A stretch of DNA of 64,000 nt. It comes from a virus. Lineage: Duplodnaviria > Heunggongvirae > Uroviricota > Caudoviricetes. Shown piece by piece: positions 1 through 64,000 of the stretch. A program made the translations under genes and the position numbers. Positions within the stretch are counted from its first letter, which is position 1, and each line of letters begins with the position of its first letter. The notes under the pieces are model-generated. The model did not search any database, was not told the DNA's origin, and saw only the letters and a program-made list of their open reading frames with translations. Where the stretch lies: IMG/VR virus record IMGVR_UViG_3300037424_001372, positions 140,837-204,836 of that record. One strand, given 5' to 3'.

Positions 1-1
1 T

Positions 2-2260
2 GGCATAACTAATGTTGTACCAGCATCGCCTAATGTTAATGTACATATTGGTCATTTATTAACTAAAAATAGTGTTAATGGTAAAATTTTTGTTGACATA
101 ATTCCAATATTGGGACTTAATGATTTAGCAGATGTAAATACATCAACTGCTTTGGTTGATGAAATTCTTAAATATAATGGAGTTGAATGGGTCAATGCTA
201 CATTAGGTAGTGTTAGTGCTGGTAATGGTGTTAACTTTTATTATGCAACCCCCATAATAAATTCAAGAACAAGTCCTGCGGGTATCAGTGCAGATGGTAC
301 TGGTGGTAATGGTATTCAATTAGCAACATTATCTAAATTACCTGTAACTACTGGAAGCACATTAATTGTTGCCGGATTAAGTGCTTCGGATGGTCGTGCT
401 TTTGCTGCGTGGGAAGGTGACAATATTATTAATAAAAGTATTGTTGATGGTGGTACTTGGGAATTTAATGATTATTTATATGTCGATAATAGTGCTGGTG
501 CAACATATTTAATACACCAAATATATCAAACCGTATTAATAACTGGAAGTACTATTACAATTACTGGTAGTAGTGCTAACAATAGAACTGCAATAATATC
601 ATCAAATCAATTTACAGGTACTTATTTTACTGCAAGTACAACAAATACAATTGGTTCTTATTTAAAAACACCTTCGGGAATTTATTTAATAAGTGGTAAA
701 ACTAATGATAATGTAGTTAATATTGTTGTCCCTACTGGTTATGTTAATGAAACAGGTGTTACTGGTAATATTTGGAATAAATTATTTGGTGCCACAACTT
801 CATCGATAGAGAATACCACGGTATCTTTTTTACAAACAACAATATCTGCACCAGCATTTGCAGTTTTACCTACTGATAAGTTGGGAGAAATTTCTTTTGT
901 GAGTGCAAGTGGTAGTTATACTTTATCATTAAATTATAATGGTACTACTAATACATCATATTTTAAATCACCTTTAATTACGTTACACAATGATTTAGCC
1001 GGTTTACAAGGAGGTAATGGTAATGAACGTTATCACCTATCATTATCCGAATTAACTAATTTAAACAATCAAAGTGGTACTAATACCGGTAATGAAACCA
1101 CAGCAACAATTGAAAGTAAATTAACTGGTGAAATATTTACCCACTATCACCCATATAGTGGTATGACAGGTACCCCTGATTTAAACCAATATCAAACAGT
1201 TAGTGAATTTATCGAATATACTGCAAGTACTGCTAATATTATTGCAAATGCCATAACAGGGGTTACTAGTCATGGTACTGGTACTACAATCTATACAGGC
1301 GTTACTGATAATAATTTAAGTTTTAATACTCTTGTTGGTAGTGGTGGAACTACTATTCAAAAAATTGGTGATGAGATTATTATTAACTCAAGTACGTCAA
1401 CAGATAGTCAATTATATGTCGGACAATCACCTTCAGCAGTTAATTTATGTGGTATAACAATTGGATATGAATTAACTGGAAAAACAATTAGTTGTATAAT
1501 GCAAGACCTATTAGTGCCAGAATTGTTTGGTAGTGTAACTGCTCCATCAACAAGTGCGATATTAAGTACTTCAGGAACGTTAGAAATTGGTTGCGTAATT
1601 AATCAAACTGTTACAGGTACGTTTAATCAAGGTTGTATTAATCCACAATACTGTAGTTTATCACCTAAAAGAAGTGGTTTACCTAATGCATACTGTTTTA
1701 CTGGTACAGGTATGCCATCTGGATTACAAACGTGTACTAGTTTAAGCGCTACTGGAACGACAAATAGTTATGTCATTGTTTCAGGTAGTCAAACATGGGG
1801 TGTGTGCGCATACTATGATGCTGGTTATCCGGCATTAGGAAGTAAAGGAACCCAATATTGTACAGCATTATCATCAGGTAATACTTCTGCCGCCACTGCT
1901 AATATTACAGGTATTTTACCATATTATTATGGTACTAGTTCTAATGATGTTATTACAAATAATATTGTCACCGGTGGTACAAAGGTCCTTTCAAATGTTA
2001 CCTCAAGTACACCAATATGTTTTAATGCGATTAATCAATATTTATGGTTTGCAGCACCTGCATGTGCGGCAACTAAAACAAAATGGTGGGTTTGTGCTGC
2101 AAATGCTGGTGATATTGGTGGGACTGGTAATTTATGGGCAACATATTGTAATGTGAATGTATGTTCAGGGCAAGGATGTTGGTCTGGTTGTGCATATGAA
2201 GTATATGTTACTTGTGGAGTGACAACCACCGCTACAGATATATCAATGTGTTTATATTAA
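2..2260 (+). CDS. Tail fibre/virion protein, 5'-truncated (frame is open from base 2); Cys-rich C-terminal domain paralogous to the 5359 ORF
   Basis: No stop in this frame from base 2 (GITNVVPASPNVNVHIGH...) to TAA 2260. Gly/Thr/Ser-rich; C-terminal GKT..C....L.P / LPYY.G / YLWFA.P motifs are shared with 5359..6357. Confidence 0.7.
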   Translation, partial: GITNVVPASPNVNVHIGHLLTKNSVNGKIFVDIIPILGLNDLADVNTSTALVDEILKYNGVEWVNATLGSVSAGNGVNFYYATPIINSRTSPAGISADGTGGNGIQLATLSKLPVTTGSTLIVAGLSASDGRAFAAWEGDNIINKSIVDGGTWEFNDYLYVDNSAGATYLIHQIYQTVLITGSTITITGSSANNRTAIISSNQFTGTYFTASTTNTIGSYLKTPSGIYLISGKTNDNVVNIVVPTGYVNETGVTGNIWNKLFGATTSSIENTTVSFLQTTISAPAFAVLPTDKLGEISFVSASGSYTLSLNYNGTTNTSYFKSPLITLHNDLAGLQGGNGNERYHLSLSELTNLNNQSGTNTGNETTATIESKLTGEIFTHYHPYSGMTGTPDLNQYQTVSEFIEYTASTANIIANAITGVTSHGTGTTIYTGVTDNNLSFNTLVGSGGTTIQKIGDEIIINSSTSTDSQLYVGQSPSAVNLCGITIGYELTGKTISCIMQDLLVPELFGSVTAPSTSAILSTSGTLEIGCVINQTVTGTFNQGCINPQYCSLSPKRSGLPNAYCFTGTGMPSGLQTCTSLSATGTTNSYVIVSGSQTWGVCAYYDAGYPALGSKGTQYCTALSSGNTSAATANITGILPYYYGTSSNDVITNNIVTGGTKVLSNVTSSTPICFNAINQYLWFAAPACAATKTKWWVCAANAGDIGGTGNLWATYCNVNVCSGQGCWSGCAYEVYVTCGVTTTATDISMCLY

Positions 2261-2288
2261 TAATTATAACAATAAACTAAAATAATAT

Positions 2289-5273
2289 ATGGCAATTTTA
2301 ATTAACGATAATTATAGACTTTCTGCCACAAAGCCATTTGATGATAGATATATGAACATATCTACTCCTTGGGCAAGTTGTGGAGAAGTACTTGCTACAA
2401 TTACGACATATCGACACATTGGATTAACTGTTAACATCAATGGTGATGAATATTGGTGGAAAAATGGTGTCTCTGATAACGATTTAATTCTAAAACAATT
2501 AGGTGGTGGTACTAGCAATTTAAGTGGTGCTACAAATGGTTTGGGTTTATTTAGTGGTAATACATACGTTGGACTTGGTGGATTATTGAATCAAGATACT
2601 ACTATTTGTGGTGCACATACATTAAATTTGGGTAATGTTAGTTCTGGTTTGACTGCATTATGTGTTGTCACACCAACATTCCATATCCAAGATAAAAATA
2701 ATTATTCATGTATTAATTTTTTACATGACACAACAAGTCCCGCTTTTGATGTTAGTTTATTTGGTAATATAAGTGAGGGTAGTGCAGGTATTGAATTGGA
2801 TGTCGATGGAACTAATGGATATTTTAATGTTTATAGTGCACCTAATATTAATTGTTATAACGCAATAAATATTCAAACTACCGATGATGATGTTGCATCA
2901 CATATTATTCATAGTAGAAATAGTAATTTTATTTATAATAAAGAAACTTGGATTTCAACAGGTAATACTTTATCGTGCGAAGAAATTATTGATAAATATG
3001 ATTCAAATAATAATATTAAATCTATTATTGATTATAGTGGTAGATGTTTTAATTATAATATCAATAATAACAATATTTTATCAATACTTTCTGGTGGTAC
3101 TGCCAGATATGGCAGTAATGTGATCATTAACAATGATTGTGATTTGGTTCATAAATATTATGTTGATAATAGTTATAGTAGTGCTAACGGTATTTGTAAA
3201 TCGGGCAATAATTTAGTTTTGGGTGGAAGTTTAACCGGACAAACAAATATTTCTGGCTCGATGTCATGTTCATTAGGATTTTCACATGTAAATAGTGGAG
3301 ATTCTGCCTGTATTAAATTTAATGGTACCGGTGTAATTGACCTTAAAGTGTTTAGTGGTACAAATTTTACTTGTTCAGAAACTGGTTTACAAATAGGTTG
3401 TGAATTAGTTAGAATGTTCACAAATACACCTGAAGGAGTACAATCAATTAGATTGGGGAATGATTGTATGCAAGTGTTTGATACTAATAATTCACAGGGT
3501 TTTGTAAATGCTGGTGATTATGAAAGTAATTTTATTAATCGTTCGTTGATAACCAAACAATATTTACAATCTCAAATATCTGGAATAACAGGTGCCATTA
3601 CTTCTGTAGCAAATGGTTTAACATTGAACGATAAGACTGTTGTATTAGGTGGTAATTTAACCGGTAATACGAGTATTGGTGGTAATTTAAATGATTTTGA
3701 TTTATCTTTTAATGAAATTAAAACCATATCAACAACCGCTTTAAGTGCCAATACGACAACGACTTCATATATTATTAACGATGGTCTTAATAATGCCATT
3801 ATAATTACACAATCATCAAAAATATTATCTGATGCAACAAGCAATAGTGGTTTCGAATATGGTGGCGATTATTCTATAAACAGTAAATCAAATCCTCGTT
3901 GGATTCCGGATAATGCATATGTTACAGGTTTAACATCACAATCAATAACTGGCGCAACAAATGGTTTAACTAAAGCGGGTCAAAACGTTAGTTTAGGCGG
4001 TGTTTTAACAGGCAATACTAATATTTGTGGTAATGGTTTATATTGTCTTAATATTTTGAATAGTGGTAGTTCTTATAATACAATTGCAGAATTTAAACCA
4101 AACTCAATTAATTTAAGTTTAACTAATTTAAATTCCCCGAATCAATCGAGTAACATAGTACTTAACAATAGTTGTACGTCAATATATAATGGTTTCTCTA
4201 ATTGTTATTCATGTTTAAACATGAATGCTTCTAAATTAGATATCATGTTTTGCGGCGATGTCACCAATGCATCATTCACTGTTACCGATAATACGACCAT
4301 TAAAAGAGGTATTGAATATGCTGCAGATTATAGTCAATCTTTTAGTGATTGTTCGCTTATTACTAAAAAATATGTTTGTTCACAAATTTCTGGATTAACT
4401 AGTGCAGCTACTGTTGCAAATAATGGTATTGTATTGGTAAATAACGTGGTTAGTTTAGGCGGCTCATTAACAGGTAATACGACTATTGATGGAAATAATT
4501 ATAATCTAATATTAGATACGTTATCAGGATTTACTGTTAGTGCAGATACTATTAATTTAAATGGTAGTGTTAATTTAACTAATGTTGCTTCAGCAAGTAC
4601 CACAAATACATTATTAATTATTGAAAATAATGAAGTTAAAAATGTTAATTTATCTTCATTAGTTAATAATGGGTTATCTGTAAATGGTAATTATATTGGT
4701 TTAGGCGGATTATTAAGTGGAGATACTACTATTTGTGGTAATTCAAAAATATTAAGTTTAGGAAATTCTTCAAGTAAATTGAATTCATTTAATGTAATTG
4801 CCGATTCAAGTAATTATTCTGGTGGTAGTTTTGGTATTACATTGGATAACACTAATGCGATTTTTTATGATAATTCTATTAGTAATGATGGCATTAAATA
4901 TTCAACATGTATTTCAACTGGATTTACTAATACCTGTTCTTTAGTTGATAAAGGTTATGTCGATGCAAAAGTCGATAATGATTCAAATACTGTTTATGTT
5001 AATAATACTATCACCAATTATACTGCAACTCAAAATGATGATTTTATTGGTGTAAGTGGTGCTAGCATAATTAATTTGCCTAACAACCCTAAAGTTAACC
5101 AAAGAATAATAGTTACAGATATTTGTGGTAATGCATTTGCCGATTCAATAAGTATTGTTGGTAACGGTATGTGTATCAATGGAAATTCTCAAGCAACAAT
5201 AGATACTGATTATGGATCAATAACATTTATTAATAATGGTTTTTCTTGGAGTGCAATCGCTTTTATTAATTAA
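2289..5273 (+). CDS. Tail fibre-like protein, 994 aa
   Basis: Repeated NGL...LGG.LTG.T units. N-terminus (INDNY...YRHIGLTVNING.EYW) and C-terminus (FIGVSG...LP..P...I.TDYGSITF) are paralogous to the 6393 ORF. Confidence 0.7.
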   Translation: MAILINDNYRLSATKPFDDRYMNISTPWASCGEVLATITTYRHIGLTVNINGDEYWWKNGVSDNDLILKQLGGGTSNLSGATNGLGLFSGNTYVGLGGLLNQDTTICGAHTLNLGNVSSGLTALCVVTPTFHIQDKNNYSCINFLHDTTSPAFDVSLFGNISEGSAGIELDVDGTNGYFNVYSAPNINCYNAINIQTTDDDVASHIIHSRNSNFIYNKETWISTGNTLSCEEIIDKYDSNNNIKSIIDYSGRCFNYNINNNNILSILSGGTARYGSNVIINNDCDLVHKYYVDNSYSSANGICKSGNNLVLGGSLTGQTNISGSMSCSLGFSHVNSGDSACIKFNGTGVIDLKVFSGTNFTCSETGLQIGCELVRMFTNTPEGVQSIRLGNDCMQVFDTNNSQGFVNAGDYESNFINRSLITKQYLQSQISGITGAITSVANGLTLNDKTVVLGGNLTGNTSIGGNLNDFDLSFNEIKTISTTALSANTTTTSYIINDGLNNAIIITQSSKILSDATSNSGFEYGGDYSINSKSNPRWIPDNAYVTGLTSQSITGATNGLTKAGQNVSLGGVLTGNTNICGNGLYCLNILNSGSSYNTIAEFKPNSINLSLTNLNSPNQSSNIVLNNSCTSIYNGFSNCYSCLNMNASKLDIMFCGDVTNASFTVTDNTTIKRGIEYAADYSQSFSDCSLITKKYVCSQISGLTSAATVANNGIVLVNNVVSLGGSLTGNTTIDGNNYNLILDTLSGFTVSADTINLNGSVNLTNVASASTTNTLLIIENNEVKNVNLSSLVNNGLSVNGNYIGLGGLLSGDTTICGNSKILSLGNSSSKLNSFNVIADSSNYSGGSFGITLDNTNAIFYDNSISNDGIKYSTCISTGFTNTCSLVDKGYVDAKVDNDSNTVYVNNTITNYTATQNDDFIGVSGASIINLPNNPKVNQRIIVTDICGNAFADSISIVGNGMCINGNSQATIDTDYGSITFINNGFSWSAIAFIN

Positions 5274-5358
5274 ATATAATTTAAATAATGTTATTATTAA
5301 TTTTATGATAAAGAAAACTATTTATATATAACTGAAAAATAATAAAAAACATGAAATT

Positions 5359-6357
5359 ATGTCAATAAATACAAAAATTAATTTAAGTGATAATAGAGTA
5401 TATCAAAGTAGTGGTCAGACATTAACATTATCTGGAAATACTGTGGTATCTAACCAAGGTAATTTGAATTACTCAATTCACCCCAATTTTACTGAAAATA
5501 CTCAGATTGTTGATAAAAAATATGTTGATGACTCTATTGTCATTGCTACAGGCATTAGTACAATATATGATTTAGCAAGTCCTGCAACAGTTACTGTTGG
5601 AGGTATAAGTGCTGGTTATGTTTTAACCGGGAAAACATCGAATTGTTTGCTTAAGGAAATTTTAACACCGTATCAAGCACCATCATTTAGTTCATTTAGT
5701 GTTAGCACACTATCGACTCCAGTTGAAGTCGGTACCGTGTTAAGTGGAAGTCAAATATTTACATGGTCATTTTCGAACAATAATATTTCAGCAAATACTA
5801 TGTGTGTTATTGATGTTACTGATGGTAACACCGTTATTGCAAATAATATTAGTGCCACTTCCCCACAATCTGCAACAATTGCAACAAAAACTTTTACAAG
5901 TTGTAATGAAACTCAACAATGGAAGGGATGTGTTAAAAATAGTTGTGGAACATCACTAGGTTCTTCAAATAGTACAATTACTGCGTTATTACCATATTAT
6001 TGGGGATTATGTACTTGCCCCGGGGCTGCTGGAGAAAACCGTCCCTCAACATTAACCCCTGCTCAGATTACAGGAGGAAGTAAAGTGTTGGCAAGTAGTG
6101 GTAGTTTCACAATTCCATTTAATAGTACTGCTAATGATTATTTATGGTTTGCAATACCATCTGCATCAGTTAAAACATGTTGGTGTGTAGATGCTTTAAA
6201 CAATGGTAGTATTGGTGGTTCAGTTAGCCCTGCTGGTCAATTATTTCCTACTCCTGTAAGTGTTGGTAGTGTTAGTAACAATTGTTGGAATGATAAAACA
6301 TATTGTGTTTATATCTCAAACAAGCAAACATCTCAATCATCAATTATAATCAGTTAA
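5359..6357 (+). CDS. Tail fibre-associated virion protein, 332 aa
   Basis: Paralogous to the C-terminal domain of ORF 2..2260; N-terminus INTKINLSDNRVYQSSGQTLTLSG resembles the N-terminus of the 13706 ORF. Confidence 0.6.
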   Translation: MSINTKINLSDNRVYQSSGQTLTLSGNTVVSNQGNLNYSIHPNFTENTQIVDKKYVDDSIVIATGISTIYDLASPATVTVGGISAGYVLTGKTSNCLLKEILTPYQAPSFSSFSVSTLSTPVEVGTVLSGSQIFTWSFSNNNISANTMCVIDVTDGNTVIANNISATSPQSATIATKTFTSCNETQQWKGCVKNSCGTSLGSSNSTITALLPYYWGLCTCPGAAGENRPSTLTPAQITGGSKVLASSGSFTIPFNSTANDYLWFAIPSASVKTCWCVDALNNGSIGGSVSPAGQLFPTPVSVGSVSNNCWNDKTYCVYISNKQTSQSSIIIS

Positions 6358-6392
6358 TAAAAAAGATAATTTAATTATATAAACAGAAGAAC

Positions 6393-9300
6393 ATGTCAAA
6401 AATAATGAACGATAATTTTCAAATCAATGTGGGAAATCCTATTGATGCGAAATATTTAAACTCTTCAAACCAACCGTATGCTAATGCAAGTGCTGTAAAT
6501 ACGGCAATTGCACAGTCACAGAGATATATTGGGTTAACAGTTAACGTAGGTAATATTGAATATTGGTATTGTGCAGGTGTTCTTGACACTAATTTAGTTA
6601 TTAAGGATAGTGGTATTGTAAATACTGGTCTCACCAATGCTAGTAATGGTTTAAGTAAAATCGGCAATACAGTTATTTTAGGAGGGCCTTTAACAGGCAA
6701 TACTGATATATGTGGTGAATCGAATGCATTAAATCTTGGTACTTTAAGTAGTAATCTTGGTACTTTTCAAGTGAATTCAGCAACAATATCTCTTAAAAGT
6801 ACTGGAACTACAGAGGTGTGTGCAGATACTACATTAGTACTAGACGGTATTTGTATTTATTTGAACAGTCCTGCTACATATGACGATAATTATCATAGTT
6901 CATATTCACAATATTCAGTTCCTGATGTTGGATGGATTACTGGATGTACTGCAAGTATGTTAACAACAATTGCTAATAAATTAGATACATCTGTTTTTAA
7001 TGGTTATACCGCTACTACTAATAATACTTTAACTGCTACAACACAAATTACTAATGTTGCCATAACTGGAGTTACTAATGGTTTAACTAAAGTAGGCAGT
7101 CATGATGCTTGTTTGGGTGGTACGTTAAATTCTAATACAACATTAAGCGGTTCTCAATTATTAACATTGGGCGATTTAAATGGTATTTGTTTAAGCACGA
7201 ATAATACTACGGATATTGCTTTAAATGCAAAAGTTAATGGTGGAATATATTTAAAATCACAAGGAGGTAGTGTTGCGAGTAGTTCAGATAATGCTAATGC
7301 GGTTAGTATTGCATTGGATTATAATGCTGCTGTTGGTATGTTGGTTACTGATAATCGAGCAACTCCGAGAGGTCTTGAATACGCCTCAAATTATTTAAAT
7401 ACTTTTAATGATAATTCATTAATCACTAAATATTATGTCGATAGTGTTGCAACAGGTTTGAATATACACACTGCTGTTGTGGTTGCTACAACAACAGATA
7501 TTTCATTAAGCGGTTTAACGACTGTCGATGGTATTACTCTTGAAACTGGCAATAGAGTACTTGTTAAAGATCAAACAGACGGTGCTTTAAATGGTATTTA
7601 TACCGCAAGTACAACAACATGGGGTCGTTCAGAAGATTATAATTTCGAACCAAGTGGTGAAATTTCTAATGGTGACTTGATTCCTGTTATTAGTGGAGAT
7701 ACTAATTCGAATAGTCAATGGGTATTGGTTAGTCAAAACCCTATTGACAGTGGTGACACATTAACATACACATCATTTTCCAGACAACAAGGTGTTGTTG
7801 CCGGTAATGGTATTTGTACAGGAACTATTGGTAGCAGTACTCAAGTATGTGTTAAATTATCTCCAACAAATTCTGGTTTATGTTTTAATGCAACTGCTCT
7901 TGAATTAGACTATGAAACATTTAGATATGGTTTAACTTGTAGTGTTACCACAGGTAAAATCGATGTTTGTGCAGATTATGGAGCTGCCACCGGTACTGAA
8001 ATACCTGTGAGAATAGATACGGGTGCAACAGGTAAATTATATGTGGATAGTGCAGCTATTATTACTGGCCTTGATACTCCAATAATTAATGCCGACAATG
8101 GTTTAACTAAACAAGGCAATGTTGTTGTTTTAGGTGGTTCTTTAACAGGTGATACGACAATTAATGGTGTTAGTTATACGCATAACCTTAATTTAACACA
8201 ATTAAATTCATTTACATTAGGATTTAACGGTGATTCAATTGTTACTGATAGTAATACTACTCCACGTGGTTTACAATATGCTGAAGATTATGGTGATACT
8301 TTTATTGACAATTCACTTGTTACCAAAAAATTTGTATTAACTAATATAAGTGGTAATACATTACAAAATGTAACAACCTTTGGCAACACAACCACTAACA
8401 GTGTTATTATAGGTAATGGTGGGTCAACAGCTACTGGGGCAACATCATTTGCTAATGGTGAGAATGTTACAGCCATTGGTAATTATTCTCATGCTGAAGG
8501 AAATAATACTTGTGCAATAGGCGTGAGTTCACATTCCGAAGGATTTTGTAATATTGCAAGTGGATATAGTTCACATGCAGAAGGAAATGGTAGTTGTACA
8601 ATTGGTGTTTTTTCTCATGCTGAGGGTGAATGTACAATAGCATATGGTTATTTTTCACATTCTGAGGGATATCATGTTACAGCAAGCGGTTATAGTTCAC
8701 ACGCAGAAGGAAGTTGTAATAATGCAATGGGCGCTTTTTCTCATGCTGAAGGAAGTGATGGTTGTGCTATCGGCGAATTTTCACATACTGAAGGCGAGGG
8801 TCCGATAACAATCGGTACCCATTCTCATGCTGAAGGAACTTATACTAGTGCTATTGGCCAATATTCACATTCAGAAGGCGATAGTACTGTAGCAAGTGGT
8901 GTTTCTTCACATGCCGAAGGACGTGAGAGTTGTGCAATGGGTTTTGGTTCTCATGGTGAAGGATTTCAAACTAAGGCATATGGAACTAGTTCCCATGCTG
9001 AGGGCAGGATAACAACAACAATTGGTCAATATTCACATTCAGAAGGGTTTGGTAGTTGTACAATCGGCACTTATTCTCATGCTGAAGGACAATGTACACT
9101 ATCTTGTGGTTTATATTCACATGCAAGTGGTAGATATAACATTGGTAAAACAGATACAATCTCAGAAATAGGTGTTGGTACAGGAACTACTGCAAGATGT
9201 AACGCTTTTGAAGTATATTGCAACGGTACGATAGGAATACCGTTATTACTAGACAAAACCACTGAGACATGTGTTTTATACGTAAACTCTGATGGCTATT

Positions 9301-12300
9301 TATCTAAAGGAGTTGTTTCGGGTGGTGTAGATACTTTACAACAAGTAACCGATAGTGGTAACACCACTACTAACAGTGTTATTATCGGCAATAGTGGTTC
9401 AACTGCTACTGGGACAACATCATTTGCCAATGGTTGTAATGTTAGTGCTGATGGCGGTTATTCTCATGCCGAGGGCGAATTCTCAATAGCAAGTGGTTTG
9501 GGTTCCCATGCCGAAGGATATATTAGTTATGCAATTGGTAGTTATTCTCATGCTGAGGGTGGGAGTAGTTGTACTATTGGTGATTATTCACATTCTGAAG
9601 GCGAGACTACTGTAGCAAGCGGATATAGTTCTCATGCTGAAGGAAATGCTAGTTGTTCTATCGGTGATTATTCGCATGCAGAGGGAACTACCAGTAATGC
9701 TATCGGTGAATATTCTCATGCCGAAGGTGAGAGCACATCATCAATCGGTTATGGTTCACATGCCGAAGGAAGTTATAACATATCATGTGGTAATTATTCC
9801 CATGCAGAAGGTGAAAGTGCAATAGCAAGCGGCACTAGTTCACATGCAGAGGGATATTATAGTTGTGCAATCGGTGATTATTCCCATGCCGAAGGTGATA
9901 GTACCATAGCAAGTGGTTTAGGTTCTCACGCAGAAGGAATTGGTGTTAATGCAATTGGCAATTATTCCCATGCCGAAGGTGAAAGTAGTATATCAATTGG
10001 TGAAAATTCACATGCCGAAGGATTATGTAATATTGCAAGTGGTTATAGTTCACATGCAGAAGGTCAAAGTAATTGTACTTTTGGTCTATATTCACATTCA
10101 GAAGGATTTGGTAGTTGTACAATTGGTAATTATTCACATGCCGAAGGATATTGTAATATTGCAATTGGTCATGGTTCACATGTAAGTGGTAGATATAATA
10201 TTGGTAGAAGCGATACTATCTCAGAAATAGGTGCAGGCGCTGTTGCTGCAAGATGTAATGCTTTTGAAGTTTATTGCAACGGTAATATTGCATTACCTTT
10301 AATTAGTGGCGATACTAGCAGTGGTTGTGCTGTGTATATTGGTACTGGTGGTCAATTGACTTATGGTAGTATATCTAGTGCTATTTCGGTAAGTAATGGT
10401 ATTAGTACAAATGGTAGCTATTTTGTACTTGGTGGTAATTTAACTGGTGATACTACCATTGATTTGAATAATAATTCATTAAAATTAATCGACAGTTCTT
10501 CATTGTTTGAATTTAGTGGAAATACATTAAAAACAACAAACATAAATACATCAGGATTAACATTTATTAACGGTAATCAAGGTGTTAATAAAATATTGAT
10601 ATCTGACAGTGGTGGAACAATAAATTATTCATCTGATTATGTTAATAAAACTTCAAGCGAGAGTATTAGTGGTTTAAAAACATTTAATGATGGTATCGAT
10701 ATTATTTGGAAGACAATATATATTGATAGTGCTGCAACTGGTGGAACAAATAATGGTAGTTCGTGGGCAAATGCATATACTGATTTAAAAAATGGTATTG
10801 AGAGTGTATCGGCATATACTCGAATATTCATTGCAAATCAAAAATATATTTTAACTGGATCAACTGGGATTACTGTAAATAATAATTATATCGAAATATA
10901 TGGTTATAATTTATATTCAACAAACATAAATGAAAACCCGTTAATATCTGGTGGTGATTCTTTGCCATATTTTAATGGTAGCAGTAATATCATTTTGGCT
11001 AATAGTAATAATTTTAAAATTAATAATATTTCATTTATAAATTTTAGTGCTAATACTACTAATATTTCAATTATAAGAATTAATGGGAATAATATTGACA
11101 TTAATAATTTGAATTTTAATGATTGTTGGCTAGGAAACGGTTCAAGTTGTTTACGTATTGGAAATAATTCATCTTTTATTAATATTAATAATATTAATTT
11201 AAATAATATTATTGGTAATATTGGTGCTACTGCGTGTTTTATATTTCAAGAAGTTTCGGAAATGTTTATGAAAAATATTACCATTAATAACTCAGCACTA
11301 TTAAATGATGCAAGTAGCACTTATTTTAATATTGCTGGTTGTAAAAATCTTTATTGCGAAAATATTTATGGCATTAATTTAGGGTTATCATATACTGGAT
11401 CAACGAATGTTGGTAGTTTTATTGTCGTAACATATTTGTCTTCAACAAGCGCAAAATCAACAAATATTATTTTTAATAGGATTAAAGTATCAAATTCATT
11501 TATAAAATCCGGTTATTTAATATATCGTGGATCACAAATAGTAATATTAAATAATGAATTTAGTAATAATTTGTTTAATGGTCCATATGGTATTTTTTAT
11601 AATGCTTTTGCATCAACAATGTATAATAATGTTGTTTTATATAATTGCACAACATATAATAATGACAACATTGCTTGGACATTTGGTGGTTCTTCAGATT
11701 CTAATGTTAGTGGTAATAGTATTACTGCATATAATTGTATTTTCCAAGACACTAATGTTGCGAGTTCAAATGTAACAAATTTACTTCATTTAAGAAATTC
11801 ATATTTAAAAACAGATATTTCATCAACACATGATGTTGTCGATTGTGAATATGGTAGTGATGCTGGGTTTATATCAAATGATAATTTAAAATTAAAAAAC
11901 ACATCAATTAATTATAATAAAGGTGTTTTATATGATAATCTTATAAAATATTTACAACATGGTAATAATACTGATATTCTTAATATTGCATATAATTATA
12001 ATTTAATTCATAGAGGTGCTTATCAAGATATTGTATATTATGAACCATCGAATGAGATGAGAATTTATAATTTAACAGGATTAACATATACTGCAACAAC
12101 AAGTAGTGAATTTATTGGAGCAAGTGGCGGTTCAACAATTTATTTACCAAATGTTCCTTCAAATGGTCAGAAAATAACGATTTCTGATATTACTGGAGAT
12201 GCTTTAACAAATAATATAACGATATGTAGTAACACTCTTAATATTATTGGTAGCCAAGATGCGTTAATAAACACTAATTACGGCTCATTGACATTAGTTA

Positions 12301-12341
12301 ATAATATTAATTTTTGGAGCGCTATTTCATTTATACCATAA
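6393..12341 (+). CDS. Large tail fibre/adhesin, 1982 aa: two SHAEG (YadA-head-like) repeat blocks plus a C-terminal parallel beta-helix region
   Basis: Contains a VATT.DI.LSGL.TVDG..L..G.RVLVKDQT fibre motif, blocks of 16 and 18 14-aa SHxEG repeats, and YIDSAATGGTNNGSSWANAYTDL at the start of an Asn/Ile-rich beta-helix-like region. Confidence 0.8.
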   Translation: MSKIMNDNFQINVGNPIDAKYLNSSNQPYANASAVNTAIAQSQRYIGLTVNVGNIEYWYCAGVLDTNLVIKDSGIVNTGLTNASNGLSKIGNTVILGGPLTGNTDICGESNALNLGTLSSNLGTFQVNSATISLKSTGTTEVCADTTLVLDGICIYLNSPATYDDNYHSSYSQYSVPDVGWITGCTASMLTTIANKLDTSVFNGYTATTNNTLTATTQITNVAITGVTNGLTKVGSHDACLGGTLNSNTTLSGSQLLTLGDLNGICLSTNNTTDIALNAKVNGGIYLKSQGGSVASSSDNANAVSIALDYNAAVGMLVTDNRATPRGLEYASNYLNTFNDNSLITKYYVDSVATGLNIHTAVVVATTTDISLSGLTTVDGITLETGNRVLVKDQTDGALNGIYTASTTTWGRSEDYNFEPSGEISNGDLIPVISGDTNSNSQWVLVSQNPIDSGDTLTYTSFSRQQGVVAGNGICTGTIGSSTQVCVKLSPTNSGLCFNATALELDYETFRYGLTCSVTTGKIDVCADYGAATGTEIPVRIDTGATGKLYVDSAAIITGLDTPIINADNGLTKQGNVVVLGGSLTGDTTINGVSYTHNLNLTQLNSFTLGFNGDSIVTDSNTTPRGLQYAEDYGDTFIDNSLVTKKFVLTNISGNTLQNVTTFGNTTTNSVIIGNGGSTATGATSFANGENVTAIGNYSHAEGNNTCAIGVSSHSEGFCNIASGYSSHAEGNGSCTIGVFSHAEGECTIAYGYFSHSEGYHVTASGYSSHAEGSCNNAMGAFSHAEGSDGCAIGEFSHTEGEGPITIGTHSHAEGTYTSAIGQYSHSEGDSTVASGVSSHAEGRESCAMGFGSHGEGFQTKAYGTSSHAEGRITTTIGQYSHSEGFGSCTIGTYSHAEGQCTLSCGLYSHASGRYNIGKTDTISEIGVGTGTTARCNAFEVYCNGTIGIPLLLDKTTETCVLYVNSDGYLSKGVVSGGVDTLQQVTDSGNTTTNSVIIGNSGSTATGTTSFANGCNVSADGGYSHAEGEFSIASGLGSHAEGYISYAIGSYSHAEGGSSCTIGDYSHSEGETTVASGYSSHAEGNASCSIGDYSHAEGTTSNAIGEYSHAEGESTSSIGYGSHAEGSYNISCGNYSHAEGESAIASGTSSHAEGYYSCAIGDYSHAEGDSTIASGLGSHAEGIGVNAIGNYSHAEGESSISIGENSHAEGLCNIASGYSSHAEGQSNCTFGLYSHSEGFGSCTIGNYSHAEGYCNIAIGHGSHVSGRYNIGRSDTISEIGAGAVAARCNAFEVYCNGNIALPLISGDTSSGCAVYIGTGGQLTYGSISSAISVSNGISTNGSYFVLGGNLTGDTTIDLNNNSLKLIDSSSLFEFSGNTLKTTNINTSGLTFINGNQGVNKILISDSGGTINYSSDYVNKTSSESISGLKTFNDGIDIIWKTIYIDSAATGGTNNGSSWANAYTDLKNGIESVSAYTRIFIANQKYILTGSTGITVNNNYIEIYGYNLYSTNINENPLISGGDSLPYFNGSSNIILANSNNFKINNISFINFSANTTNISIIRINGNNIDINNLNFNDCWLGNGSSCLRIGNNSSFININNINLNNIIGNIGATACFIFQEVSEMFMKNITINNSALLNDASSTYFNIAGCKNLYCENIYGINLGLSYTGSTNVGSFIVVTYLSSTSAKSTNIIFNRIKVSNSFIKSGYLIYRGSQIVILNNEFSNNLFNGPYGIFYNAFASTMYNNVVLYNCTTYNNDNIAWTFGGSSDSNVSGNSITAYNCIFQDTNVASSNVTNLLHLRNSYLKTDISSTHDVVDCEYGSDAGFISNDNLKLKNTSINYNKGVLYDNLIKYLQHGNNTDILNIAYNYNLIHRGAYQDIVYYEPSNEMRIYNLTGLTYTATTSSEFIGASGGSTIYLPNVPSNGQKITISDITGDALTNNITICSNTLNIIGSQDALINTNYGSLTLVNNINFWSAISFIP
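8361..10370 (+). repeat. Two cassettes of 42-nt/14-aa SHAEG repeats
   Basis: Counted 16 and 18 SH(A/S/T/G)EG-type units. Each block starts LQ.VT..GNTTTNSVIIG and ends GRYNIG..DTISEIG.G....RCNAFEVYCNG. Confidence 0.9.
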
Positions 12342-12349
12342 TAATAAAT

Positions 12350-12403
12350 AATAATTGTAATAAAACAAGATTGAAACTTGCCAAGCTACATGAAAAAATT
12401 AAG
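12350..12403 (+). pseudogene. Short tnpB (IS605/IS607 accessory nuclease)-like remnant
   Basis: Translates NNCNKTRLKLAKLHEKIK, matching the typical TnpB segment N.R.K.RLK.AKLHEKI; no start codon or continuation. Confidence 0.5.
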
Positions 12404-12430
12404 ATACTTAATTTTCTTAGATTTTTTTGA

Positions 12431-12526
12431 ACGGTTCTTAATGCCGATGGCGGTGCATTAGAACTAGTTTATAATAATGCTTTAGGTTCTTGGTTTATCT
12501 TCTCCTTCGTTATAATAAATAACTAA
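12431..12526 (+). pseudogene. Orphan tail-fibre C-terminal fragment
   Basis: Translates TVLNADGGALELVYNNALGSWFIFSFVIINN*, which aligns with the C-termini INTNYGSLTLVNNINFWSAISF (6393 ORF) and IDTDYGSITFINNGFSWSAIAF (2289 ORF); preceded by in-frame TGA. Confidence 0.5.
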
Positions 12527-12539
12527 CGATAATATTTTA

Positions 12540-12574
12540 AAAATGGGAAATATTAATTTCTCATTTTTTTTTTT
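12540..12574 (+). terminator. Intrinsic terminator
   Basis: AAAATGGGAAAT-ATTA-ATTTCTCATTTT hairpin followed by a T-run. Confidence 0.65.
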
Positions 12575-12654
12575 ACAAAAATTCAGTTTTTCGTTTATTT
12601 TATCGTATTTATAAAAAAGTATAAAAAATTATTATATTTGGAAATATAAATATT

Positions 12655-13575
12655 ATGAAACAAATTCAAGAAGATAAAATAATGGACAATGATAAATATA
12701 CAATACTTGAAATATCTGGCGGACATGGAAAAAATGTGATAGCTACTGCAGTAATTCGCGCAATAAAAAAGAAATATCCTGATTATAAATTAGTTGTTGT
12801 TTGTGCATGGGATGGACCTTTCTTTTATAATCCAGATGTTTTTAGATTTTATACCTTTGGTCAGATGCAATATTTCTTTACAGATTTCATTAAACCAACC
12901 ACAAAAATATTCCGTCACGAGGTTTATCATAGCGAAGACCATATTCTTCAACGTAAACATTTAGTTGATTCTTGGTGTGATATGTATGGTATTGAATCTG
13001 ATGGACATTTACCTAAGATTTACCTTAACCCAAGGGAGCTTGAAATTGCCAGAGATAAAATAAAACCTGAATTAGGTAAACCAATAATGTTATTGCAAAC
13101 TCATGGTGGTGCCCCTGCCAATCAATATTCAAATAAATCTTGGTTCAGGGATATGCCAATCGAAATAGCTCAAAAATTGGTTAATTATTATAGTAAATCT
13201 TATAGAATATTACATTTAAGGACTCCTGAACAACCAGCATTACAAGGCACCGAATTATTAAATTTACCATTTAGGGAATTGTATGCTGTATTTCCTTTAA
13301 GTACCAAAAGATTGTTCATTGATAGTTTTTCTCAGCATGTTGCGGCAGCATTGGATTTACCAAGTACCGTTGTTTGGATAGGCAATAAACCAGAAGTATT
13401 TGGTTATGATATTCACACCAATATTACGCCAGATGCTAATTATGTTAGAGAAATGAATAAATTCAGTTATTTAGATCAATTTACAATTGATGGCCAAATC
13501 CAACAATTCCCTTATGATACTGTTAATTTATTCGATATCAATAAAATTATTGATGCCGTAAATAAACAAAAATAA
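12655..13575 (+). CDS. Glycosyltransferase, GT9/heptosyltransferase-like fold
   Basis: N-terminal ISGGHGKNVIAT.V.RAIKKKYP (cf. GxGD..T..I.A.K..YP), NP.V motif, P.IYL linker, C-terminal FIDSF.QH.AAALDLPS.V.W. Confidence 0.75.
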   Translation: MKQIQEDKIMDNDKYTILEISGGHGKNVIATAVIRAIKKKYPDYKLVVVCAWDGPFFYNPDVFRFYTFGQMQYFFTDFIKPTTKIFRHEVYHSEDHILQRKHLVDSWCDMYGIESDGHLPKIYLNPRELEIARDKIKPELGKPIMLLQTHGGAPANQYSNKSWFRDMPIEIAQKLVNYYSKSYRILHLRTPEQPALQGTELLNLPFRELYAVFPLSTKRLFIDSFSQHVAAALDLPSTVVWIGNKPEVFGYDIHTNITPDANYVREMNKFSYLDQFTIDGQIQQFPYDTVNLFDINKIIDAVNKQK

Positions 13576-13598
13576 AATATTATAACAATTTTCAATTC

Positions 13599-13640
13599 AA
13601 ATCCTATTAATTGTCATAATTAATGGGATTTATTTTTTTG
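13599..13640 (+). terminator. Intrinsic terminator
   Basis: AAATCCTATTAATT-GTCAT-AATTAATGGGATTT followed by a T-run. Confidence 0.7.
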
Positions 13641-13705
13641 ACGAAGTCAAATTAACAATATTTTTTAGTATTTATTATCACATAATATTAATAATAAATA
13701 TAATA

Positions 13706-16642
13706 ATGATAGATACTAAACCTAATTTTGATAGTAGTAAATTTGAGCAATGTAATGGCGATATTATGAAATTATCAGGTTGTACTCAAATTTATGGTAA
13801 TTTAGATATTGAAACGGGTGCAACATTTACAATATATACCAATGCCGGTGTCGGTAAATATTTGACTTCAGATGCTACCGGTGTTGCTACGTGGCAAACA
13901 CCTTCAACAAGTTCTGGTGTTGGTACTTTACAGGAAGTGACTGATAGTGGTAATACTACAACTAACAGTGTCGTTATTGGCGATAGTACTTCAAATGCTA
14001 CTGGAACTACTTCATTTGCTAATGGTTTTAATGTTCATGCAAATTGTAATTATTCACATGCCGAAGGAAGTGGTTCTCAATCATGTGGATGTAGTTCACA
14101 TGCCGAAGGATATTGTAGTCGTGCTATTGGTAATTATTCACATGCTGAAGGATGTCTAAATGTTACAAGTGGAATTGCATCACATGCTGAAGGATTATCC
14201 AATATTGTTTGTTCGACAGGTAATTATTCGCATGCTGAAGGATATTGTAATAGAGCGATTTCATCTGGTTCACATGCTGAAGGTTTTTGTAATGCTGTTT
14301 GTAGCAATTATTCACATGCTGAAGGATGTTTAAATCTTGCAAATGGGATTGCATCTCATGCTGAAGGTTTTTGTAATGCTGTTTGTTCACCAAGTGATTA
14401 TTCACATGCTGAAGGATATTGTAATAAAGTATATTCTGCATGTGGTTCTCATGCTGAAGGTTTTTGTAATTATACATATGGTAATTATTCACATGCTGAG
14501 GGTGAGGCTACAATAGCCAGCGGTCGTAGTTCACATGCCGAAGGATTATGTACAATAGCAAATGCTAGTTATTCACATGTGAGTGGTATATATAATATTG
14601 GCAGAATCGACACTGTTACGGAAATAGGTGTTGGTACAGGAACTACTGCAAGATGTAATGCCTTTGAGATATATACAGGTGGTACGATAGGAATGCCATT
14701 GTTATCGAACAAAACTACAGAGACATGTGTTTTATACATAAATTCTGATGGTTATTTATCTAAAGGAGTTGTTTCTGGTGGTGGAACTGGTGACATTGGC
14801 ACATTACAACAAGTAACCGATAGTGGCAACACAACGACTAACAGTGTTATTATCGGCAATAGTGGTTCAACGGCTACTGGGACAACATCGTTTGCCAATG
14901 GCTGTAATGTTAGTGCTGATGGTAATTATTCCCATGCTGAAGGCGAAGATACTTCCGCATGTGGTTATGCCTCACATACTGAAGGAAGTGTAAGTTGTAC
15001 AATTGGCGATTATTCACATGCAGAGGGAAATAGTACTATAGCAAGTGGTTTAGGTTCTCATGCAGAGGGAATCAGTGTTAGTGCAATTGGTAATTATTCA
15101 CATGCAGAGGGTGAAAGCACAATATCAAGTGGTGCTAGTTCTCATGCCGAAGGATTATGTACAATAGCAAATACTAATTACCAACATGTAGGTGGCATGT
15201 ATAATATTGGTAAAACTGATACTATTCATGAAATAGGTGTTGGTACGGGAACTACTGCAAGATGCAATGCTTTTGAAATATATTGTAATAGTACTGTTGC
15301 ATTGCCGTTATTACTAAACAAAACCACTGAGACATGTGTTTTATACGTAAACTCTGATGGTCATTTATCCAAGGGAGTTGTTTCAGGTGGAACTGGTGGT
15401 ATTGGTACGTTGCAACAAGTAACTGATTGTGGTAACGCTACTACTAATAGTGTGATGATTGGTAATAGTAATGTTATTAATGGTATTGATGCAAAATCAT
15501 TAATTATTGGTGATAATAATACGATTTCAGGAAATTGTGCACAATCTTTAATAATTGGTTATAATAATATCATTTGTGATGTTAATACTAATGATATTAT
15601 GTTATCACTAGCTGTCGGTGGATATAATAAAATTTTTAATTATGGTAGTATTGCAGCTGGTTGGTATTCGTGTGCTTATGGATATTATAGTTTTGCACAT
15701 GGATATAATGCAGTCTCTTGTGGAATTGCTTCAGAAGCAAGTGGTAATTATAGTCGTGCAATTGGAAATTATTCGTACTCAAGAGGAAATAGCAGTTATG
15801 CATATGGTGATTACTCAACTACTATTGGAATAAATACATCTGCAAGTGGTAGTAGTTCACATGCCGAAGGAACTGCTAGTAATGCTATTGGTAATTATTC
15901 ACATGCAGAGGGTTCTGGTACAATATCAAGTGGTGCTAGTTCTCATGCCGAAGGATTATGTACTATATCGAATGCTAATTATTCACATGTGAGTGGCATG
16001 TATAATATTGGTAAAACTGATACTATTCATGAAATAGGTGTTGGTACGGGAACTACTGCAAGATGCAATGCTTTTGAAATATATTGTAACGGTACGATAG
16101 GAATGCCAACATTACCAGCAAAAGATGTTAATGATAATTGTATTTTATTTATAAATCCAAACGGTTGTATTGGTTATGGTAGTTGTTGTAGAAGTGATGA
16201 ATATGTTGCATTAAGCAGAATAAACCCCACTTCATTTCCTTTTGTTGATGGAGGTTATACTGTTAGTGCTTGGACTACTGTTGTTGATGCAAGTACAAAA
16301 CAATTGAACGTGAGTATAATACCAACTGGTTCATCATATAATATAGCGTATGGTTGTACCCTAGCATTAGGATACAGAGTTAGAAATATTACAACAACAA
16401 TCACTCAAGGTTCAGAATTTGACAATACTAGTGATGCTTATCGTGTTATTGATGCATATATTTCATATCCATCTGGACAAAGTATCAATATAAGTTCATC
16501 GCCATTTCCATCTTCAAATATTTCTGATACACAATATGTCGCAGCAACAGTTAAATTAAGACCGGCATATCATGTTGATGGTGAAATTATGGAGGTTATA
16601 AATTGGAGTAAAGTTAATTTTGGTTGTTCTATTGGATATTAA
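13706..16642 (+). CDS. Tail fibre/adhesin with three SHAEG repeat cassettes, 978 aa
   Basis: Cassettes of 13, 7 and at least 4 clear SHxEG units with the same start and end linkers as in the 6393 ORF; very Cys-rich. Confidence 0.8.
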   Translation: MIDTKPNFDSSKFEQCNGDIMKLSGCTQIYGNLDIETGATFTIYTNAGVGKYLTSDATGVATWQTPSTSSGVGTLQEVTDSGNTTTNSVVIGDSTSNATGTTSFANGFNVHANCNYSHAEGSGSQSCGCSSHAEGYCSRAIGNYSHAEGCLNVTSGIASHAEGLSNIVCSTGNYSHAEGYCNRAISSGSHAEGFCNAVCSNYSHAEGCLNLANGIASHAEGFCNAVCSPSDYSHAEGYCNKVYSACGSHAEGFCNYTYGNYSHAEGEATIASGRSSHAEGLCTIANASYSHVSGIYNIGRIDTVTEIGVGTGTTARCNAFEIYTGGTIGMPLLSNKTTETCVLYINSDGYLSKGVVSGGGTGDIGTLQQVTDSGNTTTNSVIIGNSGSTATGTTSFANGCNVSADGNYSHAEGEDTSACGYASHTEGSVSCTIGDYSHAEGNSTIASGLGSHAEGISVSAIGNYSHAEGESTISSGASSHAEGLCTIANTNYQHVGGMYNIGKTDTIHEIGVGTGTTARCNAFEIYCNSTVALPLLLNKTTETCVLYVNSDGHLSKGVVSGGTGGIGTLQQVTDCGNATTNSVMIGNSNVINGIDAKSLIIGDNNTISGNCAQSLIIGYNNIICDVNTNDIMLSLAVGGYNKIFNYGSIAAGWYSCAYGYYSFAHGYNAVSCGIASEASGNYSRAIGNYSYSRGNSSYAYGDYSTTIGINTSASGSSSHAEGTASNAIGNYSHAEGSGTISSGASSHAEGLCTISNANYSHVSGMYNIGKTDTIHEIGVGTGTTARCNAFEIYCNGTIGMPTLPAKDVNDNCILFINPNGCIGYGSCCRSDEYVALSRINPTSFPFVDGGYTVSAWTTVVDASTKQLNVSIIPTGSSYNIAYGCTLALGYRVRNITTTITQGSEFDNTSDAYRVIDAYISYPSGQSINISSSPFPSSNISDTQYVAATVKLRPAYHVDGEIMEVINWSKVNFGCSIGY
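15192..16089 (+). repeat. 97-bp perfect direct repeat (15192-15288 and 15993-16089)
   Basis: GTGGCATGTATAATATTGGTAAAACTGAT...GAAATATATTGTAA is identical in both copies, offset 801 bp; upstream flanks are also near-identical. Confidence 0.9.
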
Positions 16643-16730
16643 AACATATATACAAATGATGCATCACATACTAGTTAAAAATATATTGTAGTTTATACTT
16701 GTTTCAAGTATTTATGATAAACAGAAAATT

Positions 16731-17126
16731 ATGAATGAAATACTTAAAGTAATATTTGGTGATTATACATTCATCGAATTATTTGGTTTTATTTGGTTTT
16801 TATTTATTGGTTATGCAATATACGGTTTAAATGAAACTAGTTTACGCGATAAGGATGGTAAAGCGACTCCCGAAAAATGGAGTTGGAAATTTTGGTATCA
16901 CGATAATTGGAAAAGATATTTAGCAACAATATTATCGACATATGTGTTATTTATTTTCTATAGTCAATTTGTTGGAAATCCTTTAACTAATTTTGAAGCA
17001 TTGATGATTGGTTTAATTGGTGATGGATTAGGTGCAACAGCTAAGAAAAGAATTGATATGACAAAAGCAAATCGAGAAAAATTGATGACAGACATTAATG
17101 AAAACAATAAAGAAAATATTGGATAA
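16731..17126 (+). CDS. Small membrane protein (possible holin-like)
   Basis: Three hydrophobic segments and a charged C-terminus; function inferred only. Confidence 0.4.
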   Translation: MNEILKVIFGDYTFIELFGFIWFLFIGYAIYGLNETSLRDKDGKATPEKWSWKFWYHDNWKRYLATILSTYVLFIFYSQFVGNPLTNFEALMIGLIGDGLGATAKKRIDMTKANREKLMTDINENNKENIG

Positions 17127-17551
17127 TGGACTATAGTACTTTTAATTCTAAACATTTTTTTATTAAAAAGGATAGTACTTTACCTGAATTAAAATATCCT
17201 TTAACTCAACATATCATGGAGCAATATGATATTACTCCAGATATGCTTGAAAACGTTGCCGTAACATTCTCAATGATAAATGCCGACAATGGTTTATATC
17301 GTATTGCGAATGTTGGGGCAAATTTACTTATTAATAGAAACAGACCTGAATACCCAGATGAAGTTGAATATACTTTATCATATAAATTTAGATTAAATGA
17401 TACTTCTAAAACAGGGAGATTTTTGGGCGAGTTTACTATAGATTTTATCCCAATAGATAATAATGGTAATTGCGGTAAGATTAAATTACCGATTAATAAT
17501 CAAATTAATATAATCATATCGGATTCAATTACTAAAACTACTGTGATTTAA
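17126..17551 (+). CDS. BppU-N-like baseplate/fibre adaptor protein
   Basis: FFIKKDSTLPEL...VTFSM......Y.....DT...G.F.GEF.I pattern typical of BppU N-terminal domains; TAATG overlap with the upstream gene. Confidence 0.55.
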   Translation: MDYSTFNSKHFFIKKDSTLPELKYPLTQHIMEQYDITPDMLENVAVTFSMINADNGLYRIANVGANLLINRNRPEYPDEVEYTLSYKFRLNDTSKTGRFLGEFTIDFIPIDNNGNCGKIKLPINNQINIIISDSITKTTVI

Positions 17552-17730
17552 CATATATGAATATAAATTAATCCAATTTTTCTTATATATTACAGAATAG
17601 TCATGATGTGATTTTTTAAATTTATATCTTGCACCATATTTTGATGCCCCACCTCTACACCTCTCAAAAAGCCCAATATATTTTATTACCTCTCAAATCA
17701 CCGGCATTTTTATTTATAACCCCCAATTTT
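17525..17730 (-). pseudogene. Decayed homing-endonuclease C-terminal repeat remnant
   Basis: Minus strand reads GVINKNAGDLRGNKIYWAF/(one extra T)ERCRGGASKYGARYKFKKSHHDYSVIYKKNWINLYSYM, resembling the W..E.C...A.KY..R..F......Y....K..W repeat of phage endonucleases. Confidence 0.4.
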
Positions 17731-17765
17731 TTATAAAAAATGGTTGGAATAAATAAATAAGTTAG

Positions 17766-17773
17766 TAATTTTG
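17766..17773 (+). promoter_or_regulatory. Bacteroidota-type housekeeping promoter -7 box
   Basis: TAATTTTG (TAnnTTTG) with GTTG at 17743-17746, 19-nt spacer, immediately before the helicase. Confidence 0.55.
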
Positions 17774-17774
17774 T

Positions 17775-19568
17775 ATGATTATGGACAATATATTATTAAG
17801 AATTTTCTGTGAAAGAATAGGTAAAAAAAATGAATATATTCTTAGATTTAATTATAATGAACAATTAGTCAATAGAATTAAAGAATTACCTAAAGAAACT
17901 AGAAAATGGGATGTATTAAATTCTGTGTGGAAAGTATCGACACATTCTCTTTTTTTGTTAATGAAAAAATATAAAGGGTCTGATAAAATTTTTTTTGATT
18001 TTGGTAATAATGATAGTCGAAAGATTTTTATTAATAATATTAATGATATTAATATTAAAAATGTTGAAAAACAAAAAAAAATTGCTGAATTAAATATAAA
18101 AAAAGATGATTGGGTTAAATATAAATTAGAATTAGAATCGACTTATGAAAAATATCGTGAAATTACTCACAAGTATTTAAAAGATAATGTAACATTATAT
18201 CCACATCAAATAATAAGCATTATGTTTTTAAATGTGGTTAGAAATGTTTTATTGGCAATGGATATGGGAACTGGCAAAAGTATTATTTCGATAGGATATG
18301 TTGAAATGAATGATTTTAATAAAGTTTTTGTTATAACACCTAATTCATTAAAATATACATATTATAATGAAATAAAAAAATTCACTAATTCAAATGCATT
18401 TATTATCGGTAAAAAAAATGATTGTTTAATTGAAGATGCTAAATATATAATAACAAATTACGAGTATTTCAATTCATCTGATTTTAATAAAACAAAATCT
18501 AAATTTAATAAATTAAATATTAATAAAATCGATTGTTTAATTGTTGATGAATGTCATCGAATTAAATCGAGTAAATCTAATATTTATAAAGCATTTGTTA
18601 AAATATTTAATGATAAAATATTTAACGAAGGTAAAATATCTAAGGTATTTATGTCTGGAACACCTGCACCATCTAAAGCAATGGAGCTATATAACGTATT
18701 GCATCAAATATCACCATTAGATTTTTCAACAAAACAATATTTTTATGAATATTATTGCGGATTGAATTATCGAATTGATGGTTATGGGTGGACAGTCAAT
18801 GAGTCACAAACAAAATATGAAGAATTGTTTGATAAAATATCTCCATTTACATATAGAAAGAAAAAATCAGAAGTGTTAAAAGATTTACCAGAAAAAACAT
18901 ATCAAAAAATATTGATTGATTTATCTGATGCTGAAATGGAAATTTATAATGACTTAGAAAAAGGTATTGCCAATGAATTTATTAATAAGGAAATTAAAAA
19001 TCCATTAACAATCATGGGTAAATTAAGAGAATATACTTCCCATATCAAAATAAAATCAATAAAAGAACTTATTAATTCTGTATTAGAATCTGATGAAAAA
19101 TTTGTTTTAATTGATTACTATAAATCAAATTTAATTAAATTACATGAAATTTATTCTGAAATATCTGGTTTACATACCGGTGATGTTAGCGATACAGATA
19201 GGGCTAATATTGTAGAGGATTTTCAAAATGATAATGGTATTATTAAAATTTTTTTAGGTTCTGAACCAACAAGTAAAGAAGGTTTAACATTAACAGCTGC
19301 CAGTAAAATTGGTATTATGACAATACCTTGGACACCCGGTACATTAGATCAATGTACAGATAGATGTGCTAGAATTGGTCAAAAAAATGCTGTAAATGCA
19401 TATATATTCATTTGTCGAAATACTATTGACGAATATATTTTTGAATTAATTGAAAAAAAACGAGCTGAAATAAATCAAGTGATCGATGGTGAAAAATATG
19501 AATCGAACATTGACCAAAGTATTATTAAAGATTTAATTAGTAAAATTAAAGAAAAGCATGGGAAGTGA
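17775..19568 (+). CDS. SNF2-family helicase/ATPase with N-terminal HARP-like domain
   Basis: LYPHQ, DMGTGKS, DECH, SGTP, GLTLTAA and QCTDRCARIGQ motifs. Confidence 0.9.
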   Translation: MIMDNILLRIFCERIGKKNEYILRFNYNEQLVNRIKELPKETRKWDVLNSVWKVSTHSLFLLMKKYKGSDKIFFDFGNNDSRKIFINNINDINIKNVEKQKKIAELNIKKDDWVKYKLELESTYEKYREITHKYLKDNVTLYPHQIISIMFLNVVRNVLLAMDMGTGKSIISIGYVEMNDFNKVFVITPNSLKYTYYNEIKKFTNSNAFIIGKKNDCLIEDAKYIITNYEYFNSSDFNKTKSKFNKLNINKIDCLIVDECHRIKSSKSNIYKAFVKIFNDKIFNEGKISKVFMSGTPAPSKAMELYNVLHQISPLDFSTKQYFYEYYCGLNYRIDGYGWTVNESQTKYEELFDKISPFTYRKKKSEVLKDLPEKTYQKILIDLSDAEMEIYNDLEKGIANEFINKEIKNPLTIMGKLREYTSHIKIKSIKELINSVLESDEKFVLIDYYKSNLIKLHEIYSEISGLHTGDVSDTDRANIVEDFQNDNGIIKIFLGSEPTSKEGLTLTAASKIGIMTIPWTPGTLDQCTDRCARIGQKNAVNAYIFICRNTIDEYIFELIEKKRAEINQVIDGEKYESNIDQSIIKDLISKIKEKHGK

Positions 19569-19923
19569 ATATTCTTGGAGAAAAAATCCTTTTCAGGATT
19601 TTTTATTAAATTCGATTTTAGAACATAAAATCGACATATCATCAAAAAAATATTACAATAGCGTTTATAATGGTTTTGTTACTATATTAGCATATTTTCT
19701 TGATGACGATACTTTGTTCCAACATTTAGATTTTGATATAAAAAAGAAAAAAAAGACGTATAAGTTGGTTGCAAATAATGCATTATCTGCATTATGGTTT
19801 ATTGGTGTTTTTCCTAAAGATGTTAATAATGTATTGATAACCAATGAATATGTTAATAATGAATATAAATATTCTTATAATCAAAAAACAAAAGTAATTA
19901 CTTACATTGAAATAGTTAAATAA
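19558..19923 (+). CDS. Hypothetical protein
   Basis: 121-aa ORF overlapping the helicase stop. Confidence 0.6.
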   Translation: MGSEYSWRKNPFQDFLLNSILEHKIDISSKKYYNSVYNGFVTILAYFLDDDTLFQHLDFDIKKKKKTYKLVANNALSALWFIGVFPKDVNNVLITNEYVNNEYKYSYNQKTKVITYIEIVK

Positions 19924-19924
19924 T

Positions 19925-20731
19925 ATGAAAAATGTTGCAGTTTTATTTTCAGGTGGTTTAGATTCTACTTATTTGATTTAGAAAAATCTTAAAGAGGGTA
20001 ATAATGTTTATCCTTTTTATGTCGATATTGTTAATAACAAAAATAAAACAATATTAGAGAAGAATAGAACTAAATTATTATTTGAAGAATTTAATCAAGA
20101 ATTTAATATTAATAATATTAAAATTTTTACTCTTAAAGAAGTATTAAGCATTGAAGTAAAAAACTATAGCGATGCTTTACATTTCAAACAAGTTCCGATT
20201 TGGATTGCAGCATTATTGTTTTTACAGTCTAAGGAATATGATGAAGTGCAAATCGGATATGTTAATAATGATGATGCAATATCTTATTTAGATGATATAA
20301 AACATATATATGAATCATACCAATCAATCAGTGATAAATTAATGCCATTAACGTTTCCGATAACAAAAATGAAAAAAATTCAAATGGTAGATGAGTTGCC
20401 TCAAAGATATCTTGATTTAATCATTAGTTGTGAAAATCCTCGAATTATTGGTAAGGAAACCGATAATTTAATTGAATATGAACCTTGTTGTGAATGCGTT
20501 CCTTGTGATACTGTCGTTAATACCAATTATTATGGTTTGAGAGATTTTCCAAAGAATTATCATAATAATTTGATTAAAAAATATGTTTATAAATTAAGAA
20601 AATTTGAATATAATGTTGTTGATAAAAACGGTATTGATTATTTTGAAAATTTAACTCCTTTACAAGAACCGTATCAATTGAGTATTGATTTTGATCGTAT
20701 TGAAAATGTTGAAACTAAAATAGGATATTAA
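19925..20731 (+). pseudogene. queC: QueC-like (7-cyano-7-deazaguanine synthase/PP-loop) gene interrupted by an in-frame TAG at 19979-19981
   Basis: ATG 19925 gives MKNVAVLFSGGLDSTYLI*KNLKEG..., in frame with the 20216 ORF. SGGLDS PP-loop plus C-terminal SC...PCCECVPC Zn site. Confidence 0.75.
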
Positions 20732-20733
20732 AA

Positions 20734-23700
20734 ATGGATAAACGTAAAGTTTTAGGCGAAATAAAAGAATTCCTTGATGGTTATAACAAGGATATTAAAT
20801 ATTTGGTTAATGTTGAAACTGACCAAAAAACTAATTACGCCGAATGTATAATTCATGAACCAAATCAACAACCGAAAATAGTAAATATTAAATACGAACC
20901 TTTCATGTATATGAAAGATTTATCGAGATTAGGTAAAATATTATATCCTAATTCGAATGAATCGTATATTGAAAGCAAACGTATTAAATATGGTGTGACT
21001 ATAACTAAGTTAGAAACTGGAAATCAGAAGAGACTTGTTGATGGTTATTGTTATAAACTAACTAGTCATAGGTCTTATGATGATATTATTAGGTATCTTA
21101 GGGACGGTGGTATTGACCCACATGATAAATTAACCGATGATTTTGGCAATTTAATTAGGGATGATGAAGGTAAATTTATATACAAAAATCGCGATTTATT
21201 TTATTCTCCAAGAACTAATGAACAGTTTTTAATTTCAACACAGTCGAGGTTATTCAAAGGATTTGAACAATATAAAAACGTACATCGACTAACATTTGAC
21301 ATTGAAACAACCGGTTTAAGATATCAAATTGCTAGAGTATTTTCGATTGGTGTTAGAGACAATAGAGGGTTTGAAACTATTTTAGAAGCAGAAAAACGTA
21401 ATGATGATGAATCTGAAATAAAATTAATTCAAGATTTTTTTAATCTTATTGATTATATTCGACCTGCTGTGATTTTAGGTCATAACTCTGAAGAATTTGA
21501 CTTTGAATTTATTTTAGGAAGGGCAAAGATTCTTAAAATCGATATTACTAAATTACCTAATGGTCTTAAAGAAGGGGTTCAGTTAAAAAGAAGAAATAAT
21601 GTTAGTGTGAAGTATGGTAAGAATAGTGATAAATACACGGCCACCGAAATGTGGGGTTATTCAATAATCGATACTCTTCATGCTGCTAAGAAAACTGCTG
21701 CAGTTAATACTGATTTGAAACGTACTAACTTGAAATATATTGCAAAATTCGAAAATTTTGCAAGAGAAAATCGTACATATATTAAAGGTGAGGATAATGA
21801 AATTGGAAGATTTTATGATGAAAATAAAGTTTTTATTTCAAACATTAAAAATGAATATATTGAAATACCTGATGAGTATCAAGAAGTAGCTACTAATTTA
21901 TATAAACTTCAATTAAATAAAGACAAGATTAACGAAGAACAATATAAATTAGTTAGAAAAAAATTTCTTGATGCAAATAAGGAGTTTATTAAATGGTTTA
22001 GAAAAAATAGTGTCGAAAAAAATATGACATTGTTCATCAATGGTAGAAAATTGGTAAAACAATATTTACTTGATGACCTTTGGGAAACCGAACAAGTTGA
22101 TGAATTATATAATCAATCATCATTTATGTTGGCTAAAATTGTACCTACGACATATCAAAGAATATGTACTATGGGTACTGCCAGTATCTGGAACTTATTA
22201 TTAACAACATGGAGCTATGAAAATAATTTAGCTATCCCAATTCCAGATGTTTTTGAAAACTTTAGCGGTGGTTTGGCCCGTACTTTTAAAAAGGGTTATA
22301 CTAAAAAAATCGTTAAGATTGACTACGCATCACTATACCCAATGATTCAATTGACCGAGGACGTCTTTCCAATATTTGACATTACTGGTGTTATGAAAAA
22401 AATGTTGTTATATTTAACAACAACACGTAACATTTATAAGAAAATGGGTGGTGGTGATGAGTTAAACACCGAAGAAATTGAATTGTTAAAACAAATTGAT
22501 GTTGAAACATATAATAAATATATCACAGGTGCATTGACTCCTGAAGATATTGCGATGTTTAAAGTTAAACAACTACCTATCAAGATTTTGAACAACTCTT
22601 TGTTTGGTGCGTTGGGTTCTAACATTAGTTTTAACTGGTCTGATAATGTTTGTGCCGGTAAAATTACTTGTGTTGGTCGTATTCAATTGAGACATGCTAT
22701 CAATTGGTTTAGTAAATATGATTGTTTGGCATTATTAGCTGTAACAGACGGTATTAACTTTCAAATTCCCTCAACGACTAAGTTTAAAATTACTGAAAAT
22801 GGTATTATTGAATGTGATGTTGAAGGTAATATTGAAGAAATGTGGGAATATGGGGGTAAAATAGGTATTGCTGGTTTAATAAAATATTTCAACGATACTG
22901 AAATGCCTAAGCCATATATGAGTGTCGATAATGATGGTGAAAGTATTTCATGTTTGAATCTTGCACGTATTAATTATGCTACATTGTCATTAGCTAAAGA
23001 TAAGAAGACTGGTGAAATGAAGGAAAAAATCAAATTAACCGGTAACACTATTAAATCTAAAGTCATGCCAGAATATATTGAGGAATTTATTGATAAGGGA
23101 TTGGATTTAATTCTTCATGGTAAAGGTAAGGAGTTTGTTGATTATTATTATAGTTATGCTGAAGATATTCGTTATATGCAAATTCCATTAAAGAAAATTG
23201 CAAGTAAGAGTAAGATAAAAATGACTTTAAAAGGATATAAAAATAGAGGTACTAATAAAAATGGTAGAGATAAGGCAATGCAAGCACATATGGAATTATT
23301 AATTGCAAAACGTGAAAAAACAGCATTGGAATTATTTGAAAAACATAAAATTGGATTAGGTTTTATTAATCCTGAAAAAGAACCTAAAAAGATTAACGAT
23401 ATTATTAAAGCTGTTATTAATTACATGCCTCCCGAACCTGAATTAGATAGTACTGTTTATTATGTGAATACTGGTTATGTTAAATCTCACGGTGATTCAA
23501 AGATGATTAAGGATAAAGATACTAATGAAATGAGAATGGCATCTACTTTAATTAGTAATGAAGATTTGCAAGAGAATCCTAATATGACGGGTGTATATAA
23601 TTATGAAAAATATCTCGATGCTTTTAACAAGAGAATTACATCTATTTTAGTTGGGTTTGATCCCGAAGTAATTAAGAAAATACCTGTTAAAATCATAAAA

Positions 23701-24405
23701 AAAGGTGAAAATGCTGGTGAATTAAAAAAGGGTGAATTTAATCCATTGAATAATGAATTAGAATTAAAATCTTTTGACCTTGATGATTTGGATGAAGCAA
23801 TGTATCTTGAAGATATGGAAGTTGATTTTTGGAATAAGACAGGGTATGACCCTCGTAAAATTTGGGATGGTTTTAAAATGCATGATGGTTATAAAGTTCA
23901 TTATGAAATTTATGAAAATGCTTTGCAATTTTTAAATGACAAAATGATGAAAAGCAACAAACCTTTAATTAGATCAATTAATGACGAATATCAAATAGGT
24001 GATTTAGTTTTAATTAAAAACGGTTCGAATTATAGTGTTGGTGAATATAATGGAGTGTTTTTGAAAATTGTTAGAGATTCTGTTGAGATTCCTAAAAGTG
24101 ATGTTGAAATTGAACTTGAAAGAATTAAAGAAGAGAAAATTAAAGCATTGGGTGCTAGTGAATTAGTTGTTAAAACGGATAGAGATTTATTTCTTGAAGC
24201 TCAACAATCTAAAAGGGAAAAATATTTTAATGATTTTAAATCCAAATTTAATATTCCGGAGAATTTGACGATGGAATCTTTATTTGCTGAAGTTCCTGAT
24301 GCATCAAATGCTTTTGAAATGTTTGTTGAAGAATGTGAGAGTAGTATTGATGAACAAGCAATGGAATATTTAGATTCAACTGATGGTGGTGATGGCGAAT
24401 ATTAA
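20734..24405 (+). CDS. Family B DNA polymerase with 3'-5' exonuclease
   Basis: ExoI FDIETTG, ExoII HNSEEFD, ExoIII YLLDD; polymerase motifs DYASLYP, K...NSLFG and AVTDG. Confidence 0.95.
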   Translation: MDKRKVLGEIKEFLDGYNKDIKYLVNVETDQKTNYAECIIHEPNQQPKIVNIKYEPFMYMKDLSRLGKILYPNSNESYIESKRIKYGVTITKLETGNQKRLVDGYCYKLTSHRSYDDIIRYLRDGGIDPHDKLTDDFGNLIRDDEGKFIYKNRDLFYSPRTNEQFLISTQSRLFKGFEQYKNVHRLTFDIETTGLRYQIARVFSIGVRDNRGFETILEAEKRNDDESEIKLIQDFFNLIDYIRPAVILGHNSEEFDFEFILGRAKILKIDITKLPNGLKEGVQLKRRNNVSVKYGKNSDKYTATEMWGYSIIDTLHAAKKTAAVNTDLKRTNLKYIAKFENFARENRTYIKGEDNEIGRFYDENKVFISNIKNEYIEIPDEYQEVATNLYKLQLNKDKINEEQYKLVRKKFLDANKEFIKWFRKNSVEKNMTLFINGRKLVKQYLLDDLWETEQVDELYNQSSFMLAKIVPTTYQRICTMGTASIWNLLLTTWSYENNLAIPIPDVFENFSGGLARTFKKGYTKKIVKIDYASLYPMIQLTEDVFPIFDITGVMKKMLLYLTTTRNIYKKMGGGDELNTEEIELLKQIDVETYNKYITGALTPEDIAMFKVKQLPIKILNNSLFGALGSNISFNWSDNVCAGKITCVGRIQLRHAINWFSKYDCLALLAVTDGINFQIPSTTKFKITENGIIECDVEGNIEEMWEYGGKIGIAGLIKYFNDTEMPKPYMSVDNDGESISCLNLARINYATLSLAKDKKTGEMKEKIKLTGNTIKSKVMPEYIEEFIDKGLDLILHGKGKEFVDYYYSYAEDIRYMQIPLKKIASKSKIKMTLKGYKNRGTNKNGRDKAMQAHMELLIAKREKTALELFEKHKIGLGFINPEKEPKKINDIIKAVINYMPPEPELDSTVYYVNTGYVKSHGDSKMIKDKDTNEMRMASTLISNEDLQENPNMTGVYNYEKYLDAFNKRITSILVGFDPEVIKKIPVKIIKKGENAGELKKGEFNPLNNELELKSFDLDDLDEAMYLEDMEVDFWNKTGYDPRKIWDGFKMHDGYKVHYEIYENALQFLNDKMMKSNKPLIRSINDEYQIGDLVLIKNGSNYSVGEYNGVFLKIVRDSVEIPKSDVEIELERIKEEKIKALGASELVVKTDRDLFLEAQQSKREKYFNDFKSKFNIPENLTMESLFAEVPDASNAFEMFVEECESSIDEQAMEYLDSTDGGDGEY

Positions 24406-24438
24406 TATTTATTAGTATTTATATGAAAACATCTTATC

Positions 24439-25056
24439 ATGAAATATACAAAAAAAGATTTACTTGAAATTGTTGACGGTAATGGAGAGTTAATCGGAAA
24501 TAATGATATTCCTCAGTATGATGCTAATGCAGATACTCAGGCAAATAATACTACAGATTATAACCAAAAAATAGGGACTCAACCATATCGTTATGATATG
24601 TTGGGTCGCTTTGGTTTTACTCTAATGCCTTTTATGGAGGGTAAGGAAAGTCAAGAACAAGAAGAATTATTAAAAGAACTATCATCATATGTTTATGATA
24701 GATACAAGGAAATTCTTGAATATTATTATAGAAACCCAAATAAATTAAAATCTGATTTCAGAAAATTATCAAGTGGTGAAGATTTAGATAATGGAGGAAT
24801 TTTTGGGTCTAATACTGCTGGTGAGATTTTGGACATTATTGAAAAACACTTTAAGAAATCATTTAATAAATCAAAACAAATTGATGAAAATAAGGTTGTT
24901 GAGGATAAAATGGTAGATAGGGTTGTAGATAAATTACCAATAAAATCTAATGATGGTGAAGTAAGAGATAAAAAAATAGAGAAAATTGCCGATTTAATTA
25001 ACAAAATGAATAAAAAAGATGTTAATAAAATTAAGAATTTATTAGAAGGAAAATAA
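24439..25056 (+). CDS. Hypothetical (putative virion/internal head) protein
   Basis: 205-aa ORF behind a GTATTTAT motif (TATTTAT at 24416-24422). Confidence 0.6.
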   Translation: MKYTKKDLLEIVDGNGELIGNNDIPQYDANADTQANNTTDYNQKIGTQPYRYDMLGRFGFTLMPFMEGKESQEQEELLKELSSYVYDRYKEILEYYYRNPNKLKSDFRKLSSGEDLDNGGIFGSNTAGEILDIIEKHFKKSFNKSKQIDENKVVEDKMVDRVVDKLPIKSNDGEVRDKKIEKIADLINKMNKKDVNKIKNLLEGK

Positions 25057-25071
25057 AAATATTAGATTTAT

Positions 25072-25863
25072 ATGAACCAATATCTTAAAGATAAACAATA
25101 TAAAGTGCCTGATAATATCCTAAAAAGGATTAGAACTACTCTAATATCAAATCCTACTGGTGAAGGTATTAAACGAGCAAAAAATATTTTAAATAGTGGG
25201 TATTTGACATATCAATCAATGAAAAGATTGAAAAATTTTTTTGATTATTTTAATCCACAAACAGGTGATAAGATACAATATATGCTTGCCGGTGGTGAAC
25301 ATATGAAAGCATTTATTGAACAAACATTAAACGCTGATAGGAATGCCGTTAAGGTTGGTAATGATGTGAAAAGAGATGTTAAAGATAATTTTAGATATGA
25401 ATTAAAACCATATGATACGCCTAAACAAGGTATCGAAACCATTAATGAGGATGAAAAGAAAAAAGAAAAACAAAAAAATGCTGTTGCAGTAATTGTTAAT
25501 AGCGATAATAAAATTTTATTATTAAAAAGAGGTGTCATAAAAAATGGATGGGGCAATGGTCAATATGGTTTGGTTGGCGGTGCTATTGAAAAAGGTGAAA
25601 GCCCTGAAAAAGCTTGTGAAAGAGAAATTAAAGAAGAAACTGATTTAGAAATCAATAAATTTACAAAATCATTTTCAATTCAAAGAAATGTGGATAGTAT
25701 TGAACACATATTTGCTTGCCGTTATGATGGTGAGCCGACTGATGTTAAACTTAATAATGAACATACTAATTATGGTTGGTATGATGTAAATGAAATGGAA
25801 TTTCTTGATACTGTGCCACATTTAATCGAATATATTACATTGGTATTTAAAAAATATGAATGA
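25072..25863 (+). CDS. Nudix hydrolase with an N-terminal domain of unknown function
   Basis: Nudix box GGAIEKGESPEKACEREIKEETDL; N-terminal RAKNI....LTY..MKRLKNFFD...Y.LAGG domain. Confidence 0.9.
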   Translation: MNQYLKDKQYKVPDNILKRIRTTLISNPTGEGIKRAKNILNSGYLTYQSMKRLKNFFDYFNPQTGDKIQYMLAGGEHMKAFIEQTLNADRNAVKVGNDVKRDVKDNFRYELKPYDTPKQGIETINEDEKKKEKQKNAVAVIVNSDNKILLLKRGVIKNGWGNGQYGLVGGAIEKGESPEKACEREIKEETDLEINKFTKSFSIQRNVDSIEHIFACRYDGEPTDVKLNNEHTNYGWYDVNEMEFLDTVPHLIEYITLVFKKYE

Positions 25864-25906
25864 AAAGTATTTATTATAAATAATTTGATGTTTAATATAA
25901 AATATA

Positions 25907-26485
25907 ATGGCTGAAGAAAGTAGTAGGTTATTAGCGAATAGTACGTCTTTCAGAGATTGTGCTGTGGCTAAAAACAGTTGTTTATATACACTTAACAATA
26001 TTTATTGTGCAGGTGTCCCTAATACCATTTCAAATGGTGATGAAAAGGGTAGAGAACCTCAAGTTGAAGGTGGTGAAATTGGCACTACAACCGATGTGAA
26101 AATGAGAAATTGCTTAATGGCAAGAAATACTGATGGTTATACATGCTCCAATCAATATTGTGCAGGTGTTGGTGACACTATTTCAGATGGTGATGAAAGA
26201 GGTAGAGACCCATTGAATGCCGGTGGTTCGATTGGTACCGTAATTGACATTAATATGAGAAATTGTTTAATGTCGAAAAATGGTAATGGATATACATATT
26301 CTAATCAATATTGTGCAGGTGTTCCAGATACTGTTGCCGATGGTGATGAAAGGGGTAGAGAACCTCAAAATAATGGTGAAGCTGGTACTGCGACCGACAT
26401 GAAATTAAGAACTACGTTACTTGCTAAAAATTCTAATTTATATACGAAAAATCATCAATATGGTTTTGGTAATGGTACTGTGTAA
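25907..26485 (+). CDS. Tandem-repeat protein (3 x 50-51 aa plus a partial fourth)
   Basis: Unit R.CL...N...YT..N.YCAGV..T...GDE(K/R)GR.P...G..GT..D. Confidence 0.75.
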   Translation: MAEESSRLLANSTSFRDCAVAKNSCLYTLNNIYCAGVPNTISNGDEKGREPQVEGGEIGTTTDVKMRNCLMARNTDGYTCSNQYCAGVGDTISDGDERGRDPLNAGGSIGTVIDINMRNCLMSKNGNGYTYSNQYCAGVPDTVADGDERGREPQNNGEAGTATDMKLRTTLLAKNSNLYTKNHQYGFGNGTV

Positions 26486-27435
26486 TGATTAATGAAGATA
26501 AAGAAATATTTGAAAATATAAAGAATTTACGTTATTTATTGACTGAAGCAGTTGGTCAAGATGCGATTATTAAAGCTATTCAAAATCATGAATGGGTGTA
26601 TATTTATTATGATGCTCAAAATGAAGACGGTAAGAATGCAACTGGTTATCGTGTAGTTAGACCATATGTTTTAGGAACAAATGCTACTGGTAAAACTATG
26701 TTAAGAGCATGGCAAGATAATCCTAAAAATAGTTGGCATTTTATTAATAAACCTACTCGTGGAGATAGTCAGTATCATGATTATTGGTCTGATTCTGAAG
26801 GAGTAAAACCGGGATGGAGAATGTTTGATACTGCTAAAATCACTAAAATATACCCAATTGGTAAAAAATTTAATGATAATAATGGTTTACCGTTAATTCC
26901 TGCAGGTTATCATGAAGGTGGTGATAAGGATATGGTAAGTATTATTGCATATGTTTCAACTAAAAATGAACCCGATTTTGATTATAAATACGATAAAGAA
27001 TATCAACCTGATGTTAAAACTAAAACAGAAATAAGTAAGGAGAAATGGGATAGTATTCGTAGAGGTAATAAGAATAGAAAACAGATAACAAGTAATGATG
27101 TTGTTAAATTAAGTGATATTGCGACTCATGTTCAAAAATCTGCAAAAGGTAATTACTTGGTTGTAATCGATAATAAAAATAATTTTCAATTAATTACAAG
27201 GAAAGATGCTGAAAAGCAAAATATTCCAGATATCGCAATAGTTGGTTCGCTACCATATTTATATGATAGCTTAGTTAAGAAAAATGCACCTGCTAATGAT
27301 ACATTTTTTAATAATGTTAGGAACAGTACTCAAACAAAATTAAGATTAAATAATCAAGCTGCTGGTGAAACTGAGGTTAGTGAGAATAAATTGTTGACAA
27401 CAATTCCATATAAAATACGGACTTTTTTCAAATAA
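26485..27435 (+). CDS. WYL-like domain protein
   Basis: AI.N...V.IYY....G.R.V.PY.LG......LRAWQ....PGWRMF...KI. Confidence 0.7.
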   Translation: MINEDKEIFENIKNLRYLLTEAVGQDAIIKAIQNHEWVYIYYDAQNEDGKNATGYRVVRPYVLGTNATGKTMLRAWQDNPKNSWHFINKPTRGDSQYHDYWSDSEGVKPGWRMFDTAKITKIYPIGKKFNDNNGLPLIPAGYHEGGDKDMVSIIAYVSTKNEPDFDYKYDKEYQPDVKTKTEISKEKWDSIRRGNKNRKQITSNDVVKLSDIATHVQKSAKGNYLVVIDNKNNFQLITRKDAEKQNIPDIAIVGSLPYLYDSLVKKNAPANDTFFNNVRNSTQTKLRLNNQAAGETEVSENKLLTTIPYKIRTFFK

Positions 27436-27471
27436 TTATGTATTTATAAAAAAATATAAAAATTTATAGGA

Positions 27472-28185
27472 ATGACAAATAAATTCGATTTTAATAAGAT
27501 AAAAAATGAGATTGATAGAGAAAAGCATAATCGTATCTCAACACCATCGCAATTTGGTGAAAGTGTCGGTAGTGGACAATCACCTCGCGATGCTTTTTTA
27601 AATGGATTGTTAACTGCTAGACATAGTGGTGTTGAAACATCTTCAACTCAATTAATTAAAGTTGTTGAAAATAAGGTGGCCAATAAAAAGGGTGGAGCTA
27701 GTGTTCATAATATTAATGAAACCGTTCCTCAACATAATCAACGTCCAACACAAAGACCTAATCGTCCCACACCTATTGATATGAGTGAAGATAGGGAGGA
27801 AATGATGTATCAACAATTTAATGGAAAGAAAAGTAATCAAACTCTTGCAGAGAGTATTGAAACATTTAATGGTGGCAGTCGTAATCCTAATAGTAATATT
27901 AATCATAATAATCAACAATATTTAACATCATTACCTAATAATGTGCAACAATACCCAACACAGATTAATGAAAGTGTTTTAAATGAAAGTGTGAGAAATA
28001 TGGTTAATGGATATTTAACAGAAAATTTGGGTAGTGTTTTTGAAGAAGCTATTAAAAACACTATTATTGAAATGTATGCAGTCGAACGAATAAATGAGGT
28101 TTTACGCGAAAATAAAGATTTGATCAAATCAGTGGTCGTTGAAACTATACGAGAAATACAAGCAAGAAAATCTAAAGCACAATAA
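27472..28185 (+). CDS. Hypothetical (putative prohead/internal) protein
   Basis: Low-complexity N/Q middle; several INE/LNE/LTE motifs; helical C-terminus. Confidence 0.6.
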   Translation: MTNKFDFNKIKNEIDREKHNRISTPSQFGESVGSGQSPRDAFLNGLLTARHSGVETSSTQLIKVVENKVANKKGGASVHNINETVPQHNQRPTQRPNRPTPIDMSEDREEMMYQQFNGKKSNQTLAESIETFNGGSRNPNSNINHNNQQYLTSLPNNVQQYPTQINESVLNESVRNMVNGYLTENLGSVFEEAIKNTIIEMYAVERINEVLRENKDLIKSVVVETIREIQARKSKAQ

Positions 28186-28203
28186 TAATTGTGCTTTTTT
28201 TTC
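28174..28203 (+). terminator. Intrinsic terminator
   Basis: AAAGCACAAT-AATA-ATTGTGCTTT plus T-run. Confidence 0.65.
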
Positions 28204-28214
28204 ACATATTTAAT

Positions 28215-28222
28215 GTATTTAT
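28215..28222 (+). promoter_or_regulatory. Representative phage-specific (putative late) promoter motif [G/C]TATTTAT
   Basis: Same motif found 13-42 nt upstream of 16 gene starts (TATTTAT at 5319, 12606, 13669, 16709, 24416, 25868, 27441, 28216, 33672, 35488, 39214, 43247, 48855, 51023, 62033, 63537). Confidence 0.65.
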
Positions 28223-28240
28223 TGGTAAATGTTTTAGAGT

Positions 28241-31200
28241 ATGACATATAATGAATTTAAGCAAAATTATTTACCCGAATTAATTAAAATAAACTCATTT
28301 GCCGGTAAGAAAAAATATATTGATAATTATCTTCAAAGCGTTGGTAGTGGTACAGGTCGAGCAGTTTATGATATTGATGGTAATTATGTTTTAAAATTAG
28401 CAAAAAATCCAAAAGGTATTGCACAAAATGAAGCAGAAGCAGGTGCTGGTTCATATAATGATACAGAACATATTGTTGCTAAAGTAATCGATGAAGCAGA
28501 TGACTATAGTTGGTTGATTTCTGAAAAAGGTAAAAAGGTTACTGAAAATCGTATTAAACAAATTACCGGAATTCCAAGTTTATTAAAATTATATCATTTT
28601 TTAAGAAATTATGAATTAATTGTTAAGGGAAAGAAAGAATTCTCTCAATTAACTAAAGAAGAAAACGATTTTTTTTGGGAGAATGAATTTTCATCAAATT
28701 TAGCAGATTTTGTGGTAAACTATAACCAATCATCAGGCGATATGGGTCGCCCTAGTACATATGGTGAAGTATTGCGTAATGGTCAACCTTCGATTGTATT
28801 AACCGATTATGGTTTAAATGATGAAGTTTATGATACTCATTATAACCCACAAACAAAAAATAAATATAGAATGTATGAATTATATAATCATGGTGAAGGT
28901 AACGATGATGTTTTAAATGATATTGATGGTGATAATGATATTAGAAAAAGTAATTGGGCATTAATACCTTATGGTGTGGACGATGGCGATAATGTCGTGA
29001 ATGAAGAATTTATTAACTTTGTTTCAAATAGAAATAAATACCCAAATACTAACATTAATAATTTACCTACATTGGCAGATAATTTCCATGAATGTGTTAA
29101 TAATATTAGAGAAACTCTTAATAAAGTCGATAATAAAAAACAATTTTATTCTAACCTATTAGAACTTCAGAATTATTTAATTAGTAGAGATTTTTATCAC
29201 AATGAACCACTTTTAATTAAAGAAGATTATCCTAAAGAACAAGCTGATGCAATTGCTGTTGAAATAGGTGATAAATTAGGCGTAAATCCTAAACCAATTG
29301 GTGGTGGTAAATTTGGAGTTGCTTATGATATTGGTAATGATAAAATATTGAAAATTACTAAAGATAATAGTGAAGCATATGAAAATATTAAACTTATTGG
29401 TAAACCATTAAAATATATTGCATTACCATATAAGGTTTTTGAAATTAGCACTAAATCGAATTCAATTAAAACATATGGAATCATATTAGAAAAATTGAAA
29501 ACTAATCCAGAGTATTTTAAAAGAATGTATGATAGATTGGATTATGTTTGTAAAAATATTTTTAATACTGATTATCATACTCTCATTGATGCATATGTTT
29601 ATAATGATTTTGATTATATTGATGTTGATAAAAATCAAATAGAATCATATTTATCGAAAAATCCTGAAGATTTTAAATTTTTTAACGGTATTTTAAATAT
29701 TATTGATGAGCTAAAACAATATGATATTGATAGTGTTGAATTTTATAATGTGAAAAATTTAGGATATAAGAAAAGTGGTGATTTAGGTATGTTCGATGTT
29801 GGCTTTGCAGACACTTCGTCATACCCTCAAGGAATTGAAAAATATGATATTAATATTTCTGAAGATGGTAGTGCTAAATTTAGTACCAATAATTCTGTTG
29901 GACAAGATAATTTTCCACCATATAATATTAACGATACATCACCAAGCATTAATAATAGTTTAGATGCCAATATCTCAATGTATGAGGAAAGAAATAAATC
30001 ATTTGGTTCAGGTTCTAAATCAGTCGAAATAAAAAAAAAGTGTAAATTAGGTGGTATTGGTAATACTAGTGTTGCTTGCAATCAAGGCGATATTAATAAT
30101 TTAGAGTTTAAATCTATAAATGAAGTTATTGATGCCAAACAAGCATATCGTGATAGTGATGCAATACAGGCAATGATTAATGGTAATAAAGATGTTGCAC
30201 TCATTTCATTTAAAAGAAATCCAGATATTGAAAATATTTTAAATAAAAATGGATGGGGAAAAACTAAGATAGTTCAAAATCATGATAATATTGACATGCA
30301 TTTAATATATCGTAAATCTCAAGAAGGTTTAAAAAAAGCAATGCAATTATATCGAATATTAGAAAAAAAAGGTGGATATTTGAAGGATGAAACACCTGAA
30401 GAAGCTCGTGAAATTGGAAGACTTTTAGATTATACAGACGAATCAATAGACCAATATGTTGATAGTAAATATAATGGTCATATAAATGAAAATTCATTTG
30501 AAAATACTAAGGTAGTTGATAATCAAGGTAAATCATTTCCAGAACTAGATGTAACAAAATCTAATAAGTTGCGTAATAATATCATGAATGAAGTAAATAT
30601 GATATCGTTACAAGAATTACCATTTAAACAAGAAGTTGAACAACTTGGTGGTAATATATATTCAGTTGGTGGTGCAGTCCGTGATGAATTCTTGGGTAAT
30701 GAATCGAAAGATTTGGACATTCTCATCACAGGTATACCTATGGATAAACTTGAAGAAATTTTATCAAAATATGGTAGAGTAGATGCTGTTGGAAAGTCTT
30801 TTGGTATTTTAAAATTCAAACCTAAAGGTTCTGAAGAAGATATTGATGTAGCAATACCTCGTACCGAAAAACCAACTGGTGAAGGGGGTCATAAAGGATT
30901 TGAGGTTTCTTCAGACCATGCTTTACCGATTGAAAAAGATTTGAAACGTAGAGATTTTACTATCAATGCTATTGCAAAAGACATAAATGGTAATTTAATT
31001 GACCCATTTCATGGTCAAGAAGATTTAAAAAATAAAATTATTAGAGTTGTTAATCCTGAAGCATTTAGTGATGACCCATTGAGAATGTTAAGGGCCATAC
31101 AATTTTCTAGTCGTTTTGGATTTACTATTGAACCCAAAACGATGGAAATGATTAAAAATAATGTATCTAAAATTAATGAAATTGCTGCCGAAAGAATTTT

Positions 31201-32641
31201 AACTGAATTAGATAAGATAATTAGAAAAGGAAATTCATTAATTGGTGTACAATTATTATCATCAACTGGATTATTTAAACAAATTTTTGGTAATGAAATA
31301 AAACCATCACAAATTGGTCGTAGAGATTTTAGTCAAGTTAAAACTATGGCAGAATTTTTATTTCTAATGATGAATGGTGTTGTTCAAAATCCATCAGAAT
31401 TTTATTTAAAAAGGTTTAGTACCGAGGATTCTAAAAGAGATAAAACTTATAAAGAACTAAAAGCATTGGAAACGGCATTTAATTCTGATTTAGTTAATCA
31501 ACAAATGTCACCAGCTATTGCAAGGTCAATTGGACACAACATGTATTCAATTGCACCACAATCATTGCAAAGTCAGATATTACCGGAACAAATATCAAAA
31601 GCTGCTCAAGAACTATTACATGGTCAATATCCTAAAAATACCATAGAGTTAGCTTTAAACGGTAACGATTTAATGCAAAAAGGTTTGCAAGGTCAACAAA
31701 TAGGACAAGCGTTGAAAAGTCTTTTAATTAAAGTATATGCTGATGAGGTTCATAATACTAAAGATGAATTGTTTGCAGCTTTAAATAGTATCGGTAAAAA
31801 AACGTTAAACGAATCAAAAGAAAATCAAATCGAATATGGTGCATTAATGTTATTTATTGATACGAATAATTGGAATAAATATACTAGTCTAATTAATAAA
31901 AACGATTTATATGAAAAAAATAATGAATTTGGTGTTGAAGATGAACCACATGTAACATTGTTATATGGATTTAAAGATAATGTTACCAATAAACAAGTAT
32001 TTGATTTATATAAAGAAAAATTTCAACTAAAACCAATTGAAATTGAATTTAACGAGATTTCGATATTTGAAAACGATGATTTTGATGTGGTTAAATTTGA
32101 TATAAAAAATGATGAATTATCTAAAATCAATAAAGAACTTAGAAAATTACCAAATAAATTAACATACCCAACATATCATCCACATATGACAATTGCATAC
32201 GTAAAAAAAGGTCTGGGTGAAAAATATGTGAAAAAACTAAATACTAATTTAAAAATGATTGGTAATAAGTTAGTGTTTTCAACAAAAAAAGAGAAGAAAT
32301 CTATTTTAAATTTAAATAATAATGAAAATTTAAATGAAGGTAAATCATCTTATAATGAAGTTAAAGATTCTTTATTAAAATCTAAATCAATTCCTAAAGA
32401 AATGAAGGAAGAGATTTTAAAGTATTTAACAAGTGGTTCTAATTATCATGAAGGTGGTAGAGTAATAGGGTTAATAAAACCTAAAGAATTGACTGAAAAA
32501 TCGTCAAAAACTAAAGGAGTTAGTATGGGAGCAGATAAGAATGGATTTTATGTTTATACACATAGAGCACGTTCTAAGTCACATCTTACACCAGATAAAA
32601 TAACTGTTAAAGAAATTGATTTTATTGAATCAACTGGTTAA
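28241..32641 (+). CDS. 1466-aa multidomain protein: two protein-kinase-like domains, unknown domain, CCA-adding/poly(A)-polymerase-type nucleotidyltransferase, 2H phosphoesterase, conserved C-terminal domain
   Basis: Kinase 1: GSGTGR..Y, VLKLAK, GD, TDYG. Kinase 2: GGGKFG.AY, ILKIT, KNLG, FDVG. CCA: VGGAVRD, DLD, DL.RRDFTINA, DDPLRMLRA. 2H: PHVTL and PHMTIAY. Confidence 0.85.
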   Translation: MTYNEFKQNYLPELIKINSFAGKKKYIDNYLQSVGSGTGRAVYDIDGNYVLKLAKNPKGIAQNEAEAGAGSYNDTEHIVAKVIDEADDYSWLISEKGKKVTENRIKQITGIPSLLKLYHFLRNYELIVKGKKEFSQLTKEENDFFWENEFSSNLADFVVNYNQSSGDMGRPSTYGEVLRNGQPSIVLTDYGLNDEVYDTHYNPQTKNKYRMYELYNHGEGNDDVLNDIDGDNDIRKSNWALIPYGVDDGDNVVNEEFINFVSNRNKYPNTNINNLPTLADNFHECVNNIRETLNKVDNKKQFYSNLLELQNYLISRDFYHNEPLLIKEDYPKEQADAIAVEIGDKLGVNPKPIGGGKFGVAYDIGNDKILKITKDNSEAYENIKLIGKPLKYIALPYKVFEISTKSNSIKTYGIILEKLKTNPEYFKRMYDRLDYVCKNIFNTDYHTLIDAYVYNDFDYIDVDKNQIESYLSKNPEDFKFFNGILNIIDELKQYDIDSVEFYNVKNLGYKKSGDLGMFDVGFADTSSYPQGIEKYDINISEDGSAKFSTNNSVGQDNFPPYNINDTSPSINNSLDANISMYEERNKSFGSGSKSVEIKKKCKLGGIGNTSVACNQGDINNLEFKSINEVIDAKQAYRDSDAIQAMINGNKDVALISFKRNPDIENILNKNGWGKTKIVQNHDNIDMHLIYRKSQEGLKKAMQLYRILEKKGGYLKDETPEEAREIGRLLDYTDESIDQYVDSKYNGHINENSFENTKVVDNQGKSFPELDVTKSNKLRNNIMNEVNMISLQELPFKQEVEQLGGNIYSVGGAVRDEFLGNESKDLDILITGIPMDKLEEILSKYGRVDAVGKSFGILKFKPKGSEEDIDVAIPRTEKPTGEGGHKGFEVSSDHALPIEKDLKRRDFTINAIAKDINGNLIDPFHGQEDLKNKIIRVVNPEAFSDDPLRMLRAIQFSSRFGFTIEPKTMEMIKNNVSKINEIAAERILTELDKIIRKGNSLIGVQLLSSTGLFKQIFGNEIKPSQIGRRDFSQVKTMAEFLFLMMNGVVQNPSEFYLKRFSTEDSKRDKTYKELKALETAFNSDLVNQQMSPAIARSIGHNMYSIAPQSLQSQILPEQISKAAQELLHGQYPKNTIELALNGNDLMQKGLQGQQIGQALKSLLIKVYADEVHNTKDELFAALNSIGKKTLNESKENQIEYGALMLFIDTNNWNKYTSLINKNDLYEKNNEFGVEDEPHVTLLYGFKDNVTNKQVFDLYKEKFQLKPIEIEFNEISIFENDDFDVVKFDIKNDELSKINKELRKLPNKLTYPTYHPHMTIAYVKKGLGEKYVKKLNTNLKMIGNKLVFSTKKEKKSILNLNNNENLNEGKSSYNEVKDSLLKSKSIPKEMKEEILKYLTSGSNYHEGGRVIGLIKPKELTEKSSKTKGVSMGADKNGFYVYTHRARSKSHLTPDKITVKEIDFIESTG

Positions 32642-32661
32642 TAATTTAATTAAAATTAATA

Positions 32662-33048
32662 ATGAAAAATATTTCGTATAGCGGTGTTGTTTTAGATAAT
32701 GCATCTAAAAATAAATTAGTTGAATATTTTAAATCAATAATTCCTTTAGGATTTGAAATAATTGCACACCATATGACCATTAAATTAGGTGCTTTGGATG
32801 AAAATTCAGAAGCAAAACGAGATATGATTAATAATAAAATCATTACGCTTAATGTTGTTGATTATGCTATTAATAATCTAGTATTTGCAGTTGGTGTCGA
32901 TGGTTATCCTTCAAATAATGTAAAACCTCACATTACAATTGCAGTTAATCGTGTTGAAGGAGGTAAACCATACATGTCAAATAAATTGACTGATTGGAAA
33001 CCATTGAAAAATACTATTAGAATTCAAGGTATTGTAATGGAGATTTAA
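32662..33048 (+). CDS. 2H phosphoesterase (tRNA-ligase cyclic phosphodiesterase-like)
   Basis: Two HxT motifs: AHHMTI and KPHITIA. Confidence 0.75.
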   Translation: MKNISYSGVVLDNASKNKLVEYFKSIIPLGFEIIAHHMTIKLGALDENSEAKRDMINNKIITLNVVDYAINNLVFAVGVDGYPSNNVKPHITIAVNRVEGGKPYMSNKLTDWKPLKNTIRIQGIVMEI

Positions 33049-33079
33049 TTATAAAAAAAATGTTTTAAATTGATAATAT

Positions 33080-33646
33080 ATGATTACGAAAAATAATAAA
33101 AAAGTTATTAAACGACTGTGTACCTACGACTTTGATATGACATTGATTAACACATATTCTCCAGAAATTGGTAAACCTATGTGGGAAAAATATTATGATG
33201 AAAAATTTAAATATTCTGGTTGGTGGGGTAGACCAGAAAGTCTCGATACAAATGTTTTTGATATAAAACCATATCCAGAAATTTTAGAGAAATTAATTTC
33301 AGATAATAATGCTAAAGATACTCATGTTATTATATTAACATCGAGACAGGAAAAACTACGTTCACAACTTGAAAATGTTCTAAAATTGAACAATATTCAT
33401 GTTGATGAAATTGTTATGAAAAAAGGTAATGCTGATAAAGGTGATATTATCATGAAATATGTTAATAATAATCCTGATTTGGAATATATTATTTCATATG
33501 ATGATTTTGCTGGTGGATTGCAAGATAAAATTGATGAATATACTAAAATTAAACCTGAGTTGGATAATAGAGGTATTCAATTTAACATCGTTACTGTGGT
33601 CAATGGTCAAATTAGTAAATTGGCCGAATCAACATGTTATTCATGA
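33080..33646 (+). CDS. HAD phosphatase, Swiss-army-knife RNA-repair-like
   Basis: DFDMTL motif I, WW..PESL, ILTSR motif II, K, and YDD motif IV. Confidence 0.75.
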   Translation: MITKNNKKVIKRLCTYDFDMTLINTYSPEIGKPMWEKYYDEKFKYSGWWGRPESLDTNVFDIKPYPEILEKLISDNNAKDTHVIILTSRQEKLRSQLENVLKLNNIHVDEIVMKKGNADKGDIIMKYVNNNPDLEYIISYDDFAGGLQDKIDEYTKIKPELDNRGIQFNIVTVVNGQISKLAESTCYS

Positions 33647-33692
33647 AGAAATACTAAAATTTAAATAAGAGTATTTATATTAAATTTTTAGT

Positions 33693-34520
33693 ATGTTAAA
33701 AAATGGTAGACCATATCATTTACCCCAATTAAATTTCCCATATGAAATTGTTTTAGAAAAATTAGATGATGAAGGTATTGAATATGATGTTATTGAAGTA
33801 ACGCCAAATGAAAATGATAATATAAATCCTTCTCAATCAATAGTGTATGCCGATGAAATTTCTGGCGTTAATATAGACGATAAACATCCAATTTGGCTTG
33901 CTGGTGATGAAAATATTAATATTTGTGATGGTCATCATCGTTATTTTAAGGCAATGTTTGATAACAAAAGCATTATTGCAATTAAATTAAATTGTTCATT
34001 TAACGATGCTTGTAGAGTTTTGAATAAAATTCAAGACATATATGAATATGAAATGTCACAAGGATTAGAAGAAGTCCAAGTTCAAGATACCATTAATTTT
34101 TATGGTGATGACGATAATCAATTTTTAACTTCTCTTGAAGAAGATAATATATCATTACAAAATGAAACACCTTCGAAAAATACTAAAACTATTATAGGTT
34201 ATAGAGAAAAGCCGATTAATGAAAATTCAGTCGTTGGAAACTTTTTTATGATATCACCAGTTGATGGTTATGATAAATATGAAATCGAGTTTGATAATCT
34301 CTTAGATACAAATTCTTTGGGTATTGTTTATAAAGATAGTCAAGACCCAATAGATATCTTAGCTAAAAGTTGGTTTCCTAACATTAATTTTGAAAAGTTA
34401 AGCACACAACACAATACCCAATCAAATAACCTTAAGTCTAAAGCAATTGCCGAAAAAGCAATAAAAATGGGATTTGATGGAATTAAATATGGGGATAAAA
34501 TAATTCAAGGTTTAAAATAA
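33693..34520 (+). CDS. ParB/Srx-like N-terminal domain plus C-terminal domain (possible ADP-ribosyltransferase-like)
   Basis: ICDGHHRY in the N-terminal half; C-terminal GYR...GNFF and AEKA...GFDGIKY. Confidence 0.55.
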   Translation: MLKNGRPYHLPQLNFPYEIVLEKLDDEGIEYDVIEVTPNENDNINPSQSIVYADEISGVNIDDKHPIWLAGDENINICDGHHRYFKAMFDNKSIIAIKLNCSFNDACRVLNKIQDIYEYEMSQGLEEVQVQDTINFYGDDDNQFLTSLEEDNISLQNETPSKNTKTIIGYREKPINENSVVGNFFMISPVDGYDKYEIEFDNLLDTNSLGIVYKDSQDPIDILAKSWFPNINFEKLSTQHNTQSNNLKSKAIAEKAIKMGFDGIKYGDKIIQGLK

Positions 34521-34525
34521 ATTAA

Positions 34526-35059
34526 ATGAAAAAAAATGTTATACTTGCTTTTATAATGTTAGTTGGATTTTTTTGTGAAATGTCATCTCAAAATTTTTCC
34601 GAATTAGATTATAAAGCAGCTTTTACGACATCAATTGTTAGATATTTTGGTTGGGATAAATCTGTTATTCAATCAGATACTGATTTTGTAATCGGTATTG
34701 TGAAAAATCGTGCCTTATTTAATAAAGTTTATCAAAGTGCTAATAATAAACAATATGGATATCAAAAAATTGTTGTTAAGGAGTTTAATAATGTAAATAA
34801 TATTACAGATTGTCATGTATTATTTATTTCTTCATTAGTTAATTTTTCAAAATATCATAATATCATTCATAATATTATTGGTAAAAATACGTTAATAATT
34901 ACTGAAGCAGATGGTATGATTAAATATGGTTCTTCGATTAATTTCATTATTATAGATAATATACTTAAATTTGAAATCAATAAGAAAAACATTATTAATA
35001 GTAATATTCAATTAAATGGTAAATTAGAAAGATTGACCAATTCAATAATCGTAAATTAA
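34526..35059 (+). CDS. YfiR/HmsC (DUF4154)-like exported protein
   Basis: Signal peptide; KAAF...I.RY..W, F.IGIV, CHVLFIS, L.ITE..G......INF......L.FEIN......I.L...L..L. Confidence 0.75.
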   Translation: MKKNVILAFIMLVGFFCEMSSQNFSELDYKAAFTTSIVRYFGWDKSVIQSDTDFVIGIVKNRALFNKVYQSANNKQYGYQKIVVKEFNNVNNITDCHVLFISSLVNFSKYHNIIHNIIGKNTLIITEADGMIKYGSSINFIIIDNILKFEINKKNIINSNIQLNGKLERLTNSIIVN

Positions 35060-35071
35060 ATTAATGAAAAA

Positions 35072-35428
35072 ATGAAAACATATAAAATAACTAATAACAG
35101 CAATCTATTAGGCAAGCGTGACCCCAAATACAATTCAATAGTTAATGTTGAATATGTCGATAATCGTATAAAAAAAAATAAAATACTAAAAGCAGGTGAA
35201 AGCGCAACATTAACCGTTCAAACATTGCCATTAGCGATTCATAGATTAAGAATAAAAAAATTGGTAGAAATTACTGAAGTTGATGTTATTCCAATACCTG
35301 AACCAGTAAAATTAGAATCTAAAATACTAGTTAAATCAAAACCCATAACAGAACAAATTCCTGTTTATGATGAACATGATGAAAACATTAAGAAAATAAC
35401 TCAAAAGAAAAAAACTACTAACGAATAA
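35072..35428 (+). CDS. Hypothetical protein
   Basis: 118-aa ORF followed by a hairpin. Confidence 0.6.
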   Translation: MKTYKITNNSNLLGKRDPKYNSIVNVEYVDNRIKKNKILKAGESATLTVQTLPLAIHRLRIKKLVEITEVDVIPIPEPVKLESKILVKSKPITEQIPVYDEHDENIKKITQKKKTTNE

Positions 35429-35442
35429 TTGGTAGTTTTTTT
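35408..35442 (+). terminator. Intrinsic terminator
   Basis: AAAAAACTACTAA-CGAATAA-TTGGTAGTTTTTT. Confidence 0.55.
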
Positions 35443-35532
35443 CTTTTAAATTCCTTTCATTTTTGATTAATTTACGTTAATTTTGACTATTTATAAAAAA
35501 TTACATAATAATATAATAATTTATAGTCAAAC

Positions 35533-36915
35533 ATGGACGGAAAAATTAGAATCCTATTTTATAACATAGATGGGGCCGGCGTTAATTATTTTAGAACTTT
35601 AACTCCTGCACAAGAACTTGAAAGAAACCATTCGGATGAATTTTATGTTGAAATTAATCCACAATTAGATTTTAATGACCCTAATACGATAGAATATTTA
35701 AAATCATTTCACATAATACATTACCATCGTCAATTACTTAATGATACGAATCAAATGTTAAGATTGGCTGCTGAATTAAAAAAATCTGGTACAATTTTAA
35801 TTGCAGATATTGACGACTATTGGCATTTACATAAATTACATCCATTTTACCGTACTAGTATTGAAAGGAATTTGGCACAACCAATTATGGATAGTTTGAA
35901 AATTGCCGATTATGTAACAACTACTTCTGATTTGTTTGCAAATAAAATTCGAGAACTTACTAAAAAAGATAATGTTGGTGTATTTTACAATAGTGTGAAT
36001 CCTAAATGGATGAAACAGTTCCAAAATAATTGGAAACCTGACCCAGATGGTTTGGTTCGTATTACCTATATGGCAGGTAGCTCTCACATGGTTGATGTTC
36101 AACAATTACAAGGAGTTATTAACGTATTAAATGCTAATCCTGAAACCAAGGGTAAATTTAAAATTATCATTGCTGGATGGGATACCGAAGGATATACTAC
36201 TGATGTTAAATTTAATCAAGAATTTAGTACTGAACTTCAGAAAAAAGGATTGTGGACTCAAGATGTTGTAAAGGCAATTAATAAATATCATGGTGATGTT
36301 GATATGATACCTAAACTACCTAAAGATTTAAAGGACAAATATAGAGGTAAGTTATTTAATAGTGAACGAAGAGATATTAAATCTGAAGAAAGTGTTTATT
36401 TGGTATATGAAAATATTTTAACTGATAAACATAATATAATTAAGGATGAAGATTATTTAAAATGGTTAAATAATTATGAAAGAAATGTTAGTTATGAGAA
36501 TGAAGGTAATTTTGCCAGACGTTGGACACAAAAAGCTAATAACTATGCAACCGTCCTAGATGAAACCGATATTGTTATCGCACCACTTGCTAATAATGAC
36601 TTCAATGAAATGAAATCTAATTTGAAACAGGTCGAATGTTGGACACGTAAACTTCCAATTGTTTGTAGTGATATTCCTCCTTATAATGTAGATGGCAAAC
36701 ATATGGAAAATTGTGTGTTAATTCCATCTGAAAAAAATGCTCATAAATATTGGGTGAAATATTTGAAAAAACTTATATTGGATGCTGATTTACGTAAAAA
36801 AATTGGTGAACAATTATATGATGATTTTAGCGTTGAATATAATTTGGAACATGTGACCAAAAAACGTGCTGCTTTTTATAAAGAGATTATATCGAAAACA
36901 TTAGAAGTGATTTAA
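35533..36915 (+). CDS. Glycosyltransferase (GT-B, GT4-like)
   Basis: GVNYFR...P, ADIDDYW, ADYVTTTS, DIVIAPL..N.FN..KSNLK..E, PIVCSD..PY. Confidence 0.85.
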   Translation: MDGKIRILFYNIDGAGVNYFRTLTPAQELERNHSDEFYVEINPQLDFNDPNTIEYLKSFHIIHYHRQLLNDTNQMLRLAAELKKSGTILIADIDDYWHLHKLHPFYRTSIERNLAQPIMDSLKIADYVTTTSDLFANKIRELTKKDNVGVFYNSVNPKWMKQFQNNWKPDPDGLVRITYMAGSSHMVDVQQLQGVINVLNANPETKGKFKIIIAGWDTEGYTTDVKFNQEFSTELQKKGLWTQDVVKAINKYHGDVDMIPKLPKDLKDKYRGKLFNSERRDIKSEESVYLVYENILTDKHNIIKDEDYLKWLNNYERNVSYENEGNFARRWTQKANNYATVLDETDIVIAPLANNDFNEMKSNLKQVECWTRKLPIVCSDIPPYNVDGKHMENCVLIPSEKNAHKYWVKYLKKLILDADLRKKIGEQLYDDFSVEYNLEHVTKKRAAFYKEIISKTLEVI

Positions 36916-36929
36916 AAATAAGTAAAATA

Positions 36930-37277
36930 ATGAAAACAATTAAAAATTTTTTTATAAATATTTATAGATATTATGTTATTCGAAAAGAATTAAAATATAG
37001 ATTACGTGGGCGTAAATTACGTGGATATAAATTACCTGATGATAAATATTTGGATTTATTAACCAAAAGTTTATATAAATCATCAAAAATTGTAAAAAAA
37101 GATGTTGATGAAAGTAAAAAAAGAATTGATGATTTTAATAATACTAATTTGGTTAATGGTATAAGAAATTTTATTAATAAATATTATAATGATAGAGAAA
37201 TTGAATTAAATAAAAGGGAGATTGAATTAAATAAATTGGAATTAAAAATTAAAAATAATGAAAAAAACAATAAATAA
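36930..37277 (+). CDS. Hypothetical basic protein
   Basis: 115-aa Lys-rich ORF. Confidence 0.5.
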   Translation: MKTIKNFFINIYRYYVIRKELKYRLRGRKLRGYKLPDDKYLDLLTKSLYKSSKIVKKDVDESKKRIDDFNNTNLVNGIRNFINKYYNDREIELNKREIELNKLELKIKNNEKNNK

Positions 37278-38211
37278 CATATTGTTATATTTTTATTTAA
37301 AATTGAATTCGTTATTATTAAATATTGGTATTATTTTAAATCGAGGTGAAAAGGATGTGTTTAAAATAAATTCAGAAATACCTGAAAGCAAAAAACGAAT
37401 TCAAAGAATGCTATATAAAAATGAATTCTTGGAGATGTTAGTTAGCGATAAAAAAAACGATGTCATTATTCAGAAGTATTATGAGGTATTGAAAAAAGCC
37501 GATTTTTTTATAAAAAAATCAACACCACATCAGATGGCGGTTGCTGCCGATAAGCATGGTAGCAATTATGGTATGAAAGATATATATGGTAGACGTTATG
37601 AACATTATGGTTTTTTTGATGATAAACATAAGCATGTTGGAAAAACTCTTGGAGAAGTGTTAACTACTGAAATTGAAGAAAGAAAAACTAATGATGACGA
37701 TTATGAAATCATGTATATGTTTAATAATAACCCAATTCAAGTGGGATTATCCAAAATATTTGAGGTTGTTGATGAAATAAAAAAACCTGAAGAAATTACC
37801 GAAAATATTACTGATAAAGAAAAAACCGCCTCAATTCATAAAAAAGTTGTTTATAAATTAAGCGACATTAAGAAGAAATCTAAAACATATGAATTTCCGA
37901 TAAAAGTTATTCATAATAATGAAAATGTTGTCAATAAGATCGAAGAACTCACTAAATTTTTACATGTAAAAAAAATTGGCTTAGAGTATCGACAATTAGA
38001 ATTTTTCATACCTTTGGATTTTAAAACAAATGAATTTGATAATGATTCTGATATTATAAATAATATTATTGATGTTAAGGAAGTGTATGTCCTAAATGAA
38101 TATGGTGAAATTATTGGTTTTTCGGTCGATAAATTTTTAAAACGAATAGAACATAATTCTTACGATGTTTTCAAATTCACAGGAATTCAAATGGAAATAA
38201 TTAATAAATAA
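37258..38211 (+). CDS. Hypothetical protein
   Basis: 317-aa ORF. Confidence 0.65.
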   Translation: MKKTINNILLYFYLKLNSLLLNIGIILNRGEKDVFKINSEIPESKKRIQRMLYKNEFLEMLVSDKKNDVIIQKYYEVLKKADFFIKKSTPHQMAVAADKHGSNYGMKDIYGRRYEHYGFFDDKHKHVGKTLGEVLTTEIEERKTNDDDYEIMYMFNNNPIQVGLSKIFEVVDEIKKPEEITENITDKEKTASIHKKVVYKLSDIKKKSKTYEFPIKVIHNNENVVNKIEELTKFLHVKKIGLEYRQLEFFIPLDFKTNEFDNDSDIINNIIDVKEVYVLNEYGEIIGFSVDKFLKRIEHNSYDVFKFTGIQMEIINK

Positions 38212-38216
38212 AAAAT

Positions 38217-38681
38217 ATGGGAAGTTTTTTAGATGACTTAAAAAATGCTGTAGATACTGGTAAATTAAATTCAGATGCTGCAAAAAAAATACTTGAAATA
38301 AGTGATTTAGCCGATACTAAATTAACGACAAGTAATAGAGATGACCTTGAAAAAATTAAAACAAATTTAGAGCAGCGATTAGTTGATGGTTCTGAGCCTA
38401 ATGATGGAAGAAAAATCACCGAAGAAGAAGTTGTTGAAATGAATTCTATTTATGATGAAAAAATGGAACACATTCGTATGACCAATATAGCTAATAATCA
38501 ATTGGCTACTTTAATTGATATCGAAGATATGATATTAGCAAGTATTGGTGATATGTTTACTTTTTTAACTGAAATTAAATCTAAATTTGATGAGGAATTA
38601 AATAATTATCCAGAATTTAGTGATTTAAATCAAAAGATAAATAAAATCGAAGAAACTTATAGTTCTATTATTAACAAATAA
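38217..38681 (+). CDS. Hypothetical acidic helical protein
   Basis: 154-aa ORF. Confidence 0.6.
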   Translation: MGSFLDDLKNAVDTGKLNSDAAKKILEISDLADTKLTTSNRDDLEKIKTNLEQRLVDGSEPNDGRKITEEEVVEMNSIYDEKMEHIRMTNIANNQLATLIDIEDMILASIGDMFTFLTEIKSKFDEELNNYPEFSDLNQKINKIEETYSSIINK

Positions 38682-38693
38682 ATTTATATTTTT

Positions 38694-39158
38694 ATGGCTA
38701 AAATTGAAAAAGCATCTCAGGATGTTGTTGAATTGTTTGATGAGGTTCGTAATGAAACTTCTATACCTAATTGGGTTATGTTTGAAGTCCTTTGTAATAA
38801 CAAACAAAAAAAAGATGTTTGTAAGATTTTCAAATCAAGTGATATTTTAGAAGTTTTAACTGAAGGAGTTAATTTCGTTGTTATTATTAATGAAGAAATT
38901 TTAGATACACTTCCAGATGAATTGAAAAGGATGGCAATAATGGAATGTATTACAGGTGTTAATGTCAGTGAAAGTGATTCTCTTTCATTAGATAAACATG
39001 ACTTTAATACATATACCGGAGTCTTACAAAGATATGGTCATGAGGAAATAATTAAACTTCATGAATCGATTAAAAGTCTTTACGATAATAAAAAGCAAAA
39101 GGAAGATGAGGAAAAGGCTGCTACCAAAGGTAAAAGAGGTAGGAAAGCTAAAAACTAA
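38694..39158 (+). CDS. Hypothetical protein (distantly like putative phage metallopeptidases, HExxH absent)
   Basis: HDFNTY.GVLQRYG motif and basic tail. Confidence 0.45.
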   Translation: MAKIEKASQDVVELFDEVRNETSIPNWVMFEVLCNNKQKKDVCKIFKSSDILEVLTEGVNFVVIINEEILDTLPDELKRMAIMECITGVNVSESDSLSLDKHDFNTYTGVLQRYGHEEIIKLHESIKSLYDNKKQKEDEEKAATKGKRGRKAKN

Positions 39159-39173
39159 TATTGGTTGAACATT

Positions 39174-39204
39174 AAAATCCCGACAATATTGTCGGGATTT
39201 TTTT
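39174..39204 (+). terminator. Intrinsic terminator
   Basis: AAAATCCCGACAA-TA-TTGTCGGGATTTT plus T-run. Confidence 0.8.
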
Positions 39205-39235
39205 GTTTATTAGTATTTATAGAAAATTATTTATA

Positions 39236-39634
39236 ATGAATTCGTTTAATATCACGTTTCCTTTTAGGGATGATAATGAAACCAATAGTTTTATTAATAT
39301 GAATCAAGTGACTAAAGATTCATATAGCTCAAATTTATTATTATTATTATTAACACAAAAGGGTGAAAGATATTATGAACCTGATTATGGTACTAATTTG
39401 GTGAAATATATTTTCGAGCCTAACGATGGTATTACTGAAGATAAAATTGAAGACGAACTTAGAGAAACTGTTTCATTATATATTCCGCAAATAAAAATTA
39501 CTTCAGTGACTTTTAATAGATTAACCGATAGAGATGGTTATTCAATAAGTGAAAATCAATTAAATGTGCATATTGAATTTACTTATACCGAAGGTTCTTT
39601 AAGTGAAAATGGTAATGTTGATTTAAATTTTTAA
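39236..39634 (+). CDS. Baseplate wedge protein, gp25/GPW-like
   Basis: I.FPF, LLLT.KGER...PDYGTNL..YIFEP, YIPQI.I..V; ATG 39236 lies 15 nt after a TATTTAT motif. Confidence 0.85.
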   Translation: MNSFNITFPFRDDNETNSFINMNQVTKDSYSSNLLLLLLTQKGERYYEPDYGTNLVKYIFEPNDGITEDKIEDELRETVSLYIPQIKITSVTFNRLTDRDGYSISENQLNVHIEFTYTEGSLSENGNVDLNF

Positions 39635-39637
39635 TAT

Positions 39638-41485
39638 ATGGCAACCGAAATAAAAAATGTTGTACAATATGGTAATAGGACATTCAGTGAGATTAGAAGT
39701 GATTTAATATCATTAATTAAACAAATATATCCCGAAGTTTTATCGGATTTCACTGATTCTAGTGCAGGGGCGATGCTTATTGACTTAAATGCAGGTGTTA
39801 GTAATAACCTTAGCGTTAATACTGATAGGGCTTTTCAAGAAACTCAGTTAGAATATGCTCAACAAAGAGCGAATATTCTAAACATTGCTAAAAATATGGG
39901 CTTTAATATTCCTGCTCGTAGACCTAGTGTGACTGTAATTGATTTCACTGTTACCATTCCGGTTCTTGGTAATGCTCCTGATAGTTCTTATTATCCTGTT
40001 TTAAAAGCTGGTGCACAAATATTGGGCGGTGGAAAAATTTTTGAAACACAAAATAATATAGATTGGAGTTCAAGTGTTAGTGATTTAGGTGATCCCAATA
40101 GAAGTATAATTCCTAATTTAGATGTTAATGGAATTGTTAGAAGTTATTCCATAACAAAAAGAGAAGTTGTGATTAATGGTAGTAGTAATACTTATAAAAA
40201 AATTATTAATACTGGTGATGTTGTTTCATTTTTTTCATTAACTCTACCTGACCCAGATGTTTTAGAAATTGATAGCGTTTATTTGATGCAAGGAACTAAT
40301 TGGGCCAATAATCCATCTATTGATGATTATATTAATTATGGTGAAAGATTTTACGAAGTAGATTATTTGGCCCAACAACGAGTATTTGTTGAGAACACAC
40401 AATCATCGTTTGTTTCAACAAATACTAATAATATTAAATCAGCAATATGGATTGATATTACTAAAAAGTTTATTAAAGAATATACTGTTAAAGGTTATTG
40501 TAAATTAACATTTGGTTCTGGTGATTCCGAAACAAATGCTTTTAAAGATGGCTTATTAAAATCAGGTGTTAGTAATAAATATTTTCTCGATAATTTTTTA
40601 AATAATACTGCATTGGGTGAAAAATTAAAAGCTAATTACACATTATTTATAAATTATCGTACTGGTGGTGGTACCAGTTCTAATATCGGTTCAAACGTAT
40701 TAACGCAACTAGGTTCATATACACTAAGTGTTCACGGTGCTTCGCAATCGTTAAACAATAATATTCAAAGAAGTTTAAAAGTAACAAATCCAATTCCAGC
40801 AATTGGTGGTAATGACGGATTAAGTACTGAACAAATTAGACAATTGATTAAATATAATTTTAGTTCTCAACAAAGAGATGTTACGTTGACAGATTATCTA
40901 TTACAGGTATATAAAATGCCGGGTAAGTTCGGTTCACCATACCGTGCAAATGCATATAAATTAAATAATAAGGTTGTTATTTCAATGTTAGGTATTGGTG
41001 AAGACAGTAAGTTATCTAATACGAGTAATTCTTTGTTAAAAGATAATATTACTGAATACATTTCAAATTTTAGAATGGTTAATGATTATGTTGAAGTTAA
41101 GGATGGTAAAATATTTAATTTAGGTTTTGAAATCGATGTGTATACCAATAATGCTGCCAATAATCAAATTGCTAATAATATAATTAATATTGTGTCAGAA
41201 TATTTTAATATTGTTAATAATAGTATGAATACTGATGTGTTCTTAGGATTATTGCTGAAAAAAATATTGGAAGCTAACGGTGTTATAAATGTAATAAATA
41301 TTAAGGTGTTTAATAAGGTGGGTGGATTATATTCGACCAACACAATAGGACAAACAATATCAAACACATCAACAGGGGAAATATTAATTCAAAACAATAC
41401 AATTTACTCTGAACCAGATTCTATGTTTGAAATTAAATATCCACAAAAAGATATTAAAGTTATATTAAGAAAGAGTATTAATTAA
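39638..41485 (+). CDS. Baseplate wedge protein, gp6/baseplate-J-like
   Basis: Y..RTF..IR..L, DF...S.G.MLIDL, AQQR..I..IA...G, GG.D..S.E.IR, Q.R.VT..DY. Confidence 0.85.
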   Translation: MATEIKNVVQYGNRTFSEIRSDLISLIKQIYPEVLSDFTDSSAGAMLIDLNAGVSNNLSVNTDRAFQETQLEYAQQRANILNIAKNMGFNIPARRPSVTVIDFTVTIPVLGNAPDSSYYPVLKAGAQILGGGKIFETQNNIDWSSSVSDLGDPNRSIIPNLDVNGIVRSYSITKREVVINGSSNTYKKIINTGDVVSFFSLTLPDPDVLEIDSVYLMQGTNWANNPSIDDYINYGERFYEVDYLAQQRVFVENTQSSFVSTNTNNIKSAIWIDITKKFIKEYTVKGYCKLTFGSGDSETNAFKDGLLKSGVSNKYFLDNFLNNTALGEKLKANYTLFINYRTGGGTSSNIGSNVLTQLGSYTLSVHGASQSLNNNIQRSLKVTNPIPAIGGNDGLSTEQIRQLIKYNFSSQQRDVTLTDYLLQVYKMPGKFGSPYRANAYKLNNKVVISMLGIGEDSKLSNTSNSLLKDNITEYISNFRMVNDYVEVKDGKIFNLGFEIDVYTNNAANNQIANNIINIVSEYFNIVNNSMNTDVFLGLLLKKILEANGVINVINIKVFNKVGGLYSTNTIGQTISNTSTGEILIQNNTIYSEPDSMFEIKYPQKDIKVILRKSIN

Positions 41486-41661
41486 TGGAAGTAATAAAAA
41501 AAGAAATATTACAAGCAGTTACTACTGGTATAACAACAACTACCTCTGGGTATGAATATATTATTATACCTGATTTAAATGCTGTTTATCATATTAAAAT
41601 TGGGTTAGAACAAACTGCACAAGATTATGGATTTTTCGATTCATTTATTGATAATACTTAA
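41485..41661 (+). CDS. Small hypothetical protein (58 aa, not in the ORF track)
   Basis: TAATG overlap; MEVIKKEILQAVTTG...QDYGFFDSFIDNT*. Confidence 0.5.
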   Translation: MEVIKKEILQAVTTGITTTTSGYEYIIIPDLNAVYHIKIGLEQTAQDYGFFDSFIDNT

Positions 41662-41754
41662 TTATGATGAAAAGTATTGTAAATATAAAAAAGAAATAAT
41701 TGATAGTTAGAAATAAAATCAAAAAAAAGTTATTCTTATAAAATAGTTTAATTT

Positions 41755-42192
41755 ATGATAACAGGGGTAACAAACAATAGTAGATTAATCGAATTAAAAA
41801 AATATGTTGTTGGAGTACCTTTTGCTCGGCAATATAAAGGATATGGTAGTTGGAATGTTGATGGTGTTGATTACGATAACTCACCATCCGAAAATCATGC
41901 GATTTATTATCTTGGCGGAATTCAATTTACCGATATTAAAAATGATAATATTGTTACAACAATATTTGCTTATAATATGAATAATGATAATAATTTTATT
42001 AATACACCATATTATAAAAATTCAAATAAGGATAAAATTATTAGCAATCCAAAAATTAATGATGATGTATTTATTAGTAGAAATGGATTATCAGCATTTG
42101 GTGATAATTATAAATTCGAATTTATTAAAAATTTAAACGATTTGACAACATATGCTGGTGGTAAATATTTTAATGTAATTAATAATTCATAA
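41755..42192 (+). CDS. Hypothetical structural-region protein
   Basis: 145-aa ORF within the baseplate cluster. Confidence 0.55.
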   Translation: MITGVTNNSRLIELKKYVVGVPFARQYKGYGSWNVDGVDYDNSPSENHAIYYLGGIQFTDIKNDNIVTTIFAYNMNNDNNFINTPYYKNSNKDKIISNPKINDDVFISRNGLSAFGDNYKFEFIKNLNDLTTYAGGKYFNVINNS

Positions 42193-42281
42193 AAAAAAAA
42201 CAAATTCATTCCTTGGAATGTTAATATTAACGAGAGAACAAATCGTTCGATAAGTGAAAATAAATTAAAATTGATAATATT

Positions 42282-43187
42282 GTGGCTATTGGAGTATATG
42301 GTACTATAAGAGCAGCAGACGTTAGTGTTGATGATATTGATATTTATTACAGTTATACCCCTAATAGGGAATCTATTGGGGGTAATATAATTAAATTGAA
42401 TGCATCTCAACTACTATCATATAATTATCTTCCAAATGATGAACAAATCGTTGGTAATGAAAATATTTTAGAAGGTTTATATAATTTAAGATTACCTGCA
42501 ACAGTATTTAGTCAACTAGGAATATATACTGTTTATATTAAACCTAAAACAGTTACTACTGCTATTATTGATTGTAGTGTTTTATCATCATTACCATCGG
42601 TTAAAGGTATTGTTTTAGATATGAACCAATTACCCGAGGGTTTAAGGGCCAATAATTCGTTACAAGGGTATAGGATTGAATATGTTGATCAAACTAGTGG
42701 TTTGAAAGTTAGAAATTTGGTTCGTTATGTCGTAACTTCCAATAAAGTTGTCCCAGTTAGTGAAAATGTTGGTAATACCAGTCAAAAAGCAATTAGATAT
42801 AGATTCGATGATTCAGGAACCTTAATCTTTGTTCAATTAACTCCAAGCAGTTCGAGCGATGTTAAACCAAATGCTACGTTATTTATCGGCAACCCTGATC
42901 AAACAATATTAATTTCAAACACCTTTTTTAGTCCATTGGTACTTGAAATTAACATGGTTCAAAACACTATTGATACTTTAACTAATTTTGTTGCTGGTGA
43001 ACAGGTTAAGGATGTTAATAATGGTGTGTTAAGTTATTATGATGAAAATCGTGTAATAACGAGACAATTTAATATTTATGAAATTAAAGATAATGTTAAT
43101 GATGTTCCCTTATATGAGGTTAAGGAACTTAGAAGTAACATTGACGAATCTCAAAGCTTTGATGAAATAATAAGTGATGTTCAATAA
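42282..43187 (+). CDS. Putative baseplate/tail structural protein (GTG start)
   Basis: 301-aa beta-rich ORF in the baseplate cluster. Confidence 0.6.
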   Translation: MAIGVYGTIRAADVSVDDIDIYYSYTPNRESIGGNIIKLNASQLLSYNYLPNDEQIVGNENILEGLYNLRLPATVFSQLGIYTVYIKPKTVTTAIIDCSVLSSLPSVKGIVLDMNQLPEGLRANNSLQGYRIEYVDQTSGLKVRNLVRYVVTSNKVVPVSENVGNTSQKAIRYRFDDSGTLIFVQLTPSSSSDVKPNATLFIGNPDQTILISNTFFSPLVLEINMVQNTIDTLTNFVAGEQVKDVNNGVLSYYDENRVITRQFNIYEIKDNVNDVPLYEVKELRSNIDESQSFDEIISDVQ

Positions 43188-43206
43188 TAAATGTGTTTAA
43201 TGTAGT

Positions 43207-43238
43207 AAAATCCCAGCTATTTGAGTTGGGATTTTTTA
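43207..43238 (+). terminator. Intrinsic terminator
   Basis: AAAATCCCAGCT-ATTTG-AGTTGGGATTTT plus T-run. Confidence 0.75.
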
Positions 43239-43268
43239 TTTTATTGTATTTATGAAAAATTGTTAATC

Positions 43269-46200
43269 GTGGCAAAAGTAAAGGTTATTAATACGCAACT
43301 TAATGAGAATTTGAATGGTAGTTATTTCAACGATACTCCTTCAAATACGATATTTTCATTTGGAAAATTTTTTGTTACAACTAATTTTGATAATAAAAAA
43401 ACAATAAATTATACCAACACATTAAGTTCATTTGTTACTCCGGTTACATTAGATAGTCTTAATATTAATGAAATACAATCTCAAATATTAACTGAATACA
43501 ACAATAATGTTGTATTAAATCTTGATAAATCTGATTTAAATACCTTTGTCAGATTTGGTTCTGCATATGAGTTTTTAAGAGTTTCAATACAGAATATTAT
43601 ATTAAATTATCCCGGGAGTTTATTTTTTAATTCACAAAAGTTTTTCCAAAATAGCTATAATCATAAAACTGTTTATGGTGTTAGTTATGATGAAATTAAT
43701 AACATTACCACATTATTCCCTTATGTTAATGTTGTTGATAATGTTTTTGGTATTGTTTATAATGATAACAATACTAGTCTTCCAGACGATAAAGAATTGA
43801 AAAATTTAAACATATCTTATGAAAACTATGTTTTATGGTCAATATCCGATCCCAATTCATATTATGAAATAATTGGTTTTACAGGTAACACAATTAATAG
43901 TGTTACATATTATGAAGATTCTGGATTACCTCAAAATAGTTTTTTAAGAGTTCAAGTAAAAGGCAATCCTTTTGGTGCTCTTGGAACCGGAGATAGTTTT
44001 TATTATGATTATCATATACGACCCAATATTGTTGTTTTCGAAGAATTTAGATCATTATTAAATTCTTATGAAAAAAATATTGTCTCTAAAAGAGATAATA
44101 ACGAAGGTTTTAATTTTACTTTGAAAGACCCTATATTATTAGAAGATGGTGATATTGTATATAAAGATTCTTTAATGGTATGGGCAACAAGTGATAAATA
44201 TAATATTGATATTAACACCCCTTCTTATCAAAAATTTCTAACAATAGTGTTGTCCATAGGTACTAAATATGATAAAATAAAAACAGATTTAATTGCAAGA
44301 TTTTTAACCCCTTCATCATTAAAAGCATATGATTTAACAGAAGAGGGTAAAATATCTAAGTTGTTAAGAATATATGGTAGAGAATTTGATCAACTTAGAC
44401 AATTTATTGATTCATTAGTTAATATTAATAAATTAAGTTATGACAAGGTAAATAATATACCGGACCAATTAATCAAGAATTTAGCAACAACATTCGGATG
44501 GGAATATTTTTCATTAATTAATGAAGAGGAATTTATTGAAACAATACTAACTACAGATAATAACGAACGCAGTTTAACAGAAGAAACCCTTCCAAGTGAA
44601 ATTGATATTGAATTATGGAGAAGAATTATTATAAATGCTAGTTATTTTTGGAAAACTAAGGGTACTAGACAAGCATTAAAATCAATATTTTTATTAATAG
44701 GTATTCCAGAACCATTTATTAATATTACCGAATATGTCTATACTGTAGATGGTAAAATTGACCCCAATAGTGTTGAATTAAATATAACAGATTTTCCAAC
44801 AAATTCATTACCATATGATAATAATGGCTATCCTGTAGCTCCTTTAGAAACTTCTGATTTTTATTTTCAAATTAGCGGTAATTCTGATGCGGGACAGGCT
44901 TATCTTGATGTGTTTAGAATGGCGGGGTTTAATTTAAAACAAACCGAAGATAATAAAAAATCTTGGATTCAAACCGGCTCAACTACTAGAATCCATAATA
45001 CAACGCCACAATATTATCAAGAAGATAGTAAATTAGTTATTAATACTAAAGAAGTTGATATTGCTCTTGATACTGCCCGTGGTATTGAATATGATGTCTA
45101 TGAGTACATAAAAAAAGATTTTATTGCTAACAGTACCGGTTATACTCTACAATATTCTTTTGTTAATATATCATTGGATTATACTGATAATAAAAATACT
45201 TTTACATTACCATCAAGATATGATAAAGTTCAGGGTGATTTAGAAGTTAGATATAATGGTATTTTATTGAACGGTCCTAAATTTAATGAAAATACTCTTG
45301 ATTTATCAAGAGCTGATTATAGTGCTACCACAAATTCATTCACATTGTTGAACAATAATTATGCGATTAATTCTAGTGATAGAAGGGATGTTGTTGAAGC
45401 AAGTTTTATATATTCAGGCTATACTGCCGTAACAGGTATTACCGTACAATATGTCGTTACTAGAATGAATTATATTAATGGGGCGGCAACAATTTTATTA
45501 CCTAGCGCAGCCAAAGGCGATATACAACTAACCATTAATGGTATTGCATTAACAAAAAGCACTTCACAGTTTGTAGGAGATTATTCAGTTGATGTCAATG
45601 ATAATAGTCTGATCTATATCCAAAATCAAGATGTTATTAAATATTTAAAACAAAACCCCGAAATTCAAGTCGCATATATTAATGTTATCGGCAGTGATGA
45701 CATTAATATGCGAAGTGAAATTTTTAGGGTAGATAGTTTTAATTCAAGTAAAATATATTTTAATGCATCAGCTAATAAATATGTTTATAAACTAAATTAT
45801 AAGATTAATAATACTAGCGATGTTAAGTTTTTAATTGATGGAATTGGATTGGAACCATCTAAAGATTATAGTATAAATATTCAAAATCCATATGAAATAT
45901 TTTTACCTAAAGGTATTAAATATGGTAGTGTAATAAGTGCTTATTATTTGGTTGGTGGTGAAGGTGCTTATGATCCAGTTATTAGTGATGATTTTGGTTT
46001 GGGTGATATTAGTCAATTATCATTTTTAGAATTTCTTGAATTAGTACAACGTAAAATGGTCAATGTTAGAACAAGAAAAACTGTTACAGATTTTAAAGGC
46101 GGTTGGTATTCATCAATATTGAGAATTTATGAAGTTTACTTAAAAAAAGCGTTGCTTGATGAAAACAATCCATTACAATCAAACGGATATACTTTTCAAA

Positions 46201-48005
46201 ATCTATACCCCTTTTTAAGTAAATATAATGCATTTTTCCAACGTTTTGTTGACCAATTATTACCTGCAACAATAATTTTAAAGAAAAGCGGTTTATTGAT
46301 TAGGAATAGTATATTCACCAAACAAAAACATTGGTATAAAAGAGGTGTGAACATACCCAATCCCTATGATTTAAGCAAGGATATTAGAGGTAATGCACTG
46401 TTGCAATATTATGGTGATGACGGTTCGAATTTTAAAATCGTTCAAACTGGTGAAACTTTTTATGTTCCACCTATTGAATGTGATATTGATTTTTCATACA
46501 CAATAAGCGGTCAAGAATTTCCCTCTGTTCCATGTGCTTCAACGCTTAATCTAAGCCTTAGTGCCGATACCCCTCCAATATTGAAAATTGATTATAATCT
46601 AAGTAGTGATATTGGTTCTAATTATGGATATATTGAAATTCTTTTAAATAATGGAATATTTAAAAGAATATTAATACAATCAGATTCAAATTCTAGTATA
46701 GAATTTAGTGCATATACCGGTGGTACTTATGCTGTAAAACTATATGATTATGTCTCGACATCAAATTGCTTACTTGAAAAATCAATATATAGTGATGTAT
46801 CAATTCCTTTTTGTATGGCAAGTGCTGTTGTTGCTCAAAATGGTATCACAACAGATCGATTTGGTCGAATTGCCGGTGGTACTATATCAGTTAGCGATAT
46901 TTATAAAACAGGTCTTGTTGAGGGCAAATTAATTGTTAGATTATATGAATGGGGATATCCTAGTTATCGATATATTGGTGGTAAAACTTTTGAACATGGC
47001 GATATCATTACCGATATTGTTTTTGATAATGAAGATATTTTTATGGATAATTTATATATTGTTAGATTAATTGATAATAGTGCTATTGATGAATGTGTTG
47101 TTGAATATCAGGTTACAATAACTGATCAACCAAGTGATGCTACTATTACCGCAACGATAACAAGTGGTGTTGATAATAATATTGGATGGATTAAGGTAGC
47201 AAATCCATTAGTTACCTATAATTTAGGTACTACTAGTAATGATGTTGAAATTATCTTATTGGGTGCTAACACAAATATTAGTATTCCTAATGTTTATTTA
47301 AATAGTGATATGGAATATACTGGAGAGTATAATATACCTGTTTATGTACCAAGCAATAATTCCACCGAACAATTCTTAATAACAATAAGTGCAATACATG
47401 ATACTGTTGAAAATAGTATAACCATAAGTAATTTGCCTAATGATATTTTTAACGTTCGAGTAAAAGATAATGTTATTGGATTATTTGAAATTAGCGAAAA
47501 TCGTACAATTATAGGTAGTTGGGATATTGATAGTTTGGTTAATCATAGTACTGATGTAACTGCAAACATTGTTAATCTTCAATTAATCGAAGGTGATGCC
47601 GTAACATACAATAATGTTACTAATATCAATTTTCAAATTATTATGAGTATTAATTATAGTGATAATGGAAGGTATTTTGGTCCTTATGTTCTTAATGAAG
47701 AAACATTTAATGGTAAACAAGAAGTTTGGTATTATCCGAATATTAAAACGGGTGGATATACAACGGATGAAATTGGTACTTATATTCGTATGGAATATTC
47801 ACAGACCGATAACAAATATATTGGTTCATTCCAAGTAAGGCAAAATAGTAATTGGTATAATAATATTTATAATAATATTACACCGACAGTGATTGAAATG
47901 AGTACTAGTTATGATACTATTAGTGAGTCACCTGTTAATGATGTCACTAATTTATATGTAGAACCAATCCCAGCAAACGTTACATTATTATTAAAACCAC
48001 ATTAA
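43269..48005 (+). CDS. Large baseplate wedge protein (P2 gpI/gp7-like core) with C-terminal Ig/SprB-like extension
   Basis: FWKTKGTRQALKSIF.LIG.P core motif; GTG 43269 lies 15 nt after TATTTAT. Confidence 0.65.
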   Translation: MAKVKVINTQLNENLNGSYFNDTPSNTIFSFGKFFVTTNFDNKKTINYTNTLSSFVTPVTLDSLNINEIQSQILTEYNNNVVLNLDKSDLNTFVRFGSAYEFLRVSIQNIILNYPGSLFFNSQKFFQNSYNHKTVYGVSYDEINNITTLFPYVNVVDNVFGIVYNDNNTSLPDDKELKNLNISYENYVLWSISDPNSYYEIIGFTGNTINSVTYYEDSGLPQNSFLRVQVKGNPFGALGTGDSFYYDYHIRPNIVVFEEFRSLLNSYEKNIVSKRDNNEGFNFTLKDPILLEDGDIVYKDSLMVWATSDKYNIDINTPSYQKFLTIVLSIGTKYDKIKTDLIARFLTPSSLKAYDLTEEGKISKLLRIYGREFDQLRQFIDSLVNINKLSYDKVNNIPDQLIKNLATTFGWEYFSLINEEEFIETILTTDNNERSLTEETLPSEIDIELWRRIIINASYFWKTKGTRQALKSIFLLIGIPEPFINITEYVYTVDGKIDPNSVELNITDFPTNSLPYDNNGYPVAPLETSDFYFQISGNSDAGQAYLDVFRMAGFNLKQTEDNKKSWIQTGSTTRIHNTTPQYYQEDSKLVINTKEVDIALDTARGIEYDVYEYIKKDFIANSTGYTLQYSFVNISLDYTDNKNTFTLPSRYDKVQGDLEVRYNGILLNGPKFNENTLDLSRADYSATTNSFTLLNNNYAINSSDRRDVVEASFIYSGYTAVTGITVQYVVTRMNYINGAATILLPSAAKGDIQLTINGIALTKSTSQFVGDYSVDVNDNSLIYIQNQDVIKYLKQNPEIQVAYINVIGSDDINMRSEIFRVDSFNSSKIYFNASANKYVYKLNYKINNTSDVKFLIDGIGLEPSKDYSINIQNPYEIFLPKGIKYGSVISAYYLVGGEGAYDPVISDDFGLGDISQLSFLEFLELVQRKMVNVRTRKTVTDFKGGWYSSILRIYEVYLKKALLDENNPLQSNGYTFQNLYPFLSKYNAFFQRFVDQLLPATIILKKSGLLIRNSIFTKQKHWYKRGVNIPNPYDLSKDIRGNALLQYYGDDGSNFKIVQTGETFYVPPIECDIDFSYTISGQEFPSVPCASTLNLSLSADTPPILKIDYNLSSDIGSNYGYIEILLNNGIFKRILIQSDSNSSIEFSAYTGGTYAVKLYDYVSTSNCLLEKSIYSDVSIPFCMASAVVAQNGITTDRFGRIAGGTISVSDIYKTGLVEGKLIVRLYEWGYPSYRYIGGKTFEHGDIITDIVFDNEDIFMDNLYIVRLIDNSAIDECVVEYQVTITDQPSDATITATITSGVDNNIGWIKVANPLVTYNLGTTSNDVEIILLGANTNISIPNVYLNSDMEYTGEYNIPVYVPSNNSTEQFLITISAIHDTVENSITISNLPNDIFNVRVKDNVIGLFEISENRTIIGSWDIDSLVNHSTDVTANIVNLQLIEGDAVTYNNVTNINFQIIMSINYSDNGRYFGPYVLNEETFNGKQEVWYYPNIKTGGYTTDEIGTYIRMEYSQTDNKYIGSFQVRQNSNWYNNIYNNITPTVIEMSTSYDTISESPVNDVTNLYVEPIPANVTLLLKPH

Positions 48006-48016
48006 TTAAAATTAGA

Positions 48017-48832
48017 ATGAGCAGAGATATAAATTATAATGTGAATACGATTCATTTACCTGTAACGGTTAAATTAATTGATACTGGTGGTAATGTTATT
48101 CAACAAAATAACCATAGCGATAATGGTAGTTATACATTTAGTAATGTAGATGCTGGTAATTATTCGATTAATGTGGTTGATAATGAAAATTGTGGCTATG
48201 ATACCATTACAACAATACCTACTGATGTCGATTTTACTTGTAATATTAATGCTAATGTAATATCACCACATGCAGGTGAAATTAGTATTGATCAAGTCGC
48301 AATCACAAATCCATCGATATTATCAACAAATCCTGTATTGGTTTATGTTTATAAAAGGGTCGATATAACACAAATCAATTGGTATTATGAGGTTGTTTAT
48401 CATAAAAAATATTATGCTGCTCCCGGTACCGGTATATCTATTTATGATTTGGAAGGTGGTGATTATCATGTTTTATTACATGACACATCATCAGAGGCTA
48501 AATGTTATTTTAATACCGATATTCATGTTGCTCAGATAATTCCATGTAATTTAAATTACGATATTTGGACCGAGCCGGGGGAAGAAAATGTCAACATGTT
48601 TTATATTACTGCATATGTAACCGATCCCAGTATACAAACTTGGGCAGAAGTTGAAATAATGTATGGTGGTAACGTATATGAAGGTACTGCCGGGCCTACT
48701 AGAGAAACTGCAGCATTTTTTTATAACATCCCCTATCATCAACACATATCTATTTTGATAATAGATAATACTTCAACAGAGCTTTGTACTGCAGTGATTG
48801 AATATATTTATCGCCCATATGGTAGGTCATAA
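48017..48832 (+). CDS. Beta-sandwich repeat protein with SprB-like repeats
   Basis: AGNYSINVVDNENC and GGDYHVLLHD..C units. Confidence 0.5.
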   Translation: MSRDINYNVNTIHLPVTVKLIDTGGNVIQQNNHSDNGSYTFSNVDAGNYSINVVDNENCGYDTITTIPTDVDFTCNINANVISPHAGEISIDQVAITNPSILSTNPVLVYVYKRVDITQINWYYEVVYHKKYYAAPGTGISIYDLEGGDYHVLLHDTSSEAKCYFNTDIHVAQIIPCNLNYDIWTEPGEENVNMFYITAYVTDPSIQTWAEVEIMYGGNVYEGTAGPTRETAAFFYNIPYHQHISILIIDNTSTELCTAVIEYIYRPYGRS

Positions 48833-48876
48833 TAATTAAATATAAATAAATAAGTATTTATTATAAATTCTGAGAA

Positions 48877-50163
48877 ATGGCATTCATTGAAGATAAAGAC
48901 CCAATAGTTTTAAATATTAAATTAACCTCAAAAGGCAGAGAATTATTGGCAGGAGGTAATTTAGATTTTAAATATTTTGCATTAGGTGATAGTGAAATTG
49001 ATTATAAATTTAATGCTGATGTAAAGACTATTGATAGCAATTATTCAGCATTTGATTCAAGAATATTAAGACCTGCTGATAAAAATGCTAATATAATCTC
49101 TTTTATTAATAGAAATTTAAGCGGTAATTCATTTAATGAATTATCTTCAGTACCTATTGCAGCATATGCTGTTGAAAATCAAACCGAACCAATCGGATTT
49201 TTTAATAATGATTTAACTAAATTTAATTATGATTCAAATCATGTTAAACAACCCGATATTATTATTTCGATGGATAGTTTGGGTGGTGATGATGTTCTTC
49301 GTTTACAAAAATCTCTTGATTATGGTGGGAGTCTTCTTGAGCCGACAGTTGGTGATATTTTATTGGTTAATTGGGGTTATGTCAATAGTACTTATGATGA
49401 ATATAATTTTAATATTAATAAACCATTACCATATTTATTTTATAAAATAACCGAAATTATTGAAGGTAGTTTAGCTACAGATAGTAGCTTATCACCGTTT
49501 CATGTTCGTGTAGATAGAGATACACCTAAATTTGTTGAACTGGGTTATGTTGGAAAGGAATCACGAGCAATGGTATATTATAATGAAATTAATTATAGTG
49601 CAGGAACAATTACTCAATTATCGCCTACCGATTATTTGAACGAAAGCGTATTATCTTTTTTAGAAAATAATCAATGTCCAACAGTTGTTTTTCCATATTG
49701 GAACATGTCTATAATTTACACCGAAGAAATTGCTGGAGTTCAAGCAGGTGACTTCAAATATACGTTATTTAACACAAAAAATTTTGGTGGATTTGTATCA
49801 TATATACAAAATCAGGCACCTAGTATAAAAAAAATGGGTATTATACATTATACCAATTCAAGTCCTGCTAATGTATATGGTGAAGGATTTTTACAAAATT
49901 CCCCTGTTTTATATATCCCAACAATAATGTGGCACAAATCAAGTGAAACCAAATTAGGTATTACTTTATCAGCATTAGGTGGTCAACAACTTTTAACTGG
50001 TTTAAATTTATATTATTACGACCTTGCAGATGAAAATGATTTCATTGTTGGAAAAGTATTTAACGATTTAAAAATTTTTATTATTGAAGACCAAGAATTA
50101 TTGTTTGCAATGTCTTATAAATCAAATAGGTCTTGGACATTGCCCGACTATGATATAGTTTAA
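48877..50163 (+). CDS. Conserved tail/baseplate-region structural protein
   Basis: N-terminal KLTSKGRELLA.G...FKYFALGDSEIDY motif. Confidence 0.6.
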   Translation: MAFIEDKDPIVLNIKLTSKGRELLAGGNLDFKYFALGDSEIDYKFNADVKTIDSNYSAFDSRILRPADKNANIISFINRNLSGNSFNELSSVPIAAYAVENQTEPIGFFNNDLTKFNYDSNHVKQPDIIISMDSLGGDDVLRLQKSLDYGGSLLEPTVGDILLVNWGYVNSTYDEYNFNINKPLPYLFYKITEIIEGSLATDSSLSPFHVRVDRDTPKFVELGYVGKESRAMVYYNEINYSAGTITQLSPTDYLNESVLSFLENNQCPTVVFPYWNMSIIYTEEIAGVQAGDFKYTLFNTKNFGGFVSYIQNQAPSIKKMGIIHYTNSSPANVYGEGFLQNSPVLYIPTIMWHKSSETKLGITLSALGGQQLLTGLNLYYYDLADENDFIVGKVFNDLKIFIIEDQELLFAMSYKSNRSWTLPDYDIV

Positions 50164-50231
50164 TATCAACTATGATTATTATGGTAGAGGTATCATGTAA
50201 ATATAAATAATAAGATTAAAAACAAATTGAA

Positions 50232-50984
50232 ATGACTGGATATACAGCATTTATTACATATGAACTGGTGTCACTTACAGGATATTGTCAATCTATTCAT
50301 TGTAATTATATTAAAAAGATTAATTTGGGTACTGCGAATCCATATACTCAAACAATTAATTTAAATTTCCCAAACACAAATGATTTTAGATTTTTATCAT
50401 CGGATTTAAATATTATCAATACACAAGGTACTGGTTTTACTGCAAATGAAATATATGCAATAGTTCAAATAGTCGATAACAGTAATTTCTTATCTGAAGA
50501 TGAAATTAAACCAGATTCAACTTTATGGAAAAAATATGACATGACTTCACAAATTAGTGGTTATGTTGATGATTTATCTTTTTTCTTAACACCATCAAAT
50601 TTAACGTCATTAGTATTTAAAATTCCGCTATTGGATTATAATAACATTAATTTATTTGCATTATATGATTTAGCTTATCTTAATTATCATAATTTAAATA
50701 ATTCGGACGAATTCTTAAGTTTTGGTGATGAGACATTTTTTTTCGGTAATGTCTCTACTCAAATAAAAGCAGATGTTTATACCACCGATATTAATATCTT
50801 TTTATCATTGAACGAATTCAATTCCACAACCAATAAAACTTGGAACGGTAATGAGACTGTTTATATCAGTGAAATTGGTATTTACGATAGTAATTATAAT
50901 TTAGTCGCCATTGGTAAATTAAATAACCCAGTTGCTAAAGATGCGACAATTTCCCGTACAATTATGTTTGAATTAGATTTTTAA
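50232..50984 (+). CDS. Tail/baseplate-region structural protein
   Basis: C-terminal VYISEIGIYD....LVAIGKL..PV.K motif, typical of collar/fibre-attachment proteins. Confidence 0.6.
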   Translation: MTGYTAFITYELVSLTGYCQSIHCNYIKKINLGTANPYTQTINLNFPNTNDFRFLSSDLNIINTQGTGFTANEIYAIVQIVDNSNFLSEDEIKPDSTLWKKYDMTSQISGYVDDLSFFLTPSNLTSLVFKIPLLDYNNINLFALYDLAYLNYHNLNNSDEFLSFGDETFFFGNVSTQIKADVYTTDINIFLSLNEFNSTTNKTWNGNETVYISEIGIYDSNYNLVAIGKLNNPVAKDATISRTIMFELDF

Positions 50985-51060
50985 TTTAATTAATGATCAT
51001 ATAATTTTTTATAAATTCTTAGTATTTATTATAAAATTATATTAATTAAATTAATTAAAT

Positions 51061-51258
51061 ATGAAAGAAACAATTACCACCATCGATATAAAACCAAAAT
51101 GTATTATTATCGATGGTGAGTTACATCAAAAATTTAAAATTTTATGTAAAGGTAAAAATCTAAAAATAGGTGGGGCAATTGAGGATTTAATACAGCTGTA
51201 TATCAGCAATCCTAAAAAAACTCAAACATTAATTGAAGAAGCAAAAGAATTAAAATAA
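51061..51258 (+). CDS. Small putative ribbon-helix-helix DNA-binding protein
   Basis: K.I.ID.ELHQKFKILC......I...IE.LI. Confidence 0.6.
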   Translation: MKETITTIDIKPKCIIIDGELHQKFKILCKGKNLKIGGAIEDLIQLYISNPKKTQTLIEEAKELK

Positions 51259-51259
51259 T

Positions 51260-51874
51260 ATGGGAAATTATATATGGTCGTTAGATATCAGTACAACAAA
51301 TATTGGTATGGCATTATGGGATGATAATGGTAATTTAATTGAATTAAAACATCTTGAACTTAAAACAGATAAGAATGTTGATGTTGAAAATAGGGAGATT
51401 TATAAAGCAGATATATTTAAAAATTATGTTTTAGAGTTTAAAGAACATGTGTTCAATGATCTAAATGGTAAAATAATTCATATTATTGTCGAAGAACCTC
51501 TAGGTGGAAGTAATAATGCAAATACGGTTTCATTGTTATATGGTTTTAATGGCATCTGTAGATATATTCTTTATTCAATATTTGATGTTTATCCTAAAAA
51601 AATAAGTGTTTATGATTCAAGGAAATTATTTTGTTCCGAATTGGTTCATGTTGAAAAGAAAAAGGGTGTGGAAGTAGAAGTTTTAAGTTTCCCTAAAGAA
51701 TATATTAAAGATAAAAAACTATATATTTGGGAAAAAGTATCTAAATTAGAACCTCAAATTGAATGGTTTTATAAGAAAGATAGTGACAAACCAAAAGATA
51801 TGTGTTTCGATATGTCGGATGCATATTGTACAGGTATGGCGGGGTTAAAAATGTTGGGTATTTTAAAAAGATAA
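51260..51874 (+). CDS. RuvC-like Holliday junction resolvase
   Basis: SLDISTTNIG, IIVEEPL, D..DAY acidic motifs. Confidence 0.8.
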   Translation: MGNYIWSLDISTTNIGMALWDDNGNLIELKHLELKTDKNVDVENREIYKADIFKNYVLEFKEHVFNDLNGKIIHIIVEEPLGGSNNANTVSLLYGFNGICRYILYSIFDVYPKKISVYDSRKLFCSELVHVEKKKGVEVEVLSFPKEYIKDKKLYIWEKVSKLEPQIEWFYKKDSDKPKDMCFDMSDAYCTGMAGLKMLGILKR

Positions 51875-51879
51875 AATAT

Positions 51880-52767
51880 ATGGGCAAAAGAATATATGAT
51901 TTAGATTTTTTTAAATTATTAGCAAATAATAAAAATGGTGAATGCTTATCCACCGAATATATTGCTTGTGATAAAAAATTAAAATTTAAATGTTCTTTGG
52001 GTCATGTTTGGGAAACGAAACCATATTATTTAGTTAATAATAATTCGTGGTGTCCACAATGCAACAAATCACATAAGGATAGTATTGAAACATTTCAAAA
52101 AATTGCTACTAAAAATGGTGGCGAATGTTTATCTGAAAAATATGTTAACTGTAGAACTAAATTAAGTTTTAAATGTAAAAAGGGACATGTTTGGAATGCA
52201 AAACCACATGATGTTAAATATTCCAAGTCATGGTGCCCAGTTTGTTCAAATTCAATTAAATTAACAATTGAAGAAATGCGAGAAATCGCAAATAAAAGGG
52301 GTGGTAAATGTTTATCTAATGAATACATTAATTCGCATACAAAATTATTATGGGAATGTAAATATGGTCATCAATGGGATGCGAAACCCTCTTGTATAAA
52401 GAATGATAATAAATGGTGTCCTATTTGTAGTGAATCTAAAGGTGAAAGAAGAATTAGAGAATATTTAATATTATATAATATTATTTTTGAAAGAGAGAAA
52501 AAATTTGATGAATGTAGAGGTAATAAGAACATGTTATCTTTTGATTTTCATATTCCCATTTTAAATACTTTAATAGAATATGATGGAAGACAACATTACG
52601 TTCCAGTTAATTTTTATAAATGTTCTGATGAACAAGCACAAAAAACTTTTAATGATTTAGTTAATAATGATAATATAAAAAATAATTTTTGTAAAGAAAA
52701 TAATATTCGATTGATAAGAATACCATATACAATTAATAATATTGAAGATTATTTAAAAAAAGCGTAG
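51880..52767 (+). CDS. Zinc-ribbon repeat protein with C-terminal PD-(D/E)xK/Vsr-like endonuclease (homing-endonuclease-like)
   Basis: Three G.CLS..Y....KL...C..GH.W......W CP.C repeats; SKGE, FDF, IEYDG.QH. Likely start ATG 51880. Confidence 0.8.
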   Translation: MGKRIYDLDFFKLLANNKNGECLSTEYIACDKKLKFKCSLGHVWETKPYYLVNNNSWCPQCNKSHKDSIETFQKIATKNGGECLSEKYVNCRTKLSFKCKKGHVWNAKPHDVKYSKSWCPVCSNSIKLTIEEMREIANKRGGKCLSNEYINSHTKLLWECKYGHQWDAKPSCIKNDNKWCPICSESKGERRIREYLILYNIIFEREKKFDECRGNKNMLSFDFHIPILNTLIEYDGRQHYVPVNFYKCSDEQAQKTFNDLVNNDNIKNNFCKENNIRLIRIPYTINNIEDYLKKA

Positions 52768-52776
52768 TTAATTTAA

Positions 52777-53085
52777 ATGAATGAGATATACTTAATTCAA
52801 AAACTAACTGACAGCACTTTCAAAATAGGCGTTTCAAAAAATCCTAAAAGAAGGATAAAATCAGTTCAAACTGGTAACGAAGGCAAATTAAAAATATTTT
52901 GCACATATCCATCTGAATACGCATATAAGATCGAAAAAACTTTACATAGGTTATATTCACATTGTAAATGTGAAGGTGAATGGTATAATATTTCATTGGT
53001 TGAAGCATATGATTTTAATAATATGTGTAAAAAAATTGAAGAATCTATAATTTTTTTAAAAAATAATGATAATATATTTATATAA
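52777..53085 (+). CDS. GIY-YIG (T5orf172/Mug113-like) nuclease
   Basis: IYLI, FKIGVSKNP..R.K..QTGN, E..LH, GEWY. Confidence 0.85.
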   Translation: MNEIYLIQKLTDSTFKIGVSKNPKRRIKSVQTGNEGKLKIFCTYPSEYAYKIEKTLHRLYSHCKCEGEWYNISLVEAYDFNNMCKKIEESIIFLKNNDNIFI

Positions 53086-53111
53086 TCCTTGTTATTTAAA
53101 CATGTTTAATT

Positions 53112-53119
53112 TATTTTTG
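53112..53119 (+). promoter_or_regulatory. Bacteroidota-type promoter -7 box
   Basis: TATTTTTG with CTTG at 53088-53091, 20-nt spacer. Confidence 0.55.
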
Positions 53120-53136
53120 ACGAAATAAATTGAAAA

Positions 53137-54633
53137 ATGGGAAATGAAAATTTAATGTCTTTTACATCAAAAAGAATTGATAGTGCTATTGAAGTTATTC
53201 AATATGCCATTAATAATAATGTCTCAGTAAGGGAAGCATCTTTAAAATGTGGTTTTTCTAATACATATGTTAAAAATATTAAAGCAATGGTTCATCATAA
53301 ATTTAATTGTGGTGAATTAAATATAATAATTTATAACAAATTTGATAAGATTTATCAGGAATATCTCTTAATGAGACAGGAAGTACCACAAACCCAATTA
53401 ACTGATAAGAATTCTAATAACAATAAGATATTAGAACCAAATAAACCAAAAGATATTCCGAATAATGGTAATCGTGAAAGTTTTAAGATAAATGGTAATC
53501 AGGGAGAATTTGAATGGGTTGGTGGTTCCAATTATCCAATAGACCATGTTCGAACACTTGATCAGTTATTATTAGCTTGTAAAGTTAATCGAGAAGAATG
53601 GCTGGTAAAAGATACAATAATTAATAAATGGGATATTACTAGTTGGAAATCAGGTGAACCTAAAACCGTTCAAAATTGGCAAGTAAAAGCAAGACTAGAA
53701 AGAAATAATCAATATGTTAAAGAAAGAGTTGTTGGTGAAATATTTCAGGAAATGACTCAAAATTATGTTCCACCAATTTTAAAATATAACACAATAAATC
53801 GACCACAAAAAAGTAGTGAAAATAATTTGTTAGAAATTTCTATTTTTGATCTACATATTGGTAAATTGGCATGGGCTGGTGAAACTTTTGAAAACTATGA
53901 TGTTAAAATTGCTCGTGAAAGATTTTTAACATCGATAATCACACTAATGCAACATGCTAGTGGATTTAATTATAATAGAATTTTGTTTCCTGTCGGTAGT
54001 GATTTTTTTAATTCAGATACAATTAATAATACCACAACAAGCGGAACACCTCAAGATGAAGACCTTCGTTGGCAAAAAACTTTCGATGTTGGCGTTAGGT
54101 TATTAATAGATGCAATTAATTTAATGAAACAAAACGGAGTTCCTATTGACATTGTAGTAATCCCCGGGAATCATGATTTTGAACGTAGTTATTATATGGG
54201 TAAATATTTGGAAGCATGGTTTAATAATGACGATACTGTAACAATTAATAATGGTGCTTCTCCACGTAAATATTATCGTTACGGTAATTTATTGTTAGGA
54301 TTGACACATGGTAGTGAGGAAAAAGAATCGTCATTGCCAATGTTGATGGCAACTGACATAGTGTCAAAACCGTTATGGAGCGTTACTAAATTTCATGAAT
54401 GGCATTTAGGTCATATTCATAGGAAAAGAATCGTACAATATGATATTAATAAATCAAGACTTTTAAATGAGGATTTAGGTGTTACTGTTAGATATTTATC
54501 CAGTCTTACTGGTACTGAAGAATGGCATCATAAAAAGGGGTTTATTGGTTCAACTAAAGCTGCAGATGCTTTCGTATGGAATTTTGATTATGGTTTAATA
54601 GCTCACTTGAATAGTAATTTAATATTAGAATAA
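53137..54633 (+). CDS. Calcineurin-like metallophosphoesterase with N-terminal extension
   Basis: DLHIG, GSD...D, GNHD, THG and GHIH motifs. Confidence 0.85.
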   Translation: MGNENLMSFTSKRIDSAIEVIQYAINNNVSVREASLKCGFSNTYVKNIKAMVHHKFNCGELNIIIYNKFDKIYQEYLLMRQEVPQTQLTDKNSNNNKILEPNKPKDIPNNGNRESFKINGNQGEFEWVGGSNYPIDHVRTLDQLLLACKVNREEWLVKDTIINKWDITSWKSGEPKTVQNWQVKARLERNNQYVKERVVGEIFQEMTQNYVPPILKYNTINRPQKSSENNLLEISIFDLHIGKLAWAGETFENYDVKIARERFLTSIITLMQHASGFNYNRILFPVGSDFFNSDTINNTTTSGTPQDEDLRWQKTFDVGVRLLIDAINLMKQNGVPIDIVVIPGNHDFERSYYMGKYLEAWFNNDDTVTINNGASPRKYYRYGNLLLGLTHGSEEKESSLPMLMATDIVSKPLWSVTKFHEWHLGHIHRKRIVQYDINKSRLLNEDLGVTVRYLSSLTGTEEWHHKKGFIGSTKAADAFVWNFDYGLIAHLNSNLILE

Positions 54634-54634
54634 T

Positions 54635-55186
54635 ATGACAATATCAAAGAAAAATTTAGTTGGTTTGGCTAAAAAAAATAAAAAACCAACTATAATACAA
54701 AAGAATGATGAAAAACCTGTAGAAAAAAATAAGTTAACTGCTACAGAAGAAAGAGATTTAAAAGCAAAGGAAACTGTTGAAAAATTATTAGCTAATTCCC
54801 CTATTATCACGCTTGATAAAAAAGAAGAACCTATTAAAATTGATTCAAAAGATGATATTGAAGAAGTTAGAGGGGTTGAATGGTTAGAAGAACAAGTTCT
54901 TTTGTTATCAGAAAAAAATAAATTACTCGAATCTGAATTAGTACTTACTAAAGAAGATTATATGAAATTGTATGATGAATATCATGGAAATAATGGTGAT
55001 GTTGATTATGCCGATAATAATGAAGTTAAAATTGGAATAATAAATTTATTTAATGAACTTCAAAACAATCACATTAAATTAGGTGTTAATGAACAAGGTT
55101 TGGGAAATTTTAGGATTTATTGCCCGGGATTTTTAAATCGTATGATAACGTTTTTTCCATTTTTGGAAGAAATTAAAAGATATTAA
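54635..55186 (+). CDS. Hypothetical coiled-coil protein
   Basis: 183-aa ORF. Confidence 0.6.
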   Translation: MTISKKNLVGLAKKNKKPTIIQKNDEKPVEKNKLTATEERDLKAKETVEKLLANSPIITLDKKEEPIKIDSKDDIEEVRGVEWLEEQVLLLSEKNKLLESELVLTKEDYMKLYDEYHGNNGDVDYADNNEVKIGIINLFNELQNNHIKLGVNEQGLGNFRIYCPGFLNRMITFFPFLEEIKRY

Positions 55187-55293
55187 TAATGATATTTTTA
55201 TGTTGATTATTTGATCATCGTTGAAAAATATAGATTCAATTGGATGTTAGCCAAAATAACATGTTCACATGTGGACGGAATAAAAAATGAAGA

Positions 55294-55341
55294 TAAAATG
55301 CCTTAAAACGTTTGTTTTAGGGCATTTTATTTATATATTTG
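55294..55341 (+). promoter_or_regulatory. Hairpin overlapping a Bacteroidota-type promoter (TTTG 55311-55314, TATATTTG 55334-55341)
   Basis: AAAATGCCTTAAAAC-GTTT-GTTTTAGGGCATTTT inverted repeat; canonical -33/-7 boxes with 19-nt spacer upstream of primase. Confidence 0.6.
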
Positions 55342-55383
55342 TCGTATGAAAAAAAATAAATGGATTGATAAAATGTTTATTAT

Positions 55384-56451
55384 ATGAATGCAATTCGGGG
55401 TCAAGAATTTCACTCAATAATTAAGAATGTTTTTGGTGACGTTAATGGATATTTGGAATCTGAGCAACTTCAGGTGAATTGTTTTCATTGTCAAGCACGT
55501 GATGGTCTTTCACATCCAGATGGTAAGTTTAATCTTGAAATTAACACATCTAAAAGAATGTTTAGATGTTGGAAATGTGATGAACCAAAGTTTAGTGGGT
55601 CTTTAGGTAGACTAATTAAAACTTTTGGTAGTCGTGTTGATTATGATATGTATAAATCATATGCCGGAATTTTTCACGATTATTTCATTAATGATGATGA
55701 AGATGACACTGAAATAATCGATATTAAACTTCCTGATGAAATGATATTATTTTCACAAATGGATTCTAGTAATCTCGAACATTTCGAAGCATATAACTAC
55801 TTAGTTCTTGAAAGAAAAATTACTCGTGATATTATATTGAAATTTAGAATTGGATTTTGTATTATCGGAAAATATGCTAAACGAATTATAATCCCATCTT
55901 ATAATGATAAGGGTGAACTGAATTATTTTATTGGAAGATATTACGGTAATGACCCTAAAATTAGAAAAAAATTGCCCTATCTTAATCCAAAAGTTGATAA
56001 AGATAAGATCATTTTTAATGAAGGTTTAATTAATTGGGATTCTACAGTATATTTGGTTGAAGGTGGTTTTGATATGCTATCGTTCCCAATTAACATCATA
56101 CCAATGTTAGGAAAAACAATTTCAACCACATTATTTTTAAAACTGCAAAAATTAAAACCACAAGTAGTTATTTTGCTTGACCCAGATGCTTATAAAAATA
56201 GTATTGAACTATTTTATACATTGAGTGCTATTTATATTGGCTATGAAGATAGGGTTAAAATCGTTAAACTTCCTAATAATGATGATATTGACGAGCTAAG
56301 AAAGTTTAGTGGTATTGATGAAGTCATTAAATGTTTATATCAAGCAAGAGGTCTAATGACAGAAGATTACTTTATACATAAGTTGGAAAATCCAAATGAT
56401 AAAAAATATGGTAGAAGATACGGAACTTATTCAGAATATTTTAAAAGGTAG
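55384..56451 (+). CDS. DNA primase (Zn finger plus TOPRIM)
   Basis: CFHC...CWKC zinc site, RIIIP, Y.N, VEGGFD, LLDPDA and D.DE motifs. Confidence 0.9.
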   Translation: MNAIRGQEFHSIIKNVFGDVNGYLESEQLQVNCFHCQARDGLSHPDGKFNLEINTSKRMFRCWKCDEPKFSGSLGRLIKTFGSRVDYDMYKSYAGIFHDYFINDDEDDTEIIDIKLPDEMILFSQMDSSNLEHFEAYNYLVLERKITRDIILKFRIGFCIIGKYAKRIIIPSYNDKGELNYFIGRYYGNDPKIRKKLPYLNPKVDKDKIIFNEGLINWDSTVYLVEGGFDMLSFPINIIPMLGKTISTTLFLKLQKLKPQVVILLDPDAYKNSIELFYTLSAIYIGYEDRVKIVKLPNNDDIDELRKFSGIDEVIKCLYQARGLMTEDYFIHKLENPNDKKYGRRYGTYSEYFKR

Positions 56452-56986
56452 TCCACAATCACAAAAAATATTATTTAATAAATATAAAAAAATTGTTAGA
56501 AATTTTATAAAAAATAAATATTCGGTATATTATGATATTGATGACGATGTTTCAGATATTATGATTAAGGTTTTTATGAATTTAGGTTCATTTGACATAA
56601 CCAAATCTAAATTTATTATATGGGTCATTACTATCACTAAAAACCATATGATCGATAAATGGAGAAATAATAATATCAACAATAATACCGTATGTTTATC
56701 TACTTTAGATAATAATATAAGCCATTCTAATATTAATATATTTGATAATAATGATGACTATACTAGCTATTTTACTGCAGACATAAATTTTGAAACAAAT
56801 AACTCTATAAATTATATCTCTCAACAATTAAGTGCACAAGACTATACCTTGCTCAATATGAAATATTTTCGAGGATATGATTATAATGAAATTGGTTTGG
56901 AATTTAATGTCAGCAGTAGCACTATATGCAATAGGGTTAATCACATCAAAACCAAATTAAAAAAAAATAAATCTAAAATAATATAA
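56408..56986 (+). CDS. ECF-type sigma-70 family RNA polymerase sigma factor
   Basis: D.ELI..IL.G...SQ..LF.KY, D..SD..IKVF.NL..FD..K..F..W...I..N..ID..R, and region 4 Y.EI...F.....T...R....K. Likely start ATG 56408. Confidence 0.9.
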   Translation: MVEDTELIQNILKGSPQSQKILFNKYKKIVRNFIKNKYSVYYDIDDDVSDIMIKVFMNLGSFDITKSKFIIWVITITKNHMIDKWRNNNINNNTVCLSTLDNNISHSNINIFDNNDDYTSYFTADINFETNNSINYISQQLSAQDYTLLNMKYFRGYDYNEIGLEFNVSSSTICNRVNHIKTKLKKNKSKII

Positions 56987-56987
56987 A

Positions 56988-57016
56988 AAAAAGGTGTCGA
57001 TTACAGACACCTTTTT
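56988..57016. terminator. Bidirectional intrinsic terminator
   Basis: AAAAAGGTGTC-GATTACA-GACACCTTTTT between the convergent sigma and Hsp20 genes. Confidence 0.8.
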
Positions 57017-57019
57017 AAT

Positions 57020-57430
57020 TTAATTAACTTGAATTTGTTTTTTATTCACCTTGTCAATCTGTTTAGGAATTTTAATTGTCAGAATACCCTCACTAAGTGC
57101 CGCATTAATATTATCTGAATCAATATTATCTGGTAATGTGAATTTTCTTTCATATTTACCAAAATATGATTGTTTACGATTAAAATTCAGATTTTCAATT
57201 TCGCTACGTTCTGCTTTAATCGTGAGAATATTTTTATCCACATCAATATTAATATCCTCTTTTTTTATACCCGCCAATAACATTTCGACCTGAAATTCAT
57301 TATCATTTTCAATAATGTCATGAATTGGTACTTTAGGTGATTTTTCATTGATTTTAGATTCTTCGATTGAATTATCAAAGAATGTTTCTAACACACTTAA
57401 TACATCTAAATTAGTACAAAATTTTATCAT
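57020..57430 (-). CDS. Hsp20/alpha-crystallin small heat-shock protein
   Basis: P..DI.E....F.VE..LAG..KEDI.I......L.I..E, YFGK.ER.FTLP..ID...I.A....GIL.I.IPK. Confidence 0.95.
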   Translation of the reverse strand: MIKFCTNLDVLSVLETFFDNSIEESKINEKSPKVPIHDIIENDNEFQVEMLLAGIKKEDINIDVDKNILTIKAERSEIENLNFNRKQSYFGKYERKFTLPDNIDSDNINAALSEGILTIKIPKQIDKVNKKQIQVN

Positions 57431-57470
57431 TTTATTAGTTTTTAATTATTAAATAATTTTCGATATAACG

Positions 57471-57487
57471 ATCAAATTAAATGCCAA
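57471..57487 (-). promoter_or_regulatory. Possible sigma54-like (-24/-12) promoter of hsp20
   Basis: Minus strand TTGGCATTTAATTTGAT vs consensus YTGGCACG.NNNTTGCW; AGACAAATTGACAG repeat just upstream. Confidence 0.35.
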
Positions 57488-57630
57488 CACCAAATTAACT
57501 GTCAATTTGTCTGGTTTATTGTTATTATATATGACAAAAAGTTTATTAAAAAAAACTTGCATATAATATGGTTTGTAAATATTGAGAAATGATGAAATTA
57601 TTTTCTCTTGCATATTCAGATGGTTTAATA

Positions 57631-57638
57631 TATTTTTG
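57631..57638 (+). promoter_or_regulatory. Bacteroidota-type promoter -7 box
   Basis: TATTTTTG with CTTG at 57607-57610, 20-nt spacer, upstream of ATG 57675. Confidence 0.55.
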
Positions 57639-57674
57639 TTGCATTATATGTTTAATTTAAATATTATTGGAAAT

Positions 57675-60600
57675 ATGAGTAATATTCGGACTATTATACA
57701 CATGAGTGATATTCACATTAGAAAAACGCCAAATAGAAATGAAGAATATCAATCGGTTTTTAAGAGAACAATAGAATCTATTAAATTGAAAAAACCTGAT
57801 AGAATTGTTATTGTTGGTGATTTAGTAAATGACTACCTTGACCTTCAAGGCGAACAGTTAATATTAGCACACGAATTTCTAAGGGAATTATCTAAAATAG
57901 CTCCTGTTAGAATAACAAGGGGCAACCACGATTGTTTTACTGGTGATCATGAAATTTTAACTAAAGAAGGTTGGACAACATTAAAAAATTATGTTGATTC
58001 TAATTGTAATTTAGAGGTATTGACATTTAACCCCAATAATGAACATTTCGAATTTCAACTTCCGTCTGAGAAAATAAAAAAAACTTTTAACGGTAATTTG
58101 AAACAATTTAAAACCGATAAGTGCGAATTTATAACAACCCCTAGTCACGAGATATTATTATATCAATATTCAAACAATAATTATGTAAAAAAATATGCGA
58201 ATTTTGTAGATTTGAATAAAGATTATCGAATCCCTTTACGTTCAAGAGAAATTATTAATGATTTTGATAAATGGTTTGAATTTCTTGGTTTTTGTTTGGC
58301 AGATGCCACATTTGTAATTAAAAACCAAAATACTATGAATGGGAGAGTCCAATTTCATTTTAAAAAGGAAAGAAAAATTAATTATTTATGTAAATTATTG
58401 GATGAGTTAAATATTCCATATAAATTACGGGATGGTGATAGAAAAAGAAATACGAAAGTAATATGTGTATATTCTCAACCAGCACGAAACGTAATGAAAT
58501 TTTTTAACTATAATAAAAAATTATCATATGACATGGGATTGATGAATTATTCCAAATATAAATTAAAATCATTTATTGATGGATATTTAAATGGTGATGG
58601 TTCATTGATTGAAAATAATAGATATGGATGTGTCAGTATATTTAATGAAAATGCTGAAATATTAACAACCATATCTAATTACGTTGGTTATTCAGGATAT
58701 GTTCAAGATTCAAATATTTTCGGAAATTATAAAAATTCGAAAAGACAATATTCTTTTTTTATTATTAAAAATAATGACTTAAAAACGACTCAAATAAATG
58801 AAATTAATGATATTCCATATAATGGAAATGTTTATTGTTTAACAGTTCCAAACGAAAATTTATTTGTTAGATATGAAGGAAGACCATTCATTACTGGCAA
58901 TTGTCGTAAGAAAAATTTAAAGAGAGTTGATAGTGTAAAAGCAATTGTTGAAACTCTTAGTGATTATGATATTAATTATTATGATAAAACAGGATTTTAT
59001 GATGATGATAATATTACTTGGGCTGTTTGGCATCATGGCGATGCTAAAAATAATCCTTGGAAAACTAAAACAGGTAAATCAATTTTAGCAAATCCTGAAC
59101 AGTATTTTACTATTGATTTATTTCATGACCCAATTAGTGGTTGTAGGTCAACAACTGATTTTGAAATGAAAAGTAGGTCATATTATAATATTAATGATTT
59201 TAATGGAAATTTATCTTTTTTTGGCGATATACATAATGCACAATTTTTAGATTCAAAACAAACTAAAGGATATTGTGGTTCTTTAATTGAACAAGATATT
59301 ACCGAAGGAGATGGTGCGTTTCATGGTTATTTTTTATGGGATGTCGAAAAATTAACTGCCGAATTAGTTCCAATAAAAAATGATTACACTCATCATAATA
59401 TTAAAATAACACCATATACTGATTTTGATGATTTGGATTTTGAAATTGAAAATCCTACAACTTTTATGAAAGTTAGATTTATCTGGGGGACACTTCCACA
59501 AACCCGTTCTAAAGAAAATGAAAGACGTGTTGTCGAATATATTAGATCAAAACATAAAAACGTTACAATATTACATAAAAATGATTTCATTGAAAGTGAA
59601 GAAATTGAAGTTAGTGAGAACATTAATTTAGAAAATATTGTTGATGATGCAGTACAACAAGAAATTTTTAAAGAATTTTTAACGAAGATTGGTACTGATG
59701 AACAAATGATTAATGATGTTCTTGCACTTGATGAAGAGGTTTTAAAAGAAATTAATATTGAAACAGAAACTAGTGTTGAATGGAATGTTATTAAGTTTGG
59801 CGGTACTAATTTCATGTCATACGCTAATTTAGATATCGATTGGCGCGATATGGATGGTTTATTTCAAATATGTGGCATTAATACTGCTGGAAAAACCACT
59901 ATTTTGAAAATAATTTCATATGCTTTGTTTGGAAAAACTCTTGAAACTGAAACCAGAGTTAAACATGGTGACATTCGTTTTATTAATAATCGTAATAATG
60001 CCAATCATTGTGATACTTATTTAGTGATTGAAGCAAATGATGAATACTATGGTATTAAGAGAAAAACCACTATCGAAAGAATGAAAGATGGTTCAATTAA
60101 AAGCGTACCAACTGTTCTTAATTATTATTTATTGGCTTCTCCTGATGATGAAATGAACGATAATAATGTTCTTGAAAAATTAGATGAAGATAAGAGGATT
60201 AAAACTCAGGGAAGTATTAATTCCATTATTGGTTCATATGATAATTTCATGAGGATTGTTATGACAACTTCAGATACACTAAATAGAATATTATCAAATG
60301 ATATGGCAGTTTTCATTGATTCATTGTTGTTTGATAGTGGATTAGATATTTTTGATAAAAAACTTGAGGGGTGGAAGGTTATTAATAAAAGAAATAACGA
60401 AAAATCACGTGTTAATTGCAATATTGAACAAACCTCAAATCAAAATGCAAACCTTCGTCATGAAATTGCTAATTTACAAACTGAAATTTCTGATATTGAA
60501 ACGATTAAAATACCTGATGTTCAACAAAGAATCGCTAATGGTCGTGAATTTGTTGAAAATTTAACAAAGAAGTTGTATGAAATTGATAATGAGATTTATA

Positions 60601-61973
60601 ATTTGGATGTTGATGCAACTAAAGAAACTATCGAAAATCATAATAAAACAATTAATAATCATAATGAACGTATTAAAATATTGCAATCAAGCATTGTTGT
60701 TTTAAAAGATAATTATGATGTCATTCGATTTAATGAATTGATTGAAAAACGTGATGATCATAAACAAGAAGTTAATGATAAAAAAATTCAAATAAAAGAA
60801 GAAGAGCGAAATAAAAGTGATTACCAACATCAAATTGAAATAATTAACGGTAAATTATTTACATTAAAACGTGACGGCCTTTCAAAAAAAGAGGAAATAA
60901 AGAGGTTAAAAGAAAGTAAAATATGTCCAACATGTGGTCAACCATTAACTGATGAACATCAAGAACATATTAATATAAATATTAAAACTATTGAAGATTT
61001 GATGTTCGGTATTGCTGATGAAATTAAGCTGTTACAAAAAGATATCGAAACAGGTTGGATACCATTAATTAAAACTTGTGATGACAATATTCAAAACATT
61101 AATAATGAGATTGTTAATCTTGGTCTTGATATGGAAAATGTTTTGAAAGAAATTGGTAAAATAACTAACGATAAAAATGAGGTCGATAGTCGAAAACAAT
61201 ATCAAATTGAATTAGATTCAATTCCAACCAAAATTCAAAATGAAGAATTAAAAATTGAAATTTTGAAAAGTAAACTAACTAATTATGATAATTGTTTAAA
61301 ACAAATCGAATCTAATCATAAAGTTGATCATGGAATTGTTGTGGCTAAAGAAAGATTAATCTCTTTAGAGAATGAATTCAATGGATTGAAAGAAGATGTA
61401 TATGTTCGAAAGACAAGTGTTGGAGATAAGTTGATTAAAATCAAAAACAATGAAATTTTGATCAACGAATTTAAATTACAGGAATATCAAGATACTGTTA
61501 TGAATTTATATAAGAAATGTGTTCATAGGGATGGTATTCCTAAACAAATGTTGGTTAATTATATTATACCTAAAATCAATAATACTCTTCAGCAAATATT
61601 ATCGGTCGCACCATTTAAAGTATGGCTTGATTCAGATGATTTAAGACCTAAATTAGTTTATAATAATCGACCTGCTTCAATAATTGATTGTATTGGTGCC
61701 AGTGGTAAAGAGAGAACATTTAGCAGTGTGGTATTGAAATTCGCATTAAATCAAATCAACGTAAAAGCTAAACCAACAATTTTCTTGTTGGATGAAGTTA
61801 TGGGAAAATTAGATTCGGAAGGTAGTGTTGATGAATTTATTGAAATTTTACAAATGATTAAATTAAAAATGAAGAAGGTATTAATTATTGAACATCATGC
61901 CGAGCTTAATCCAGATTATATGATTAATGTTAATTTGGATGATGATGGAATTTCAAACATCAATATAATTTAA
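57675..61973 (+). CDS. Fused SbcD/Mre11 nuclease - SbcC/Rad50 ATPase, containing an intein
   Basis: Nuclease: SDIHI, VGD, GNHD, FGDIH. ATPase: Walker A GINTAGKTT, zinc hook CPTCG, signature ASGKE, Walker B FLLDE, IIEH. Confidence 0.9.
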   Translation: MSNIRTIIHMSDIHIRKTPNRNEEYQSVFKRTIESIKLKKPDRIVIVGDLVNDYLDLQGEQLILAHEFLRELSKIAPVRITRGNHDCFTGDHEILTKEGWTTLKNYVDSNCNLEVLTFNPNNEHFEFQLPSEKIKKTFNGNLKQFKTDKCEFITTPSHEILLYQYSNNNYVKKYANFVDLNKDYRIPLRSREIINDFDKWFEFLGFCLADATFVIKNQNTMNGRVQFHFKKERKINYLCKLLDELNIPYKLRDGDRKRNTKVICVYSQPARNVMKFFNYNKKLSYDMGLMNYSKYKLKSFIDGYLNGDGSLIENNRYGCVSIFNENAEILTTISNYVGYSGYVQDSNIFGNYKNSKRQYSFFIIKNNDLKTTQINEINDIPYNGNVYCLTVPNENLFVRYEGRPFITGNCRKKNLKRVDSVKAIVETLSDYDINYYDKTGFYDDDNITWAVWHHGDAKNNPWKTKTGKSILANPEQYFTIDLFHDPISGCRSTTDFEMKSRSYYNINDFNGNLSFFGDIHNAQFLDSKQTKGYCGSLIEQDITEGDGAFHGYFLWDVEKLTAELVPIKNDYTHHNIKITPYTDFDDLDFEIENPTTFMKVRFIWGTLPQTRSKENERRVVEYIRSKHKNVTILHKNDFIESEEIEVSENINLENIVDDAVQQEIFKEFLTKIGTDEQMINDVLALDEEVLKEINIETETSVEWNVIKFGGTNFMSYANLDIDWRDMDGLFQICGINTAGKTTILKIISYALFGKTLETETRVKHGDIRFINNRNNANHCDTYLVIEANDEYYGIKRKTTIERMKDGSIKSVPTVLNYYLLASPDDEMNDNNVLEKLDEDKRIKTQGSINSIIGSYDNFMRIVMTTSDTLNRILSNDMAVFIDSLLFDSGLDIFDKKLEGWKVINKRNNEKSRVNCNIEQTSNQNANLRHEIANLQTEISDIETIKIPDVQQRIANGREFVENLTKKLYEIDNEIYNLDVDATKETIENHNKTINNHNERIKILQSSIVVLKDNYDVIRFNELIEKRDDHKQEVNDKKIQIKEEERNKSDYQHQIEIINGKLFTLKRDGLSKKEEIKRLKESKICPTCGQPLTDEHQEHININIKTIEDLMFGIADEIKLLQKDIETGWIPLIKTCDDNIQNINNEIVNLGLDMENVLKEIGKITNDKNEVDSRKQYQIELDSIPTKIQNEELKIEILKSKLTNYDNCLKQIESNHKVDHGIVVAKERLISLENEFNGLKEDVYVRKTSVGDKLIKIKNNEILINEFKLQEYQDTVMNLYKKCVHRDGIPKQMLVNYIIPKINNTLQQILSVAPFKVWLDSDDLRPKLVYNNRPASIIDCIGASGKERTFSSVVLKFALNQINVKAKPTIFLLDEVMGKLDSEGSVDEFIEILQMIKLKMKKVLIIEHHAELNPDYMINVNLDDDGISNINII
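57933..58901 (+). mobile_element. Intein with LAGLIDADG endonuclease (323 aa) inserted after GNHD
   Basis: N-terminus CFTGDHEILTKEGW, block B TPSH, LAGLIDADG-like FLGFCLAD and FIDGYLNGDG, C-terminus VYCLTVP...FITGN followed by extein Cys. Confidence 0.9.
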
Positions 61974-62053
61974 TCTTAATTTAGATAGAAAATATTATTA
62001 TCTTAATGAATATTATTAAACAATTAACAAACTATTTATTTTAAAATATTTTT

Positions 62054-63205
62054 ATGAATATAAAAAAATATGATGAACTAAGAAAAAAAATTAATACCAA
62101 AGATTTTGAAGGTAAAAATAAAAAGCTTGATAAATGGTTGTATTGGTTTTCATTTATTGGTAACATGGGGTCAATATTTTTTGCTTATTTTTTATTATAT
62201 CCATCATTATACAAAGCAATTAGTTTTAATGTGACAAGTGGTTCGTTTGCAATTGTATTATCTTTCGTAATGACCAATATATTATTGGTTATTTTTGAGA
62301 TTATTAAAAGATATTTTGTTAAGAATTTCTCGACAGATTTTGTTATTAATAATAATAAAATTAATGCGAGTATATTGGGATGGTTTATAGCTGCTTGCTT
62401 AATTGTGGGATTAAGTTTTTATTTATCTGTAGATGGTTCTAAAAAGCTGGCCAGTGTTAGTTCTTATAAAAATAATATTGCTGAACTTAAAACGACCAAT
62501 AGTATTGATAGCATTAATAATGTTTTCAATAATGAAAAATTAATTTATATTAATGATAATGAAGAATTAAGGAAAATCAATATTGAACTTAGACAAAAAT
62601 TAACCAATACCCCTGTTAAATACGTTGTTATTAGAAAAGATTATCAAGATAATATTGATAAAAACATGGAAATTATCAAAGATAATCAAAATACTATTAT
62701 CGATATTGAAAATAATATTCAAACAACCATTAAGAAATTAAATGATAATTTAGATATAAAAAGGAAATATAATAAATCTGACGATACCGGTAATATTATT
62801 TTATTTATAATTATTGCAATTTTTGTTGAAATTATTATTATTGGTGGAATCTATTTTAGAGAATGGTATGAGTATAATTTATATCTTATAAATCAACAAA
62901 AGTTTGAAAAAATTTATCAGAAAAAAAATAGATATGGTATACTATTACAATTTATTTATTTAGATGGTAAATTAGATGTTGGTGATAAGGTTATAACTGG
63001 ATTAGATTTGAAAGCAGTGGTTCAGGAGAAAACCAAAATCCAAAATTATAGTAAATTTGTTGACGAATTTTTACATGATATGGATAATTTAGGTATTTTT
63101 GTGATAACAGGTAAAAGAAGACATATCGGTAAAACCTATATTGAAGCAATTGATATTATTGAAAATTATGATGATTCTCATCGAATATTAGAAAATTTAA
63201 AATAA
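62054..63205 (+). CDS. Membrane protein with coiled-coil
   Basis: Three N-terminal hydrophobic segments, a long coiled-coil and a further TM segment. Confidence 0.65.
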   Translation: MNIKKYDELRKKINTKDFEGKNKKLDKWLYWFSFIGNMGSIFFAYFLLYPSLYKAISFNVTSGSFAIVLSFVMTNILLVIFEIIKRYFVKNFSTDFVINNNKINASILGWFIAACLIVGLSFYLSVDGSKKLASVSSYKNNIAELKTTNSIDSINNVFNNEKLIYINDNEELRKINIELRQKLTNTPVKYVVIRKDYQDNIDKNMEIIKDNQNTIIDIENNIQTTIKKLNDNLDIKRKYNKSDDTGNIILFIIIAIFVEIIIIGGIYFREWYEYNLYLINQQKFEKIYQKKNRYGILLQFIYLDGKLDVGDKVITGLDLKAVVQEKTKIQNYSKFVDEFLHDMDNLGIFVITGKRRHIGKTYIEAIDIIENYDDSHRILENLK

Positions 63206-63375
63206 TGGAAAATAGTGATAATAAAGTAAAGGCCGAATTATTAAAGAAAGCATTAAAATTAGTCAATAAATTAGCTGATTTGGATATTGACGATGCTGAT
63301 GATAGAGAAGATATTGAAAAATTAATTAAGGAATCAAATATTTTAAAAAAAAATAGATTATGGATGCTGAATTAA
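63205..63375 (+). CDS. Small hypothetical protein (56 aa, not in the ORF track)
   Basis: TAATG overlap; MENSDNKVKAELLKKALKLV...RLWMLN*. Confidence 0.5.
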   Translation: MENSDNKVKAELLKKALKLVNKLADLDIDDADDREDIEKLIKESNILKKNRLWMLN

Positions 63376-63485
63376 AAAAAGTTAGAATCGAGACTAATGA
63401 AAATCATGTTGATGGTTATTATCCATCTAAATGGGATTATCGATTTATGAAACTAGCTGATTTGGAAGTTGCTCAATGGTCTTAA
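63360..63485 (+). pseudogene. 5' fragment of a dCMP deaminase-like gene
   Basis: MDAELK...SKWDYRFMKLADLEVAQWS* matches the KWD.RFM.LA..VA.WS(KDP) N-terminus of deoxycytidylate deaminases; stops just before the expected KDP. Confidence 0.65.
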
Positions 63486-64000
63486 AATAATATTTAAATT
63501 TCCATAGAAAAATCTATCTTTTTCTGAAAAAGATACTATTTATAATTAAACCTATAATGCAACAAAAATATATTAAATTATCCGAATATGCGAGAGAAAA
63601 ATCAATTACATATAAAACTGCTTGGAATCACTTTAAAAAGAATTTAATACCTAATGCATTTATAGATCAAACCGGGCATGTTTATATTCCAATTAATACT
63701 AATAATATTTTAACAAATAAAAGAGCAGTTATTTATGCTAGAGTTTCTTCTAATGATAGAAAAGAATCTTTAATCAATCAACAAAAAAGATTAGAAGAAT
63801 TTGCGATATTGAAAAATTATCGAATAATTTCATCCCATAAAGAAATTGCTTCGGGTATGAATGATAATAGAACTATTTTAAATAACATACTTAAAAATAA
63901 TAATTCATGGGATGTGTTATTGGTGGAAAATAAAGATAGATTAACAAGATTCGGTTTTAATTACATTAAACAATTATTAGAAAATCAAAATAAAACAATT
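63486..64000 (+). mobile_element. IS607-family element (left part)
   Basis: Begins at the truncation of the deaminase fragment; TATCTTTTT-CTG-AAAAAGATA hairpin, then tnpA. Left boundary is approximate. Confidence 0.65.
63557..64000 (+). CDS. tnpA: IS607 transposase (MerR-like HTH plus serine recombinase), 3'-truncated by the window
   Basis: KLSEYA....ITYKTAW.H, IYARVSS, EIASGMND.R, LLVE.KDRLTRFGF. Confidence 0.9.
   Translation, partial: MQQKYIKLSEYAREKSITYKTAWNHFKKNLIPNAFIDQTGHVYIPINTNNILTNKRAVIYARVSSNDRKESLINQQKRLEEFAILKNYRIISSHKEIASGMNDNRTILNNILKNNNSWDVLLVENKDRLTRFGFNYIKQLLENQNKTI

Follow-up and report, generated by a model that had tools for sequence, protein, structure and literature searches.

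A giant-phage polyvalent protein with kinase-like, NleE-like, CCA and 2H modules and [ILMV]-x-E motifs at its joints

Introduction

[quoted passage not shown] Kinases lacking the C-lobe, as well as 2H, GNAT and ART domains, have already been reported in them, and they are predicted to be packaged cargo, delivered together with the DNA (Iyer, Burroughs, Anand, de Souza, Aravind 2017, J Bacteriol; PMC5512222). Phage heads also contain known cargo, including IPI-III and Alt of T4 and the ejection proteins of phiKZ, 201phi2-1 and SPN3US, which are processed by gp21- or gp175-type prohead proteases. In T4-type and giant phages alike, the prohead protease recognises short x-x-E motifs and cleaves behind the Glu; its substrates include packaged ejection proteins, which enter the host with the DNA (PMC5694885). 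Most of this cargo loses one N-terminal propeptide.

Single enzymes of related kinds are known from other settings. T7 gp0.7-type kinases and Salmonella SteC have a minimal kinase core. [quoted passage not shown] Many jumbo phages encode a CCA enzyme, which is read as serving tRNA 3'-end repair (PMC7824862).

Results

Overall architecture of the polyprotein

The window analysed here is a 64,000-nt stretch (positions 140,837-204,836) of IMG/VR record IMGVR_UViG_3300037424_001372, which belongs to a Caudoviricetes virus. The phage genome is 325 kb long and is that of a T4-like giant (jumbo) myovirus, a host phage that sets the protein apart from the polyvalent proteins of Iyer et al. The ORF at 28241..32641 (+) is a single uninterrupted frame of 1466 aa without internal stop, as the first-pass annotation had it; all coordinates below are on the + strand of the window. 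The gene has replication genes on one side and baseplate genes on the other, and its position upstream of the baseplate block is conserved. The protein contains four Cys in total, and no peptidase domain was detected in it.

Two AlphaFold (AF2) models, together with fold searches (VIA) and profile searches, give the module order kinase-like A, helical A2, kinase-like B, two-Cys L, NleE-like C, CCA, 2H and Ct, with all domains of the first-pass annotation at the places assigned to them. That annotation did not recognise the architecture from characterised proteins, but it belongs to a described class: the polyprotein is a polyvalent protein sensu Iyer et al. 2017 (PMC5512222), because its relatives keep the N-terminal core and swap the later modules. 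Among the relatives (174 long ones; ~2000 cluster representatives), the core order A-A2-B(-B)-L is constant, whereas the later modules vary between GNAT, ART-PolyVal, ParB, NlpC/P60 (in one relative), a Trl1-CPD-like domain and NleE, and assort independently. The repertoire shared with that class comprises C-terminal-subdomain-less kinases, 2H, GNAT, ART-PolyVal, ParB-type domains and Pol-beta nucleotidyltransferases; the same paper contains no mention of a CCA-adding enzyme or of NleE (PMC5512222). In the cultured-phage collection, no record spans more than 28% of the polyprotein.

The kinase-like modules and the helical module A2

Module A (aa 1-207; 28241..28861) is a minimal kinase-like domain without C-lobe, modelled by AF2 with pLDDT >90. 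It harbors the G-loop GSGTGR, K52, E66, D167 and D189-Y-G; K52, E66 and D189 are invariant in the family columns, and position 167 is Asp in 100/101 rows. The family profile of module A matches the effector kinase SteC in its N-lobe (E 9.6e-6), and residues 19-198 of the model align with APH(2'')-IVa at Z 8.0 (VIA). An Atlas search led to Phage_T7_kinase through a matched cluster, 11% of whose members have that domain, and BFVD yielded free-standing phage homologues of 190-216 aa together with T7-type protein kinases. These matches and the conserved residues agree with the earlier assignment of a kinase-like domain to aa 27-194.

Module A is followed by a small helical domain, A2 (aa 256-325; 29006..29215), for which AF2 predicts helices at 255-315 with pLDDT ~85. 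It matches Pfam HTH_71 weakly and below cut-off (E 4.5e-5).

Module B (aa 329-541; 29225..29863), identified by VIA and column counts, is a second minimal kinase-like domain with G356, G359, K371, E378, E500, N506 and D519-V-G. PKR, Stk1 and CDK2 align with it at Z 9-10.6 over a stretch that begins in the N-lobe and stops shortly after DFG (VIA), and TkArkI at Z 7.8. The second kinase-like domain had been placed at aa 335-527, with Glu where the catalytic-loop Asp is expected ('SVEFYNVKNLG', aa 498-508), and both points hold; position 500 is Asp in 95/101 family rows and Glu in the other 6/101.

On these models, modules A and B are kinase-like folds, which share the G-loop, Lys, Glu and Asp of the minimal core with T7 gp0.7-type kinases and SteC. 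In contrast to these proteins, two different copies occur per chain, each ending just after the DFG-equivalent; Ser replaces the catalytic-loop Asn in module A, and Glu the catalytic Asp in module B. The kinase substrates might be RNA. Pfam Kinase-PolyVal (PF18762) has 0 matches anywhere in the genome, the two kinases included.

The two-Cys module L and the NleE-like module C

Module L (aa 590-625; 30008..30115) is a two-Cys mini-module, KKKCKLGGIGNTSVACNQGD, delimited by family conservation and AF2 (pLDDT ~80). Its cysteines, C601 and C613, are those of the CxLGG..AC motif noticed earlier, and the module is kept in 201/242 family proteins.

Module C (aa 629-746; 30125..30478) has, according to the model, an NleE-like fold, and is a putative SAM-dependent cysteine methyltransferase. 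It aligns with NleE (PDB 4R29) at Z 11.8, with an rmsd of 2.2 Å over 118 residues (VIA), and its profile matches the same chain (E 0.002), with the likeness to NleE/OspZ running across the 'AREMGEIFSY...EIDSYMK' region. The small Porphyromonas protein 2guk also resembles module C (Z 10.2). Pfam NleE (PF20798) is matched by 21/79 family members (best E 1.5e-7); one relative reaches the cut-off, which module C of the polyprotein itself does not reach. The alignment covers NleE residues 81-219, the first ~80 residues being without counterpart. Residues K650, E721 and Y739 correspond to NleE R107, E191 and Y212, so that the SAM-binding Glu and Tyr have equivalents; the Arg107 column is Arg in 48/79 relatives and Lys in 31/79, and Lys here. 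The 'REIGRLL.Y' motif of the first-pass annotation lies at aa 723-731 within module C, and the label 'unknown' given to its domain gives way to NleE-like by fold and profile. The target of module C must differ from that of NleE/OspZ, because here a phage attacks a bacterium.

The CCA, 2H and C-terminal modules

The CCA module (aa 785-1185; 30593..31795), earlier proposed as a CCA-type nucleotidyltransferase, is a complete class II tRNA nucleotidyltransferase with the motifs GGAVRD...DLD and RRD. Three Pfam domains score above cut-off (PolyA_pol 84 bits, PolyA_pol_RNAbd 57, tRNA_NucTran2_2 29), and the Bacillus CCA enzyme (PDB 1MIV) aligns at Z 30.0 over 375/395 residues with 28% identity (VIA), sharing the full head-neck-body-tail fold. 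The module is matched by 514 phage records. Unlike the free-standing CCA enzymes of jumbo phages, it is embedded in a 1466-aa chain between the NleE-like and 2H modules.

The 2H phosphoesterase (aa 1198-1360; 31832..32320), likewise predicted beforehand, contains both HxT motifs, H1237-V-T and H1315-M-T. It matches Pfam 2_5_RNA_ligase2 at 38.7 bits (cut-off 27) and Acb1 at 24.6, below cut-off; Usb1, plant CPDase, LigT and phage Acb1 align with it at Z 12-13 (VIA).

The Ct module (aa 1370-1466 plus stop codon; 32348..32641) ends in IDFIESTG and comprises the YTHRARSKS domain seen earlier. It matches PHROG 3666, has a mean column identity of 74% and always forms the extreme C-terminus in relatives. 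Neither a sequence relative in the PDB nor a paralogue in the genome was found for it, and a wide fold search aligned no chain at Z ~5 or above.

Linkers and junction motifs

Linker 1 (aa 208-255; 28862..29005) is D/N/G-rich and disordered in AF2 (pLDDT <50 at 208-251), and ends in V-V-N-E (252-255), the helix of A2 starting at 255. Modules A2 and B are separated by the hinge motif I-K-E (aa 326-328; 29216..29224), where pLDDT is low (325-327) and homology breakpoints peak (~325-327). Linker 2 (aa 542-589; 29864..30007; pLDDT <50) has ISE (539-541) at its start and MYE (580-582) inside, with breakpoints in this region at ~530, 546 and 580. Module L is joined to module C by I-N-E (aa 626-628; 30116..30124), disordered in AF model 2, and module C to the CCA module by a spacer of 38 disordered residues (aa 747-784; 30479..30592; pLDDT <50 at 747-786) with I-N-E (748-750) and M-N-E (782-784) at its ends. 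The linkers before 2H (aa 1186-1197; 31796..31831) and before Ct (aa 1361-1369; 32321..32347), both with pLDDT <50, contain L-N-E at 1189-1191 and 1364-1366. The first-pass coordinates of VVNE, both INE, MNE and both LNE were right within one base.

The number of motifs is unremarkable: plain NE occurs 17 times in the polyprotein against 10.7 expected, which is not beyond chance, and [ILMV]NE seven times against 2.5, which is not significant against a genome-wide baseline itself 1.6-fold above expectation. Their placement in linkers exceeds chance: AlphaFold-disordered linkers hold five of the seven [ILMV]NE against 0.57 expected, and a count of five was reached in 0/5000 shuffles in which the linker residues alone were shuffled. 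The sixth is at a linker edge, whereas the seventh, INE 978-980, lies inside a CCA helix. The boundary motifs of the first-pass annotation are not buried. Moreover, 7-8/10 homology breakpoints coincide with [ILMV]xE (shuffle p ~0.001). N is the preferred middle residue, but the motif is better written [ILMV]-x-E than x-N-E as in the first-pass annotation.

The relatives show the same pattern. At the junctions before five module types, [ILMV]xE is found in 82-96% (background 21%) and [ILMV]NE in 40-77% (background 4%); these junction sequences are homologous and amount to some five to seven independent junction types, not hundreds of observations. At the A2 junction the values are 82% and 77%, respectively. 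The start of module C carries [ILVM]-x-E at 96% of 85 junctions regardless of the upstream module, and the CCA junction carries [ILMV]xE at 94%, ~8 residues ahead of 'SLQDLPFK', with unrelated modules on the upstream side. The motif is present at 90% of 40 junctions before 2H, and at 90% of 21 before Ct, behind three different upstream modules. It travels with the downstream module, whichever module precedes it, and domain content varies between conserved junctions as had been predicted. The hydrophobic residue and Glu are kept while K, R, G, Q and H are tolerated at the middle position, and therefore a protease site fits better than a helix cap.

The prohead protease and its putative capsid substrate

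The genome has a gp21-type Peptidase_S77 prohead protease ORF and, adjoining it, a gp23-like capsid gene. The capsid protein contains a single [ILMV]NE, MINE followed by Ser, 14 residues before FPVIRRVF, where the maturation cut is expected. In 55 distinct relatives this site reads I/L/V-N/K-E and is followed by the most variable stretch. A scaffold-like neighbouring ORF has five [ILMV]NE motifs against 1.25 expected.

T4 IPII and IPIII start with MKTYQEFIAE, whereas the polyprotein starts with MTYNEFKQNYLPE, which AF2 models as a well-packed helix within the folded kinase and which no other ORF in the genome shares. No capsid-targeting signal was identified, nor was a leader shared with T4 head cargo found.

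Discussion

The sequence evidence suggests that the polyprotein is probably cargo that is packaged and cleaved into individual enzymes. The complete reading, a polyvalent effector polyprotein that would be packaged in the prohead, cut at its joints by the phage's own S77 protease and delivered to the host, has in our estimate an even chance of being correct. The protein would then be a string of enzyme modules that fold on their own, connected by disordered linkers, nearly all with [I/L/M/V]-x-E and most commonly N in the middle, a type of site after whose Glu the gp21-type (Peptidase S77) protease would cut. The entire chain would be taken up by the prohead, the joints would be cut there to give separate enzymes, and the pieces would enter the host with the DNA and act ahead of any phage gene expression. 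The two minimal kinases (T7 gp0.7/SteC-like) and the NleE-like methyltransferase may modify host proteins, the CCA-adding enzyme may rebuild damaged tRNA 3' ends, and the 2H phosphoesterase may open 2',3'-cyclic phosphate ends or destroy cyclic-nucleotide alarm signals as Acb1 does. Cleavage after Glu in x-x-E and entry with the DNA would follow known head cargo, but the chain would be cut at as many as nine joints and yield a series of enzymes. We infer packaging, cleavage and injection as well as the catalytic activities and substrates. Several observations count against this reading: the location of the gene outside the head module, the genome-wide excess of [ILMV]NE, the homology among the junction sequences of relatives, the failure to find a shared leader or capsid-targeting signal, the absence of a Kinase-PolyVal match in the genome and the Lys in place of NleE Arg107. 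The motif also adjoins each module's conserved start and could belong to the fold.

Alternatively, the protein could be an uncut cytoplasmic fusion serving as a tRNA/RNA repair hub, made during infection and never packaged, which we regard as possible though rather doubtful. Its kinases would act on RNA, as does ArkI, an archaeal tRNA 2'-kinase, or regulate repair, and the h-x-E motifs would be ordinary features of linkers and first helices (hydrophobic staple plus N-cap) or leftovers of shuffling. The Z 7.8 alignment of TkArkI with module B is in line with this, and CCA and 2H are both RNA-end enzymes. Just downstream, ORF 33080-33646 matches Pfam HAD_SAK_1, the HAD domain of 'Swiss Army Knife' RNA repair proteins, weakly and below cut-off, but no RNA ligase was seen among the neighbouring genes examined. 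The occurrence of a separate CCA gene next door where the CCA module is missing, the genome-wide enrichment of [ILMV]NE and the proximity of the junction motifs to the next module's conserved start (the A2 motif abuts its first helix) also fit a repair hub. However, the middle position is often a non-capping K/R/G/Q/H while Glu is nearly invariant, the kinase modules match protein kinases and T7-type phage kinases best, and the ART-PolyVal, GNAT, ParB, NlpC/P60 and NleE-like domains of relatives are typical host-modifying weapons, not RNA-repair parts.

If the joints are cut, another agent could be responsible, either a host protease, once the protein is expressed or delivered, or a self-cleaving activity that has escaped recognition. 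The long, disordered linkers leave the joints accessible, Iyer et al. suggested that other polyvalent proteins process themselves through built-in metallopeptidases (PMC5512222), and one relative carries the NlpC/P60 domain. We nevertheless consider this improbable: here the chain has no detected peptidase domain, and its joints carry a motif that fits the after-Glu specificity of S77/S80 prohead proteases and is found again where the phage's capsid protein is predicted to be matured. Improbable as well, in our view, is that the motifs are fossil or working start sites, left by once separate genes beginning M-N-E whose Met drifted to I/L/V, or used for internal initiation. M-N-E is indeed the commonest reading at the CCA junction, a single base change separates ATG from a codon for I, L or V, and CCA is found both fused and unfused. 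But no junction in the polyprotein gene is preceded by a Shine-Dalgarno-like sequence, and the codons used are ATA, ATT, TTA and GTG; of these, neither ATA nor TTA initiates, and TTA differs from ATG at two positions. The module C junction shows I/L/V and never M among the rows displayed, and the separate CCA genes of relatives encode divergent enzymes, not the detached module.

The first-pass annotation proposed that the effectors couple protein phosphorylation with tRNA 3'-end restoration. The modules assort independently, but in 2/2 examined relatives without the CCA module, the separate CCA gene lies immediately downstream, and therefore a functional link between phosphorylation and tRNA 3'-end repair is possible.

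Overall architecture and genomic setting of the polyprotein

The ORF at window positions 28241–32641 (plus strand) is open for 1466 codons, and all the parts listed for it in the first-pass annotation are present at their reported places. The domain parse was obtained from two AlphaFold2 models on family alignments, one of residues 1–625 (pLDDT 83) and the other of residues 600–1466 (pLDDT 86). From the N- to the C-terminus, the polyprotein is composed of a kinase-like module (A), a helical module (A2), a second kinase-like module (B), a two-cysteine module (L), an NleE-like module (C), a CCA module, a 2H module and a terminal module (Ct). Searches of residues 1–795 against Pfam, PDB sequences and PHROG returned nothing usable, and family profiles and structure models were used for this part instead.

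The virus record (IMG/VR) has a length of 324,744 bp and is rated complete by CheckV; metagenomic sequence is the sole source for this phage. Its G+C content is about 27%, and one strand bears nearly all genes. A T4-type head module, in which Peptidase_S77 (gp21-like), scaffold-like and gp23-like major capsid ORFs lie side by side, is located about 75 kb upstream of the window. The polyprotein gene is flanked by a replication block (SNF2-type helicase, family B DNA polymerase and NUDIX) and by gp25/gp6-like baseplate genes, and the same gene order is kept around it in a 322-kb relative. A hairpin resembling an intrinsic terminator (window 28176–28203; AAGCACAA...TTGTGCTT, then a T run) precedes the polyprotein start, with the upstream ORF on its other side, so the polyprotein gene probably starts its own transcription unit. 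The T4 late-promoter motif TATAAATA occurs 34 times in the window versus 30.5 expected; being at chance frequency, it is uninformative on the timing of expression.

Two kinase-like modules lacking the C-terminal subdomain

Module A (residues 1–207) is modelled with confidence as a kinase-like fold. The profile of its family matches SteC, a Salmonella effector kinase, over the N-lobe (E 9.6e-6), and residues 19–198 of the model align with APH(2'')-IVa with a Z score of 8.0 and an rmsd of 4.1 Å over 131 residues. Among 101 sequences, G37, R40, K52, E66, D189 and G191 are invariant, and the residue at D167 is Asp in 100. Module B (residues 329–541) aligns with PKR, Stk1, CDK2 and many other protein kinases (Z 9–10.6, about 130–150 residues). 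These alignments always span the N-lobe to just past DFG, indicating that the C-terminal subdomain is absent. K371, E378, N506 and D519 of module B are invariant in 101 rows. The glutamate noticed earlier in place of the catalytic-loop aspartate is borne out as E500, a position occupied by Asp in 95 of these rows and by Glu in six, including the present protein. Since the acidic group is retained, module B is not called a dead kinase. Both modules have protein-kinase-like (ePK/APH) features without a C-terminal subdomain, and their catalytic activity is putative.

Matches in BFVD comprise free-standing jumbo-phage proteins of 190–216 aa (RaK2 and CBB) and T7-type "protein kinases", and the protein Atlas yielded a cluster annotated in part as Phage_T7_kinase. 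In addition, module B resembles the tRNA kinase ArkI (Z 7.8). The Pfam model PF18762 (Kinase-PolyVal) has no match at E ≤1 in the whole genome, and no Pfam kinase family matches the polyprotein. A recent duplication linking A and B is not claimed, as the two, compared directly, match only in a 26-column stretch at the G-loop (BLASTP E 0.036; hhalign probability 41%).

The NleE-like module C

Module C (residues 629–746) corresponds to the REIGRLL.Y domain, which had been correctly placed but called unknown; four lines of evidence now make it NleE-like. A profile of the module C family matches 4r29, the crystal sequence of NleE (E 0.002), with "AREIGxLLxY..SIxxY" aligned to "AREMGEIFSY..EIDSYMK". 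The Pfam NleE family PF20798 matches 21 of the 79 aligned relatives (best E 1.5e-7), one of them above the cut-off (27.3 versus 27), and does not match the present protein. The model superimposes on residues 81–219 of 4r29 with a Z score of 11.8 and an rmsd of 2.2 Å over 118 residues, and the match was recovered independently of Foldseek (Z 11.6). Moreover, of the NleE residues that matter for SAM binding, Arg107, Glu191 and Tyr212 (PMC4239114), module C keeps the Glu and Tyr as E721 and Y739, and the Arg107 position is K650; this column holds Arg in 48 and Lys in 31 of the 79 relatives. The protein Atlas gave no usable match for module C.

Module L (residues 590–625, window 30008–30115) contains a conserved KKKCxLGGxGNTSxACNQGD stretch with two of the four cysteines of the polyprotein, and it often directly precedes the NleE-like module. 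One idea prompted by this motif is that module L could be a substrate mimic, a pro-segment or a self-methylation site, module C being a putative cysteine methyltransferase.

The CCA, 2H and Ct modules

The CCA module (residues 785–1185) is a complete class II tRNA nucleotidyltransferase. PF01743, PF12627 and PF13735 all match above the Pfam cut-off, and the GGxVRD...DxD and RRD motifs are found at residues 810–826. The model aligns with 1miv over 375 of 395 residues (Z 30.0), with the Pol-beta head and the neck, body and tail domains all there. By its predicted fold, the module is a class II CCA-adding-type enzyme, which may add CCA, CC or A or act as a poly(A) polymerase.

The 2H phosphoesterase (residues 1198–1360) contains both HxT motifs (H1237-V-T and H1315-M-T) and matches PF13563 with 38.7 bits (cut-off 27). 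It is about equally similar to Usb1, CPDase, LigT and Acb1 (Z 12–13). Its match to the Acb1 anti-CBASS family PF23474 reaches 24.6 bits against a cut-off of 27, and its similarity to the Acb1 structure 7t26 (Z 12.5) is no better than that to other 2H enzymes.

The Ct module (residues 1370–1466, window 32348–32638) is always terminal and ends in ...FIESTG. It is by far the best conserved part of the polyprotein, with a column identity of 74%, well above that of the catalytic modules. Ct has no sequence relative in the PDB and no paralogue in the genome, and in a wide fold search of the models, in which it was folded and searched as part of the longer chain, no structure aligned with it at a Z score of about 5 or more; on this basis it is not put forward as a new fold. 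Its conservation pattern is that expected of a part docking onto a conserved phage structure.

Junction motifs are concentrated in the linkers

Plain counts of NE or [ILMV]NE were rejected as evidence, because the motif is 1.6-fold over-represented genome-wide; its position is what matters. The AlphaFold models show linkers at residues 208–251, 325–327, 542–589, about 626–629, 747–786, 1186–1197 and 1361–1369. Five of the seven [ILMV]NE motifs fall in these disordered linkers, versus 0.57 expected from shuffling the linker residues alone (five is reached in none of 5000 shuffles), and nine [ILMV]xE motifs do so versus 3.1 expected by the same procedure (P ≤0.001 for both). The sixth [ILMV]NE (VNE, 253–255) is at the end of the first linker, and the seventh (INE, 978–980) lies within a helix of the CCA module. 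The six motifs noted earlier at or near the domain boundaries are the five in linkers and VNE at a linker end. The 38-residue spacer ahead of the CCA module has INE and MNE at its two bounds, and is bounded as an excised peptide would be. In addition, the endpoints of 577 alignments with relatives (BLAST) define homology breakpoints at about residues 14, 325, 530, 546, 580, 627, 747, 777, 1182 and 1369, and seven to eight of the ten have an [ILMV]xE within 5–8 residues (shuffle p ~0.001).

The same arrangement is observed in the relatives, for which variable domain content between conserved NE sites had been anticipated: the later modules indeed differ from one relative to another, and at the projected junctions before A2, C, CCA, 2H and Ct, [ILMV]xE is found in 82–96% (21% at random positions) and [ILMV]NE in 40–77% (4% at random positions). 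The motif travels with the downstream module irrespective of the upstream one, and in distant relatives it also stands ahead of module A copies lying within the chain. Its Glu and hydrophobic positions are nearly constant, and the middle residue is mostly N, otherwise K, D, S, T, Q, R, G or H. One short linker seen repeatedly, "LE-[IV]-x-E-YFSSLVP-x-MNE", contains two sites 12 residues apart.

The prohead protease and the capsid proteins

The prohead proteases of T4, phiKZ, 201phi2-1 and SPN3US cleave short x-x-E motifs behind the Glu, and their substrates include packaged and ejected proteins (PMC5694885). The present phage encodes a protease of this type in its Peptidase_S77 ORF (positions 63002–64846 of the genome record, 614 aa), which adjoins the scaffold-like and gp23-like genes and matches PF03420 with 29.2 bits (cut-off 27). 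This ORF is about three times as long as T4 gp21. The S77 matches form two stretches that lie apart, and the protease accordingly has large additional parts. In the polyprotein, exposed h-x-E sites (h, hydrophobic) are predicted at the borders of the putative fragments.

The capsid protein has a single [ILMV]NE, "MINE|SS", located 14 residues ahead of the FPVIRRVF stretch, in which V77 aligns with residue 98 of T4 gp23; the propeptide removed from T4 gp23 is 65 residues long. Across 55 distinct relatives from a scan of viral contigs, I/L/V-N/K-E stands at this site, and the N-terminus is most variable in the stretch after it. Moreover, the scaffold-like ORF beside the capsid gene contains five [ILMV]NE motifs versus 1.25 expected. 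The motifs of both proteins agree with a protease preferring h-N-E, short of proof. The N-terminus of the polyprotein, MTYNEF...LPE, resembles MKTYQEFIAE of the T4 internal proteins. This possible capsid-targeting leader was set aside as a possible coincidence, because no other ORF in the genome shares it and it is modelled confidently as a folded helix.

A family within the polyvalent proteins

The family is large: searches with the N-terminal 795 residues give 174 long relatives in one database and about 2000 matching cluster representatives in another. In a module map of 242 relatives, the head end is constant (A, A2, one or two copies of B, and L) and is followed by a variable series of NleE-like modules (sometimes two), GNAT, ART-PolyVal, ParB, NlpC/P60, Trl1-CPD-like and unknown modules, which in many relatives ends with CCA, 2H and Ct. 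Pfam matches in the relatives include PF18760, PF13508/PF00583, PF13563, PF02195, PF00877 and PF20798. Module A is further found as part of other giant proteins, and as a protein of its own (190–240 aa). Among cultured phages it is present only as a free-standing unannotated ORF of the two Xanthomonas jumbo phages XacN1 and Xoo-sp13; the homologous ORF170 is not mentioned in the XacN1 virion proteomics paper.

In two loci of relatives (L012:6511–7367 and L015:4345–5294), a polyprotein without CCA module is directly followed by a separate, divergent CCA-enzyme gene of 529–541 aa. The CCA-enzyme gene of L015 comes behind a LAGLIDADG homing-endonuclease gene; a LAGLIDADG gene also adjoins in a third locus, L013, and an IS605 OrfB/TnpB gene lies upstream in L012.

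Polyvalent proteins of phages and conjugative elements each carry on one chain two to fifteen domains, which are unrelated and for the most part catalytic; kinases without C-terminal subdomain, 2H, GNAT and ART domains were noted among them, and their packaging and injection were predicted (PMC5512222). The present polyprotein belongs to this class: at least five catalytic-type domains reside in a single 1466-aa ORF of a 325-kb virus record, and the architecture varies among its relatives, which draw on the typical repertoire of conflict domains (ART-PolyVal, GNAT, 2H, ParB and truncated kinases). The architecture, which had not been recognised from characterised proteins, is therefore of a known class with new parts. 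CCA-adding enzymes and NleE are not mentioned in that work (PMC5512222), and the kinases lack the C-lobe in both cases, but the PF18762 model is without a match here. Within the literature we searched, three features have not been described before: an embedded CCA-adding enzyme, an NleE-like module, and standardised joints of protease type in a T4-like jumbo phage.

Proposed packaging and processing, and alternative explanations

A single ORF processed into effectors that couple protein phosphorylation with tRNA 3'-end restoration had been proposed in the first-pass annotation. This proposal is supported in part: the domain parse, the linker placement of the motifs and the variation among relatives hold and an S77 ORF is present; the processing is putative and the coupling of the two activities stays conjectural. 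The most likely reading, to which we give about even odds, is that the polyprotein is packaged, cut by the prohead protease into separate enzymes and delivered with the DNA. More tentatively, the T4-like jumbo phages of this clade may load a whole enzyme train into the capsid as one chain, which the protease would cut at standardised h-N-E couplings; the freed enzymes would be injected as a first-strike kit, including in the present phage a CCA-adding enzyme and an NleE-type methyltransferase. Such couplings, if real, would also explain the free module swaps between relatives.

The main rival, a cytoplasmic fusion that stays uncut and serves mainly tRNA repair, is considered less likely. In its favour are the similarity of module B to ArkI, the divergent CCA gene immediately downstream in relatives whose polyprotein has no CCA module, and a downstream gene with a weak HAD_SAK_1-like match below the Pfam cut-off; the ART, GNAT, ParB, NlpC/P60 and NleE-like modules of the relatives, together with the shape of the junction motif, argue against it. 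The junction motifs are unlikely to be fossil or working internal start sites, since their codons are ATA and TTA and a Shine-Dalgarno-like sequence is missing ahead of every joint; internal translation starts were rejected on the latter ground.

If the polyprotein is indeed packaged and cut, the CCA-adding enzyme could repair tRNA 3' ends ahead of all phage gene expression, and the NleE-type cysteine methyltransferase might be aimed at a bacterial zinc-binding protein. We know of no phage virion for which either enzyme has been described. Repair of tRNA 3' ends would join the pre-made, injected countermeasures, and the NleE fold, known from effectors of enteric pathogens, would extend to phage–bacterium conflicts. 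Should the joints be prohead-protease sites, large phages would possess a general modular means of delivering many host-takeover and counter-defence enzymes at DNA entry, with the standard cut-site as a connector for plugging in new modules during evolution.

Neighbouring genes

The ORF directly upstream of the polyprotein (window 27472–28185, 237 aa) contains four [ILMV]NE motifs versus 0.59 expected (p 0.003), and an ORF of 220–228 aa occupies the equivalent position in three relatives. No family beyond a weak DUF445 matches it; it may encode another cargo protein or a partner. No ORF in the genome is more strongly enriched than one of 131 aa (window 16731–17126), which has three [ILMV]NE versus 0.15 expected.

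Two genes downstream of the polyprotein, a 188-aa ORF (window 33080–33646) weakly matches HAD_SAK_1 (E 2e-4, below the Pfam cut-off), the HAD domain of 'Swiss Army Knife' RNA-repair proteins, and also weakly matches a polynucleotide-kinase PHROG. Judged from these matches, it may be an RNA 3'-phosphatase acting with the CCA and 2H modules. Further downstream, a 177-aa ORF (window 34526–35059) encodes a clear YfiR/HmsC-like protein (DUF4154, E 6.7e-25), a member of a family of periplasmic regulators of cyclic-di-GMP signalling that is unusual in phage.

Follow-up and report, generated by a model that had tools for sequence, protein, structure and literature searches.

We propose that a locus in a Caudoviricetes phage encodes a ligase-independent set of enzymes for healing and rebuilding the 3' (acceptor) ends of tRNAs, part of it carried by a polyprotein that may be processed at hydrophobic-x-Glu (phi-x-E) sites, and we assign this reading a probability of about 0.6. 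The locus lies in a window of 64,000 nucleotides (positions 140,837 to 204,836) of the IMG/VR record IMGVR_UViG_3300037424_001372, the 324,744-bp genome of an uncultured phage that is 100% complete according to CheckV. All coordinates given below are those of the window, and all the features described are on the + strand.

In the proposed scheme, a 2',3'-cyclic phosphate would be opened by a 2H phosphoesterase, namely a Trl1-CPD-like enzyme called mini-2H here, and maybe likewise by a 2H module internal to the polyprotein. The leftover 2'- or 3'-phosphate would then be taken off by a SAK-type HAD phosphatase, and the missing C, C and A would be restored by an HD-less, Bacillus-type class II CCA enzyme. 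The likely substrates would be the phage's own 33 CCA-less tRNAs as well as end-damaged tRNAs. We infer these substrates from family membership and gene fusion, and the order of the reactions is a proposal.

Modules of the polyprotein and the neighbouring genes

The initial annotation had described four adjacent end-processing activities between 30600 and 33646. All four activities are present there, but they are not four adjacent genes, because a single 1466-aa ORF, P0001 (28241..32641), contains both the CCA enzyme and the first 2H as domains; position 30600, which had been taken as a gene start, is internal to this ORF. Downstream of P0001 come the 128-aa mini-2H gene and then the gene of the SAK-type HAD phosphatase. 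P0001, which includes kinase-like domains, is a polyprotein of the "polyvalent protein" type, with seven modules of the order A-B-C-D-CCA-2H-tail and unrelated catalytic types combined in one polypeptide. The same order is common to more than 250 relatives with lengths of 1200-2500 aa, among which GNAT, ART-PolyVal, ParB, NlpC/P60 and SLT modules, all of them further likenesses to polyvalent proteins, as well as extra kinase modules have been swapped or gained. No isolated phage with the polyprotein was found by tblastn, the matches being confined to the CCA module, and the DNA-level similarity to isolated phages consists of short CCA-domain matches only.

The CCA module (aa 785-1191; 30593..31813) is flanked by MNE (aa 782-784) and LNE (aa 1189-1191). 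It matches PF01743 (E = 1.1e-23), PF12627 (1.6e-15) and PF13735 (1.1e-6), and among solved structures it is closest to that of the Bacillus CCA enzyme, 1miv (E = 2e-30), with residues 3-381 of the module aligned with residues 19-393 of 1miv. From PF12627, PF13735 and this alignment, the tRNA-binding neck, body and tail domains are all present. The catalytic motifs of the pol-beta head, VGGAVRDE (GGxVRD) and DLDIL (DxD), are kept in more than 130 of 148 relatives. Motif B is RRDFTINA (RRDFTxN is conserved among the relatives), while motif D is DDPLR, where Asp replaces the first Glu of EDxxR, likewise in about 138 relatives, and the base-reading Asp and Arg are retained. No HD domain was found in P0001, as PF01966 has no match and the C-terminal part is PF13735; the only HD protein found in the genome is about 57 kb away. 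Judged by its sequence, the module is an HD-less, Bacillus-type class II CCA-adding enzyme, and CCA addition is its predicted activity.

The modules ahead of it are of quite different kinds. Module A (aa 1-205; 28241..28855) is a minimal protein-kinase-like domain of about 200 aa with the motifs GSGTGR, VLKLAK, GD..R.S.YGEV and DYG. Its AF2 model has a pLDDT of about 90, and a profile built from stand-alone relatives matches the SteC effector kinase (8jbi, E = 7.6e-6). Module B (aa 206-325; 28856..29215) is helical and partly disordered. Module C (aa 326-585; 29216..29995) is a second kinase-like domain, which stops just past the DFG-equivalent (FDVGF). It gives VIA Z scores of 9-10.5 against PKR, CDK2 and Stk1, its model residues 336-528 match residues 1-153 only of CDK2 in the structural alignment, and APH and kinase folds are retrieved by Foldseek. 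Both A and C are kinase modules without the C-terminal subdomain, as in polyvalent proteins. Module D (aa 586-750; 29996..30490) combines a conserved Cys motif (KKKC..GG.GNTS..CNQGD) with a downstream NleE-like domain of alpha/beta type (aa 628-747); the comparison with NleE (4r29_A) has a VIA Z of 11.0 and an rmsd of 2.1 Å over 115 aa, and NleE is the sole PDB match of the module D profile (E = 0.0027). At the other end of P0001, the tail module (aa 1367-1466; 32339..32638) is phrog_3666, and no known fold was matched in structure comparison (best Z 3.2).

Such effector-like neighbours, that is the SteC-like kinase and the NleE-like domain, bring in the idea of a host-takeover effector, in which the nucleotidyltransferase would tail or block host tRNAs or mRNAs together with the kinases and the NleE-like domain, with no repair. 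The GNAT, ART-PolyVal and NlpC/P60 modules added in relatives also fit it, and nucleotidyltransferase toxins that extend tRNA ends are known (MenT; PMC11541572). Nevertheless, we consider this idea very improbable, since the CCA module has the complete head-neck-body-tail of a true CCA enzyme, end-to-end with 1miv, its nucleotide-selecting and catalytic motifs are conserved, and its partners are end-healing enzymes instead of toxins.

The internal 2H module (aa 1192-1366; 31814..32338) is LigT/Acb1-like, and its HVT and HMT motifs are retained in 59 of 59 relatives. Scanned alone, it scores above the cut-offs of PF13563 (43.4 bits), Acb1 (30.6 bits; PF23474, Pfam cut-off 27 bits) and LigT (27.5 bits). 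Its AF2 model has a pLDDT of 87, with VIA Z scores of 10-12.6 against Usb1, AKAP18, LigT, CPDase and Acb1 (11.9 for Acb1). An assignment of the 2H subfamily by structure was attempted, and structure is uninformative on this point because the Foldseek and VIA scores are tied for Usb1, AKAP18, LigT, CPDase, Acb1 and viral phosphodiesterases.

The mini-2H (128 aa; 32662..33048), CCA-fused in many relatives, has two HxT motifs, HMT and HIT (in HHMTI and PHITI), and at least two H-x-T/S motifs occur in 70 of its 73 relatives. Its match to PF08302 is weak (15.1 bits, E = 0.016) and below the Pfam cut-off of 23 bits, which is exceeded by the homologous module in P0007 (33 bits), P0042 (25) and P0019 (24.5), the match of the mini-2H type being confined to the C-terminal third of the profile. 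From these motifs and family matches, the mini-2H is classed as a 2H-type, Trl1-CPD-like phosphoesterase.

The last of the four activities is a HAD phosphatase (188 aa; 33080..33646) from the SAK family of RNA repair. Its DxDxT motif is DFDMT, and this, together with ILTSR, Lys and YDD, is unchanged across five orthologues. The protein itself scores 21.4 bits with HAD_SAK_1 (PF10307), below the cut-off of 25.6 bits; all the five orthologues match PF10307 (best E 1.3e-6), and elsewhere the scores reach 32.4 bits (L041), 40 bits (L029) and 48.4 bits (L044). A syntenic partner of the HAD, ParB275 (275 aa; 33693..34520), has a DGHHR (ParB/Srx-like) motif and is occasionally fused to it (three HAD-ParB275 fusions). 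ParB275 has no Pfam match, and the Atlas provides weak leads to ART-PolyVal (0.82) and ParB_N (0.78).

Linkage, ligase search and tRNA genes

Among homologues that are mostly inter-related, so that the counts of fusion and synteny are not independent events, a fused 2H is found in 99 of 146 CCA-bearing relatives, both 2H types being present in 20, and the HAD is syntenic downstream in 23 of 27 related loci. There are 47 CCA-bearing relatives without a fused 2H; 30 of them end at most 25 aa past the CCA module, so that a 2H may follow as a separate gene, as at the window locus. Overall, 26 of the 27 clade loci have a 2H, either fused or as a neighbour, and in the more distant L047 a mini-2H gene is directly beside a stand-alone CCA gene. 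CCA and HAD are in one protein in 42 of the 119 longer HAD relatives (counted as protein clusters), about 15 of these 42 having the order 2H-CCA-HAD in a single protein of ~700 aa; 21 clusters are of the CCA-HAD type. For example, the 698-aa ORF of L041 consists of 2H (7-126), CCA (153-522) and HAD_SAK_1 (537-697; 32.4 bits, above the cut-off). The catalytic motifs are retained across the relatives, and the HAD and mini-2H profiles also match eukaryotic Swiss-Army-Knife proteins of ~1600 aa.

By these fusions, a functional link among CCA, 2H and HAD is well supported. The initial annotation had made its reading depend on conserved linkage of these genes, and the repeated 2H/CCA/HAD fusions and the synteny in 23 of 27 loci display such linkage. 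Its heal-and-rebuild inference holds in so far as the same fusions and synteny point to 2H, HAD and CCA acting jointly, with no ligase, on the 3' ends of tRNAs.

A different function can be considered for the same genes. For polyvalent proteins, Iyer et al. 2017 (PMC5512222) argued that breakdown of signalling nucleotides, or RNase activity, is the more likely task of the 2H domains. Here, one or both 2H domains could be Acb1-like and destroy the cyclic nucleotides of immunity (CBASS, type III CRISPR or 2'-5' oligoadenylate-like signals), the HAD could dephosphorylate the products, and the adjacency to CCA could come from module shuffling. The internal 2H is over the Acb1 cut-off (30.6 vs 27 bits), it fits the structures of Acb1 and the phage/poxvirus cGAMP phosphodiesterases equally to LigT, and its position is variable, since in some relatives (P0117, L029 and L034) it precedes the CCA module. 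However, the family matched by the mini-2H type is the CPD of tRNA ligases and not Acb1, and this type is nearly always immediately beside the CCA module. Also, the HAD is of the SAK RNA-repair family, and the compact 2H-CCA-HAD proteins are without any further polyvalent module. We regard counter-signalling as an improbable function of this locus.

Turning back to the repair of tRNA ends, we searched for RNA ligases (Rnl1, Rnl2-like and RtcB) in the whole 324,744-bp record, and PF09511, PF09414, PF01139 and PF01068 had no match at E <= 1, an absence at Pfam sensitivity that divergent ligases could escape. PF16542 also has no match in the genome, the control for this particular search being uninformative. 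The claim of a set with no ligase, including elsewhere in the genome, is thus upheld at this sensitivity across the CheckV-complete record. The Tpt1/KptA 2'-phosphotransferase is absent as well.

The phage has 33 tRNA genes, and CCA is encoded in none of them (0/33). Therefore, routine maturation or upkeep is as direct a use of the CCA enzyme as the repair of damage by host toxins that the initial annotation had put forward, and the role of the set may be either counter-defence or routine upkeep of the 33 CCA-less tRNAs. In the extreme case the locus would serve maturation only, with the CCA enzyme finishing the 33 phage tRNAs and the neighbouring 2H and HAD doing unrelated jobs. The lack of encoded CCA and the 4-10 nt spacers of the tandem tRNA genes agree with this, and CCA enzymes are common among tRNA-rich jumbo phages (PMC7824862). 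On the other hand, 3'-OH precursors require neither a cyclic phosphodiesterase nor a phosphatase, and dozens of protein clusters fuse 2H and HAD to the CCA enzyme. Ribozyme-driven maturation (HDV-like, theta and others leaving cyclic phosphate ends) was also considered and rejected; in the three tRNA regions searched with Rfam families (39.5 kb, E <= 0.1) only tRNAs were matched, so the arrays are without a ribozyme of these families that would yield cyclic phosphate ends. Maturation alone is an unlikely account of the locus.

Conserved motifs at the module borders

Each module border of P0001 has a conserved phi-x-E site. It is found directly past the CCA end in 104 of 108 sequences, compared with 37% of random 20-aa windows, at 6-7 aa ahead of module D in 191 of 195 sequences, and at about 20 aa ahead of the CCA start in 127 of 141 sequences. 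The T4 protease follows the cleavage rule L/I-x-E. The genome of our phage encodes a T4-type prohead protease (PF03420) and a gp23-like capsid protein, in the N-terminus of which I-N-E is present at the expected maturation cut position.

Since phi-x-E is conserved at all the module borders, cutting of P0001 by the protease is suggested, and the border sites, the T4-type protease and the gp23-like capsid protein taken together make polyprotein processing plausible, possibly inside the head. P0001 looks built for cutting into pieces, and the putative cuts would produce enzymes of normal size (CCA, 407 aa; 2H, 175 aa). Alternatively, phi-x-E could mark the module ends for structural reasons and not be a cleavage site. 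The N-terminus of P0001, MTYNEF, may resemble the capsid-targeting sequence of T4 internal proteins; in the AF2 model it forms the opening helix of module A (pLDDT 91), and the processing argument does not draw on it.

More tentatively, the whole block may be cargo of the head: P0001 would enter the prohead, be cut at phi-x-E by the T4-type protease and be injected with the DNA as a ligase-free acceptor-end repair kit, alongside the truncated kinases and the NleE-like methyltransferase, pre-empting defence. We regard this as possible rather than probable. Indirect hints of packaging come from the protease-type motifs at the borders and from the peptidoglycan-hydrolase modules that relatives carry. 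The P0001 locus showed neither a MuF nor a portal fusion. If the block is indeed head cargo, CCA and 2H, with HAD in relatives, would be active before phage gene expression, the truncated protein kinases and the NleE-like methyltransferase would be delivered too, and the kit would pre-empt toxSAS/CapRel-type pyrophosphorylation, MenT-type tailing and acceptor-stem tRNases that halt translation.

Comparison with known systems and implications

The proposed pathway is not new in principle and is a variant of a route known from E. coli Cca, whose HD domain heals 3' ends with a 2',3'-cyclic phosphate or a phosphate before CCA is added (PMC6961547, citing Yakunin 2004). Both systems would share ligase-free 3'-end healing followed by CCA rebuilding, with the two activities physically coupled. 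They differ in that healing here would be done by 2H and HAD_SAK modules, a non-orthologous displacement of HD, and that these modules belong either to a phage polyprotein or to fusions of the 2H-CCA-HAD type.

When compared with T4 Pnkp/Rnl1 (and Rnl2), our locus would also be a phage answer to broken tRNA, in which a HAD (DxDxT) removes 3' phosphates. Here, however, no ligase family was found, the presumed target is the acceptor end and not the anticodon loop, and an AAA_33 fragment, some 57 kb off, is all that could qualify as a 5'-kinase. The SAK proteins and the CPD of fungal Trl1 resemble the locus in their parts, as the HAD is in HAD_SAK_1 and the mini-2H matches the CPD family in relatives, whereas a CCA-adding enzyme here takes the place of the kinase and ligase partners, and the set is phage-borne.

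The likeness to polyvalent proteins (PMC5512222) includes the giant multi-domain architecture, the kinases cut short at the C-terminus, as is typical of Bacteroidetes phages, and the 2H modules never accompanied by ligases. In contrast, CCA-adding enzymes and NleE-like domains are unmentioned in that work ("CCA" has 0 occurrences), and the modules of P0001 are separated by conserved T4-protease-like sites. These hydrophobic-x-Glu sites, the T4-type protease and the gp23-like capsid protein are shared with the gp21-processed head proteins of T4 (Alt, IPI-III), but the putative cargo here is RNA-end repair enzymes and kinases and not an ADP-ribosyltransferase.

Nearly all that is understood of RNA repair by phages comes from the heal-and-seal of anticodon breaks in T4. 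The acceptor end of tRNA is attacked as well, by toxSAS/CapRel pyrophosphorylation (PMC9712102) and MenT tailing (PMC11541572), and no characterised phage countermeasure at this end was found in the literature searched. The locus and the compact 2H-CCA-HAD fusions are a concrete candidate for such a countermeasure, as one fusion protein of ~700 aa would be expected to convert a cyclic-phosphate-ended tRNA into tRNA-CCA. They also allow the 2H domains that occur without ligases in polyvalent proteins to be read in another way, and the repertoire of these proteins is extended by CCA-adding, NleE-like and SteC-like modules.

Locus architecture and domain identities

The locus lies in a 324,744-bp IMG/VR virus genome with a completeness of 100% by CheckV, of which the window covers G000:C1:140837-204836; within the window the GC content is about 27% and the + strand holds nearly all genes. 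An SNF2-type helicase, a DNA polymerase and a Nudix gene are found upstream, and a glycosyltransferase and a baseplate gene downstream. All four activities of the initial annotation (a CCA-adding enzyme, two 2H phosphoesterases and a HAD phosphatase) were recovered, but not as four adjacent genes: a single 1466-aa ORF (P0001, 28241-32641) spans both the CCA enzyme and the first 2H, and position 30600, which had been taken for a gene start, marks a domain start in P0001 instead.

The CCA-adding enzyme (P0001 aa 805-1180; PF01743 1.1e-23, PF12627 1.6e-15, PF13735 1.1e-6) aligns over its full length with 1miv, the CCA-adding enzyme of Bacillus (E 2e-30), and is of the HD-less type by the Pfam scan. 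Two HxT motifs are present in the mini-2H (32662-33048, 128 aa), whose own Pfam match is weak (PF08302, tRNA-ligase cyclic phosphodiesterase, E 0.016); the same module within relatives scores 33, 25 and 24.5 bits against the PF08302 cut-off of 23. The HAD phosphatase (33080-33646, 188 aa) carries the full set of HAD motifs and scores 21.4 bits against HAD_SAK_1, under the cut-off; this profile is matched by 5/5 of its orthologues, and three others score 32-48 bits. The catalytic motifs are conserved throughout the relatives of P0001.

The internal 2H phosphoesterase (P0001 aa ~1192-1366) passes three 2H-clan thresholds when scanned alone, with 43.4 bits for PF13563, 30.6 for Acb1 and 27.5 for LigT, and its AF2 model (pLDDT 87) gives Z 10-12.6 against 2H structures. 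Its role is ambiguous between an RNA-end healer and an Acb1-like destroyer of signalling nucleotides; Iyer et al. (PMC5512222) proposed such destruction for the 2H domains of polyvalent proteins because these are without ligase partners.

Linkage of the CCA, 2H and HAD domains

Among the IMG/VR loci from the clade of P0001 (CCA identity 47-75%), the gene order is kept: Nudix, three unknown genes, polyprotein, mini-2H, HAD, ParB-like gene, small ORF and glycosyltransferase. Of the 27 clade loci with a downstream flank, 23 contain the HAD and 26 have a 2H, either fused or adjacent. The Nudix hydrolase (25072-25863), the first conserved gene of the syntenic block, has a 116-aa N-terminal extension; its Nudix part is also matched by a PHROG family of portal proteins, a hint that portal-Nudix fusions may exist elsewhere. 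The ParB-like protein (33693-34520, 275 aa), with a DGHHR (ParB/Srx-like) motif, is always downstream of the HAD in related loci and is fused to it in three clusters (P0260-P0262); ParB_N and ART-PolyVal are weak leads only. Between this gene and the small ORF, the window holds a YfiR/HmsC-like protein with a signal peptide (34526-35059; PF13689, 6.7e-25), a gene that none of the examined related loci contains.

The module order A-B-C(-C)-D(-D)-CCA, with one or both 2H types after it, is common to more than 250 proteins of 1200-2500 aa, and the N-terminal modules are also shuffled among about 2000 other proteins. A fused 2H was counted in 99 of 146 CCA-bearing relatives (mini type 69, internal type 50, both 20). 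Thirty of the remaining 47 stop no more than 25 residues past the CCA module; in these, the following gene can encode the 2H, which is the arrangement in the window.

The decisive comparative evidence comes from outside the clade of P0001. Locus L041 is on a contig of 298,833 bp that shares nothing of the gene block around P0001; there, a single 698-aa ORF joins a mini-2H (7-126), a CCA enzyme (153-522) and HAD_SAK_1 (537-697; 32.4 bits, over the cut-off). This fusion gene (L041:9581-11674) is a lone + strand gene amid about 30 - strand genes. A search for longer HAD relatives gave 119 proteins, among which 42 clusters combine CCA and HAD within a single chain; 21 clusters are CCA-HAD fusions (about 514-580 aa), and about 15 are 2H-CCA-HAD fusions (about 694-778 aa). 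In locus L047, a stand-alone CCA gene is abutted by a mini-2H gene. The conserved linkage of the three activities, proposed in the initial annotation as its own test, is thus borne out by the fusions (L041 and the 42 clusters) and by the L047 adjacency. Eukaryotic Swiss-Army-Knife (SAK) proteins of about 1600 aa, with R3H, HAD_SAK_1, AKAP7-type 2H and AAA_33 kinase domains, were matched by both the HAD and mini-2H profiles. No description of CCA-2H-HAD fusions was found in the literature that we searched; the 2016 work of Burroughs and Aravind, which reportedly defined the SAK families, falls outside that search.

Polyprotein modules and candidate processing

An AF2 model of 800 P0001 residues contains three confident modules. 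Module C (aa 336-528) has a protein-kinase fold (VIA Z 9-10.5 to PKR, CDK2 and Stk1) and ends just past the DFG equivalent, with only CDK2 residues 1-153 aligned. In module A (aa 1-205), a glycine loop, a VLK lysine and a DYG motif are present, and the profile built from its stand-alone relatives matches the Salmonella effector kinase SteC (E 7.6e-6). The two truncated kinase-like modules occupy 28241-28855 and 29216-29995; in the second, the putative catalytic Asp of most relatives (S.D...N.GY) is replaced by Glu in P0001. Module D (aa 628-747, 30122-30481) matches NleE, a type III effector cysteine methyltransferase, with VIA Z 11.0 and rmsd 2.1 A over 115 residues, and NleE is the sole PDB sequence matched by its profile (E 0.0027), over the same residues. 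In this NleE/OspZ-like domain of a phage polyprotein, SIDQYV is aligned opposite EIDSYM of NleE. Upstream lies a strongly conserved Cys motif, V.VKKKC.LGG.GNTS..CNQGDI.NL (aa ~594-624, ~30020-30110); it occurs alone in some relatives, which explains the 'D-D' architectures. Truncated kinases in giant Bacteroidetes phage proteins are known as 'polyvalent proteins' (Iyer et al. 2017, PMC5512222), a paper with no mention of CCA-adding enzymes.

A hydrophobic-x-Glu triplet, its middle residue free to vary, stands within a few residues after the CCA module in 104 of 108 distinct relatives, compared with 37% of random 20-residue windows from the same proteins. It recurs 6-7 residues ahead of module D (191/195 sequences), about 20 residues ahead of the CCA start (127/141) and past the 2H module; the L041 fusion has LNE at both CCA borders. 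In the AF2 models these border triplets fall in low-confidence linkers. In T4, gp21 cleaves on the C-terminal side of Glu in L/I-x-E, and its substrates include head-packaged proteins, among them Alt. The genome encodes a gp21-type prohead protease domain (PF03420, 29.2 bits) adjoined by a gp23-like capsid protein (PF07068, 6e-63), whose N-terminus has I-N-E about 15 residues ahead of the conserved core. About 1 kb separates the two halves of the protease profile, both of which lie in one open frame of 615 aa (G000:C1:63143-64738, record coordinates outside the window; L013/L014), which suggests an insertion inside the gene, possibly an intein or extra domain. We tentatively infer that the polyprotein may be cleaved at these borders; if the cuts fall at MNE 782-784, LNE 1189-1191 and LNE 1364-1366, the products would include a CCA enzyme of 407 aa and a 2H of 175 aa, both of normal size. 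In relatives, the same proteins also contain cell-wall hydrolase modules (NlpC/P60 or SLT), as would be expected if they are ejected. Packaging of the polyprotein in the head is a rather doubtful proposal.

A candidate pathway for tRNA 3'-end healing

The absence of a ligase noted in the initial annotation extends beyond the locus: a six-frame search of the whole 324,744-bp record, with working controls, gave no match at E <= 1 to PF09511 (Rnl1), PF09414 (Rnl2-like), PF01139 (RtcB) or PF01068. PF16542 also had no match in the record, and its control rang nowhere, so this result is uninformative. Tpt1/KptA was absent from the genome search. About 57 kb from the locus lie a fragment of an AAA_33 P-loop kinase (119 aa) and, after it, a protein with an HD domain (187 aa) (L016:1081-2040; G000:C1:230280-231239). 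The two could be what is left of a 5'-kinase/phosphatase pair; there is no ligase in their vicinity.

An encoded CCA is missing from 33/33 phage tRNA genes, and their normal maturation therefore already requires CCA addition. The usual tRNA precursors have 3'-OH ends and would not require 2H or HAD. Thirty of the tRNA genes form one-strand arrays (G000:C1:15467-38709, outside the window; L097/L098), several spaced by only 4-10 nt. Ribozymes leaving cyclic ends were also considered as a substrate source, and none turned up in an Rfam search (E <= 0.1) of the three tRNA regions (39.5 kb).

Trl1-CPD and LigT-type 2H enzymes open RNA 2',3'-cyclic phosphates, typically to a 2'-phosphate, and CCA enzymes need a free 3'-OH. 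Removal of 2'/3' phosphates is carried out by DxDxT phosphatases, for instance the T4 Pnkp domain (PMC3592404). In the proposed pathway, the 2H would open the cyclic phosphate at a clipped tRNA acceptor end, the HAD would strip the remaining 2'/3' phosphate and the CCA enzyme would rebuild a chargeable end; with no second RNA fragment to be joined, the pathway would not need a ligase. Some host toxins are known to attack the acceptor end (PMC9712102, PMC11541572) and are a hypothetical source of such substrates. The initial observation is partly confirmed and its interpretation partly supported: the conserved, ligase-free linkage is kept, through the fusions, and the separate-gene module gives way to the P0001 polyprotein.

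A passage in PMC6961547, citing Yakunin 2004, describes the same healing and CCA addition by E. coli Cca through its HD domain; the phage enzyme is HD-less, and therefore 2H and HAD would replace HD. We put at roughly 60% the probability that these three activities make a clipped, phosphorylated acceptor end chargeable in this way. As in E. coli Cca, a CCA enzyme would be coupled to end-healing phosphoesterases; unlike there, phage healing would use 2H and SAK-HAD modules, in or condensed out of polyvalent polyproteins.
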